A stretch of 63,083 bases of DNA, counting the filler, from Licmophora abbreviata (Eukaryota): the NCBI GenBank assembly GCA_900291995.1. It is 9 parts of 9 records of this genome, joined end to end, with 100 filler letters (N's around TTAATTAATTAA, not from the genome) between each part and the next. Parts side by side here need not be neighbours in the genome. Positions count along the whole stretch, not along the records: positions 35,082 to 38,067 come from OLMU01000670.1; 8 more parts are not named here. One strand, 5' to 3'. A model generated the notes under the pieces. The model saw only the letters and a program-made list of their open reading frames with translations. It ran no database searches and was not told the origin of the DNA. Below are positions 1 through 63,083 of the stretch, piece after piece (within the stretch, counting starts at the first letter, position 1; each line of letters starts with the position of its first letter). The position numbers and the translations under genes are program-made.

Positions 1-259
1 ATGCCGAGCGTTGAGACCGGGGAAGTGACGACCAAGTGCCCTTTCGCGGCAGGGCTGAGAAGCGGCGAACGTGTCTGGTAGTAATTGAAGCTGATGTATT
101 AGGGAGACGAATCCTTTTTCGGCTGATGGAGGAAGCTCGACTTTTGAGAGCTTCCCGTCGAATCATCCTCATCATCGTGGTCAAAGTCAACTTTGCTGCG
201 CTTTCGAGGTAAGGAGGATCACTCAAGGACTCGTATGAAGATGCATTTCTACACAGCAT
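1..259 (-). CDS. Possible 5' part of a hypothetical protein gene running off the window start (needs a 1-nt correction near 210)
   Basis: ATG at 259-257 gives MLCRNASSYESLSDPP; a neighbouring frame is then open to position 1 (LPRKRSKVDFDHDDEDD...). Divergent from bioF across an AT-rich spacer. No recognisable domain. Confidence 0.25.
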   Translation of the reverse strand, partial: MLCRNASSYESLSDPPYLESAAKLTLTTMMRMIRREALKSRASSISRKRIRLPNTSASITTRHVRRFSALPRKGTWSSLPRSQRSA

Positions 260-652
260 TGTGTTGACCCATCACATACATATCTCGTCATCACATCATC
301 CATCACATCTCAGTCGTGTGTGTTGACAATTTTGAAGCGTTTAGGTGAAAGACTTTGAATCAGATAATTAGTGAAAAATACTTTATACCGCTAGAAAGTA
401 TATATTCTGCGCGCGCCAGGATGAACCGCGCCCTCGTCGTCGTCGTCATCTGACATCCACACACCCACCCTCACACAAAAGCACACCATCACACACCCGC
501 ACCATGGCATCCGCACAGCGACGTCCATCCGCCGCTGCTGTTTCTGTCCCACACTGCTTCCCCGAGCCAAGGATGAATCAGTCGACTTTGTAGACTCCTT
601 GGACGTAGTGTAGGCTGATGACTTGACCAGTAATACAGTGAGAACAACAAGA

Positions 653-1996
653 ATGGAGGAACGAATGAATACTCAACTGGCACGCCGACGACGCGAAGGA
701 TCACTTCGACAGTTCATGCCTCTTGTGGAACTCCAAGAGTCTACAAGGCATCCTGACTTTTCCAGCAACGACTACCTGGGTCTGGCACACTGTAGGGAAC
801 AACAAGAGTTCGTGGAACGAACGTATCACGAGTACCTACGACAGCATGACACTACTACGCATCAAACTGCCATCCTTGGTGCGACGGGATCGCGATTGCT
901 ATCAGGCGACTCGGTATTGGCCCGGGAGCTGGAAGATTGGCTGGCACGGCTCCACAGGCGTCCAGCTGCCCTTTTGTGTAATTCTGGATACGATGCGAAC
1001 CTAGCGGTTCTGTCTTCGATTCCACTCCGAAACGACGTTGTTCTGCTGGACGAACTCTGTCACAACAGTTTGGTCATGGGACTTCGCAGCAGTCGGGTGG
1101 GCGAGCGTCACGAGAGATTTCGTCACAACGATGTGACGGATCTATTGCGATTGCTTGAAAAGTACTACAACACTGCGGAGCGTATTCTGATTGTAGTAGA
1201 GAGTGTCTACAGCATGGATGGAGACTTTGCGCCTTTGGAGGACATTCTAATGACGGCACAGCAGTACAAGGCATGCGTCGTGGTAGATGAAGCTCACGGG
1301 CTTGGAATGTACGGCAGTACTAATCCGCATGCCTTGGGACGAAAGAACATGTCTTCAACTATTGGAAGTTCAAAATCCTCTTCTCATCCACCCGGTGGCA
1401 CGGGCGTCCTCGGTGCCTTGCAGCTTGAGTCGCATCCGTCCCTGCTATGTTCCGTGCATACCTTTGGAAAGGCTGCGGGAGCTCATGGGGCTGTCATTTG
1501 TGGATCTCAAACGCTCAAGGACTATCTTATCAACTACGGTCGACCATTGGTGTATTCGACGGCTCTCCCAACGCACTCGTTGATTGCCATTCAATGCGCC
1601 TACAAGACCATGACGTCTGAGCTGGGCGAGACGAGACGTCAACATGTCTTTGGCCTTGTTCAGCTCTTTCGCAGACTATTGTTACAAGTCCTATCCACGG
1701 GTGTCGACGTATCTGTCTCGCTCTGGCCCAGTCCATCGCCCATTCAAGCCTTGGTGGTGCGCGGCAACGAAACGTGCGTGGAGTTTTGTCGGCGTGTCCG
1801 TGCATCGTCAGGAATTCTATTGTTTCCCATTCGGGCACCGACCGTAGCTAGGGGCCAAGAACGAGTTCGGATCATTCTTCATGCGCACAATACCGAGTCG
1901 CAAGTGCGGCAGTTGGTCGATACCTTGTGTATGACACTGCGAGACATGGCTTTGTTAAAAGTACAAAAAGTAGAATTGCCTAGCGCGCGCCTGTAA
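653..1996 (+). CDS. bioF: 8-amino-7-oxononanoate (KAPA) synthase, PLP-dependent
   Basis: Motifs DFSSNDYLGL, GATGSRLLSG, SGYDANL, DELCHNS, ESVYSMDGD, DEAH, HTFGKA (PLP Lys), IRAPTV..G.ERVRI. First ATG at 653. C-terminus is -ARL. Confidence 0.93.
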   Translation: MEERMNTQLARRRREGSLRQFMPLVELQESTRHPDFSSNDYLGLAHCREQQEFVERTYHEYLRQHDTTTHQTAILGATGSRLLSGDSVLARELEDWLARLHRRPAALLCNSGYDANLAVLSSIPLRNDVVLLDELCHNSLVMGLRSSRVGERHERFRHNDVTDLLRLLEKYYNTAERILIVVESVYSMDGDFAPLEDILMTAQQYKACVVVDEAHGLGMYGSTNPHALGRKNMSSTIGSSKSSSHPPGGTGVLGALQLESHPSLLCSVHTFGKAAGAHGAVICGSQTLKDYLINYGRPLVYSTALPTHSLIAIQCAYKTMTSELGETRRQHVFGLVQLFRRLLLQVLSTGVDVSVSLWPSPSPIQALVVRGNETCVEFCRRVRASSGILLFPIRAPTVARGQERVRIILHAHNTESQVRQLVDTLCMTLRDMALLKVQKVELPSARL

Positions 1997-2452
1997 TGGT
2001 ATGAGGCCTGAGTGTGCAAGTTTTTGCTAGGCCGAGCAAGCTTCCTTTTCACGACTTTCTATCTTGCTCGTTGTCAGCATAGACTGTTAGAACCGTTGGC
2101 CTGACTTCTGAATTTGGCTCTTGATGTTTGCGTTTATGTATGAGGTGCGACGAGCAAAAGTAAACCCTGTCATTCGTGCTGCTCCAATGATCGCCAAAAA
2201 ATATAAATGATTATCGTTATCCTCTAATATGTATCAAAAGAGAAGCACATTACATGTATTTGGACATGAATCCTCTATATAGAAAGTTTGGCCAAGTCAA
2301 CCCAGTCTGCTCTCTTAAGTGCGTACAATATCTACCAATACCCACGTGATCGATCTTCCACGTTCCATGCGTCTTGATCACAATTTCGCTTCGAGTCGCG
2401 GCGAAGGAAAACCTCGGGTCGTGCGCTTCAAACTCACCGATATTAAAAGACA

Positions 2453-4679
2453 ATGTAAGGGGGGACAAGATGAATAGGTGTTGAGAGCGTTGAGGGATCG
2501 TATGGACGAAAGAAGGGATTAAAAAGTGGCCCTGGCGAGCGAGCATCTCGGACTTCTATTTTGTCATTGCATCGTGGCTAGGACGCGTGTGCCATGGATC
2601 TCACACGATTGTTTTCGTTTTTCATTTTAGGGTCTCATTCCGTCGCAAGAAGGATAAGCCTGGTAAAGAGGGCAAGGATGAGGTCAAGAAGAAGAGTGGA
2701 AAGACGGAAGAGGTCAGTACAATTGCCACCGTTTGTCATCATTGCTCGCCGAGGATGGGTTCCTGGAAATTCGGTGTTCGCATCACGTGCCGCGTTCCCT
2801 AAGTAAATCGATATGAACAATCCTCTTGGCTGAATAGATGCATATGTCATGCGAACCCCGGTAACGGACCAAAATCCCCCTCCGACCCCAAAAAAATCTG
2901 TTGCGTCTTCGGCGACGAGAAGTGAAGAAACGGCAATGGGAATGCCTTCCGAAGGCGATGAACTGTTTGTGAAACCTGTAAAACTGATATGTTTCCTTGC
3001 ATTTACTTCTCTGCTTGTTTCATCAGCCGCCCAAGGCTGCAGCTGCTCCTGCCAAGCCCCCGACTCTTGATGACATTCCCGACTTGCTTGAGACGATGGT
3101 GAACGAGAAGGGCGAGAAGAGCGCCGCCGCCACCAAGCGTATCTATGAGCTCTGCGATGTTGGGCATAAACAAAACCGTGTCCCTATGGTGTGCTCTGGA
3201 AAGTGGGATGTGCTCACTCCTCTTGCCAAGTGTTTGACCCAGGAGAGCGGAGACGGTCGCCATCTTGCCTGCCTTGCTTTGAACAACCTTTCCATTCCCA
3301 CTGAGAACAAGCGTGTCATGGCTCTCGGACCTGCCTCGCAGGAAGTTATTGGAGGACTCTGCAAGGTCATTGCGGAGGACAAGCAGGAGTCGTACTTGTG
3401 CTGCATCTGTCTCATGAACCTGTCGTTCCTCGAGGCCAGCATCACCAGCATCATGCAGCACTCTCCTGTCGCCGAGGGAAAGAAGGCCCTTACCCCGCTT
3501 GAAAACCCCATCTCGCTTCTCCGTGTTCTCGAAAAGCTTCTTACCAACTCCCCTGCGGCTTCCAAGTCTGGATCCGGAAAGTCTGAGGGTGTGCGCTGGG
3601 CTTGCGGGTTGATCAAGAACCTTGCCAAGAGCGAGGACAATGCAGCTCTTATCGCAAAGACGGAGATCCCTAAATGTGTTGTTGAAAACATTCGTGCCAC
3701 CACTACACCCCCTTCCCGTTGGACCTCCAACAGCTTGGAGGACTTCTCCCTCTTTGTCATTCTCAACTTGGCCCAGTGGGATGTCTCTAAGGAGTCCCTC
3801 TCCAAGGCTGGTGCCGTGGATGTCGTGAAGCCCATCATGGCCGAAGGTGACCTCCAGGGCTTGAAGGCAACCATGGTGAGTGCCTTCCTCGGCGCTGAGT
3901 GGGGCGCCTTCCCCGAGGGCGGAAATCCGTCGGCCACGGCCGTTGCCGAGCTCATNNNNNNNNNNNNNNNNNNNNNNNNNNNNNNNNNNNNNNNNNNNNT
4001 TAATTAATTAANNNNNNNNNNNNNNNNNNNNNNNNNNNNNNNNNNNNNNNNNNNNTGTCGAAAAGAGGGCAAGGATGGACAGTACGCATATGGTGTCTTC
4101 AAGCTATACACTGCCACCAAGGCCTACCGTGACCTTGCCGTCACGGCGGCAAAGGCTGACGGTGGAGATAGCGAGTCGAACACCAAGTGCCTTGCCGTGC
4201 CCTCGGCTGTCGCCTTGAACTTCCAGATTGTGTCTGATCTCGTCCTTTCCGCAATGGAAGACGCCGAGGGTGGTTCCAAGTATGTGCCGGATGCCGCGTC
4301 TTCCGAATACGCTGTTGGTGCAATCGAGGCCATGCTTCCATCTATTATTCAGGCGGGTGATCCCCCCCGCAAGTCGCTCCAGAGCGAGAAGGCCTGCGCC
4401 GAGGTCAGCACCATGCTTATCACTTACTCTGAAATCAATGGAACTTCCGCCGAAGCCAAGGCTAGCGCCAAGAACGCTGCAGAGCAGATCAAGGCTGCAT
4501 CTGGCAATGCCCGCCCAATTCTCGAGATTAGTCACGACTTGTGGACTCAATACCGCAAGCGCGAAGGGCAGCCAATGGATCAGTTTATTTCGCAGGAGCG
4601 AGGCATTGAGGTGGACGAGAGCGGACCGCTTGACTTCTTGCCCTGCGCCAGTAGCGACAGCAATTGTGTTATCCTCTAG
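2453..4679 (+). CDS. Armadillo-repeat-like protein with C-terminal CaaX; exons 2453-2454, 2631-2712, 3027-(gap)-4679
   Basis: Introns 2455-2630 (GTAAGG..TTTTAG) and 2713-3026 (GTCAGT..CATCAG) keep the frame. ARM-like helices ACLALNNLS, CCICLMNLS, WACGLIKNLA, SLFVILNLA. Frame is open after the gap from 4056 to ...DSNCVIL*. Confidence 0.75.
3956..4055. other. Assembly gap with artificial six-frame-stop linker TTAATTAATTAA
   Basis: N44 + TTAATTAATTAA + N44; the same 100-nt spacer occurs 8 times in the window. Confidence 0.97.
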
Positions 4680-4883
4680 AGCATGAAGCGAGTAAACAAT
4701 GATGGAAAGGGTGCCCCTCTTGATCAAGAGCACCCGAAAGAATCGTTTGTTCGTTGGACTATGGCGACCAGTGCGAGTAAATATCTAGTGCGTATCTAAG
4801 TTATTATTCCCCAGTTGTGTTGTGATATTCTTAACAGTGAAGGCCATGCTTTCATTGACTACCGTTAGCCTCGTAGTAGTCGC

Positions 4884-6449
4884 CTACTGAACGTTCGCTG
4901 GAGTAGGGGACGATCTGTTGAAATCCAAGAGGAGGTCCGCTTCGCTTCGAAGGCTTACAACGTGACTAGGCTCTCCAGCCTCTGTGACGCCGTTGCCGCC
5001 TTCATCACCGTTGTCGACAGCTTTTCTAGTCCCTTTCCCTGATGGACAGGACGGGGCCGCCAAGTCACTCAGTGCTTGAGCGGCTTCGTGTTCGTCCAAT
5101 TGTCCCCGTCTCGCTGCTGTCTTGCGCGAGGTTGATTCGCCATTTTTTAGAGCTCGCTTGCGCTTTGGCGGTGAAGCCGCATCTCCAAGGGCAACAATTC
5201 GTTTCAAAGTGGAATTCCATCGGTTCTTGATCGCATTGTCGGTTCTACCGGGGAGAAGCTTCGCAATTTCCGCCCACTTGTTGCCCAGGTCAGCATGGGC
5301 TTCCATGACCTTTTGGTCTTCATTTGTGCTCCACTCGCCCTTATTGATGTCGGGATCGAGATGGTTGTACCAACGTTCACGGCACTGTTTACCAAGTCGG
5401 CCGTTGAGCTGCCGAGCAATATAGGACCACTTTTGTGTACCATACACTTTGATCAATTCCACGAGTGAAGTATCTTCCTCAGGCGTCCAAGGGCCCTTAA
5501 CGAGTCCCGGCTTTAGCACCTTTTGCCACCTATGAAGGCACTGGACGTCACTGCGATCCGCAATGTGAGCAGCAATTCTCTTCCAGTTCCGTCCTCCGTT
5601 CTCTGTTACGGCCCGTCGAAGGAGCGCGTCTTCTTCTGGGGTCCATTTGGCCATGGACGCTCGACGTTTGGTGGAAGGCCAAGTGGGCGTGGAAACAATA
5701 GGTGTTTTCTTCTTTGACAATGGTCGAAGAGAAACATGACCGGGCTTCCCCCCGGGGTGCGCAACGGCTTCCATGGTGGGCGTATGTAAAGCCGTCGGTG
5801 TTGGAGAGTCAGCGTGCTTGGACTTGGAAGAAATGGAGCCGTCTGTAAGCGGTGACACTGGTGCAGAGCCTGGCGGTTCGGACCCCTTCGACGCTGGAGA
5901 GCTGGCACTTAGTGGATGCGGTCGGGGAGGATATGGATGATGATACGAGGGGATATAGCCAGCATAAGTAGGTGGTGGATACGGGTAGGGAGGTGGGTAG
6001 CCGTAGTGGGGAATCGTCATGGGATGAGGGCCACCAGACTGCCAATTGGGTGGATATGGTGCCGGCTGTGGAGGGTAGTGATACCCGTTCGGATGAGCTC
6101 GGTATGCTGAAGCAATTTTTGGTAGCCTTGCTGGGTGCGACCCTTGGGTATCTGGTCTGGTTGGAGCGTTTGCACCCCGGGGAGGGGATCTAGCAGGAGA
6201 CGTAGCGTTTTTCGTCTCTTTCTTCACTTGATGTTTTCTCTCTGAGTAGCGTTGATCAATAGAGGCTTTTGAAGCCTTACATGGCATAATCTCCGTTGCC
6301 TTCGATTTAATCAACTCCTTCGATTCGGTTGGACCCGCTGACGACGCTATGGAAGCAAGGGCACCCAGAGCATCCGCTCTAGCCCTTTTGACCACTCTCT
6401 CGTTCGCCTCCTCTCGGAAGTTCGGGTGATCCTCGATGAGAGACGGCAT
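4884..6449 (-). CDS. MYB3R: Three-repeat (R1R2R3) MYB transcription factor
   Basis: Three tandem Myb repeats: [69 protein letters not shown]. Pro/Tyr-rich N-terminal region. First ATG at 6449. Confidence 0.93.
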
Positions 6450-6757
6450 GATGTACTTTCTTTGGCGCAAAGGATGAGCAAGTCCAGATTGCAACGTTCG
6501 AATTTTTCGATTTTGTGGCGAAAATTTCACTGTGGAGCCAACCGTTAGCCCGCGCGCTAATCAAAGATTTTTGTACTAAGTAAATAAGTCGATAAAGCAT
6601 TCATGATCGATTAGGATTATATCGAAACACTTTTTACTCGTTCGAGGGACAGACGTGGACGCGCTTGTCCACCAAAAGATTTGAGATGACATCCTGATGA
6701 GAGATTGATTCGAAACGAAACGAAACCCATCATCAGCCTACCGGCATAAAGGTAACC

Positions 6758-8517
6758 ATGTTGAGCAGAGAAGAAAAGAAAGACGACGGGTCGACTGATG
6801 ACGACACATTCGAATTTACCTGCATCGAACCGCATCCGTACGGGGTCCTCCCGGGAGGAAATGTCTTTTCTTCGAGAGTCAGGCAGCGCACGCGACAGGT
6901 GCCCCTTCCGGACGAGCTCTTCCAGCAGGTGCTTAGTCTCTGCGACGGACATGCTCTAGCCCGAGTCGTCCAGACTTGCCGAGAGTGGTATGTGGCCGGC
7001 CATCAGCCAGAACTTTGGAGAGATGCCGTTTTAAGAGAGCACGGGAAGGTTTTGGAAGAGTTTGTGGGGCACTCTTGGAAGGATACTTACGTGAAGATCA
7101 CGTCGTCCAAATCGAATGTCCCTTTGCATGCCCCCATGGCCGTGCCGGGGGTCTTCTCCGATTACTACTATCGCACACATCTTTGTCGATCTTTTGCGAT
7201 ACCCTCATGCTGGCTACGCGCCGGGGGCAGCATCCCTCGAGTCATGGGAACTCTTTCTGTTGAGGACTTTCTAAATCGATTCGAGAAACCCAATCGACCA
7301 GTTGTTCTTGCGGGAGCCGCCAAGTCTTGGAAGGCGTTCCAGAAGTGGGACAATTTCGACTACTGGGCCAAACTCACACAAAAGACTTATAGAGCNNNNN
7401 NNNNNNNNNNNNNNNNNNNNNNNNNNNNNNNNNNNNNNNTTAATTAATTAANNNNNNNNNNNNNNNNNNNNNNNNNNNNNNNNNNNNNNNNNNNNAACTC
7501 ACACAAAAGACTTATAGAGCCACAAGTGGTGCTGCCCCCCTACCGGCCAACTTCACACTTGGGGCCTACCAGTCGTACTGTAGGGCAAACTGTCTCGAAG
7601 AGGCGCCGTTATACCTGTTTGATCGAACCGCTCTTTTGGATGGGCCATTGAGAGACGACTTCTACCCGGACTTGCAACGCACATGTCCCTTTTGGGACCC
7701 CGCATCTTCTGATATGAACGGTCACGATCTTTTCCACCGTCTCGGTGAAGGCCGACGACCCGATCACACGTGGCTCATTATGGGTCCAAAGCGGTCTGGT
7801 TCTGCGTTTCACATGGACCCTAATGCCACCCAAGCATGGAATGCCGCTATTGTAGGACGAAAACGATGGATATTCTATCCTCCGGGCGTTGTTCCGCCGG
7901 GCGTTCACCCTTCGCCGTCTGGTGATACAGTAGCAATGCCCATTTCACTGGGCGAATGGCTGCTTAACTATTATGCTACCGAACACCTGCCGAATCTTTC
8001 TTCGCCCATGACGAGAGAATCGGAGCGCCCATTGGAGTGCACTGTGGAATCTGGTGACATTATTTATGTCCCGCATGGCTGGTGGCATGCTGTTGTCAAT
8101 TTGGATGACATGAATATTGCAATAACGCACAATTACGTATCTCGCAGCAACTTGCCGACGGTACTACGGTTCCTGGAGAAAAAGCAGGATCAGATTAGTG
8201 GATGTCGTGATCGTGTGGAAAGCATCAAGCCGGAACATTTGAAAGAAGAGTTTCGCAAGGCCATGGTGCAGCACGGCCATGGTGATTGGTGGGATGAGGC
8301 CGAGGCGATTGCCGACGACCGGTGGATCTGCGGTGCCTGGACGGACGAGGCAAATGATAAAGGAAGCATGACGGCTCAGGACCATTCTTCCGCCAAGAAA
8401 CGGAAGCGTCATCAGGCACAAGCCATAGGAACCAACGACTCCGGGGAGACAAGCATTATTGCAAAGGCCAAGAAGGACACGAACCGTGATCAAGGGTTTT
8501 CCTTTTCGTTTCTTTAG
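6758..8517 (+). CDS. F-box + JmjC domain protein (JMJD6-like, plant JMJ22-type architecture)
   Basis: F-box-like LPDELFQQVLSLCDGHALARVVQTCREW. JmjC metal ligands SAFHMDPN and PHGWWHAVVN, plus GRKRW. The frame is continuous once the 25-nt duplicated overlap across the gap is merged. Confidence 0.88.
7396..7495. other. Assembly gap/linker (flanks overlap by 25 nt)
   Basis: 7371-7395 is identical to 7496-7520. Confidence 0.97.
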
Positions 8518-8543
8518 AACGTGTAATTTTAAGACATTGTACT

Positions 8544-9395
8544 CTAGACAATCTGTATGCTCGGGGCGGTCCGTGAGTCAGCGTCATCGGAGGACGGGTT
8601 GTCATAAGTGTTCGCTAATTCAACGGTTGTCTCTTGGCGATCTCTGTACGCAGGTCGTTCCCATCTGTCCATTCCGCCATCCGATGGTTTCGCAATCGGA
8701 TCCAAGGATGACTGCCTAGATGGCTGTGACCTTCGTAGCACGGAAACGAAAAGAGGCTGCCAAAGGAACCGCAGGAGAAGAAAAGGGACACCGATCCCAA
8801 CAAGGACAGAGCGTTCCTCACTATAGAACCGACAAAGGAGTATCCAAATCAAGACAATTGCCAGCCAAACGGACCATCCCCGGTCGCACAAGTCGCACCA
8901 GGAGGACACACGAAGTCTAAATCGCTGTTGCTTCGTGTGCGCGTTGAGCAGCTGTTGCGCTCGTTGCTGGCGACGCTCCAGCCGCATGTCACAGTAGGCC
9001 CGCCAGAGATGAGGTAGCCATGCCACGAGGGCAAACGCGGATGATGGTGGCCATGCCGAAAGCTGCGGTACCGACGGCGACGCTGTGCTCAAGCCCTCCG
9101 CAGCTTCGAACCGGTATCGCTGTAAATCCTCTTCGTCGTCGTCGTCGTCGTCAAAGTCAAACGAGAGCGACGACTGAATACTCCCACCCTTTGGACTGCC
9201 GTGAAAACTATTACTTCGTTGATTAAGGCCATCGTCCGCAGTCTCGAATGACTCGTCGTTTGAGCCGTCATCTTCGCTGTGTCTACTCGCAGTGGCGTTG
9301 ACAATGAGCGACGAGAAGTCATCATCATCCGTGCCACCATCGGAATCTTTCACTCTCTGACGGACACGCTGATACTGTTCCGACGGTACAGACAT
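8544..9395 (-). CDS. Hypothetical membrane protein (acidic N-terminus, two hydrophobic segments near the C-terminus)
   Basis: Open ORF from ATG 9395 (MSVPSEQY). Hydrophobic runs WSVWLAIVLIWILLC and VLVGIGVPFLLLRFLWQPLFVSV. Confidence 0.6.
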   Translation of the reverse strand: MSVPSEQYQRVRQRVKDSDGGTDDDDFSSLIVNATASRHSEDDGSNDESFETADDGLNQRSNSFHGSPKGGSIQSSLSFDFDDDDDDEEDLQRYRFEAAEGLSTASPSVPQLSAWPPSSAFALVAWLPHLWRAYCDMRLERRQQRAQQLLNAHTKQQRFRLRVSSWCDLCDRGWSVWLAIVLIWILLCRFYSEERSVLVGIGVPFLLLRFLWQPLFVSVLRRSQPSRQSSLDPIAKPSDGGMDRWERPAYRDRQETTVELANTYDNPSSDDADSRTAPSIQIV

Positions 9396-9851
9396 TGTGC
9401 AAAGTGAAGCGATTTCGATACAGCGAGCACAAGCCACGGACCAACAGTATCTGGACGATCGGTAATCTGGATGATATAGATCTAGTTCTTCGGTCGTCGC
9501 TTGGGTTCAGTCGCTCACGCAGCTCAGTCGAAAAACAAGCAGCTCCCAGTAGAATGGTAAGAGAAATAAATAACAAGCAACGCCGTGAGTGGGTCCGTGG
9601 CCGTCGTCGTTCTCATTGTCGTTGTGCTGTTGCGTTTGCTTGGTCTTTCACAGATCACGAGCTCTGCAGCTGTCGATCTTTCTCGAAGCCGGCTGCGATG
9701 CATTTTTGAATCCAAGTTCGCGCGCCGTCTCAACGAGAGCTTCACTATATAGTCTCCGTCATCACAGTGGAGGAAGTCATCACCCAACACATACTTATAG
9801 ATTATACATGTGCTCCTGCGCAACTTATTCAACAACCGAACCATCTCTACT

Positions 9852-12800
9852 CTAGCTCGCGTACCGCGCAATCGTGCCTCTCTTGTTGGCCTTTATGGGC
9901 GTGGACGAATCCATACTGTCCCTTTCACACTCCCGTTGTGCCGAATTCAGAGTCGGTTCCGATGACATAGCAGTCTCGAGGGTATTCTCGGTAGTAAGCC
10001 TCTTGGTCGATGGATGGTCGACATTTGATGATGCCTCATCACTGTTCTTGGGGTCCTCGTCAATGGTTGCCATGGTCGATATCGGGCTATCTTCATACTG
10101 TTGCTCCAACGCCATGATCTTGATGGATCTGGCAACGTTTTCATTCGTAACTTCTTCCAGCGTGGAGGATAGACTTTCAACCTTGCGAGAGTAAGCACGG
10201 TTCTCTGCCTCCAACTTCTGAACTATTTCCAGAAGCTGACTCGCAGTGACAGGATCGTGAGATGAGACAATATCACTCTCTTCCACTTGCTTCATCAGTC
10301 GCTGAATTGTCAGCTCTTGCGCCTGCTCGAGACTCATTGTTCCTGGCAATGTGTCAGCTGTCACGTCCGTGTCTTCGCTCAGGGAAACACCAACAAAGTT
10401 CCCTTCGATGCCTTGCGACGCAATCGTGTTTTTCTCGGTGCGAAGGCTAAGGATGGATGCTTCCTGTTGAGAGACAATGGATTCAAGCTCGGCGATGCGA
10501 GCGGCTTCGTCCAGCTCTATCTTCGCTGCCTGTTTTCTTTTCCGCCATAAAGAGAAGACGCTGCTCGGTGACACCGAGTCATCGTCGAGCATCTCGTCCT
10601 CGTCCATTTGGTAAAAGTCGTCAATCGCACTTCTCTCATCGCCTTCATTGAGAGTGGGCTCATATTCAAGCTGCTCCGATAGATCGTCAATCTTGGCTCG
10701 GCTCTCTGCAAGTTCCATACTCAGCGATGCAGCCTTTCGAATCGTGAGCTCGCGCTCACGCTCCAACTGCTGGCCACGTTCGCGACTGACACTCAAAAGC
10801 TTCTCGACCTCCTGGAGGTTCTCACGAAGATGCTTTTCGGCTTCGATAGCCTTTGTGTGAGTTTTCCACACATCAGACATTTCCTCTACCTTTGCCTTGT
10901 ACACTTCGCGTTCTTGCCCAAGTTTCTCAATCATGTCGTTACAATCCTTGAGGTCCCTCGTGAGTTTCTCCACCTGAGTCTTGAGCTCCGCGCAAAGCAT
11001 CGCTTTAGCGTGAAGCTGTTTGGTAGTATCATCGGCATTGTCGATATCCAGGAGCCGATTGAGCTCTAAGATCCTAGCAAGATTGAACTTTCTTTCGTGT
11101 TCCAACTCTTCAATATTCATCTGGGCTTCCTGCAAGCTACTGCGAAGCTCAATGAGTTGGTCGGTGAGAAGACGAGCATCGTGCGCCTCATTCGTACGGT
11201 CGTCATATTCGTCAACACCGATCAGCGTGCTCGTCACCTCTTCTTCCATCCCTTCGCTGACATCGACAGATCCAGTTGACGAGAGTTCGTCCATCCCGCG
11301 GGGTGAAGGCTCGAAGTCAGAGTTGTTAAGACTTCTCTGTACGTGGCTTGTCATGGCAAGCTTGCACATCCGCTCATTCCTCTCCTTTGCCTGTGATTTT
11401 CCAATCGCTTTCTTCGTCTCGACTTCCGTAGACAGTGTCGACCACGGCAGTCAGAGCTTCCTCAAGTTGCTGCGTCAGATTGACAATGTCGGATGACGTG
11501 CGTTCCTCAGCACCGGAGCGAGCTGTTTCAAGTTCCGTGCTCATCTCAGACGCTTTTGCTTGGGCTTCGCCTAGCTGATCACGCAACGTGTTAAGTTCCA
11601 TCACAATGTTCTCTTCCTCCTTGCGGAAGCGATCAACTTCTCCAGTGAATACCTCCATTGCAGCGGTTGACGCGTTGAGCTGATTCGTCAACAATGTCAT
11701 CTTTATCACTGCGTTGCGCTTTTCAGTTTCGAGCACACCGATGCGATACTCAGCGTCTTCCTTTGCATCACGGATGNNNNNNNNNNNNNNNNNNNNNNNN
11801 NNNNNNNNNNNNNNNNNNNNTTAATTAATTAANNNNNNNNNNNNNNNNNNNNNNNNNNNNNNNNNNNNNNNNNNNNGCTTTTCAGTTTCGAGCACACCGA
11901 TGCGATACTCAGCGTCTTCCTTTGCATCACGGATGGCGTCCGCATTCGAGAGTCTAAGATCCTCCAACTCCTTCTCCTTTAGTTCCATTTCAAAATTCAT
12001 TCGATCAAGCTTGGCGTCGCGATCGAAGAGCTGAGCAAGAAGCAATTTTGTGGCCCTTTCACGTATCTTTTCATGCACCGTCCATATCTCAGGGCTACTT
12101 GCGTTCGAATGCTTCATCTCCCGAACCTGAGTGACCTGTTGGCGCAGCTCCTTGATTTCCTTGCGGTCGTCAGAGTCGGCCGGGCCATCCTTGATATGTA
12201 GGTTCAGTAGCTCCAATTCGGCTAGGATCCCACTCTCCATCGAGCTGCTTGAGGCGTCAAACTCTTGCGCTCGCTGGTTGGATTCTTCCAGCTGCTGCGA
12301 GAGTTTTTCAATTCTTGATTGTAATTCGGCGCCTTCTTGTTCAAGTTCAGCAATCTGGGCGTCCCCTTGTCCGTAATGTTGCTTCAATGCATCTACCGCA
12401 GAGACTGAGTGTTCTAGCTGTTCGTTGAGCTTGTAAATATCTTGCCAGCCCAAATTGCGTCCAAGTTCGAGTTCTTGGATCTCCTCCTGTGCTTCGTGGG
12501 AGGGAACTTTTAAATCGGAAGTTTCGTCCATAGAAATTGATTTCTCAATCTCTTGTGGGAATAATTCCTTTTGGGTGTCACCTAGGGAGGCATCCTTCTT
12601 GTCGGCAGCTAGCTGCAGTTGAAGTTGTTCGATGCGACGCTCTCGACCATGAATGAGTTCATTCAGGATATGTATCTGCCGATCAAGGTCTTCGAACGTC
12701 TCTTCCCCCTGATGTTTGAATTCTCCTTCTCCATCCGACACAAACGATATACCTCCGAGGCTACCTTTTGATTGCTCCGGCGAAACACTGGTGGCATTCG

Positions 12801-13254
12801 AATGAGCGCTTGCCTCCATACGCTCAAACTCTCGTTTCGAAGCTGTCATAGATGCTCGCAATTGCCTGAGTTCTTTCTTCATGGCGGAGAATTTCCGGAT
12901 GGCCTTGACGGGGGCAGTTCCATCGAATTTTCCGTCGAACCCCACAATGGCGTGGATGACCCGACTGGCGTCTCGCAGCTGGAGCTCCAGCTGCTCCTGG
13001 TGAGGGAGCTCCACGGAGCCAGCATTTCCAGCATGTGTCTTCTTTTGGGATGGCGGAGTGATGGTAACTCCAATTTCGGTGGGTATGGGGACATTGGAAT
13101 TTCGATTGAGAACAAGTCCTTGTCTTCCGGATTGTGCTTGTGCCTGCATGCTCTTGTTCGTCGTGTTGGCCTCGGGCGAAAGTTCAGAACCTTCGTCGCT
13201 CTTTTTCCGCCTCCTAAGAGACAACCGAGGTTTCCGGTTACGTGGGCTGGTCAT
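9852..13254 (-). CDS. Large coiled-coil protein, split by a gap and a frameshift near 11440
   Basis: Three consecutive Glu/Leu/Gln-rich heptad ORFs (11821-13254, 11374-11736, 9852-11369). The first two are joined by a 59-nt overlap at the gap, the last two by a 1-nt shift. Confidence 0.7.
11777..11876. other. Assembly gap/linker (flanks overlap by 59 nt)
   Basis: 11718-11776 is identical to 11877-11935. Confidence 0.97.
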
Positions 13255-13974
13255 GCTACTTCGTTTGACACAAGACGTGATTTGCCCTGCGATTCAAGAT
13301 CCACTGCAACAATCACGGGCGCTCATCAACGTCTGTCCCGTTGAATGTGTCGTACTGTCTCTTCCTTTCTGCTTACAACATGCGCAGTCGTGAAAAGCGC
13401 GCACCTCTAGAGCAAGGGAATTTCGTAGTTTTACCGACACTCCGTCCATGTATACTAATATTATATCATTAGTTTTTTTTAATGTCTATTTGTCATTTTG
13501 AAGTGTTCACACAACAGAAAGTGCGTCAGGTATGATATCACGCTAAGTGACATAACTGTCATTGTGATCTCGTGTGTCAAAGAGGACTTGTGAAGTACCG
13601 GTAGGTAGATTCGTGAAAGAAGCAATGGCCTTGACACTTACTTCCTGTTGCCTTTTCATGAGCTCAACATGAAGGTTTACGGCTTAGGTAGGTGGCAGCG
13701 TCAGTTTGCATGATCTTGAATCTGTGTTGTTTCCCTTCTTGGAAATCGAGCTATGCGGATATTTCTAAAATATGGCTGTATATTTATACATGTATATCCA
13801 TTTTGACTGTACCCTTAACCCTATTGCTGATCTCTTGAGTAAATCACGGGGACACGGACCGACGGGCTGGCAGCACACAACGACCATGAGCCGAGACCCA
13901 GATACCGAGAGACGTCTTCACACACTACAAGCACACTTCCTCCTTTCTCTAACCTTACTACATTACAATCAGTC

Positions 13975-15114
13975 ATGCACGGTCATCGACGTGACGAGTA
14001 CAAGGCGCGGATGGAGAATCCAAAAGTCGCCGCTGGACTTGCCCAGAAAGCGCAGCAATGGAACACGCTCTCGCAAGAACTTATTCAGCGCCGGCGACGG
14101 AAGGAGACGCCACTAGTATTGGATGAAGAAGCACAGGCGAAACAGAATACTGAAACTCTTGCACTGACAGAAAAGCTCTTGTTGGTGAATCCCGATCCTC
14201 TCGAGCTTTGGAATCATCGGCGAGAATTACTTCTCAATGACGTCGTTGACTTGACTCCTGAGCTTGTTTTGACGGCATCGTGCCTCAAACGGAATCCCAA
14301 GGCCTATGGAGCTTGGTTTCATCGCAAGTGGATTATTCGGGAGGATTTTCGTGTGCAGAGCGACAGAAGTGTCAGCAGTAGTGTTGCACTACTGGAACAG
14401 GAACTTGCCTTGTGTGCTCAGTTCTTGAAACTCGACGAGCGCAACTTTCATTGCTGGAACTATCGACGATTTGTCGTCGCGGTCTTGATGGCAGTATGCC
14501 AAGAAGACTCTTCGAGGACGGATGGGTCATGGGTGTTTGGGCATGACGTGGTCATGGGAGCGCAACTCACGGCGCCCCAGACGGATAGGACGGGCAATGA
14601 ACCTCTGAACGCGTCTGTTATGGCCTTGTTGGAATCTGAATGGGCTTTTACGACGGAAAAAATTCAGCAGAACTTTTCAAACTTTTCCGCCTTTCACTAC
14701 CGATCCAAGTTATTGCCATTGCGACTCCAGGAAGATGAGACTCGCATGTCTCTGGCGAGAACCGAGATTGAGATTATTCACAATGCAATTTTTACGGAAC
14801 CTGACGACCAGACGGCATGGTGGTACCATCGCTTCATACTCATGGAATGGCTGGACCCTAGCGAAACTTCGGGCGGCTACGAGGCGCTACTAATGGAAGA
14901 ACGAGATCTGCTCGTCGAGCTGATCGAAACTGAGGAAGGGCAATGCAAGTGGGGACTGATGGCATTGCACATGGTGTTGACACAAATGAAACAGCCTGAG
15001 AATCAGGACGAAGGCAAGATCAGTGAGTGTTTGGAGCGTCTGACGGATCTGGATCCAGACAGGGCAGCTCGCTACGAGAGCATGAAGAAGATGCATGCAG
15101 AAGCGCACTTCTAA
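13975..15114 (+). CDS. RABGGTA: Rab geranylgeranyltransferase (type II) alpha subunit
   Basis: MHG.RR N-terminus. Prenyltransferase-alpha repeats NPD..LWNHRR, NPKAYGAWFHRKW, DERNFHCWNYRRFV, NFSNFSAFHYRS, TEPDDQTAWWYHRF. C-terminal LDPDR..RY. Confidence 0.9.
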   Translation: MHGHRRDEYKARMENPKVAAGLAQKAQQWNTLSQELIQRRRRKETPLVLDEEAQAKQNTETLALTEKLLLVNPDPLELWNHRRELLLNDVVDLTPELVLTASCLKRNPKAYGAWFHRKWIIREDFRVQSDRSVSSSVALLEQELALCAQFLKLDERNFHCWNYRRFVVAVLMAVCQEDSSRTDGSWVFGHDVVMGAQLTAPQTDRTGNEPLNASVMALLESEWAFTTEKIQQNFSNFSAFHYRSKLLPLRLQEDETRMSLARTEIEIIHNAIFTEPDDQTAWWYHRFILMEWLDPSETSGGYEALLMEERDLLVELIETEEGQCKWGLMALHMVLTQMKQPENQDEGKISECLERLTDLDPDRAARYESMKKMHAEAHF

Positions 15115-15193
15115 TATAGTAGTGTCTTTAGTCGAACATTCCAATATTCTACTTCTAAGCTTTTTGCTTCTTGTCAGGCCTTCGTAGACGGTT

Positions 15194-16485
15194 TTACTCT
15201 TCCGCCTTGACGTCTCCAAAGTCGATGCCGCCACGCTTGATGAGTTCTACCGAGTAGCCATCGGGGTCGTAAGCGAAGGCCTGTGTATTGATATCAACAA
15301 AAGAGTGGAGTTTAGGTAAACGCACCGATATGGAATACTATACAGGAACATGTTACTTACCAATCCCTTCATAGAACCGGCATCTGGTTCCTTTCGGAAG
15401 CCATATCCCATTGTACCAATGGCATTGCACGCGTCATAGACATCGTCCACCAAGAATCCAACATGTCCAAAGCCCTGACGGTCTTGCTCATTGCCGTTGT
15501 AGTGTTGGAACGTGTCGTCTTGTTCCGTTCCATGGTTGTGTGTCAGTTCCAATACTGGCTGAAACAAATTGCGGGCTTCTTGTACGTCATCTGGCACATT
15601 GGAAGATGCCAAAAAGTACAACGAAAAGTCGTCAAAGTGCCGTTCTAGCACCACCTTCATACCAAGCCTCTGATAGAATGCGAGAGATTTCTTTGGGTCC
15701 TTCACACGCAGCATGGTTTGGGAAAAGTTAAACTCGTTGGGGATCTGGGAGTTCTCGCCGCGGCGGACCAATTCTACCCAGTAGCCATCGGGATCGTATA
15801 CAAAAGCGAGCCCTTTCATGCGACCCTCATCGGGCTTCTTTTTAAAGGCACAGCCAGCGGCTTCCAGCTTAGCAGAGGAAGCATAGACGTCATCGCAGTT
15901 GACTGCGACATGACCAAATCCGTCCTTTTCTTGATTGCCCGGGTGATAGTGAAAGTCCGCTTTCGATTCGGTCCCGTAGTTGTGGGTGAGTTCGAGCGCT
16001 ACTCCCTCCATCTTCCATAGGTAGTCATGTGCGGCCTGCGTTCCAGGTGTGAGGGTATACTCTTCGCCTTGGGGCAATGTCGCCAAGAAGAACAAAGAAA
16101 ACTTGTACTGGGGAAAGTCAAATTTGTCAACGAGGGTGAATCCAAGGAGTTCCGTGTAAAATTTCAGAGACTTTTCCGGATCTTTGATTCGTAACATGGT
16201 CTGTTGCCATGTTGGGCGACCAGGAACAATGGCGTCTGACGATGACGAGGTACTAGGAGCGACGGTCGACATCATGAAGAGAGGACGAGGCTTTGTGAAT
16301 CTTAGTGACGGTTTGTGAGGTGGAGCTGCTGTGACAAGAGGAGAATACGGGCCAATGTACGCAGAGGTCGATACAAAGGCAGCACTGTAGGCCTCACACA
16401 AACACCCACTGGCGATTGAGGTAGCCAAAAGTAAAGACGAAAGCGAGGAGCGACGACGCAACGGACCGGCAGCAGTGGTCAGCAT
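15194..16485 (-). CDS. GLO1: Lactoylglutathione lyase (glyoxalase I), two-domain monomeric type, with N-terminal targeting extension; exons 16485-15361, 15280-15194
   Basis: Duplicated motifs QTMLRIKDP/QTMLRVKDP, LELTHN, GFGHV, DPDGY.VEL. Intron 15360-15281 (GTAAGT..ACAG) restores the C-terminus AFAYDPDGYSVELIKRG. Confidence 0.93.
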
Positions 16486-17070
16486 CTCGCCATGTTCTGT
16501 GTTTTTTCGAAATCTTTTGTGCGTTTGGGTGTGGGAGACATTCGTCTCGTGATTCCCGTAACTCGTGACTTAATGTTCGTAATATCCTTATGCATGTTGA
16601 ACCATATATTATGTTTGATTTGTATATTTGATATATAGTCACGAATACCTCAAACGACATGCCTGCGCAATGGAAGATCGTCAAAAGATTCGTGAGAGTG
16701 TGGCGTCATCAATGCTCATGAGCTGCTGTTGACATTGGATTTCAGGAGAGGATCCACCGCAATCTCAACAGGAGCTGTGGCAGTGGTTTGTTTTATACCA
16801 GACAGTACGATTTGTCAAGAGAAAAAGTTGCAGTGCTTTGTCTGCGACGAAGGGCGTGTTTTCATACCTAGACTATTGAGAGACGAAGTCCGTTTTTCCA
16901 AAGTCTCGTAGTTTACGTAGGATTGTACGTGCTCTGTACTGGAGCGCTTTTGTCACTCACATACAAAAAAAGGGTCACATACAACGAGCTGAGAGCGTTG
17001 AACAAAGGCAGAGTGTCGACCGTGTTTCTTGTACTCGTACACATTCCTCCAGATTTCGAAGACAAAGACC

Positions 17071-19262
17071 ATGCCAGCAAGGGATGACGGTGGCCTGGGC
17101 GCTCAGCTCGTGGGAGACCGTATTCCTGTGAATCATCGGACCGTGCAAGTGACCAAGCTGCTTGGCGAAGGTAAGGCATGCATAGCGAGACTGTCGTCTG
17201 ATGGTGATGTCAGTGTGTTTCCCGTCTGCCTTGCTCATTACAGTGATTGCTCTCTTTGTCGTTACTTTATTCGAAAGGTGGCTTTTCCTATGTCTATCTC
17301 GTTAAGGAAATCTCGTTGACCGAAAGCACAGCCAGTTCTACGTCGCCAACCAGTCCGGCGGGCGGTGACAGCCACACTCATCCGTCTGCTTCCTCCTCCT
17401 CGGCATCAATGAAAAACATACCACTCGTCCTCAAAGTCACGTCAATTCATTCGAGACAGCAACGCAGCATTGCGGAAAAGGAAGCAAAACTGCTCTCGAG
17501 ACTCTCCCATCCCAGCATTATCAAAATGTATGACACCTCCTATCGCAGTCTGGGGGGAAATGAAGGAGCGGGGTTGCTGTTTGGCAAAAGCAAGCAGGAT
17601 GGCGGCGGTGCCGGTGGAATGAATGCCTTGGGGTCGTCCAAGAATGAACGCTCGCAGCACTTGATTCTCATGGAATATTGCGAGGGCGGTCACGCGCTCG
17701 ATGTCTGTACAAAGCTACGAGACTCCAAACAGCAGTTTGACTTGAGCAGTCTGATTATTGCCTTTGGGCAAATTGGCAATGCCGTCTCGTATCTTCATGC
17801 TCAGAGACCACCTATTGTGCATCGAGATTTGAAACCAGTCAATTTTTTGGTCAAGAACGGGGCTTACAAGCTGTGTGACTTTGGATCGGCTGTATTTGGT
17901 CATGTCGAATTGAAAACGCAGCAACAGCGAGCGGAGGCGGAAGAAGTCATTCAGAAAACAACGACTCAGATGTTTCGAGCGCCCGAGATGGTAGACCTGC
18001 ACATGACGAAGAAATTGACACAAAGGTGAGATAAAGTGATGCGTCATCACTGGTGGTAGACCTTTGCGCGCACAGTATGCACATACTCATGATGTGATTC
18101 GTTGCGAATGTGAATCACCAGCACCGACGTTTGGGCGCTTGGATGCTGCCTGTATTCGCTAGCCTTTTTACAAAATTGTTTCGAGGAGGGTTCCAATCTT
18201 GCAATTTTGTCCCGAAATTATAAGATTCCAGAAAACAATCCCTATGGACCAGGCTTGGTCGAGTTGATTGATCGTATGTTGACGGTGGATCCCAAAGCGC
18301 GGGCTGATATGACGGAAGTTATTCTGTGTCTCTCAGCCATCTATTCTGGTAAGCCACTGCCAAAGAGAAAGGTTCCTAAAGCAAAAAAGAGTACGTCTGG
18401 AGAACTGGCGGAAACGGAGCCCGATGTGGACAAATCTGAGCGGGTCGGAAACTATCGAACGGATGGACAAGGAATTCGAACGTCAAGACCACAACCGGAA
18501 ACAAAGAAACCAATCGAGGTACGTTTCTGAGCCAGTGTCGGAGCCTGCACTGGGTGATTGGGGTTTGTCGACGAGAGGGCCTCATGGGTGCTATGCTTCT
18601 GTGGCTGATTCTTTGTTCTCGAACAGGCGAAGAAGTTGAATCCAAACTCGGCGGCAGCACGGCGACGACGAGCTTCTCAAACTGTCGGCGGAGAAGGGAC
18701 AGGACAAAACTCCAGATCGTTCCCGGAAAGCCCACTGGCCAAAGTGCAGTTCAAGGGCTCCCTCAAGCTCGACCCGAAGACAGCTCGTCCTGTATCCAAC
18801 GGTTCGTCTGGTGTCAACGAAGACCTGGCATTTTCCACTACCGAGAATCCGTTTGCAGGTGTCACGGGTACGATAGCAAGAGAAAAAGAGTCGACTGTTA
18901 TAAATGAAGTCGCACAGGATTGTGCTCTTACTATGTTCGCGCCCTCGTTCTATTTCACAGGAGAATCAGGCGTCAAAAGCGCAGATGATGCTGTTCTCGG
19001 CTCTTTTCACCAACACGAGGAAGGGGGTCGAAACGGTGACTTTGGCGGTTTTGAGGCAAATTCAGCCTGGGAGCAACCACAGCCGTTTCCTACTTTTTCA
19101 CCGGACGAGGACAGTGCCATGATGGCATTACAAGCCGTAGCTCGCAGCGCCAGTAGCGACGCACACGGAACGCTTGAACGTCTCAGCATTAGTGAGGCAG
19201 ACAGCGACAGCACACCAATAGACCGATCCAAGCAGCGGCGACGTCGGACCAAAGCAAGCTGA
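17071..19262 (+). CDS. NAK-family (AAK1/BIKE/GAK-like) Ser/Thr kinase; exons 17071-17170, 17278-18025, 18122-18518, 18627-19262
   Basis: LGEG|GFSYVY, ILMEYC, PPIVHRDLKPVN, KLCDFGSA, IQKTTTQMFRAPEMVDL (NAK activation segment), STDVWALGC. Three GT-AG introns, all in frame. Confidence 0.9.
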
Positions 19263-19377
19263 CGTTGATGACATGACAGTCCTTCCTTATCGGTATGAGG
19301 GTTATTATTATAAGCTACCTAGCAGTAGTAGCATGACTTTAAAGTTTTATGCCGTAGGTACCAGTCCTCGCTTATTA

Positions 19378-20628
19378 TCACGGTTTGTACTCGCCTCGCC
19401 ATCCCGGGAAGACCCAGTCCACAACACCACCTTCTCCTACCAACAATTCGACCCAGTCGGTTGTAGACGTACCCGTACCAGCCAAGGCATCGTTCAATGG
19501 CTCACCAGTAGGACAGGTGTTGTCGATGCGCGAAAAGTCGTCAAAGTTCAGTCCCGCCCGAGCGGCGGCTTCTCGTACAGCTGGTACGGCGGCGGCCGGC
19601 AAACGTGGTTCTTTGGCATACACAAAGGACCCCTCGTAGTTGCCTTGTAGAGTGTGTCCCTTGTAGGCTACCAACTTAAACTCTGGAATGTCTCCCGACC
19701 CATCACTCTGTCCGATAATGTACCAATTTTCGTTGAACTGAAGCCCGTTCATTTTTCCCTCGGTATGCAAGGTACGTTTGGAAGGATTCGGGATTTCCGG
19801 CCGGGACGCATCCACCACCATGTGTTCCGTCAGGGTGTTCTCCCAGAAACCACCACCAGCGCTATCCGGTCGACTCACACGGAAGAAAATGCCCATGTCT
19901 AGTTCCGATGCATCCTTTTCGAGCGTTTCAAACGTGTTGAACTGACAATCGAACAAGTCGTAGTTGGGGTTGAGTCCGTCCGTCTTGTACCATTTTCCCA
20001 GCAGCGATGTCGGGTCAAACTGTTTTACCGAATATCCGTACCCCGTGTTTTCCGCCGAATTATCGACGTTCCTTGGTGCCTTTACACATTCATTCTCCTC
20101 AATCGCGCAGGACAACCAGTTGCTGAGATCGGGCGAGTTATACTCCGCAAAACATCGGGTGGCGAGCGATTGCTCGCCCTTGCACCGTCCCAAACACACA
20201 AGGCCCTTGATGCCACGGGGGTTCGCAAAGAGCGCTTTAGTCTCAGCGCCACACTTGTTGATGAAGCATCCCACGTCAGACTTTTCCATTTGATTCTCCT
20301 TGGCGTACTCGGCAAAGCCGTCGTACTGCTTCGTGGGAGTATCGGCTAGAGCTAGAGTCCCACCAAAGAAGGACGAGGAGGCCAGTGTGACTCCAAGAGC
20401 CACTGTCGTCAAGGCACGTGAAGTAGATTGAATCCAATCCACATCTTTGTCTGGTTCAGGGGCATCAGGGCGAGACGTGAACAGCGTAGTTTTTGATTGT
20501 CTTGTTGCCGAACAGTGCGTCTGCACGGTACGGACAAAGGGCGGGAAACTAGTTCCAAGCGAGAATCCAACAGCCTTCTGACAAGCAGCTAAACTAAGCA
20601 GCAGAATCAAGTTCTCACGCTTCACCAT
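19378..20628 (-). CDS. VDL: Violaxanthin de-epoxidase-like protein (probably VDL1-type), plastid/thylakoid-lumen targeted
   Basis: Signal peptide ending AVG-F, then a second hydrophobic peptide ending ALA. Cys-rich domain CFINKC...CLGRC...RC...CAIEENECV. Lipocalin motif GKWYKTDGLNPNYDLFDCQ, then GNYEGSFVY and IDNTC. No Glu-rich VDE tail. The VDL1 versus VDL2 call is from recollection and needs phylogeny. Confidence 0.85.
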   Translation of the reverse strand: MVKRENLILLLSLAACQKAVGFSLGTSFPPFVRTVQTHCSATRQSKTTLFTSRPDAPEPDKDVDWIQSTSRALTTVALGVTLASSSFFGGTLALADTPTKQYDGFAEYAKENQMEKSDVGCFINKCGAETKALFANPRGIKGLVCLGRCKGEQSLATRCFAEYNSPDLSNWLSCAIEENECVKAPRNVDNSAENTGYGYSVKQFDPTSLLGKWYKTDGLNPNYDLFDCQFNTFETLEKDASELDMGIFFRVSRPDSAGGGFWENTLTEHMVVDASRPEIPNPSKRTLHTEGKMNGLQFNENWYIIGQSDGSGDIPEFKLVAYKGHTLQGNYEGSFVYAKEPRLPAAAVPAVREAAARAGLNFDDFSRIDNTCPTGEPLNDALAGTGTSTTDWVELLVGEGGVVDWVFPGWRGEYKP

Positions 20629-21031
20629 GGTACGTGTCAAAGCAAGTAGGCGGCGAGAACGAGAGAACAAGCCGGGTGGCGGACGACGGCGGTGGTGCGG
20701 ATGATGTATGTGATCCATCAAACATCACTCTCGTTTCTCCCGTGCCAATCATGAGGCGTCTTCCTTCAACTTGATATCTTCAGGGAGCGTCCGGAAATTC
20801 CTAGCGTTTAACGTATGCTCTACGAAGCATTGTTAATAACATCCTAGCGGTTCCCGGACGCGCGCCGGGTTTTGATAGTCAAAGCTTCCACGTGTCGTCA
20901 TTTTTAGGGAGCGCTCAATTTCAAATGGAGGTTCGTACACGAGTACACATTCTCAATCGACTCGTGTCTATGCGGGACGCAAAGTACTTTTCGGTGCAAT
21001 AGTCTATATGTAATATATCTTTCTTCTCTTT

Positions 21032-24000
21032 CTAAGCAAAGAGGAAGGCTCCAGAGCCTTCACTAATGGCGTACAGAAACTTCTCCTTCATTTCCTCTAT
21101 GCTCTTGTAGACTGGCAAGTCCAGCGAATTGAAGCATGTATGAGCCGACATGAGAGACCCATTCTGGCCGCCCACTTTGTGAATGGAAAATTTCTGAACA
21201 CCGCGCATTCCCTGCAGTTCTGAAAACCCAGAGAGAGGCACCTTGGAGCTGCCCGTGACAAATTGAAGGAACGAGGCCTTTTCGCCCCGGGATAGGTTGA
21301 ACATAATGTCCCAGAACCATTGTATTTCTTTGTCGTTGGCTTTGTAGCCGTGATAGTCAGTGTGTTGTTTCAAGTCCATAACATCAATGTCGGGAAGACC
21401 CGATATGAGCAGTTCCAATTCCCTGGGGGTGAAAATTGCAATCAGTTCCTTGCTCACCAGCTCGTAAAAACCGTCGAGGTAGGCCTTGATTTGACTGGAA
21501 ATTGCAGTCGTCATGCGATGTTGGCATACCAAACTCACATATTCGGCCTTACTTTCTTCCGTAACATGGATATTCCGTCCATCGGGAATTAGGTCAATGA
21601 CTTGGCTCCGGCCAAAAGAATGGTCCTCAATGGAGAAAGTCAAGTCGAGACCAATGTCCGCCAGGTTGTATTCCAGAATCATCTTCAGGTTCTTATAATA
21701 GTCAGGGTCAATCGCCTCCATATCGTGGTGAGTCGGCTGTCATACGCAAGAATATGACAAGTGAGTTAGCAAGGGTCGGGTGGCTACTATACCAACTGCA
21801 AACGACGCAATCCAGCAGAGCACATACCTTGAGTCCCAACATGTGTTTGTACAAACTACGCGTAAAGTGTGCGTCAAGCAGGTAGCCGTCCGCGACGGCC
21901 TTTCCAACAATGCGTCCCACAAAGCGGAAGTAGCTCAAATGATCGGGGTTTATGCTGCTATTTGGGTTCGGCTGGAAGGTACAGCCATCTTCAGTTGACG
22001 TGAAGAGCGCATAGTTAGGGTTGAAGATCTCCTTGGCCAGGATGCCAAAGAACTCGCGGGATAGTCCGCCCGCGTCCACTCCCTCCTCGTTCCGGAACGA
22101 AATATGAAGGCGTCCCCGCATCTCATCGGCATTCCGTAGCCGAAGCATATGATACGCATCTTCAAACACGTGTTCTCGTCGAATTACAAGGCGAAGACTG
22201 CCATGGCGCCGGCTGGCTTGCTGGCGAAGCCGTCGCACTTGCGTCTTGAACCACTGGCGCTTCACATCAAAGTCCAGGAGGACTCTGCATCGAGAGACCT
22301 GCACCATGGCGCGCAGGCCCTTCTCTAGCAAACCGGGGTTGTTTCGAATAAGAGCGTTCAGCAAGACTTTATTGGCAGTAACAAATTCGACAACACGCTC
22401 CCCATTGACCAACGAGCTCAGTTCTGAATCTTCGCGCTTGTGCTGGCCTGGTGACGGAGCGTCCTTGTCGCTTGGCTGGGATTCGGCGGGAACTTCACGA
22501 GTTGCGCTGGCGTTCACCACCAGGAATGCCTCGACGATTGGTAGGAAGCGGGATAGAAGCCCCATTACACTATTCTGGAGTTTCTTTTTGTCGGTGTTGT
22601 CATCACTGCCGTCGTCAGCCTCGTCGTCGTCTCCGTTTGTTCCTTGTTCGAGGTCGCGTAGGCTGGCCACTCCTTCGAGGACTTTCACCATCTTGAGACA
22701 CTCCGTAAGCTGTGACCATAGGTTGTCAAGGTCCATGTTGTGATAAATGCTGACCAACTCCGGAGTGATGACTGTCCATCCGTTCTTCTTGGTGTTATCT
22801 TCGTGGGAGTGGTCCGTACAAAGCAAGTGTAGTGTCTGCAGTACGCGGAGCAACTTCAATTCGCTGGAACTGGAAGAGAGCGTCACAGAACTGGACGGGC
22901 TCCCACCAACCAAAAAGCTCGAACGTGCTAAAGGTTTGNNNNNNNNNNNNNNNNNNNNNNNNNNNNNNNNNNNNNNNNNNNNTTAATTAATTAANNNNNN
23001 NNNNNNNNNNNNNNNNNNNNNNNNNNNNNNNNNNNNNNGCTCTCAAGTCGCGACTAGCGTCCGATCCCAGGATCTGGGCAACGCCAGCAAGCTCCAAAAG
23101 GATACACCGTCGATTTTTCTCGACACGACAGAGACGCCGAGCGATCCCGTTCACTTTACTAAATGCAGCATCCTTACAATTCTCATTCCTGAGAATGGAA
23201 CAAAGAAGCTCCAGCCTGTTCTGTGAAACAGAAACGAGTGGTACGTCGACCCATTCCTTTCCAATCGCCACTGCGGCATCAATGTCTTTCTGAGAAATCA
23301 AGTGTCGGGCCTCGCCGTCTCGAGGAAGATTAGACAGTGGGGAAACGACGCTCTCGATCACAGTAAGGAGTTGTTCCAGATTTGTGCTGCTATTTTTGTA
23401 GCGTGGTCTGTCCAACAAATCCAGCAGTGCATCCAGAGTCGTCACCATGTCAACGTCACCATGATGGTCGGTAACATAGCTTGGAGTGAGGGCGTCAATA
23501 CACGAACGCGGCAAGTTCTTGGTGAGAAACGCCAACAAATCAATCATCCGTGTGGCAGCAACGGGGGGGATATGTTGCTCGCTGGAGCCTCGGGAGCTGG
23601 TTGGAAGGCTGGCCGCGATCGACGTGGCGGTGCCGCCCCCGATTCTTCTCCTAAACAGGGAGGTCGAGGAGGCACCTTCAGTATCCAATACCTCAGGTGA
23701 GGCGCCAATTAGGCTCGAAGGAGGGAAGTCGCCATCAGTCACAAATTCCTTGTCAATCATACTACGCCAATCTTGTGCCTCGTACTGCTTTCCGACAGAA
23801 CGCAGTACTTCCACGGCGTCATCGACCTCATCATTCAACAGCCTGACAATCGTCGAAAGGATAACCACACGCAAATTATGTTGTGCAGAGATATTCTGGA
23901 ACACTTTTTGAAGCAGTTTCTGAGGTCGAACAGGAGAGAGTAGATACATAAATCGCACAAGTGTCTTCACGGTCGAATACCCGATAGGTGAATTCAGTTG

Positions 24001-27000
24001 GTTCTTTCCAATGCTGCCGAGATACAAAACCTCCGGTTTATCACACTCCACTTTCATGCTGCCTGTTCGCATCTTTCTTCTAGATGGTGTGTTAACGCTT
24101 GTATTACTTCCACGCTGATCAGCCGGTTGGGCGTTGCCATTTCGACCTCCAGGTCCGCCGTAGGGATCCTCGCTCAACTGGCGATGTCGCGCGGATGCTC
24201 TCTCGCGGATAATCTGAGCTTCTGCAATAATATTGGCCGGGAGGCTATTGAGAAATGTATTGTCAGCTGTCAACAGAATCTCCTGGCGCAGATCAGGGGC
24301 CAGCGATGCAAGAAAACTCGCATTGTCCATTTCTTCCGCATTTGCAGGGTCGGCCGGAGCTTCTTCCCTCTGCCGCCGTTCGCGTTGTTCCTGCTCGATT
24401 ACTTCGCGACGCATGCTCTCTGGAAGAGCTGCCAAAGCCTCAGGATCGAGTCCAGAGGTTGAGTCCAGTTGCGCTGCAACCTCAGCAGCGGTGTGGTGCT
24501 GAGAAACGACTTCTCGCTGCATTTCCAGTGGTAGGCTGTTGAACACTTCAAGGTCCATCCCCGGTGGACACGCGAGCCGATGCCTATCAACTTCGTCTGA
24601 ATTCGTCAAAGATTCTGTTTCGGGACGATTCCCTGTGGCAGGGTCCACTGGCGGCAAGTCAGAAGCAGAAAAGTCTGATCCCTGCCCTTGTGTCTCCACG
24701 ATCCTCTCAGCAGATCCACGCTCCTGGGCCTGCATAGCTCCTTCCGAAGATCCGTCCAAATCCTGGGTTACGGTGCTATTGATCTCGATTCCGATATGAG
24801 TATGAGAAACGCTTTCGCCTTGGGGAGAAAGACGAAGCCCGACTGCCAATGAAGAAGCTACATGGGCACCATCAGAGGCTGGGTTTGGGTCATCTTCCTC
24901 GTGGTCTGCTTCTTCCATGGGTTCATCATTATTCGCCAAGGTATCTGCGAGAGCTGCGGCGGGAGCATCTGCATGGGAACCAGAGCCGTCATGGCTTTCA
25001 GCAAGATTTGCAAGGTTTGTCTCGCCCTGAGGAACATGCTCGTTCCGCTCGATCGGTGGGTCATCCATGGCGGCCTGATCTGCCCCTGTGACAACATCGA
25101 CAGGTTGATCGGAAGAGGGACCCGTAGGATCAGGTCGATACTCGGCGAGCGCACGTTCAAACGCTATATTGAAAGAGTGCAGGGTTTCATCTGGAGGGAG
25201 GCCATCGTCCGTCCAACCTAGCTGCCCTCCCCCCGCGCCCGAACGCCCACTAGATGATGGGCCCAAGTGTGGATAGTAACTGGAGTAAAGCTCTCCCCTA
25301 CGAAGACCGCCAGTCAGATCTCGTTGAGTAGCTCTTTCGCCGTGTGGTCTGAGATCAGAGACGAGAGAATTGATAGCAGGGAGTTCAACACCAGTCAACA
25401 ACGGATGCGGTGTCAGCTGTGTTCGGGAATGGGTTGATGCAGCAGGGCCCCCGGGGAATAGTTGGGTCGCAATCGATGGATAAACCAAGTCGTCGTCATT
25501 ATCGGTTGACAATGGCGTGACAACATCAAAGTTTCGATTGCCTGCTGCAATTCCACCGTAAACATGCTCCGTAGAAGACTCATTCCATCTTCCGCCGTTG
25601 AAAAACGTTGCTTCTGGAGGACTTCTCTGGTGGATGCTTGGTATAACGCTAAGATTCACGTCCTCGCGGCCTCGGCTAACAGAGCCCCTACTACGGCGTG
25701 AAGATTCCCATCCGGACGGAGGAGGCGGCGGCCCGCCCACTGGCCGACGCGCGAACATGAGTCGTTCATTTCCAGGACCATTCCGAGAGCCCACCCGTAT
25801 TCCGAGGCTGCCTTCGAGTTCAGCGATAGCATCATCTTGTATGTCTCCTGTTCGCAGCAGATTACCAATCATAGCTTCTGCAGCGTCAATAAACCCTCTA
25901 GTACGAGCTGAGAGATCTGGGTCACCCGGAAGCCCAGCGCTCCTTGTGCTAAAATCGACGAGCAAACCCGATCCGCCAGACTCTACGCGAGTCCAACCCT
26001 CGTCGAAGTCAGCATCTCCATGCAGAGGAGCAGCTTCAGCATCGACGTTTCCAGAACTGCTATCAAAAAACTCTTCTGCGGTCCAGTGCAACTCATCTTG
26101 GTCTTGCATGTCGATATCGTCTTCTTCCTCGTCTTCAACGCCAGACACGTCTGATTCGCTTTCTTCTCCTTCAGTGTCCTCTTCTTCAGAATCGTCTTGT
26201 GAACCTTGGATATGTACGCCATCACCCACGTCCTCTTCGTCACTCGAAATATCTTCGTTGCTACTCCTCTCAATTTCATCCTCATCGGCTTCATCCATCT
26301 CGACGTCTTCTTCATCCTGACCGTCATGGTCGTCCTCACCGACAAATTCATTAGACGGATGATCGGGACCCACTTCGTATCCGAGAGCACTCCGAGCAGC
26401 GCTTTCGGCATCAAACCCATCCTCAAGGATCGGGTCTTCTAAGATCGGATCTTCTACAAAAGCAGGGGGCTCAAGATGCGACAAATCTTCGGCTTCGCCA
26501 CGCTTCCCAATTTTGGACTTCGGCTCAGCTACTCTCTCGAGTTCACGCGATCTATTCGTTCTCTCCTCCAGCTCCTTGGTTGCGATTGACTGTGCCGCCT
26601 CGGTCACCGCACTCCTGGTGAAAACTTCGAAAGGAACAAGGAGGGACGCGCACGTCACAGCAGCCCTTGGGTGCTGAAGATCTACTCCGTGAAGAGCGTA
26701 GACAAGAGCGTGACCCATTCCAAGATCCAACATGACCTTTATCATTTCAAAGCTGAGACACCCGTTGCTATCGTAACTCGAACCGTTGCTTCGCGGCGCA
26801 GCGAAGCCAATACATAAGTCACCCCACGCATGCAGAGCATTGAGCTCAGCGTCAAGCGCAATGTTGCTCGCGGGGGAGGGAGAAGGTAGAACCAAATCTT
26901 CGAAGCTATGGTGACCCCCGCTCAAGGCGAAGACAACATCAGTGAGCACTCGCCTTCGGCTTTCTCCGGACCTCGAAACAAGTGACACAAGAAGACGAGC

Positions 27001-30000
27001 GGAGGTCTGAGCCACTCTCGTGCGAATGAGGGTCTCCTTCCGTCTTGTCTTTGTCTGGTTGCTCTCAATACTGCCTTCCATGGGGTCTTTCTTAAACGCC
27101 TGTCGATCTTGGGGCAGCAGTCTGTGGAGAAGAAGGTTGACGAACGTTCTTGGGGGAGATGGACAACCACTCAGCGCGTGCATGACCATACTTTTGGAAA
27201 GGGCTGGACGGCTGCGATGGATCGCAGCAGCACAGGCAGGGAACGCTAGAACTATGTCGCTGATTACTTCCAGAATACTTCCCATCCAGAGAAATGAAGT
27301 CTGGTTTCCAAATAGGTCTGACTCTTCGTCTACCTTCTCAAGAACAGCCTCGTCATCAGAACGACACAGCGACACAGCTTTCGACATCAAAACAGCAATA
27401 ATTTGACTGGGAGGCGTCTCGCAGAGCGCACTCCTCTTCGCAGCAGTTTCAGCCTGTTCCACTTTGTTTTTCTTCGATGTCCCACCGCGTTTCGACGTGG
27501 GCCCTCGGCGATTATGCTTCCCTTTGAGCGCCTTAGAGCGAGCGAAGGAAATCGTGGGAGTGTGATTTGAAGAAGTGTCGCGAACCTGGTCATCCTTTCC
27601 TTTCGATGAAGTTGGAATTCTTTCGAGCAAATAGGTTCGCCGAGCCGCGCGCTCTTTCGAGTCGAGTAAGACGACGCTAGTCCGCTTGTCAGTCCAAGTG
27701 TGAAATCGAACGGTCACCGACGCGGCTTTCAGGAAGACGACAGGGTCACGGCTTATCAAAGGCTTCAGTGCACGTGCAAAGGCTGCAAGAGAAACAGACG
27801 CAGATTCGTCCCCGTCTGTGACATTCCGATGTTCGTCTAGCCGGGAGACAATCGAACGAATTTCAGTTTCCATTGCTGTCTGCAACGTCGTGGGGTCTTC
27901 TAGCACTCGACGCAGTAGCATGGCCACAAGACCGGAGCTACCGTTGAAACGGCAGCTTCTCGGGAGCGAGAGAATGAGTTCCGGACCTCCCGTTCTCAAG
28001 AATTTCCACGAGAGCTCAGGCGATCGCACGAGTCGACTCATCAAAAGAAGGAGAGCCTGAGCTGTTCCCGGTGGAGGGAACGATTTCTCCTGCCGCGATC
28101 CGTCCTGTAAGAGGTTAAGGCATACATCCATGCATCTGCTTGCTGATTCCGCCGGTAACAGTGGAGCGAGGGGCGGCACAGAGATCAACGACATGGCTTG
28201 TGCAGCTACGCCACGCCCTGTCAAACTGTCCTTCTTGTTCAATGCCCCCTCCGCTACTACAGCGTCAGTGGTGCTGCTTTCAGCTTGCACCTCCAATTCC
28301 TTTGCTCCGGATATCAGCGAGGGACCCGCAGGGAATACAATGCGCGCCGTGTCCGCAACAAGCGCGGCTTGGGTGTGGTGCTCTTTGCGGACTGTGCGTA
28401 GTTCTTCCTCTTCCGATCCGTCCATTTCCCCTTCTTTGTCAAAAATCACCGTTGCCTCGGCCATTGTGCCTAGAAGAAGCAGTGCTGGTGTAAGCCATAC
28501 AGGCCAGGTTCTCGTCGTGTCATCTCTAGGGTCAGCTGTCACCCAGTCTTCGAGACAAGATACCAAACATGATACAATTCCTTTCCCCAGGACCAGTTGC
28601 CTTGTCCGTGGAAGTTCCCGCGAAGTCAACACTGCTGCATGACAAAGGGATGCGAAATTGCGCTCTCGGTCGGACCGCACGTTACACGATCCGGCTTCCA
28701 CCGCTATGACATCAGCCTTCAGCCGATCGAGGAGACGGGAAACTATCCGCGCCTGCTTGTCAGGGTACTTCATGCAGAGCTCAACCAAGACAGAATTCAT
28801 CGCCAGCGTGAGAGCTTCCATATCTCCATCGCCCCCAGCATCCGCGGGCGTATAAGGGTTGTCGGGCCCTGCTAGTAGGTTAACGATGACATCGGGTGAC
28901 TGGTTGATCCATAATTGACGGCATCGCTCGACGTGAGACTGAAACTTGTCATCGAATGATTCCTGCGTGGCTTCACCGTCCTTGCCAATCTCATCAGACG
29001 CCGGTGAGATTTGGTCCCCCGACACTCTGGCATCGGCACTTACCGCACCAGAAATAGCGTCTGGATCGGAATGTGAAAGCGCTGAGCCGCTTCCGGAGTC
29101 AGCAGCAGCTTCGATGCCCCCGGATTCTCTTCCCTCACCCACTTCTAAATTAGCTGCTTCCCGGTGTCTTCTTCGTGCCTCGCGCTCTGTACGCCGACGC
29201 TCCACTGTTCCTGGGCTGGGGGGAGGATTAGATAATGCGTATTCCATAGCTACCTCAATGACATTCGATCGAGAGTGTTCAAGAGCATCCAAAGCGTGAT
29301 CCCTCGAGAATCCCATTTCCGAAAGCTGAGAAATCGCGTCCTCGCTTGGTTCGAACTCTTGCAATTGAGACTCAAGCCGCTCACTCTCTGCCGCCTCACT
29401 TCTTCTTGTTGTTGTACGAAGGGCAGTACGCGAAAAGATGTTCCAGATAGAGGCATGCGAGTCTCCTTCGTAAGCGCTGGTAGATGTGCTCGCCGCAGAC
29501 TTGTCAAGACAAGCAATAATTTCGCCCGCAAGGTTTGAAAAGGGCCACGCAAGCTGAACTGGCAAAAGCTTGAATCGCCTATCCGTCCACATTTCAAGTG
29601 CACTCTCGCCAATTGCGCAGTACAAAGTTGCGCAAGATTTAAGGGGTGGACTACTTTTGGAGGCGTGCCGTTTGTTGATCCGATCAACATAGACACTTCG
29701 GAATCCATTAGCCGTTTCAGTGTGTTGGCTGCATTGGAGCCAGCGAGTGGCGTTTTTGCGAGCCTTCGCAACAACGCAATCGTGGGCGGAAGACTTGCCG
29801 CGACGTTCCGGGGCACAAGCTGAACAGGTGGAGCCTGCTCTCTTGCAGTAGACTCAGCTGTGCTCGCTGCTACCATCGAGCGGTTGCTCATATTGGAAAG
29901 GCACTGCGTGAATACGAACTGGACTCCATCAAAAACACCGAGCCTACAATTTGACTCGGCGTGCAGAACTTGACGGTCCACGAAGCGATCGGAATTAATC

Positions 30001-33000
30001 AGTGATAATAGAAGCAGTACGTTCATGGTGCTCCGGTCACGTTTCTCGTCGACTAAAGATGCCTGGACAACGTCGAAAAGGATCCCAAGGTAAACGGCAG
30101 CTCCCGCGGAGCTATGCATCGCTTCTGAGTCAAATCTAGCTCGGGAGATAATCGTCTGTATTGGTTCCCTCATTAGGCCTCGGAGAATGTTAGTCGACAG
30201 CATAGATGTAAGTGAAGCAAGCTGTTGCCCAATTGAGCCATCCTCGAACACAAGTCGCTTTGCTGGTAGTGCTTTCACGCCATGAGACAAGATTCGACTT
30301 AGTATTGAGTTCAACTCGCAATATGTGTTTTGTAGACGAGCAAGGACTGAAGCGCCAGTGGCACTGATGTCGGAGACTCCGAAATTCTTCCTCCTCTCTG
30401 GTCGCATATCGGTGGTCGTGCTGCCGCCCTCATCGACTGCGATACCAGACCAGACGTTCAGCACTTCTGCTATGGGTTCGCGGCCATGGCCGCGCGTCAG
30501 CTCTGAGATCCATCCCGCGTAAGTCCGGTAGCGCAATACTCCAGATGAATTGTGACAGCGATCAATGGCCTCCACAATTTCGCCGAACTCGGCGCTCCCG
30601 ATGCTGGCGCAGGAGTCAATTTCTATACCATCTCTAACGACAGCGCCCTCCTGGCATACAATGCGAAGCCTATATCGGACCGATCCCGTTTCTACTCGGC
30701 GCCCAAGCCGATTTCGTTCTCGTTCCTCATAACCCGCTTCCGTTCGAATACGACAGGCCTCATGAAGAGCCGACTGATGAAACAATGAGAGCTCAGTGAA
30801 CAAATCTCGAAAATCAATCGACGTCAGCTCATTCTTCCATCTCCATGCACTTCGTCCCCAGTCTGAGCCGGTTTCTAGGCTGCGGCTTAGTGCAGCCCTG
30901 ATCACGGATGACAACGTCGCAGTGTACCACTGAAGGATCACCACCTGTCGAAAATACTTGGATATGATATGCGCTTTCGACATGAAGCTCGCGTCGTCGG
31001 CCATAGTATGAAACGGCGCTCGAGGAAGTCCTTCGAGGATGCCATCCGCACTCGCACCATGATGATCGCCAATAGGACTAGAAGCTGGGAACGATACTCG
31101 CACACTTGTTTGTGCTTCCTTGAGTTCACGTAGCTGAACCTTCAAAGCAGCCGACATCTTCTTCAGAAGCATCGTCGAGTCACAGTGGAGCCCCATGCTC
31201 TTGATCACAACCAAAAGTGAGTCTTCTGTCGTCGAATGTGCAAGCGTACATGTAGAATTACAACTGAGGCAGGACACATGTGCCAAGAATGAGACGTTCG
31301 TAGGCATCACAAGGGGGAACAGGCGAAGAGTTGCCTGCAGACCCCCCATCTTCGCAAACGGCTCGCAGTGATCCGCATTATGAAGTATTTGCTCAAGCAT
31401 CTGCGCAACGTTCAGTACATACTGGACGAGGGCGGATCGCTCGTTCTCCAGCTCAGACGCATCTTCTCCCTTTGGAGGCACAACGATCTCCTCTTCGCGA
31501 AGAAGCAGGCGTTCCCCGATATCGGCGACTTGGTTAATTGCCTGTAAAAGTGCTGTGAGAACCACAGGTCTCAGCTTGGGACAATGCCGCATGATTTCGT
31601 CAAGCCCAGTTCCGACAATTGCTGTCATTTCATTTAGCAAGCAACGGCTTTCTGGCATAGAAAAGCGGGATGAATAGAATATCGACAGAAACGCAGGGAA
31701 TGGGTTTGCTTTCTCGATTGCGGTGGCCCCGTTCTCCGTTAAAGCCAAGGCGGCAAAAACGTTCGGAATAGCCATAATCAGCTCGGGTGATGCAGGAAAT
31801 CCTGCATTATTGAATTCGCCACTTTCCCGCCACTCTCCCATTACCATATCGAGAAAGGCCTTCGCCAGCCCCGATTCATGTACATAATGCACAACCTGCG
31901 GGTCGTTGTTCATGACGTCAGACAGCATAGACGATGCCAGAGCAGCGAGCGTGCCCCCGTAGGAATCAACATTCCGAAGGATTTCGAACAGCGTCCCTGT
32001 AAGTTCCGAATTTCTCAACTGGGCTCCCCCGGGTGACGCAGGTGCTGTCGAAGAGCTCGACTCTTGGTGAAAAACGACCGTCAGACCGTTGACGAGGCTG
32101 AACAAAAGTATTCTCTGTGAAGAGCATAATTCTCTTGAGAGGGTTCGTGACCCGTCCATCGATGTGTCTTGCCTCGTCGGGCCAGCTTCTGCAGGTTCGC
32201 AGTCCATCGCACTGTCGTCTGGAGCTTGAGGATGCCCGACAGAGCACCCACTCGAGCTCCTAATCTCCTGCATATCCTTGTCAAGTCTCGATACAAGGAC
32301 CTCGACGCCCCGCAGCTCATGAAATGCAGAAAGCGCATTGTTGTGAGTCACAACGGCGCCCTCAACGATCTGGACTGCCTGAGATATAATGAAACGAATC
32401 ATGGAACGTGCTTGCGAAAAATCATCCAATTTGAGAGAAGTGAAGCCGGCAATCATGGCTGAGGAGATGTCGATAGAAACAGTGCTCAGAAGAGCGGGGA
32501 CAAGGCCACACTCCGTCAGTGCTGCTGTCCCAGACGGTGTTGCTATGACCGCCGAAGTGAGAGTCAGAACAGTATCGATAAATGCAAGAGCGCGATGCAG
32601 TTGCTCAGCGACTGGAAGAGGCGGTGGCTTGGCAGCCTTCACAAATGCCTTGCCAATATCCATGGCGATTGCTTCTGAAGTATCTGGTATTCTCGCTTCG
32701 GGTGTCGACTGCTTGTCGCGGCTTGAAAGAAAGGCATTGAGTGACGCCAATGAGTACCGAATCAAAGTTGGTAGCATCCCGAGGTGCATTCCTTTTCCAA
32801 CACCAAGCTCAATGAGAACATTCGTCAGCCGCGCCACTCCTGTTAGACCTCCACCCGTCCCGACATCTCGTCTCGACACTAGCGCCGTCAAGTTCCTCAG
32901 CGCCAACGTTCTCACTTTGTAGGGGACCTGAGGCGAATTCGCCAACGCGGACATGGCGTGCAGGTCCCCCTCATCCGATGCGCCAACGGCCGACGCCGCC

Positions 33001-34314
33001 GACACGGCTGCAGAGGAAACTGTAGGTCTCAACAAGTCAATCAGTTCAGCACAAAGTTCCGGTTGAGCCTGAAAGTACCCAGACATGATTTCTTGCGAAG
33101 GGTGCGTGTACAGATTGGCAGTCAATGCGAGGAGACGCCGCTCCACAGCTCTTACTCGTGTCGCGCGGGAGTGAAAGGCTTGCGCAAGGCGAATATCTGC
33201 CAACAAGGCGAACTGTCGATCTTCGGGAATGCGAATCCGCCCTCCGGCTTGTTCTAAACAGGAAAAGAAAAGTTCCGACGTTGACGGCACTTGCTTCTCA
33301 GGCGCACGGCCTGTAATGGACCCCATTCGTCGACGCTTCTGTTTGCTTTCGTCGTGTTCCTCCACGTCCATTCCCTCCTCATTCGTCCTGTTACTGGAAT
33401 CGACCTGCACCATTTCCGAAGCATTCAACTGTAGTTTCACCAGTCCGGTCTGTCCATAGTACTCAAACACCAGCTCCCCGCATTCCTTCGGCAACGCGCC
33501 TTGTCCATACTCAGAATCGTCCGTGGCAACACACGCCAGGAGTCCCACTCCCGATCCACGCGAGCCCCATCCTCGCGCCAGGGCCAAGAGGCGCGCGTGG
33601 CAGCTGGGGTTCTGAATCCGATGCAATGCCGTCGAATGCTGCTGCATGTCCGGGGACTGCTGCTTGTGCAAGGCGGGAGGCGATGCAAGACTGGACAGCG
33701 TGTGGAGCGCCAAGTCGGCAAGCTCGTCGTCGGCTGCGCCAAGCAAGTCTACCAAGTCTTCGGCTGAATTGAAAATAGACTTGTTGGTGCAATTACTCAA
33801 CAACGAGGACAGGAAGCGCAGTATCGTGACAAGATTCGCTGCTGCAGATTCCGGCACAGAGCACACATCTTCTATCGACTCGGCGTGTTGTTGGCCGCTA
33901 GTGCTCGCTACAGCTTCGTTCCGCTGACTCCTCTTCTTTCGTACCAGAGGCTCCACTAGGAGTAACGATCTCGCGTTTTCACGAAGAATTTTCGATAAAA
34001 CAGCATCCACAAGGTTCAGTGGACGGATCCATTCGTACAAGTCCACCTGCGCAATGATTTAGAGACGAACGCGGCGCGGATGAGACCATGATTCCCCAAA
34101 AAGCCTCTCTCAGATGAATTAGAAGAAGACATACCTGCTCTTCAAAGGTCCACGTCTGACAGGTCGCGAGAGTCTCCAAAAAGCCATCCTCGTCCTGGGG
34201 AAGAAAGTCTGTTGTTGTTTCGAACGAGCCAAGGCGTTCCCGCAAGGTCCGGAGTTTCACGTCGTCAATGATTTGAGGTGCAACACCGACACCGCTGGTC
34301 ATCACCGGCGCCAT
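21032..34314 (-). CDS. HUWE1/Tom1/UPL1-type giant HECT E3 ubiquitin ligase; introns 34134-34047 and 21827-21737, frameshift near 29628, gap 22939-23038
   Basis: N-terminal helical region starting DLYEWI..LN. UBA domain (QLSEMGFSRDHALDAL). Three UBM-like repeats (LPLEMQREVV, LPESMRREVI, LAPDLRQEIL). HECT motifs EEGVDAGGLSREFF, FVTGSSKVP, AHTCFNSLDLP (catalytic Cys). Confidence 0.92.
22939..23038. other. Assembly gap/linker
   Basis: N44-TTAATTAATTAA-N44. Confidence 0.97.
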
Positions 34315-34376
34315 ATTGATGGAACGTCTCTAGGAGCAAGTGCCTGGACCGAGCAGTTTAGCGCTGCGATGATGGA

Positions 34377-34394
34377 TCTCTCTCTCTCTCTCTC
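34377..34394. repeat. (TC)n microsatellite in the 5' leader of the HECT gene
   Basis: Uninterrupted TC dinucleotide run about 65 nt upstream of ATG 34314. Confidence 0.9.
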
Positions 34395-34850
34395 GCTTAT
34401 AGTCTCTGCAGTCGGTCCGTCGAAGAGGTTCGAGGGGTATCCAAAAAGATATGTGAGCGTTTTGTTATTAAACCTGAAATTTGGAATACACAATTAGGAA
34501 ACCACAATACACAAAAGAGCAACTCATCCACGACGATGGTAGTCACCCCGACAATGCTGCGGATGAATCCGAGAAAAAGTCAGACTCTCTTTGCACTCAC
34601 GCAGTTTGCTGCCTTCCCTCTACTCTCAAATTCTTAGGCAATGATGAAGTGAACACTGTCTTCCGTTGTCGACTGCTTCTTTGATACCAACAGAGAAAAC
34701 GACAGAGCGTGCTCTTTTGTGGTCGCCTAAATTTGATGGCGACGCGCGTCTGTTTTCGATACACGTAGAACCCTACGTGACATTTGTTCTGACATGTGGG
34801 GCACTGAATAGCAGGACACGCGCTCTCGGACTTCGTTGCTCGGAATGGGG

Positions 34851-34890
34851 CTCGACTCGACTCGACTCGACTCGACTCAACTCGCCTAGA
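34851..34890. repeat. (CTCGA)n pentanucleotide tandem repeat
   Basis: Five perfect CTCGA units followed by degenerate CTCAA, CTCGC, CTAGA. Confidence 0.9.
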
Positions 34891-34981
34891 CTATCCAATG
34901 AAGTATGACACGTCGGCGTCCGAGGACTTCAGGTCCATATATATCCTCGACGGGTAGACTAGGATGGAGCGGACCCGTACT

Positions 34982-35081
34982 NNNNNNNNNNNNNNNNNNN
35001 NNNNNNNNNNNNNNNNNNNNNNNNNTTAATTAATTAANNNNNNNNNNNNNNNNNNNNNNNNNNNNNNNNNNNNNNNNNNNN
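34982..35081. other. Assembly gap/linker
   Basis: N44-TTAATTAATTAA-N44. Confidence 0.97.
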
Positions 35082-35204
35082 AAGAGAGAGAGAGTGAAAG
35101 TGAAAGTGGGCACTCTGTTTCAATCCGTGCCGTCCCAAGCTACTTCACATCGTATCATATTCTGGAGTGTACTGTTCCTGGTAAGGAACACTTCTACTTA
35201 CTAT

Positions 35205-37822
35205 TTAAGAAGGGATTCTCCATACTAGATTCTTGACGGGCTGCGGCCCAATGCTCGGAAAGTCCGCAGGCATGGGAACGACACGCTCCAACTTGGCCGA
35301 CGATAGGCCTGCTTCATCGAGACCCTTCTTGCACATTCTCGCAAACTTGATGGGAGTAAGGCTGGCACTGTTGGTGGTGGTCCACAACAGACCACCCCTC
35401 TTCACCAAGGGGGCCGCCAAGGACACCAACGACCCCATGTCCGACTTGACGCTCCAGCGCTTCTTCTTCTTTCCCACGCTGGAGCTAGGAGGGTCCAGAA
35501 TGACAATATCGTATTGCTCTCCTCGTTTGGCCAGACGAGCCAACCAATCAAAGCCTGGAGAAGAAAGGCAAGCGCTCACGTTTGAGAGATTATATATATA
35601 TATATATCATGCAGCGACGCTATTCATCATGCCAACTTACAGTCGCCATAGATACAGTCGTGCCTTTCGTCAAAGACAATCCCGTTGGCCTCCAGTTGCG
35701 GTTCGACTCTATCGAGCCATTTCTTGTTGAGATCCAAGCTCACGGTCGATGCACCGGCCGTTGCCGCGGCAATACTAAAGGCGCCGCAATGAGCAAAGCA
35801 ATTCAGGACACGCGTGCTGTCGTCGCAATGTTTCGCCAGCCAGGCACGCTGGGGGCGCTGGTCCAGAAATATTCCAGTGGATAAATCGCGGTCCAGAGCA
35901 ACGTGGTAGGTGATTCCGTTCTCAAGAATAGGAACCACATCTGGAGCAGGCTCTCCTTCTAGTAGAGTAGGGCGCATGTCTTGTCGTGATCCCATGGCAC
36001 TTCGATCCCGATTAGAGGGGAGATAGTACACTCCAGCGGTATTGCCGTCGTGAATCGATGGCAGGGGGCCTTTGTAGTGCTTGTCGTCGTGCTGAATCAG
36101 AAGCCACTGGTCGTATCTGTCCACTGTCCACCCCTCAAAGCCATCTGCGGCACCATTGACCTCTCGATATGCTGTGGTGAGAGGATTCCTTTTTAGGTCC
36201 AATCGTCCAAGGAAGGATCCTTGGGCGAAATCGTGGTGATTGCGCCGTTCCGCGAGAGTCGCAATGTCGTCAGGAAGCTCTTCAGTCGCTTCTTCGACGT
36301 GATCATCATGCATCAAGCTCGACACCGACAGAGACTGACAGTGTATCAGCCGCCGATCGGCCCGTCGCTCAAGTGGATTTGCGGCAGGATCGCCTCGAAT
36401 TCCGTCTTGAAACTGCGACTGAAGGGGTTGAACAACGCTATTGCACGTGGATGGCTTCTCTAGCATGGTAACGCTCGCTGTCAGCACTGTGTCGTCCATT
36501 CGGTTCTTTCGGAGTTTGGCCACAACATCTATATGTATCAGATCTTTTGGAACGTCGGACTCCTTCCCTCGTCTTGCCCTGGGTGCTAGGAACTTGCCGT
36601 TTCCAACTACGGCCACGTATGTAGCGGAATCGATGAACACATTCTGGACTTTGTCCTTTGGGCATATCACGACAAGACCCGTGTCATCCACACTCGTCGC
36701 ACCAGCAACAGCAGTCCAATACTTGCCTCCTCGAACGGGCGTCCCTTCCGCTGCCTTGAGTTCTTTGAGCCATGCTACCACCGATGGTCGCGCTGTCGAC
36801 GCGAATGACGCACGCTCTTCTCCATCACTACGGTCAGCACGAGCCTGAACCTTAGGAATGTTCTCTGCGGTCGTTGAGTCAGTGTCCATGGATTCGGTTG
36901 CGTCATCAACTGCATCGAAGCCACCTTCTGCTCGAAATTCACCAATCTCTTCGGGTGTCATCACGGCTAGAATATCAGCCTCGTCGTACTCCAGCATGTC
37001 GGCTGATCCATCGTCTTCTTTGAACTTGACACGCTTCATCCGTGTCTTCTTCTTTTTCTTCTTCTCAGGGGATGAGGCCTCACTCTTACGATCCGTTGGT
37101 TCTGCTCGACTGGCATTCGGCACATCAGTCTGCTTCATGCTGCTTTGACTCGGTTTGGTCACCTTGCTAGTTTTCTTTGGAGCGCTACCAACAATGGCCC
37201 ACCCCAGCGGCTTTTCAATAATATACGCCAGAGATCCGCTCACTCCATCCTCATCCCCCACACGCACTGTCCCCACAATCACCGGCTCGACTGCATCCAC
37301 AACGGCATCGACATGTTGCGCTGCCGCATTCACCAACCCCAACTGCCGTGCTTGGTACAGAGGACTCAACTCATTGATCACTTGTTGAGGTTGTGCAGTA
37401 GTAGTTACAGAAGTTTCATTGTTTCTGGGAAGCTTTCCCTGGCGCTCTAGTAGAGCTGCACGCTGTGCAGCATACAGGTATTGTTGTTTCGGCGCCTGTA
37501 CACGTTTTCGAGACCTCGAAGCTTTTTTCTTTTTCTTTGTGTCTTGAAGGTAGTAGGCAGCCGGGTTGTTCTGAATCTGTTCGGCAAGTTCGGCCACGGT
37601 CATTTCGCGACCTTTCTTTTTCTTACTACTACTGCTCCTCCTATTACTAGTATTGCCCCGCTCTGCCGAGGAAAACAGTGCAGTGCAGAATGATGATGCA
37701 TGGTATCTTGTCGCAGGCCCAACGAACGCAAAGCACTGTTCTATCTGACTATGAAGTAGTAGTAGTATTGGCAAAAGAGGAAAAGCAGGACAACGTATTC
37801 TTCTTCTTCTTGTCTGACCCAT
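35205..37822 (-). CDS. Predicted plastid rRNA methyltransferase (RlmI/RlmK family) with a degenerate RluA-like N-terminal domain; exons 37822-35641, 35554-35205
   Basis: AYREVNGAADG.EG.TVDRY, ENG..Y, STGIFLDQR, RVLNCFAHCGAFS, YDIVILDPPS, ADFP. Intron 35640-35555 (GTAAGT..CCAG, containing a (TA)n run). Signal peptide ending CFA-F. Confidence 0.85.
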
Positions 37823-38067
37823 TCTTTTTCAGATTCTCGTCTATCCGTTGACACACGGCTGCTAAGTTTGCAGTCGACAATATTTCAAGGCTATTGCAGT
37901 TTACTTTGTTCGCAACAAGATGATGTCTGCAGCCTGAATTTGTGTCGCCATCATCTTCAAATCAGCCATCTCAAAATTGGAAAGAATTGAATGGCGCGCG
38001 CTTCCCGATAGTCTGGCCATCGTCCGTCAGAGATCATGAATGTCGTGGAGACTTGACTCCGTCGACT

Positions 38068-38167
38068 NNNNNNNNNNNNNNNNNNNNNNNNNNNNNNNNN
38101 NNNNNNNNNNNTTAATTAATTAANNNNNNNNNNNNNNNNNNNNNNNNNNNNNNNNNNNNNNNNNNNN
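38068..38167. other. Assembly gap/linker
   Basis: N44-TTAATTAATTAA-N44. Confidence 0.97.
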
Positions 38168-38234
38168 TGCTCGTGCTGGGTAGCAGGTATCAATGTACAT
38201 AGTAAATACATACTCTTACATTTTATTCAAGTCT

Positions 38235-40529
38235 CTACAGCTCGTCGTCGTCTTTCTTCTTTCTAGATCGCCTACGTCCAAGCAACCCAAACAAGGACCG
38301 AGACCTCCTCATCGCACCCGCTTTCCGTTCCGACAGATCGCTCCGCTCGCGATCCATCTGTTCCATAAAGGACGGCGAGGCTTCCACGAAATGCGCCGCG
38401 TGGTCGTTCTTCAAAGACCTCGTTCTCTTGGGCTCTGCGGCAACTTCCGACGCCTTACGAGGCTCGTCTTGAATGCTCTGTGCCACAGCCTCGCGATTCA
38501 GCAGTGCTGTCTGGGTATGCTCGGCTTCGTCGGCGCCGACCTCGACAGGAGCAAACTCGGCCTTTTCAATGGTCGTCGATTGCTCATTGTTGTCGGCCGA
38601 CGTCACCAATCGCAACCAGGATAGCAAAGGGGTCGCCTTATCGGGCATTGTGTCCACAGCTGACGCTGTATCTCCCTGCAATACAGGTTCACCGCTTTTC
38701 TGTCTGCCGGCTTTCGTATAGATACTTGGGTTGGGGGTTGTAGAATCGTCGGTGCGCGACAAGCCGGGCATGCCTTTCGCTGCATCGCTATCCCTCGCTA
38801 CAATACCACTGTCCTCATCGTCCTCGTCTAGAAAGCCCACCACAAAACTACCATTGTCATCTTCCACCACAGGCTCTGAATACATCATATTGCCACGATC
38901 TTGTGGGGTTGGAGTCACATGAATCTCTTCCGGTCGATCTGGCGTACTGGATTCTGTGGGTGAGGGCAAAGGCTTTTCTTTCCTAATGCTGTTTCGCTTT
39001 CTTCCAAAGAGATGAAACCTTCTATCTTTCTTCTTTTTCCGCTTCTCGTCCACCCTTTGTTTCTCTGTCGGCCCGAGATCCCACGTGATTCCTTCCTCTT
39101 GCGTCTCTTCTCCTTTTTCGTTCTCGTCGCAGTGCGAGAGGACGTCCTCTAGGGAACGCCCATCTGCCAGATCGTCCCAGCTCTCGGCTGTCATGACACG
39201 GGCGTCCAGTGGAGGCGCCGAGACAAAAGTGGGTGGATCGATACGCGAAGGTCCTTCCAGTACAGTTGATCCCCTCATTCCTTCCTTGTCCATGGCAGTT
39301 TTGAGTGCCTTGCCAACATCTTCGCTCGCCTTTACGGATGCAGCATCGTCGTCGTCCTCGTCATTTGACTCGGTCCGTTCAACCTGATCGCCCACGACTG
39401 TGGCAGAAAAGTATTGAATGTCGTGCCGATTGTTCGTCGTCGTGCCCAAGACGACGAGTGCGCCTTCATTGTCTTCCTCCATAGCCGCGGCAGCATCTTT
39501 TTGTTTCAAGCCAGGAGTCGCCTTTTTTCGACGAAACATGATTGTCTTCAATCCCCCGCTTTTCTTCTTGGCGTCCTTTTTTGGCTCCTCCGGCACGATC
39601 GACGGATGATCCGTCTCGGGACACTCTTCCCCCTGTTCTGGTTCGATATTTTCTCCGTCTTGCGAAATAGGAGAAAGGTCCGTGTTGGGTCCGTCGAGAA
39701 CTTCATTGAGTGAAGTAAGACTCCCAAGAGGCCGGTCTTCCTCTTCCTGGAAGGTATTATCGAATCCCAAAGTAGAGAGCGTCGCCTCATCGTCCACAAG
39801 AAAACCACCCCGTCCAATCTGCGTCGGCCTGTCATCCTCCTTCTCAATAACAACAGCAGCACTAGCAGAAGAAGAAGCAAGAATCTTTTCCAAATACACC
39901 AAAGCTCTCTTGGCGTACTCGTCGGCAGTAGCTTCCAGTTGTCGTTCCTCACTTGTAGTAGTATCCACCCAGGACTCGTCCGACCGCAATTTACGTGCCC
40001 CTGCAGCCGCAGCTTCCGCTCGATGCAACAGACTCTCGGCAATCAAGCAAGAATGGACCGTCTCTTGTTGTTGTTGTTGTTGTTGAACCAACTGACGCGC
40101 TTCGGTCGTACATGCAAGGGCCACTTGAATGAATTCTTCCTTGGTTCGTCCCAAGTTTGTTGTTTCGCCGAGTGCTGCTTCCAGAGCTCGTTTCGCATCG
40201 CGAGTCTTTTCGTGAGAATGAGTGACAGAAGCAGATTCATCCAAAAGGTGATGGTCGTCCATGGTGGAAGGAAGGAGCAGGACTCGTGAGGAAGCCTTAT
40301 TGTCATGGGTCGCCATCTTCTTCTTCTTCTTGCTACTACTGTGACGGCGACGAAAGACGGACTGGAGCCCTACGGATTTCTTGTGGCCGTTGCTTGCATC
40401 CTCGTTTTCATGCTCCTCCGTACTACTTATAGTTTCAATCCACTGTGCTTCCTGTCCTGCTTCTGCCATGATCATTCTACTGCTATCGTGGACTGCATCT
40501 GGAGCTAGGATTTCACCGCTGTTTTCCAT
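38235..40529 (-). CDS. Hypothetical acidic, largely disordered protein
   Basis: 2.3-kb uninterrupted ORF; first ATG at 40529; Asp/Glu-rich with basic patches and a poly-Q run. Confidence 0.7.
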   Translation of the reverse strand: MENSGEILAPDAVHDSSRMIMAEAGQEAQWIETISSTEEHENEDASNGHKKSVGLQSVFRRRHSSSKKKKKMATHDNKASSRVLLLPSTMDDHHLLDESASVTHSHEKTRDAKRALEAALGETTNLGRTKEEFIQVALACTTEARQLVQQQQQQQETVHSCLIAESLLHRAEAAAAGARKLRSDESWVDTTTSEERQLEATADEYAKRALVYLEKILASSSASAAVVIEKEDDRPTQIGRGGFLVDDEATLSTLGFDNTFQEEEDRPLGSLTSLNEVLDGPNTDLSPISQDGENIEPEQGEECPETDHPSIVPEEPKKDAKKKSGGLKTIMFRRKKATPGLKQKDAAAAMEEDNEGALVVLGTTTNNRHDIQYFSATVVGDQVERTESNDEDDDDAASVKASEDVGKALKTAMDKEGMRGSTVLEGPSRIDPPTFVSAPPLDARVMTAESWDDLADGRSLEDVLSHCDENEKGEETQEEGITWDLGPTEKQRVDEKRKKKKDRRFHLFGRKRNSIRKEKPLPSPTESSTPDRPEEIHVTPTPQDRGNMMYSEPVVEDDNGSFVVGFLDEDDEDSGIVARDSDAAKGMPGLSRTDDSTTPNPSIYTKAGRQKSGEPVLQGDTASAVDTMPDKATPLLSWLRLVTSADNNEQSTTIEKAEFAPVEVGADEAEHTQTALLNREAVAQSIQDEPRKASEVAAEPKRTRSLKNDHAAHFVEASPSFMEQMDRERSDLSERKAGAMRRSRSLFGLLGRRRSRKKKDDDEL

Positions 40530-41148
40530 ACTCTGGTGGAGGAGCGCAGCAGGACTGAAGAGAGGTCCACAGCGAGAGAAGACGATCCTCCGCGTTGTGC
40601 TTGGCTCGGACACTATGAATAGGAGTACGTTCGTAGGAGGATCATTGCCATTCTATATCAAATACTTTATCATAGAAATCGATACGATCCTTGGGTCGTG
40701 GATCATCAAACATCATCATGGCGACAACTCCAAACTTGAAAACTGTCAGACTTCGAAAATTCAGCGCAGTATTGTCCGTTGAATGTAAACATTACTGACT
40801 GAATGCACACAGCTGCATGCTCGCCAATGAGTCTCTAAGATCTGTAGAAACGGATACTAGCCATTGGTACTGAGTCTACACGACCGTACAGGCGACGGAC
40901 TCGCTCGCTCGCTACCGAATCGCGCCATCGCCCTTTTTGGCTTCCAAGGACCACGCGGTAAAACCCGCGTCCAGGCAAAAAATTGAAGTAGAGTCTATCG
41001 CTGTATTTATTCATTCTCTAGTCTTGACGACGGACTCGACGTGAAGCGTCCCGAAGACTCTGTGAGCCTGCCTTCGCATTGCTGAGAAACACTGTCTTTG
41101 GTGTACAGTAGGTAGTTTCTGGAGTATTGGTCCATTGGGAGAGAAGAA

Positions 41149-44100
41149 ATGCCCTTCTTTGCGCCGCAACAAGAACAAGACAATCGTCGCACTTCCTTTT
41201 CCTTTCTCAAGTACAGTCCAGATCGAAGAAGTACAACGTCCATGAGGAGAACACGAGAACATTCCAAGAAGATTGCTTTGCAGCTTACGCCGACTCAACC
41301 ACAAAGACCATCCGAAGAAGAAGCGGGCGACTTTGCTAATTTTGATGCCTTTTCTCCGCCTACGACTCCTACTACTACGGAAGATGCACGGAGTAGTGTT
41401 GCGAGTAGAAGTCACATTTCTACAGCACACAACACTACTACGAGTAGGAATATAAGGGATGGCGGTAGAATGGTGTCGAGAAGGAGAAAGAGTTCCTTGG
41501 ATGCCTTTGTGGACCAGCAACATCAGCACTCATCGCCACAAACACCATTGCGACAACGAACAAGCGTCGCATCTACCACTACTACTTCTTCTTCCATGCC
41601 CACCTTGCCATCCAACTCTTCCATGCAATCGAGGAATGTCATGCTTCCATCTCCGCGTGGAGCAGCCGCACGACGGCGGATGCGACGACAGGGCAGCGGA
41701 ACTACTATTGGTAGCGATGGCGACTCCTCCTTTCGACAGCCATCGCGCAATCATGGTGTGGATAACCATACGGCGCGTCATGGGATTCCGAGTGCACCGC
41801 CTCTTTCGAGGACGAACTCCAGTGCTTCGACGAATCTATTTGATGATCCGAATGGATTTACCTTTGATGCATTTGGCTTGGATGAGACTCAGGTAGATCA
41901 AGAAGTGAATGCTGCTATTCAAGACTTGGCTGGATCGCATCCGGGTTTATTCGATGCCATGGATATGGCGAGTGACGAAGAGTTTCCCCCGGTGTCGTTT
42001 GATAGCCCTGCGGGAAGTCGTGAGAACAGTCCTTCGATTGTGGAAGAAGATGGTTTTCATCATGTCACTGCAAGCTTCGCGGGCCTTCCTCTGCACGTTC
42101 GTCACAGTTCTACGAGCTCGGATCGGTCCAGTCTCACGAGTAGCAACGAGCATCCTCATGAGGCTGCTGGTGGTGGGATCAACATGTTCAAGGTCCAGGC
42201 TGGATTCCACACGTCCAGTCGACCGCCTCGTACGCCGTCCCCGAATTGGGCCAGTTTTCACGAACGCATGCCGGTTTTGTCGCCTCCCCTGACTGCCAAG
42301 TCGGAACCGGGAGTTGGGCGTCGACCAAAGTTCACGGGAACGCGCCTCACGAGTGAGAGCTTGGAACATCGTGATGAGCCCTTCCGTTCGGTCACGTCCG
42401 AAACGGGAGCACCGCCGTCCAGTGTAGGTGCTCCGTCGGAGGTTGCGGTCGCATCCGATATGGGTGTAGCGTCAGACGTGGTGCTGGAGGCAAGCTCTGA
42501 GGCTGGTATAGTAGTACCTTTGGAAATCGTTTCATCATCAAAGAAGAGCAAGTCTTCTGGCTTTCTGTCGGTTGATACCCGGTCGACCGAAATAACAGGC
42601 GGAGATAGTTTGGAGGAACGAGAGCTACCTCAAAGTGTCAATAACTTGAAGGAGGCATGGGAGCAACGAGAGTTCGAGGAAATGGACAAGGAAGAACAAC
42701 GCCGAAGTGAACGGCAGCGAGCCAGGTCTCCGCTCGATCACACCGACATTGAAAGGCTTCAGACGCAGCTTGGGGAAGAGATTTTGACGCCAGCGGCTGT
42801 GGAAGAGCGATGGCCGTATGCCGGTTCTCGTTTCCCTGCCACAAAGAAGCTTGAGCAGCCTCAGCAGCAGCCAGTTGAAGAAGACGGAAATCAGCAAACA
42901 TCTTTTATGAGCCAGCGAGAACGTCTGAAACCAGTCGCTGCTTCCAGCAAAGAAAGAGCAATATCTTCGTCCCAGTCGGACTTTGTAGGGTATCGATCGT
43001 CGGCATCATTGGAAATGCAGTCCGTTCTAAAACGACTGGAACGAGACACCTCTGATGCGAAGTCCGACGTTGGGGAGACTCCGTATCTGGCGAGAGTGAA
43101 CCACAGCGACGCAAAGGGGCAAAGAAGGCGCTACAATGGGAGCCAACGAAGCAGCCCGTCCAACTACTCGGACGAGTGGAATGACGATCAGGCTCAAGAA
43201 TGGAATGCGATTGCTAGTGATCGACATTCAGATCAAACGTCCAGTGAGGAGTCCGATGCTTTCAAGCCTTCACATCCAAAGCTATCGTATCGCGAACGGC
43301 GTGAGTTGGAACTGAGAAATCAGAAAGAAGATGAACGGCGAACGGCTGAAGTGCGTCGTGATGTGTCTCTGCCGAAGAAGATGACTTATAGAGAACGGCG
43401 TGAATTGGAGCTACAGAAGGAGGCCGAGCAAACACGACAAAGACCTGAAGAACGGGAGAAGGAGCCGGAGCGTGACGTTGCATCGCTCATCAGAAGGCGC
43501 ATTGCGGCGAACAAGAAATATTCTTCTAGATCGGATTCAGCGTTCGCGAACGAGTCCGACAATGTCGCTTCAGTGCAAAGTGAGCTGAAGAAGGTCGTGA
43601 TTGACAAAAGTCCAGATTACAGTGATATGATCACAATCCGCGGTGTTGCTGCCAAGTCCTCGATGTCACCGAGCGACTCCGAGAGCTCGACCACGCGGCA
43701 GGATCGTCGTGGTATTGATGACTCGGTTCGCCGTGGGCTGAGCGAACCCAGTAACTCTCCTGTTATTCCGTCTATGGTTCTAAGCGAAGTCGATAGCTCC
43801 AGTACCGCTCGCACGCTCCCGGAGATTCCGACATCGCACGACACCGCACCTACCGGCCAAGGATCGAGCGTGAGCATCGACGAAAAGAAACAGTACTCAG
43901 CGAGAGCGGTTGACGTCGCCGCCGTAGCTGCTCCTTCGACAAAGTCCATGTTGAACGCTCTGTTCGCAAGTCGGGTGGGTGCAGCCGCTCCACCAGAACC
44001 ACAGCAGGAAAGGAATGTCGAAGCACAACCTTCTTCGAGTGCCACACCTGGCTCTCCGTCGAAAACAGCAGACGACCGACCTGCCCTCAAAGATGATCCA

Positions 44101-46560
44101 AAATATGACAGATACTTTAGAATGTTGAAAGTTGGCATGCCAACGGAGGTAGTCAAGCATGCTATGACTCGTGATGGCGTGGACCCGTCCGTTTTGGATG
44201 GTGATCACAACAAGCCGGCTGGCCAGGGCGGTGTGCCTCTGAAGGAAGATCCCAAGTACACAAAGTATTTCAAAATGCTGAAAATGGGGCTCCCTATGGG
44301 CGCTGTGAAGAACGCGATGGAACGTGATGGGGTTAATCCTTCGATTATGGATGGAGATCACAACGAACCTGCTGGAGCTGGCATGTCCAACGAACAGAAA
44401 GACAAACGAGAGGACGACAAGCCGAAGGACACGCATCGACGCACCCGCCTGCATTGGGAAACTCTTCGCAAAGTCCGATCAAACTCGCTTTGGGCTAAAC
44501 TCGACAACGATCCAGAGGTAGATGAGATCGACATTGACGAGGAGGAGTTCGCTGAGCTCTTTCAGGCAGAACTTACACCCGTGCAGGTAGGCTTCGGCCG
44601 CGCTGGAGGGGCTCTGAAGAAGCGAGGTGCAGCCGTTCGTGTGATCGAGGCGAAGCGAGCGAACAACGGAGGAATCATCTTGGCAAGGCTCAAGATGACT
44701 CACGACGATATGGCGGATGCAGTGGATCGAATCGATGGAAATGGGATGACGTCGGAGCAGATGCAAAACATTATCGAGTATCTTCCTACTAAGGAGGAGC
44801 GGAGTGCCTTAGAAGCTTACATGCTTGAAGGCGGTCAAGATGCAGCCCAAAAGTTCGATGGGTTGTGCGAATGCGAAAAATTCATGGTTTCGATGATGAC
44901 AGTAAAGCATGCCAAGCGCAAGGTTCGAGCTCTCTTGTTCAGACTTCAGTTCGAAGGGTTCCTTGAATCTCTACAGAAGGACACGGACATAGTCGAGACG
45001 TCTTGCGAACAACTGAGCAACTCTGTTCGCCTGCGGAAGCTACTTGGTATCGTTTTAAACCTCGGTAACAAACTGAACACAATTGGAACGCACAGCAAGC
45101 GCAAAGCGGGTGCTTTCTCTTTGAACTCCCTTCTCAAACTGAGTCATGCAAAAGCGTTTGACAAGAAAACGACATTCCTGGACTATGTCGTACTGGTCGT
45201 CCAGAGAAATAATGAGATTCTGCTGCGATTCAAGGACGACATTCCTACTGCTTTGAAGGCAGACAAGATCTATTGGGATCAGTGCCTCGGCGATCTTGAG
45301 GAACTTGAAAACCAGCTTGAGAACGTTCGAAGAATCGCCCTCTACCAGGCTCGCTTGCAGCAGATGTATCGACTCAAAAAGAAGAAAGCTCGTAGTGAGA
45401 TGGACGAGGACAGCGAGAGTTTAGGTGACATGACAATGTCTCTGGACGAGGAAGTCGAAGCACTCCGTGCTACTCAAATCGGCGGGTTTACTCTTGGCGC
45501 CATCAAAAAGGTTTCGAGCTTACGCGACAAAGTGGAAACAACCAAGAAGAAGTTTGCTCGGCTTCTTGAGTACTTTGGCGAAGAAGACAAACGCGACATG
45601 CAGCCACACGACTTGTTCAACATCATTGCGACATTCTCGAGAGATTTTGAGAAGTCCAAGGATCGAGTGTTTGCGAAGGAAAAGATAAAGGTAAGCAGGT
45701 TCTCGGTTTGGTACGGATTTCCTGGAATATCGCAAGCTCTAACGAAGATTGCTTCGATACTTTGATCACAGCAACGGGAGGCACGGAAGCAGAAGGCAAG
45801 TGACAATGCCCAGACGCACCGAACGCCAACGTCTAAAGACCGACTTCCGAGACAGCCTCATCCGTCCAAGTCGGCACCTCCAAAGTTCACTTCGCAGCTG
45901 CACGACGGTCAACAGAAGGGAACCACGGTTAAGCTCCGCTCCTCCAACTTGCAACCCAACATGAGCAGTGTTTTGCGAGACGTGACGTCGAAGAAGGCGT
46001 CACAACGTTGGGAACATGGGTACTCTCCATCGAATGTCCCTAGGTACGGCCAGAATGTTCCTTCTCCTGTCAATCGACCCGGTCGAGTGAATGCGCAGGT
46101 TGTGCAGTCCGCACAATCTGCTGCTAGTACTCCCAATGCGTCACAGTCACCGTCCATGAGCCGTTTATCTGCATCACAGTCGCCACGAGCTCCTGGGAGC
46201 GACAGTTCTCCAAAAAACGGTGTAAAGTGGCAGCAACAGTCTTCCTCCATGGCGAGAGGGTCGAAGAGCACAGATTCGGTGTCCAGGTCGCCCTCGGAAA
46301 CATCGACCCATTCGCGAGCGCGCATGCACCGAAAGTTGGTCCAAGCCGGAAGATCTTCTGCCTCTTCGTTAGCATCCACGACCCAGCCCTCAACTCTGAG
46401 TTCTAAGCCGCAAGCCAATCCTTCCCCAAGTCAAAAACATTATGACACCCAGCAGCTATCGCCTCGCTCAAGCATCCGACAGCGTCGACGAATGGAACAG
46501 CGAAAGCCCACGCAACGTAACGAACGGCCTAGTGACGCACTTCGACTCGAAATGGACTAA
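41149..46560 (+). CDS. Formin (FH2 domain); exons 41149-45690, 45772-46560
   Basis: FH2 motifs RLHWE....SLW, FAELF, KRANNGGIILARL, CEKFM, LRKLLGIVLNLGNKLN, AFSLNSLLKL..AK...KTTFLDY, LLEYFGE. Intron 45691-45771 (GTAAGC..ACAG) is in frame. Confidence 0.92.
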
Positions 46561-47025
46561 TAAAATGCGAAAGCATAACAGATTAAGACCAGTGTATTAA
46601 TACTCCCGTCTAGCTTAACACGTTTCTATGGTTGCAATGGCTAGGTATCTTGTTGTGCTAGACTACGTTGTGCACAAACTTGAAATCCTCTCACGAAAAA
46701 TGGAATTGTGGTGCGACGCTCTGCGAGTTTGAAGTGGAAGTTAGCTGGGCCGCGCTAGACGACTCAAGGTCCTTCTCGCTGCGATTGTACAAGTCTTCAG
46801 AGAGCCTACACACATCGACCGGCGCATATTGGTACTTACCTCCTTACAGTAAGACGTACCTGGTACCTCAACGATCAATGAGCGTCGTATCAAGAGTACG
46901 AGCTCTGCTAAGTCAGATCATTCAGTAGTAAACCAGAACGTGCGCAAGGTAGAATCGAACTACTGGGCCGCCAAGCCCCCAAAGGTTTGAAGCCTTTGCC
47001 CACCACCAGGCAGGATCATGCACAC

Positions 47026-47293
47026 AAAAAGAGGAGTGAGTCCCATGACCAGTGGCGGCTATAATCCCCGTTGAGTGAGTTCAAAAAGAACCAATGGCAT
47101 AACTTTGCTACGGCGGCGATACTGAGGCCGACTCTCCTAGGCTCTTGCGTTCATAGAAACGCCGTCGTCGCACAAGAGCAGCACTCAGATCGGAACCCGT
47201 TTCCGGGCGGCACTCTCTGCCCTTGCGCCCGGGGAATTTCCCCAAGAAGCTTGCCAATAATATGGCGTGCCCTCGGCCGACACGAGCTCCTCT
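47026..47293 (-). ncRNA. RMRP: RNase MRP RNA
   Basis: On the minus strand: CR-I GGGGAAAUUCCCCGG (47243-47229), P8 GGCA-GAGAG-UGCC (47221-47209), P9 CCCG-GAAA-CGGG, CR-IV AAGUUAU, P19 hairpin, CR-V CAACGGGGAUUAU, P1 GUGUCGGC/GCCGCCAC, outer AGAGGAG/CUCCUCU pairing, then a U-tract. Confidence 0.88.
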
Positions 47294-47328
47294 GCATGAG
47301 ACTTTGAGAGAAGTAGTAGTAGAGACGT

Positions 47329-47428
47329 NNNNNNNNNNNNNNNNNNNNNNNNNNNNNNNNNNNNNNNNNNNNTTAATTAATTAANNNNNNNNNNNNNNNN
47401 NNNNNNNNNNNNNNNNNNNNNNNNNNNN
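47329..47428. other. Assembly gap/linker
   Basis: N44-TTAATTAATTAA-N44. Confidence 0.97.
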
Positions 47429-49346
47429 TCCTTGACTCCACGAGGCACTCGTCAAGGGAAGTGTTGGACGGTGCTCGGAGTTCTGACGAATTCTTTAGTA
47501 AAACGGGCAAGGGGTCTGTCGGTGATGCCATACCGATGGCGGAAGTATCATGGGACAGAGCAGGTCATGATGCGGATGTCCTTGAGGGAATGATGCCCTT
47601 GAGTGATGGTCTTGATAGTGACGCACCCTAGAGGAGCCGCCGCAAAAGATGGCTCAAGTTGATTGGAATGTAGACCCCAGTGGGCGCTACGAATCGGTCG
47701 TCACTTTCGATAGTCACAAGGCCGCAGAAGGGACGGCCTCCTGTCTGTCGAGCCTCGACGGGAGCATGGGGACAAACGGTACGAACCCGTCCTTGCTCCA
47801 CGGCGGGGATGTTCAGAATAGAGGGGTCCCAATGAGTGACAAATCTCTTGTTTTGCATCTTACTTCGGCACCGGATGATTTGGTTTCGAGGGAGTTCTAT
47901 CTCCCAAAGCTATATTTACCGGGGAGCGAACACAACGACGACAAGTGGCCGTTACGTGGGGACGATCCCTTGGCGCTTGAAAACATCCTGCGTTGTTGGC
48001 AGGTCAACTTTCTCAACTCTGTTCATATCAAGACTCCAAAGGGACTCGTGGAAGCACGCAAGTGCGGTCTCCTTTTTTTGCTTGCCAAGGACATGCGACG
48101 GTGGCGCCGGACGGAGAAACTTCCGTCTTTTCGAACAAAGTCTTGTCAGGTGGCACTTCGCATATGGTCCCGAACATGTAAGGCAATAATACGCTCTGTT
48201 CGGGAACAGAATAGGAAAGGAGTATCGATGGGTGTGAAGCCTGCCATTTTGGAAGATAAGACGTCCAAATTGGCTCGGTCCTTGTCGTCTGCGACGGGCG
48301 CTACTGAAGCGAGCAGTTCGAGATCTCGGCCGTCTTTGCGCAGTCTTACTTTATCATCCCACGATGCCACTGCCTCTACTCAGCGGAGTAATCGCGAGGT
48401 GCTGGCTGGAATGCGTTCAACAGTTAGCTCCATGATCGAAGGTTCGAGGGAAACAATGGTCAAGGGAGGCCCCCGCGATCAACGAACGGGGCAGTCACAT
48501 CAATCTTCTCAAGTCGCTTCTCCTGCCAGTGCTGTGGCCGCACCGCGCTCTAGAGAGTCCCTCATGGATGAAACATTGCCAGACATGAAGGTTCATCCGT
48601 CTTCAAGTCGCAGCACCACCGGCCCATCTTTCGCGAGGAGATCGAAAGCTTCGAAAGCTCGCTCGTCTCGATCGTTGGCTGAGTCTTCTCGCAGTAGAAA
48701 TCGGCGGAGTGGAAGCATGCACGCCGACCTACTAGAAATTCATCGCAGTAGGAGCAATCCTTCCCTAGATCGTCCTCGAAAGAGCTGTCTGAAAACTTAC
48801 CAGTCTGACGAGTTTTCTGTGAGATCAAAGCATAGCGCGGTCAGTTTTGCGGACGTTCAGTTTCGTGAGTACGAACGGGTTCTCAGTGATAATCCGTCCG
48901 TGTCCGAAGGCCCGGCAATCGGGATTGGGTGGAAGTACGCAGAAGATGTAAAGTTTACGGTCGACGCGTACGAGTCTTCTCGTCCTCCTCGACGTATCAA
49001 GGATGAGTTCCTTATGCCTGCTCGCGTACGGCGAGCACTGCTGCTGGAAGAGTACAATTATCCATATTCTCAGCTCCGACGAGCTGTGTCAGAATCGGAT
49101 CGAGTGAAGGCCAAGCGCAGGCAGCTTGCCCACAGGCCACATGCCGTCGAAAGGGCCGATGAGCTAGTGGAGGCATCGAGGCGACGGATCAGGCGCCTCC
49201 GCAATGGGATATCCAAGGCCGGCGAGCAAGAGCAGCTATGGGATAAAGCTCGCGAATGGTTTCGGAACAAAGAGTCAGCACCAGAGCTCCGAACGAATGC
49301 GTCTCCTGTTTATGAACGATACGGTTCGGATCTCTCAAGAGACTGA
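47429..49346 (+). CDS. Hypothetical protein with a C-terminal 'VxF..V..REY...DNPSV..GP.I.IGW.Y' domain; the 5' end probably extends into the gap via a frameshift at 47626-47628
   Basis: 565-aa ORF 47649-49346. An upstream frame is open from 47431 to a TAG at 47629, and the two frames share an MAxVxW repeat. Confidence 0.7.
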
Positions 49347-49690
49347 TATTGGCCGTTTTGTATGTTGGCCCTTTATATGTTTTGATGTGTTGATGAATTC
49401 ACCCCTATCTATATCGTACAATATAATTCTATGCTAATTTTTGTTGGCAAGTTTGTCAGTGGTTCCTTTCGAAGGATCTGTGTATATTGCTCGTATTGCT
49501 GTGCCCTCCGCGGGACGGGTGCTTCATCGCTGCGCCCAGCAAGTGCAGTTCCAAAGTAACGCAAGCACTACCGTGGTTCTCGTTCTGCTGCGGGCGGACA
49601 CTGACTCGACTTCCCGCTGACGCCAGAGCACTGTACGGTACCCCGTACCACGTGATTGATTTGTACCCTGAGAGGTGGCCGCCATTCGAC

Positions 49691-50242
49691 TCACTTGATC
49701 GACTCCTTCGAGACACTGTACGCGAAACTGCAACCTGGGCACTCCACCACGATGGCTCCGCTTTTAACTTGCAAGTCCTCTTCCCATAGAACCACCTCGT
49801 CTCCGCATCGGCAGCTGTATATATGCACTGTCGCACCGTCATCGTCGTTTCCCAGTTCCATTTCGGAGAGTTCAATCGGAATGGCCCCCTGGTGCTTCGA
49901 AAGGGCCTGCTTTAGTGTTTCATCGTATTTTCGCTTCGACTCTTCGTGTCGCAGACATTCCCACGCGACTTGCATGCGTTGAAATGATGATGAAACGGCA
50001 CCTGTGGTGTTTGTATCCAGTATGGTCTTGTCGGGGTGATAGGTTCGGGCCAAGAGCCGATGGGCGGCCTTGATTTCGTCCAGCGTGGCGTCCGATGGAA
50101 CTCCAAGGACCTCGTAGTGAGTCAGATGCTCCTTGTTAGAGGATAAACTATTGAAGGGCTTGTTCATGCCATCAATAGCAACTCCATGGCCGCCTTCCGT
50201 CATCGTTGTGCCGCTTTCCTGTTGCCCACTGCCCGTCACCAT
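49691..50242 (-). CDS. DPH4: Diphthamide biosynthesis J-protein (J domain + CSL zinc finger)
   Basis: THYEVLGV, YHPDK, AWECL...KRKYD followed by YSCRCG...VECPGCS. Confidence 0.88.
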   Translation of the reverse strand: MVTGSGQQESGTTMTEGGHGVAIDGMNKPFNSLSSNKEHLTHYEVLGVPSDATLDEIKAAHRLLARTYHPDKTILDTNTTGAVSSSFQRMQVAWECLRHEESKRKYDETLKQALSKHQGAIPIELSEMELGNDDDGATVHIYSCRCGDEVVLWEEDLQVKSGAIVVECPGCSFAYSVSKESIK

Positions 50243-50480
50243 GCTCTTTGCCTCTTGCAGATTTTGTTTCCAGTTTCCAAGGTACCAGGAAGGGTAGTAT
50301 CGAATGGCTGTGGATCGTTTGGAAGTCTGGCCGTCGCATTAAGTTTCACAACCGATACTAAATAAGCGCGCATGTTCAAATGCTCTTGCTCTAGGTACCG
50401 GCATGTCTACGATAGTGCTCCTAAGCGCACATTTTCGTTTGCCAATACAGGCTTCTCCATTAGATTACAGTTGGATATCA

Positions 50481-51782
50481 TCATGCATGTACTTCGGCTG
50501 TACGAGAAGCATGACGTGAAGTTTCAGCTGGCAAGAACTGATCATGCGTCGTATGCTCCGCAGCAGGCGACGCCAACACAGGCATTGGTTCGTGCGGCTT
50601 TACAGCATCCTTCCCCTTGACCGCAGCCACAATTCCTCCATTGACTTCAGACCAGTTGTCGAGCATCAACAAGTGACCCGCATTTCGTACACGAAACACG
50701 TCGATACTAGGAGCACTGAGTCCCGTCGCCTTCCTTTGTTCACAGTGCAGACTTGTCTGGATGCCACCCGTGTACTCCATCCAGTCCGCTACTCCATACA
50801 AAAAGGAGATGGTGTTTACTTTGAGCTTTGGAATTCGATTCAACAAGGGTTTCTTGGCCATTACGCTCGGCAGCAAGATGTTATTCAAGCAGCGTTCACC
50901 GCTGGGTGGCAAGACGCTATTGTAGTAAAGATAGTCAGTGACAGCTGCTTGTTCTTCTGGATTTCTGATGGCCGGGAGACGATGCTGCACGTAAGAAGAG
51001 GCATAGCCATATGCCGTTTTCTTGGGTAGTGTACGAAGGACTGTGCAGGGAGTCGTGCCCGACTCGAACAGTTTGGAATAGAGTGAAAGAAAAAGCCGTT
51101 GCTTCAACGTTGAACTCTCTCGGAGGCGGTCGACTTGCTTACTTTCCGACGGAACCCCGACTGGACTCAAGAGAATGAGTTTCTCTACACGCTCGGGATA
51201 TTTCTCCGTGTAAGCTACGCTCAAGTAGCCGCCGATCGAATGACCCGCAAGAATCATCTTGTCTATCTTGTTCTTTTCGCGCCACGCTTCCAAGCTCTCA
51301 ACGAAGAACTCTTCGGTGGTCTCGGTTGACTTGTCGCGGAGTTTGAAAGAAGGACGCGATGATAGACCCCATCCTAGCATGTCGATGGCATAGACTGTTC
51401 GAAAATGAGACGTGAGACCCACGAGATTTCTGTAGAAATAGAGACAGCCGTTCATGTAGCCGTGCTGAATTACCAGTGGTGTTTTCACCGCATCTTTGGT
51501 GTCCTTCTTGGAGGTCAGCCGAATTCCATGGATCGACAATCCTTCCTCATTGGACTCGAGAGTATCTGCTTTACAAGACGACGACAATTGACATGTAGAA
51601 GGCTCAGCATTCCTCTCGAGAGGCACCACATTTTGTGGGATGGGCGTGTCGAAGAGCTCCATTTCGTATTCATCAGGATCTCGGTTGCCAAAGGAGCGAG
51701 CGAACTCCACTAGTTTTGCTTCTGCCGCCTTCATGCGGTCCATCTTGGCCGCAAGTTGCGCGGCGCCTGACCAGAACGGCAT
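50481..51782 (-). CDS. ABHD4/ABHD5 (CGI-58/Ict1/Cld1)-like alpha/beta hydrolase-acyltransferase
   Basis: HGY, AIDMLGWGLSSRP, FVESLEAWR, GHSIGGY (nucleophile Ser), LILLSPVG, LYG..DWM, AGHLLMLD (HX4D). Confidence 0.88.
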   Translation of the reverse strand: MPFWSGAAQLAAKMDRMKAAEAKLVEFARSFGNRDPDEYEMELFDTPIPQNVVPLERNAEPSTCQLSSSCKADTLESNEEGLSIHGIRLTSKKDTKDAVKTPLVIQHGYMNGCLYFYRNLVGLTSHFRTVYAIDMLGWGLSSRPSFKLRDKSTETTEEFFVESLEAWREKNKIDKMILAGHSIGGYLSVAYTEKYPERVEKLILLSPVGVPSESKQVDRLRESSTLKQRLFLSLYSKLFESGTTPCTVLRTLPKKTAYGYASSYVQHRLPAIRNPEEQAAVTDYLYYNSVLPPSGERCLNNILLPSVMAKKPLLNRIPKLKVNTISFLYGVADWMEYTGGIQTSLHCEQRKATGLSAPSIDVFRVRNAGHLLMLDNWSEVNGGIVAAVKGKDAVKPHEPMPVLASPAAEHTTHDQFLPAETSRHASRTAEVHA

Positions 51783-52503
51783 GGTTGAGGTGTGCCGTGC
51801 TGTTTTGATTCGTTGTCGGTCGAAAAAGTGACGAGTTCATGAGTTCATGCGTGAAAACTAAAACGGAAAGCTGGCACGGTCTGGTTCTTCCGTGTTCCTA
51901 CCGGTACGATACCAGTACGAGTCAGCAGTACGTAGACTTCTGCTTTCAAGGACCATCGTCATCATGCTGACAGTAGCTACCGTACATAATACAGTAACAA
52001 TGTCTTTTATGTAATGTACTTCCCACCTATTGTAGCAAAGGTTGAGTCTCTAGTAATGAGACGCAAGCTACATGTTAGCTGGGACTAGCTACTCTAGTGA
52101 GTGGGCTAGCTAGAACTGGCTACTAGATAGCGACAATTCACGGGCTCGGTCTGTCTTCACAACCGCGGCTAACGCAGCTTGCGTCCGGTGCCAACGGGTG
52201 AGTGAGTCTCGCACGTCTCAGTGTGACGGCTAGAAGAATATTTAATAGTAGACACTGAGATGTAAAGTGCTTTTATAGCAATAAAACATCACAATCCACT
52301 TGCAGCAGCGCGAGTGTGTGTAAAATACAAACGAGGGCTAAGCGCCAAAAAAGCTTTGTGCAACCACCATCTGAAAGCTCGCAAGCAAGGCCAAATCCGA
52401 TGACCCTTGAACCTTCTTTTCCTCCATCACACTGGAAAACACATCCTTCATTCCAAAGACCTGACAACATCATCATTCTACTCTAGCTCATGTTGTGTAC
52501 GAA

Positions 52504-53322
52504 TCAGGCCGCACCGTCCTCGTCTTCGCTAATGGTAATCTTCTTGACTTTGTTCACGAAAGGCTCTGGAGTTTCTTCTGGAGATTGGGAACCCTCCGTG
52601 TCATCGTCGTACGACTTCACCGCAGCGCCATGGCTCGCCTTCTTGGAGGCCGCCAGTAGCTTCTCCGTCTTCTTGTCTGAACTCTTTCCGAAAAGCTTGA
52701 GCTTCCGCCCAGCATTCTCCATCATCTCTTCGGCCTTGTCCGACTTTCCAAGGTTGTTGACCGTAGCGCGGCGTTGGTTCTTTACCTTGATGGTGGAACG
52801 AACGGCGGATGCCAGTTCCGACTGTGGAATCCCCCATTCTTTTTTAAGAATATCTTCGCGGACCCTGCGGGGGAGCGCCATTTCTCGCATGGAACGGCGA
52901 TTGGGTCGGCCTTTCTCGTAGTTCTCGAGGGGGAATTTTAGTAAGTCTGGATTGTACTTCCATCCGATACTGCAGAAAGAAATTTGAGAACTAGGGGGTG
53001 AGCAACGCCGTGCCGAAATGTATACATGTATCGATCGTGCCAAAGGCAGCTTTCGAACATACCTAATTGGGGGGCCTGAAGAGACCGAAGGATTATCGCC
53101 TACAACCCGCTCGTACTCTCTGATCTGAACTTCATCGTACGATAGACTTCTTCGGATTGTCGCCCCCTCCTTGCTCTTTTTACCTTTTCGACTTATATCT
53201 TTGGAATGTAGACTTTCGTCGAGCGTAACGACGCGCATTACGCCGGGAGGCTGGACCCGTGAAACGGTCGACGAAGCCGCCCGCTTTGATTTCGAAGCAC
53301 TCTTTTTGCCAAACAGGGGCAT
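52504..53322 (-). CDS. Hypothetical protein, paralogous domain to the C-terminus of the 47649-49346 protein; exons 53322-53063, 52969-52504
   Basis: Removing intron 53062-52970 (GTATGT..TGCAG; 93 nt, in frame) gives [29 protein letters not shown]...YEKGRP.RR...[10 protein letters not shown]. Confidence 0.8.
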   Translation of the reverse strand: [272 protein letters not shown]

Positions 53323-53819
53323 GGTACAAACTGGTTTGGTTCTCTGTGAAGAGCGGAGTAGCAAGAGTGCACGACAGATGATACGGGACGCCAATCCGAT
53401 CGGGGTGTCTCATCGACAACTGTTGACCACGATACGGCGTACAGCAGCCACCTGTGTAACGCGATCCATTTTTCTCGGATACGTCGTGAACCAATCCTTC
53501 CGTACAAATCAACGTGTTTTCTCTACCAGGACAAGTTCCTCTTCTGAATACGAACTTTTGGACTTCAGCATGGACTGTGATCTGTTTATGGTATTCGTGA
53601 AACACACGTAGATTCCCCGATCAACCATAAGCACATTATGTCGTAGGGGACACTCGATGAACACAAGTGCACGGTAACGTCATCAACCATTCCTAGACCG
53701 TATACAGTTGTTGGATGTCGCACTGGCACTCGAATACTATCTCGTCACCACTAACAGGGTCAAGTCTTTAGACTGAGTGAGACTCTCTAAAGGTACTGCT
53801 GTATGTTGTAGATTACTTC

Positions 53820-55007
53820 TCATACATCGTCTTTCGTCTTCTCCTCATGGTTTCCTTTTCGTGCTCGTAGCTCCGCTGCCGCCAGAGCTCGTTCTCGCGC
53901 ACTCGTCCTGGACCCGCTGCCTCCACTAGCGTTATTAACCCTACCACCCACTACCTGTCCAGACTCTGACCCACGACTAGATTCACTCAACTCCCGACAC
54001 CGATCTATGATGGCAGGTGCAATCAGATCCGGTGTCAGTCCATGTTGTACCATGTCTGTCTTGAGTTCTTGCAATACCACTTGGGCAATAGATCGTATGC
54101 CACCGGGAAGATGCAACCCTGCTAGTTCCGACGTTGTCTTGCCGTTGACCAACCCCCCACTGGCCGCCAAGCTCGCATGCGTATGCAGATACTCGGAGCG
54201 CATTTGCCCAAAGTTGGTCCAGAATAAGAGATTATGCTCTCCCACCCAATTGTGACTTAGTTCATGAATCAACGTCGCCACGATCTGCGGATACGGTAAA
54301 AATCCCTCCAGCGAGTCCGGCCGTAGTTTCAAATCAATCCGTGCTCCATGGTTCGTATTGTATCCCAGCAAACAGGCTCCCTGCTTCTCTGTCGTCTGTT
54401 TCAAGCGATCATCAATCGGATCCATCTCTCCCAATGTCCCAACGACCAACTCCCGTTCTTGTAGTATCCTCTTGATTCCCGGGTCGTGTGCGAGTTTTTG
54501 CAACAAGCGATTCGCTTCGAAGGCATGAGGCGTATTGGCCTCACTCGCACGATGTCCAAAGCTCTGCCATGTACAAGCCTGAAAGCGGCAAAATTTGTAA
54601 TTCTTGTCTTGGGACAAGGATGCATTGCCCCACACAGTGTCACTTGCGTTCCTGTCGACGCTCTTCTTGGGCACTTCTTGATCAAAGCCACGAATGGTCG
54701 GGTCGGAGCGTTTGGAATTCAGTGCGTGTACAGATTTGACGGAGGATGCCATGACGAGGAGCTTGGGAGTCTTTTTTGGAATGGTGGGAAATGCTGGTGT
54801 TTCTGGTTCATCCAGTGACAGTACCTTTCCCTTGTAGATGAGTTTAAGAGCAGTAGAAGTAGTCGTATCATCATCACCCTCCACCACAGAAGAAAACAAG
54901 CTGTGTCGAACGCGTTCCTGAAGCTCTTCTACCGACGTTTCCGTCGTCACATCTGACAATGTAGTGGCCTTTCCTTGAAAGGAAAAGACCACATCAAACG
55001 ACGCCAT
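53820..55007 (-). CDS. Ubiquitin-like + WLM zinc metalloprotease (Wss1-like)
   Basis: N-terminal UBL-like region (F.FQGK..., LKLIYKGKVL). WLM motifs VGTLGEMDP, LLGYNTNHG..IDLKLR, HELSHNWVGEH..FW. C-terminal RERALAAAELR. Confidence 0.85.
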   Translation of the reverse strand: MASFDVVFSFQGKATTLSDVTTETSVEELQERVRHSLFSSVVEGDDDTTTSTALKLIYKGKVLSLDEPETPAFPTIPKKTPKLLVMASSVKSVHALNSKRSDPTIRGFDQEVPKKSVDRNASDTVWGNASLSQDKNYKFCRFQACTWQSFGHRASEANTPHAFEANRLLQKLAHDPGIKRILQERELVVGTLGEMDPIDDRLKQTTEKQGACLLGYNTNHGARIDLKLRPDSLEGFLPYPQIVATLIHELSHNWVGEHNLLFWTNFGQMRSEYLHTHASLAASGGLVNGKTTSELAGLHLPGGIRSIAQVVLQELKTDMVQHGLTPDLIAPAIIDRCRELSESSRGSESGQVVGGRVNNASGGSGSRTSARERALAAAELRARKGNHEEKTKDDV

Positions 55008-55418
55008 GTTGTTGAATGGGAAAAGGATGGACAGCTATGCAACAAGTTGACTGACTCTCTGACTCGTTCGGCCGGCTTCGTCGTTCTTGTTGTGTGTCTC
55101 AAAAAGTCATCGCCCGTGTCGAGAGGTTGAGGTTTCGAAGAAGTTCTTACTAGCGGACGATGGCAGGACGCTCCAACACTTTTCTGCCATTCATTTTGAT
55201 GTTTTTGATCGACCACCAATGACACAAAACTCACCCCGTCATTGCAACAATGATCGAAAGGGCGGCGCTGTGCTCGCGTGTCGTCTAGAAAAGGCTCCAT
55301 AGTCTGGTTCTTGTTAGAAACGCTCCGAAGCCTCTTAGCGGACGCTTTCGATTGATTGATTTTCAGCTGAAGGGCCTCTCTCAGGACTTGTTCACTCCAT
55401 CTACCACGGTCGTCCGTT

Positions 55419-56429
55419 ATGCCGTCTTTCAAAATGATTGTCGAGTACGATGGCACTCGCTTTAACGGCTTTCAGCGCCAGGTCAGTACATCCGACTTGA
55501 CGACCAAAACTGCTAATAAGAATAGTAGCAGCAGTAGACCGGACAAGAGGCCAAAGTACAATGTTGAGGATGGCACCAGACGAAAGTGCGTGCACACCAT
55601 TCAGTCCGTTTTAGAACATGCCATTGCAGATTGGGCCCACGTGTCGGTGGCCAGTTTGAGGATGCGGTCGGCTGGACGAACAGACAAAGGCGTCCATGCC
55701 AGAGGACAAGTAGTGGCAATTGATTTGGAACGACAGGAGGGTGAACTTTCTAATATAAGTGGTAGTAAGGAAAGTTCCACACCGTGTCCGCCGTCGACGA
55801 TGGGACTGTGGGAAATGCAGCGAGCCACCAACAGTCGGTTGCCAGTGGACGTTGTGGTGCGATCGTTTGAATCATGTGAGGCTTCATTTGAGCCGCGGCA
55901 TGAGGCGAAAATTAAGCGATATTCTTATACAATGCGATATCGACGGAAAGTGGTGGATCGTGATGGTATCGTCCTGCCGATTTGTACTAGCGGTGTACAT
56001 ACGCTGCGATCGACGCTGGATGGACCCTGCGTGTATGTGTGTCCCTGGGCACTGGACGATACCTGCATTGTGGAGATATGTCACAGTCTGACGGGAGCGC
56101 ACGACTTTGCGGCATTTGTTCATAAAGAGGACCGAAGGAAGCGGGACAATACGACGACACTATTGAGCTTTGATGTTCATACCTTATCCGAAATGTCGTC
56201 ATCGGGGGAGCAAGAGAAAGCTCCAGCTGTCACGGTTCGATTTGTACTGGAGGCACGTGGATTTCGGAGGTCCATGGTTCGCAATCTGGTTGGCTTTGTC
56301 GTGGATGTCTGTCGTGGAGAGATACAACAGTCAGAGATACCCAAAGTATGGACCGGCGAAGATGAGGCGGCGTCTATGGTGAAAGCCGTACCTGGATGCG
56401 GGCTATGTCTTGAAAGTGTGCATTATTAG
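55419..56429 (+). CDS. truA: tRNA pseudouridine synthase, TruA family
   Basis: EYDGTRFNGFQRQ, AGRTDKGVHARGQV (catalytic Asp), KRYSY, GAHDFAAF, GFRRSMVRNLVG, GLCL..VHY. Confidence 0.92.
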   Translation: MPSFKMIVEYDGTRFNGFQRQVSTSDLTTKTANKNSSSSRPDKRPKYNVEDGTRRKCVHTIQSVLEHAIADWAHVSVASLRMRSAGRTDKGVHARGQVVAIDLERQEGELSNISGSKESSTPCPPSTMGLWEMQRATNSRLPVDVVVRSFESCEASFEPRHEAKIKRYSYTMRYRRKVVDRDGIVLPICTSGVHTLRSTLDGPCVYVCPWALDDTCIVEICHSLTGAHDFAAFVHKEDRRKRDNTTTLLSFDVHTLSEMSSSGEQEKAPAVTVRFVLEARGFRRSMVRNLVGFVVDVCRGEIQQSEIPKVWTGEDEAASMVKAVPGCGLCLESVHY

Positions 56430-56515
56430 AGTACAGAGATCTAGCGGATTGTCTTGCTTAGTATTTTTTTCCTCCTTGGTATGCATGGTCTAGTCGAATC
56501 TACCATATCGGCTAT

Positions 56516-58009
56516 CTAGCGCCGACGATCCCTGCCGCGAGCATGTCGATCCCCGTTTCGCCAATGTTGTGGCAGCGGTGGGCCATCGGACGCAAACGGT
56601 GGCGGCGGAGCGTCGGCTCGATGTGGTGGATGAAAGCCTGGACCACGGGCCTGTGCTGGAGGCTGGGGGTGACCACCGCCCCGTCGTCCACCCCGGCCTC
56701 CTCGCCATTCCATTCGACCCATGCCCCTGTTCCCTCCCCAGTTTCCCTGTGCAGGAGCACCGAAGTCATCACGGTGTCGTAAGGGATGCGGCGGTGGATG
56801 TCTCTGTGGCTGCGCAGGCATAGGGCGCTGTGCGGGTGATGGGTCGCGGCGACTCTTGGGTTTAGCTTCCACACCGCTGGATCGTGTAGGCTGCGGTTTC
56901 TTTTTGGCTGACTGCAACGCTGGATCCACGATACCCCACCACGACAATGGCCACTCCTTCCGGCCGGGAGGAAAATCTTCAGGAAATATAGGAACAGGCG
57001 CCTGCAATACGATCTCGCCCTCTTGGTTGTAATCAAAGAAGTCTTCGCGCCTCTCTTCGTTCTCCCTTAGAAATGATCCCGATACGTCGACAACTGCCGA
57101 CTGCAACTGAAATTGCGGCTCGTCCCTCAACTTCGTCACCAAAGTCTCAAGCGACCGAAAAGCTTGCCGCCACGTCTCAGGTTTTCCGGCGTTCGGGAAT
57201 GGCTCAGTAGTAGGTTGGGCAGGCTGTTGCTGAAACTTCAATGTGCTGATATCCGCAGGGGTAAGGGTTACTTGCTTCGGCGGTGGTATTCCTGCCGCTG
57301 CCGGACGGCGTCCTGCCCCTCCTCCTGGCCCTCGACTAGCCGCTGGCGCAGGCTTACTTTTAGTGGATGGGACTGCTGGTTTGAAAGTCGTAACGGCGGA
57401 TTTCGTAGCAGCAGCTTGCTGTTTTGCCAGATAGGAGGGCCCCGCAACAGCAGACACGACCGGTTGGGCTGGTTTCATTGACTGTGACAGTAATAGCGAG
57501 GGCTTCTCGGGCGCATCAACCATGCGACGTGGAATGAGACCTTCTTTCTTAGGTATAGACGTTTGGCGTTCATTCTTCCTTTTGCGAGGAATGTCGCTCT
57601 TGGCGGGTACATGCTTGTCGACTTCGTCATCGTTGCTTAGATCCTGTTCGAACAGCTCTTCATCTGAATCCACGCTCTTTGTCGTAGCTATACCTCGTTT
57701 CTTTTTAAGCCGTCCTCTCACAATTTTCGGTCGCTTTCGAGGTGGCTCTCCTTCTTGCGGGTCATCCGCTCCTGCCGGTTCCTGACCAGCTGCATCCGAA
57801 CCCTTGCGTCGAGATCGCCTCGTCGCGCTCGCGCTTACTACTTCAGGCCCATCTTGCCCCTCCAGCTGTGACACCTCGGTCTGTCCACTTGCCGTTTGTG
57901 AAGTGGTGTGCTCACGTTCCGTCGCTGTCGTGGTGCTCGCGGCGGCGTCTTTCTCGTTCTGCTCCTTTTGGAGCTGCAACATGAGCTGACGCTCCGTTAA
58001 GCGGGGCAT
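56516..58009 (-). CDS. Hypothetical low-complexity protein (NLS-like basic patches, RGG/Pro-rich C-terminus)
   Basis: 497-aa ORF with ATG; PPRKRPK and PRKRK; RGGRGGRRGGG. Confidence 0.7.
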   Translation of the reverse strand: MPRLTERQLMLQLQKEQNEKDAAASTTTATEREHTTSQTASGQTEVSQLEGQDGPEVVSASATRRSRRKGSDAAGQEPAGADDPQEGEPPRKRPKIVRGRLKKKRGIATTKSVDSDEELFEQDLSNDDEVDKHVPAKSDIPRKRKNERQTSIPKKEGLIPRRMVDAPEKPSLLLSQSMKPAQPVVSAVAGPSYLAKQQAAATKSAVTTFKPAVPSTKSKPAPAASRGPGGGAGRRPAAAGIPPPKQVTLTPADISTLKFQQQPAQPTTEPFPNAGKPETWRQAFRSLETLVTKLRDEPQFQLQSAVVDVSGSFLRENEERREDFFDYNQEGEIVLQAPVPIFPEDFPPGRKEWPLSWWGIVDPALQSAKKKPQPTRSSGVEAKPKSRRDPSPAQRPMPAQPQRHPPPHPLRHRDDFGAPAQGNWGGNRGMGRMEWRGGRGGRRGGGHPQPPAQARGPGFHPPHRADAPPPPFASDGPPLPQHWRNGDRHARGRDRRR

Positions 58010-58559
58010 GACAATTAAAAAAGTGTAATGGTGATGAAATAGTCTAGCCTAGGAAGCGACAAGAGAGGGTGCGAGGGCAGTTCGGTGATTCTTTGAAATA
58101 CAACGGTGTCGGACAGGAGGTTCTGTGTCGGGGTGAATCAAAATGAGGCGGTCACCACAACAAAAAACAAAAAAGCGAGCATCGCCATTGCGCTGACGGT
58201 CAGTGGTGTGATGGACAGACTATTGAATGCCCCTCACAGGATCATGCCAGGAACAACAGGCTACCTGGTAACTCGATTGCTTTGCAAGTTTGCCATCACA
58301 TAGCCGGGTACGATAATCGCTTTGGTGGAGTCCGTGGCTTCAGCATAAACAAGAGGGCACCGAGCGCTCCTCAAAAGGTACTGCAGTACGGGACAACATA
58401 TGCGGCCCCGTGACGGAACTCGCGCCGTTCGTTCACATTGATCCCATTCGACATGGGTAGGCTCGTCACCACGATAGTTGGACCAGAAGTAGAAGACGCC
58501 CTATCACCCGGTAATCCAAGTAAGAACGTCCTACTAGATCTTTTTCTAAATAATAAGGA

Positions 58560-60381
58560 TCAATCGACAGTCAATACCGACGCCATGCGACCCAGTGACG
58601 GCACTCCGTTCACATTGATAACATTCAACATCCATAGGCCAGGCACCATGATTGTCGGCCCAGGAGTAAAGACTCTGATGCGAGTTCCCAATCGACCAAT
58701 AACTTCGTACTCCAGATCCAGCCACCGCGCGTCACAGTTACGCGAATGAGTATTGTGACCGGGCTTGGTGGCAGTAACCTTCGTAATCAAAGACGAGTCA
58801 TCCACGGTGATCACGAAGGTGATACCGGCAGGAAACTTCTTGCGCCAACGGCTTATCACAGGTCGTGGTGCTGGCTCGCCTGTAGTAGGATCAAACAAGT
58901 ACCCTGGAGAGTACATCTGGCCGTCCAGATTGTTTACTGGACCCGGCTCTCCGCCGCCGCCGGAGAAGACCCTTCCGTCTGGCAGTATCATGGAACTGGA
59001 ATGGTAGAGACGTGCGTTGCTTTGCTCTTCACCATAACTCGTAAATACCAGGCCTGTTGTAGGATCCCATATCTGAATGTGCGAGACGGCGGCTTCGACT
59101 AGTCCGTTGAATGGTTCGGCGGCGCTACCACCACCACTGATTGCGACGCGTCCATCGGGAAGCGAAACCATCGCAGAATGGTAGCGGCTCACACCAAGGG
59201 ATGCGCTTTGGGTGAAGATCACATTCGTGCTATCAGAAATTTCCATAGTCCACAGAGTGCCAAAGTAATCCAATAGAAGCACCCGATCCACATCGTATTG
59301 AATGGACGGGAGTTGTTCCGAGGTTATCATCCCAGACGGTTTCGTCCCAATCTGCGTAATAGATCCATCACCGCTCACATCAATTTTATAAATTCCTAGA
59401 TCCCCACTGCTGGGAGTCATCAGAAGAATGTCACCGCTGGAGTTTATGAGCAGCAAAGAATACCACCACCACCTCTTCGCACGAGTGACGGGCATCTCGG
59501 CGCCTGGCAGAGCGCGAAACCCCGACACTGAGTCCCAGATCTCTGGGATGCTGCTCCCCCTGAAACCGCTGTCCGATTTTCCACCAACGACTAGGATACG
59601 TCCATCCGGCAAGTTGATACTCGTCGCGTACCATCGTGGGTACTTCATGTCCCCCAGCGGGTGCTTTCGCATTTTATAGTTTCTGACTTTGAATTCAACC
59701 ACGTCAGAGATACCGTAGGCACTAGTGCCTGTAGTGGCATTGATACCGGTATCCCCGCCCATAAGCACAATGTTTCCTGTTGACACGTCCACAGACGCAG
59801 TCGAGCAAAAGATTATGGTACTGGTGGAGTGTTTGAGCAGAATGTGATTATCTGCCATCTCCTCGTCTCCTGTCGTATCCCAAATTTCGTAACCGTTTCC
59901 AAATACATCCCTATTTTCATCCCCCCCCATGCACCAGCATTTTTCCATCGGGCAGCAACATGGAATGAATCGCGACGAGTTTCATGTCAAACAATTTCCC
60001 CCACGCACCCAGTGAGTCGTCGGGGACCGACGGCGTCACTGGTACACACACGCCACACGTGACGGGGCAGATGCCTGCTGCCCTCGCGTTATTCTTCTGG
60101 CAAGTCTGCGTGATCAGTAGTGAGGAGGAAAGCTCGGAGAGTCCTTCGCAGTTAACGCGTCCGTGTCCTCTAGCGAAAAATGACTTGCTCAAGTCGTCCA
60201 CACATGGCAGAAGTGATCTGCTAATAATGGTCTCTGGGGCGTCGTGTTCGGCGCTCAGGGAAGAACCAAGTTTGCCAGAGGCAAGGGCACGAGGCACACC
60301 GTTGGTGGCAAGGAGAGTTAGCACCGAGACGAGAGCTAGCGCCGCCGCCAGCAGTGCAAGACTTCCAGGGTGGCAGGTCAT
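58560..60381 (-). CDS. Secreted galactose/glyoxal oxidase-like copper-radical oxidase (AA5; kelch + C-terminal Ig-like domain), frameshifted at a G8 run (59921-59928)
   Basis: Signal peptide and Cys module, then GAWG..F...LVAIH..LLPDGK, IFCS, PRWYAT, RLYHSS..LPDGRV, THS, PG.WML. Removing one G joins ORFs 59917-60444 and 58560-59948. Confidence 0.85.
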
Positions 60382-60618
60382 CGTCGCATCTCGACGCCTC
60401 GTCTGCTGTGTCGTCGTCTTCGTCGACGAGACCTCTTTCGGCAAAAAAAATGGTTCTGCTCGACGAGCTCTTTTTCTACCGCGAGCTTTTTTGTCCGACT
60501 TCCGGAGCTTTCATTCGTCGCGAAAAAGATCGCGCGCTGCCATCCATCAGCACCATTGCATTCTTCTGTCAACGACGCGCATCATCCTCATCGCAATCCA
60601 TTCACGGCGTCGACAATA

Positions 60619-61866
60619 ATGAAGCAGTTTCGTGTGCTTCAAGGACTTTCGAGGGTTCCTCTGAGTCGTCAGACTTCGCGGAGTATGTCGGCGAGTGCCA
60701 ACGTGTGGATCAATAAGGATACCAAGGTCATTTGTCAGGGATTCACCGGCAAACAGGTGAGGCTAAACTTCCGCGATTTTTGTGTGTAGCATTCATACCA
60801 AGATCTACGTGAGATTGGATCTTTGGTATCCCAAAATTGGAAATTGAACTCACGCAGCGGTGTGGTGATAAACCATTACCTTGCTTGAATCGCACCTTTT
60901 CACTCCTACTTCTATCTCTCTGTATCATACAGGGCACATTCCACAGTACGCAGGCGATCGAGTATGGCACCAACATGGTCGGCGGCGTGACTCCCAAAAA
61001 GGGTGGCCAGGAACATCTCGGTCTCCCGGTGTTCAATACCGTCCAAGAAGCTGTCGACGCCGTACAGCCTGACGCCAGTGTCATTTATGTCCCTCCCCCC
61101 TTTTGCGCGCAGGCCATTCTGGATGCCGTGGAAGCCGAAATTCCATTGGTCGTGGCCATCACGGAGGGTGTCCCTCAACAAGACATGGCTCGCGTCAAGC
61201 ACGCCTTGCGCAATCAGACCAAGACGCGTCTACTTGGGCCCAACTGTCCGGGGATCATCAAGCCGGGTGAATGTAAGATTGGTATCATGCCGGGATATAT
61301 CCACTTGCCGGGTAAAATTGGTGTCGTCTCGAGGAGTGGGACGTTGACCTACGAAGCAGTCCATCAGACGACGGTGGCAGGGCTTGGTCAGTCGACGTGT
61401 GTTGGCATCGGAGGAGACCCTTTCAACGGAACGAACTTTATTGATTGCTTGGAACGTTTTACCAATGACCCTGAAACAGAGGGTATCATTATGATTGGAG
61501 AGATTGGCGGCTCGGCCGAAGAAGATGCGGCAGCGTGGCTTAAGGAGTACGGAGATCCCAACAAGCCTGTGGTTGGATTCATCGCTGGAACGACAGCGCC
61601 TCCGGGACGCCGTATGGGTGAGTCATCATGATGCGTGTTTGCTATATGAGGTGTTGTAGGCTGCTGATTGTTGACACTCATGGAATCGTTGTCAATGTTC
61701 TGCTCCAGGCCATGCGGGTGCCATTATTGCAGGCGGAAAGGGAGGAGCCGAGAGCAAGTTTCAAGCTTTGGAGGATGCCGGTGTTCACATTTCCAGGTCG
61801 CCAGCCAAGCTCGGGGCCACCATGCTCGAAGCCATGGGCCTACCGCCAGTGGAAGCGAGTGGATAA
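60619..61866 (+). CDS. SUCLG1: Succinyl-CoA ligase alpha subunit, mitochondrial; exons 60619-60756, 60933-61617, 61709-61866
   Basis: Basic/Ser presequence; [45 protein letters not shown] (phospho-His). Two GT-AG introns. Confidence 0.96.
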
Positions 61867-61877
61867 GCTCGGGTCAG

Positions 61878-61977
61878 NNNNNNNNNNNNNNNNNNNNNNN
61901 NNNNNNNNNNNNNNNNNNNNNTTAATTAATTAANNNNNNNNNNNNNNNNNNNNNNNNNNNNNNNNNNNNNNNNNNNN
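61878..61977. other. Assembly gap/linker
   Basis: N44-TTAATTAATTAA-N44. Confidence 0.97.
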
Positions 61978-63083
61978 CGGAGGAGGTATGGGCGCCTCGG
62001 GTGGGGGTGTTGGCGCCACGGGTGTGGGAGATGGTGTCGGGGCTTCTGTCTTGTCTTCGCATGCTCCCGGGCAGAAGCAGATGCGTGAGATGGCGGCCAA
62101 GCCTTGTATGCTAATGCGAGCACTTTTCACGCTCTTTGCAGTGCTGAATGATTGAACTTGCGCGGCATTGACTCCCAAACCGTTTGCAACAACAATTGAT
62201 GTACTCTCCATGGTAGTGATAAATATGTATGCTGCTTCTGTAGCATCGAGATCTAGCAGCTCAAGTCTTGTCAGCTTCTCTGCGGGGCACTCGAATGTGA
62301 ACTTCAGGCTATTTGATTGTTCACTTTCAGCAGGATCAGTGGGCAGTAAGACGTTTTCAAGTGGGTTGCAGTTAGCCCCCTCTGCTCCAGAAACACCGCC
62401 AGCGCCAACGCCGGGTCCGGGTGATGGGCACACTTGGTTCGGACTTCCTAGGTTAGGCACAGCTGTTGGGTCTTGGGAGCTATCATAAATGAATGCGTCA
62501 CCGCTGCCTGATGAGGAGGAGATTTCGAGTGAATATGCATCGAACCATTGGGAGCTGATAGCATCTCCGTTTTCTAATGGTGTGCCGTCCGGTAGTGTCT
62601 CGAACTCGATACAGACCTCTTCTGTTACGCACTGAACGGCAGTAGGGGCGGGTGTTGGGTCTGGAACTGGTGTTGGTTCTGGGACCGGTGTTTGCACAGG
62701 AACTGATGTTGGTTGCGATGGCGGGCCAGGGAAAATTGGCGTCGGTGGTGGCGTTGCTGGAGCAGGGGTTGGCGACGAGGCAGGAGCTTGAGATGGACCT
62801 GGTGGCGGACTTGTTGGAACTGGAGTTGGCGCCTTCGTTGGTGTTGTATTGGGAGGATTCGGCGAGGGAGTCGGGTCCGGGCGTGGATTAGATGTTGGAG
62901 CCGATGTCGGACTCTTGGTGGGGACTTCAGTGGGTGATTTTGTTGCTGGTACGGGGGTGGGGCCAGGTGTAAGTCTGGGTGTTGGCGCCTTTGTTGGGGC
63001 CGAAGGTGCTCTAGTGGGTGCCGGCGTCTCGGGCACTGGCGTTGGCTCAGGTGAGCCGCCGGGAGACGGGGCTTTCGTAGGCT
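61978..63083 (-). CDS. Partial Pro/Thr-rich (mucin-like) surface or secreted protein with a Cys-containing globular domain
   Basis: PTxAP/PTxSP repeats flank an approximately 180-aa domain (CIEFETLPDG..., LGSPNQVCP.PGPGVG.GG...NCNPLENVL..., ISRICFC). Both ends are missing (window edge and gap). Confidence 0.75.

Follow-up and report, generated by a model that had tools for sequence, protein, structure and literature searches.

Both folds that make up the protein described here are already known, as are dead proteins of the RluA family and dead helper domains. The pseudouridine synthase RluA has a catalytic set of Asp64, Tyr96 and Arg165; the target base is flipped by the Arg in its HRLD motif, as stated in the accessible parts of two papers (PMC4434415; 10.1101/2023.02.23.529727). 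Among the COG1092 methyltransferases, the m5C-forming RlmI has a Cys where RlmQ has an Asn, and the accessible text of PMC10870370 presents this swap as the discriminator between the two. RlmQ is SAV1081, which makes the equivalent of m7G2574 (accessible parts of PMC10870370; PMC10798245), and its loss is described as having no growth effect in B. subtilis in the available part of PMC10798245. Pseudouridine synthase and SAM methyltransferase domains are reported as enriched among transferred genes in the accessible part of a study of diatom gene transfer (10.1101/2020.01.24.918219). Our literature searches, with most subscription papers outside their scope, returned no account of a fusion between an RluA-type and a COG1092 protein or of diatom plastid rRNA modifications. 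Here we describe such a fusion from the diatom Licmophora abbreviata. As judged from its sequence, it is a real, conserved and lineage-restricted combination of known parts, for which we predict a function.

Gene structure and leader

The window, i.e., the whole stretch of DNA that was analyzed (63,083 nt), consists of separate contigs joined by spacers. The gene sits on a single contig between the spacer blocks 35038-35081 and 38068-38111, and neighboring genes beyond the spacers are therefore uninformative. The assembly also contains a GC-rich 23S of bacterial type. A look-up of sequencing runs listed no RNA run that contains the sequence, and DNA runs with small shares of it only.

The gene runs on the minus strand (37822-35205), starts with an ATG at 37822 and has two exons, which when spliced give a single open frame of 843 aa whose sole stop is terminal. 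Exon 1 (35641..37822) encodes residues 1–727 and the first base of codon 728, and exon 2 (35205..35554) encodes the remaining part of the methyltransferase and the stop codon. They are separated by a GT-AG intron of 86 nt (35555..35640) that lies within the methyltransferase. Among the best 120 of 171 homologues, 43 are without the DPPS motif of the methyltransferase, and 29 of these 43 read GD-C-K at the intron point just as the unspliced window does, so that the intron position is common to other diatoms. These homologues were collected in a search with residues 190–535, which gave 171 proteins, and per-column counts were made on the best 120 of them. We also used a larger, redundant set of 206 diatom-type proteins out of 475 stored, which includes the window gene. 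The named members of the family are pennate and centric diatoms, several of them known from transcript assemblies, with genera including Seminavis, Nitzschia, Pseudo-nitzschia, Fistulifera, Cylindrotheca, Thalassiosira, Skeletonema, Cyclotella and others.

Import into the diatom plastid is marked by a signal peptide with Phe as the next residue (+1). The leader of the protein has hydrophobic residues at positions 14–23 followed by CFA-FV (CFA-F being residues 30–33), and the predicted signal peptide, residues 1–32 (37727..37822), ends with CFA and is followed by F33. Behind it we place a putative transit peptide that is rich in S, R and K and not conserved (about residues 33–73, with an inferred boundary; 37604..37726). 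To score the leader we used a motif test of our own (a hydrophobic 9-mer followed by A/S/G-F) and not SignalP or ASAFind. Sixty-six of 79 leader-complete sequences passed, the window gene included, compared to a mean of 5.0 and a maximum of 9 in 200 shuffles and to 0 of 84 bacterial fusions. This is in line with the original prediction of a plastid-type signal peptide ending in CFA-F, and the protein is likely to be imported into the plastid. Downstream of the leader, a basic block with the pattern RxRxRV..PKQxYxYAAQR (residues 101–125; 37448..37522) has 9 of 25 columns that are at least 90% conserved and is possibly an added RNA-binding element. Because the gene has a GT-AG intron, a leader and named orthologues in diatoms, we rejected bacterial contamination as its source.

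The RluA-fold domain

The sequence signal of the N-terminal domain (about residues 177–530; 36233..37294) is weak. The domain was not detected by Pfam or NCBIfam at E ≤ 10, nor among PDB sequences with either the single protein or a family profile, and an HMM of the diatom domain searched against 20 of the genome's 35 PF00849 matches found only motif I of one locus. When the whole domain was compared with the genome's own RluA-type proteins using hhalign, the probability was 7.5%. With the inserts removed it rose to 88% (E 2.9e-6), a cut that was chosen with the hypothesis in mind, while the controls (reversed, RsuA-type and methyltransferase) gave E ≥ 0.048. With an HMM of the intact fusions, the N-terminal part was matched in all 78 full-length diatom proteins at E < 0.1 and in 50 of them at E < 0.001. 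ESM Atlas returned pseudouridine-synthase clusters at 0.79–0.80, which we take as a lead only.

The fold was clearer from a structural model. An AlphaFold2 model of residues 150–535, built with 70 sequences in the alignment, had a pLDDT of 80.8. When it was compared with 48,161 chains, the top 27 rows were all pseudouridine synthases, the best being RluA 2i82 (Z 13.9, rmsd 3.9, 187 residues aligned) followed by RluD, RPUSD1 and RPUSD4, and unrelated folds began at Z 3.0. Foldseek agreed, as its nine matches at E ≤ 0.001 were all RluA/RluC/RluD/RPUSD-type entries or a chain of a pre-50S particle. Thus, although the sequence signal is weak, the N-terminal domain is by its model an RluA fold, as had been originally predicted.

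The sequence motifs quoted in that prediction were all found, and in the same order: YIIEKPLGW (motif I, residues 200–208), AGATSVDDTGLVV (motif II, 373–385), TYVAVV (401–406), GIRGDP (474–479), RRLIHCQSL (490–498) and, in the methyltransferase, GGLLWTTTNS (781–790). Motif I (37187..37228) is preserved, with K204, P205, G207 and W208 invariant in the alignment; the K, P and G of KPxG are invariant in the 115–116 filled rows among the best 120 of 171. Motifs I and II are separated by an insert of 124 aa (36809..37180) that occupies the place of a short THxDGxxx loop in the bacterial form, which we take to be the forefinger loop of RluA. The insert had been described as long and acidic. Its length holds, but its first, disordered half of 56 residues is basic (19 K/R, 7 D/E) and only the remainder, which is partly folded, is acidic (21 D/E, 5 K/R).

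Motif II (36677..36718) is remodelled. We read its residue-level register from alignments (hhalign and the bacterial relatives) and not from model coordinates. The nearest bacterial relatives have [Q/H]RLD-V-D-T-[S/T]-G, with V in 103 of 114 and D in 73 of 114, and this pattern anchors the diatom counterpart G-A-T-x-V-D-D-[S/T]-G. In this register G374 and A375 stand in place of His and Arg, S377 (36694-36692) is found at the column of the catalytic Asp, and D379, D380 and G382 are fixed. The His column is Gly in all 201 filled rows of the 206 diatom-type proteins. The column of the flipping Arg is Ala in 120 of the best 120 of 171 homologues and likewise in 201 of 201 filled rows of the larger set. 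The Asp column is variable: it has 41 D, 40 E, 20 N, 9 S and 8 G in the best 120 of 171, and 74 E, 69 D, 23 N, 15 S, 10 G, 5 Q and a few others in the 201 filled rows. The predicted replacement of the catalytic Asp by Ser is therefore correct for this species but not for the family, in which the invariant loss is that of Arg to Ala. Y402, the counterpart of RluA Tyr96 in motif IIa, is kept in 119 of the best 120 of 171 while the preceding Lys is lost; in the same rows D379 is fixed in 119 and D380 in 120. Motif III has decayed (36389..36457); it lacks GRxHQIR in the alignment and leads into GIRGD, and the pattern HQxR occurs in 1 of the 206 diatom-type proteins, at a position that was not inspected.

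The alignments thus show that the diatom synthase has lost the flipping Arg, the fixed Asp and motif III, and the predicted loss of the catalytic set is upheld, with HRLD turned into G-A-T-S and motif III gone. Given the chemistry of RluA, these losses mean that the domain very probably no longer makes pseudouridine. A third of the diatoms keep the Asp at the catalytic column, and Y402, D379 and D380 are kept almost throughout, so a changed chemistry is possible. The decay of the domain is non-random. Columns that are at least 90% conserved make up 25 of 46 (0.54) around motif II (residues 345–390) and 17 of 33 at residues 471–503, compared to 0.48–0.50 in the methyltransferase; the values for the insert and the thumb/motif III region are 0.02 and 0.09. 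Around the former active site, conservation matches that of the methyltransferase.

Bacterial relatives and origin

In a profile search of 1.84 billion representatives, the diatom proteins were followed by proteins of 500–600 aa with PF00849 ahead of PF10672. The closest of these bacterial-type fusions carry the names Myxococcota, Myxococcales or Bradymonadia, and farther ones are Polyangiales and Verrucomicrobia. Of 114 bacterial-type rows, 112 have the full set of Arg62, Asp64 and Arg165; these 114 are the rows with a long enough N-terminal part out of 117, in which proteins and loci overlap. In a careful tree of 40 rows, from which P0203 and P0163 were left out, the algal and Bradymonadia-type fusions form one clade (100/100), and inside it are found the diatoms (100/100) and a group containing pelagophytes (99/97). 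A single origin of the diatom and pelagophyte genes was neither rejected nor established with this tree (p-AU 0.40). The algal proteins are nested among Myxococcota/Bradymonadia fusions and the fusion is more widely spread in bacteria, which suggests that the transfer went from bacteria to algae and agrees with the bacterial origin originally proposed for the two-domain protein.

The synthase domain is decayed to different degrees in the pelagophyte-containing group. P0364 has intact synthase residues, P0155 (Pelagomonas cluster) has kept RLD and is without HQ, P0357 has lost the Arg, and P0367 reads GATDADGSG. In 211 non-diatom fusions both Arg and Asp are kept in 197, and the 14 that do not keep them are spread across several branches. 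The intact bacterial enzyme, the partly decayed pelagophyte forms and the fixed, apparently dead diatom form make up a graded series that offers a system for studying how an enzyme changes into a binding module.

Methyltransferase domain, predicted product and known systems

The C-terminal part of the protein is a PF10672/COG1092 domain with a DPP motif and a SAM-binding motif. Domain and profile searches place its N-terminal portion, comprising EEHEE, the beta-hairpin and the start of the SAM-binding region, at 35641..36217. It has no PUA: PUA_3 had no match in the gene at E ≤ 10 (Pfam), and the RluA-fold domain occupies the position that the RNA-binding PUA has in RlmI and RlmQ. The DPPS motif (residues 748–751; 35484..35495) has each of its four residues in 73 of 73 full-length homologues. 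Asn789 (35370..35372) aligns with the catalytic Cys of RlmI (C340, E. coli sequence), and this residue too is Asn in all 73 full-length diatom rows. Across 381 domains the column has 378 N and 3 C; RlmQ and RlmK share the Asn, while E. coli RlmI and a paralogue from the same genome (L021) have Cys. As the catalytic Cys is replaced by Asn, m5C is an unlikely product, as foreseen in the original prediction of DPPS together with a non-m5C active site, and our best guess from the alignment is m7G. L021 has both a PUA and the catalytic Cys and is the better candidate for any m5C1962. Most databases name the fusion proteins RlmI, and our findings point to an uncharacterized branch of 23S-type methyltransferases that carries the label of an m5C-forming enzyme yet is without its Cys.

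Compared with solved structures, the profile scored best against SMU.776 (E 6e-48), followed by SAV1081 (2e-43), RlmI (5e-38) and RlmKL (7e-21), and Foldseek with the model of a full-length homologue (P0006) gave the same order of solved relatives. The fusion protein is 30–33% identical to RlmQ, with 130–133 bits for RlmQ-type proteins, while RlmK is the lowest of three references (26%, 76 bits). The two exons scored 50 and 26 bits with NF008748, whose cut-off of 466 is set for the whole of RlmKL. In a first tree E. coli RlmK, on a long branch, was placed among the fusion proteins; it moved out once four RlmK orthologues were added, and we rejected the first placement. A quick tree of 91 rows separates RlmK (SH-aLRT 100; 5 rows), RlmQ (99) and the fusion group (94), and leaves their relative order unsettled. 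Five genomes were searched for PF10672. All four Bradymonadia-type genomes have a separate RlmK, 42–44% identical to that of E. coli, whereas their fusion proteins are 29–30% identical to it; no RlmK was found in the fifth, Sorangium. No separate RlmQ was found among the PF10672 matches of the donor-lineage genomes. The separate clade and the co-occurrence of RlmK in the donor-lineage genomes argue that the fusion is not an RlmK orthologue. We conclude from these comparisons that the family is neither RlmK nor RlmQ by descent but an Asn-type enzyme for which G2069 is a less likely target, and the original assignment to RlmK and G2069 is not sustained. An archaeal P-loop m7G enzyme was considered as a relative and belongs to a different family according to the accessible text of PMC12124282.

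The plastid contig of the assembly, recognized by translation of psaA and psaB, has a 23S with G2069, G2574, C1962 and U2580. Since G2069, G2574 and C1962 are present alike, the presence of the target does not decide between them. There is also no plastid precedent, as Arabidopsis chloroplast 23S shows no m7G in the accessible part of 10.1101/2024.06.14.598963. Our tentative first choice for the product is an RlmQ-like m7G2574, because RlmQ is the nearest characterized enzyme, the donor genomes have RlmK and lack a separate RlmQ, and U2580 is six bases away. The bacterial synthase domain has RluA as its best match in 90 of 113 cases and RluC in 20 of 113; as it is nearer to RluA than to RluC, the neighborhood of helix 90 is not favored. 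Another chemistry or substrate is a possibility to be taken seriously, m7G at another G is a more doubtful one, and m7G2069 is improbable.

Taken together, the protein is probably a nucleus-encoded, plastid-imported RNA methyltransferase with a single activity and an inactive RluA-fold docking module. By sequence and tree, it descends from a protein of Myxococcota/Bradymonadia type with an active RluA-family synthase ahead of a PUA-less COG1092 methyltransferase. In diatoms the synthase has lost its flipping Arg, fixed Asp and motif III, and with them, very probably, its pseudouridine activity. Placed where RlmI and RlmQ have the PUA, the RluA-fold domain would most likely serve as a module for RNA docking or specificity, as in RsmC. 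The methyl group of SAM would be transferred with no Cys intermediate, and its most likely acceptor would be the N7 of a guanine in plastid 23S rRNA that is not yet assembled.

Other explanations were weighed against this one. The Asn at the nucleophile column and the missing PUA are shared with RlmK (accessible part of PMC3367195), the plastid 23S has G2069, and no RlmK orthologue was found among the two PF10672 matches of this assembly, all of which would fit a functional RlmK that makes m7G2069 in plastid 23S. This has little likelihood given the low score against RlmK, its separate clade and the RlmK that all four Bradymonadia-type genomes carry besides the fusion, and Smu776 is described as not methylating G2069 in the same source. 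It is unlikely, though less so, that the RluA-fold domain acts alone as a scaffold for plastid ribosome assembly or as an RNA chaperone, comparable to mt-LAF3 and RPUSD3, with methylation secondary or independent. Mitochondria need non-catalytic RluA-family proteins (accessible part of 10.1101/2023.02.23.529727), a basic block has been added to the diatom domain along with a large insert, and an Rsm22-like gene adjoins the bacterial fusion at 12 of 29 close loci and at 0 of 50 distant loci; but the methyltransferase is conserved at least as well as the pseudo-synthase and remains fused in the full-length diatom homologues that were read.

A substrate outside domain V of 23S would be an RluA-type stem-loop, i.e., the tRNA anticodon arm or 23S helix 35, which would then carry a new methylation. 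The ancestral synthase is nearest to RluA, which is annotated to act on tRNA U32 and 23S U746, and the motif after DPP is S/T-S in the fusion family vs. F-A/F-S in RlmQ and RlmK. We nevertheless consider such a substrate improbable, since the characterized COG1092 members RlmI, RlmK and RlmQ act on 23S rRNA and the ranking of RluA/C/D best matches is a poor guide to the target. Finally, D379/D380, W369, Y402 and H494-C495 are near-invariant in about 200 rows and could make up the new active site of a re-tooled enzyme. We find this very improbable, as D379 and D380 correspond to a D and a T in xRLDVDTSG that are not catalytic, H494 and Y402 are structural positions that were inherited, and neither the flipping Arg nor a motif III base is left.

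On the reading we prefer, that of a methyltransferase with an inactive docking module, diatoms and some relatives would have a plastid rRNA modification specific to them. It is conceivable, though on balance we doubt it, that diatoms put m7G in plastid 23S by means of a Myxococcota-derived enzyme whose synthase domain has turned into a substrate-specificity module in which the binding surface is newly fixed, and that pelagophytes and several bacterial lineages have independently begun the same conversion. If so, replacement of a PUA by an RluA fold would be a route by which a new RNA-recognition domain can arise repeatedly, and the fusion family would be a third m7G-forming branch of COG1092.

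Of the known systems, RlmQ (B. subtilis YwbD, S. aureus SAV1081, S. mutans SMU.776; 23S m7G2574) is the best match in both sequence and structure, sharing the EEHEE, beta-hairpin and Rossmann fold, DPPS and the Asn in place of Cys. The fusion differs in having an RluA-fold domain where RlmQ has its PUA, in lying outside the Bacillota RlmQ clade at about 30–33% identity, and in being eukaryotic with a plastid-type leader. RlmK is likewise an Asn-type COG1092 protein that has no PUA and is fused to another modification-enzyme domain, but it forms a separate clade and its partner is RlmL rather than an RluA fold. RlmI (23S m5C1962) has the same fold, whereas the fusion is without both the catalytic Cys of FSCS and the PUA. 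With the RluA family the diatom protein shares the fold, motif I, the Tyr of motif IIa and the C-terminal His strand. The non-catalytic family members RPUSD3 and mt-LAF3 are also organellar with a broken HRLD; in contrast to them, the diatom protein is fused to a methyltransferase, has the 124 aa insert, has a new, fixed form of motif II and carries a plastid-type instead of a mitochondrial leader. The closest functional parallel we would draw is RsmC (16S m2G1207), in which an inactive N-terminal enzyme domain aids substrate recognition by the active C-terminal methyltransferase, as described in the accessible part of PMC3351187. The dead domain of RsmC is a duplicated methyltransferase, whereas that of the diatom protein would be a pseudouridine synthase.

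Synthase-domain decay outside the diatoms

The pelagophyte-group protein P0367 carries GATDADGSG as motif II of its synthase domain, which resembles the GATxVDDSG form of the diatom fusions. P0367 is nevertheless placed outside the diatoms in the tree, and this likeness may reflect convergence or chance. The catalytic motif has also been lost in P0180, P0205, P0208, P0212, P0220, P0222, P0244, P0257, P0200, P0210 and P0370. These 11 fusion proteins are apparently bacterial and are spread over several branches. Among the diatoms, the Thalassiosira profunda homologue P0414 (1653 aa) has leucine-rich repeats attached, possibly the result of a merged gene model.

Gene neighbourhood of the bacterial fusion

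In 12 of the 29 Bradymonadia-type loci, or 11/22 when only those with full flanks are counted, a gene resembling Rsm22/METTL17 is located no more than 4 kb from the fusion. Examples are found at L036:6979-8163 and L040:1878-3098. The same 4-kb neighbourhood check detected it in none of 50 more distant loci.

Composition of the window and the assembly

The linker TTAATTAATTAA is seen at eight sites in the window (4000, 7440, 11821, 22983, 35026, 38112, 47373 and 61922), and the two on either side of the fusion gene are flanked by N runs. Thus, the window consists of concatenated contigs. A formin with two CCDC53-like repeats ahead of its FH2 domain (41116-45765, plus strand) and a HUWE1/Tom1-type DUF908/DUF913 protein (29250-34058, minus strand) are encoded on contigs other than that of the fusion gene. 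Besides a plastid contig, the assembly contains a 23S-5S piece of bacterial type whose GC content is high, at 55% (L126, G000:C6275; L125/L127, G000:C5531); this piece is probably a contaminant.

Related enzymes in the assembly

PF00849 (RluA/RsuA) gave 35 matches in the L. abbreviata assembly, including loci L001-L020, many with intact HRLD-type motifs. This family is large relative to the 29-Mb assembly, and some matches may lie on contaminant contigs. The genome's second COG1092 gene, at L021:3-1958 (G000:C586), encodes an RlmI-like protein with a long N-terminal extension. Its Cys motif reads TCTCS, and a PUA domain and DPPK are also present; the protein is a candidate organellar m5C1962 enzyme.
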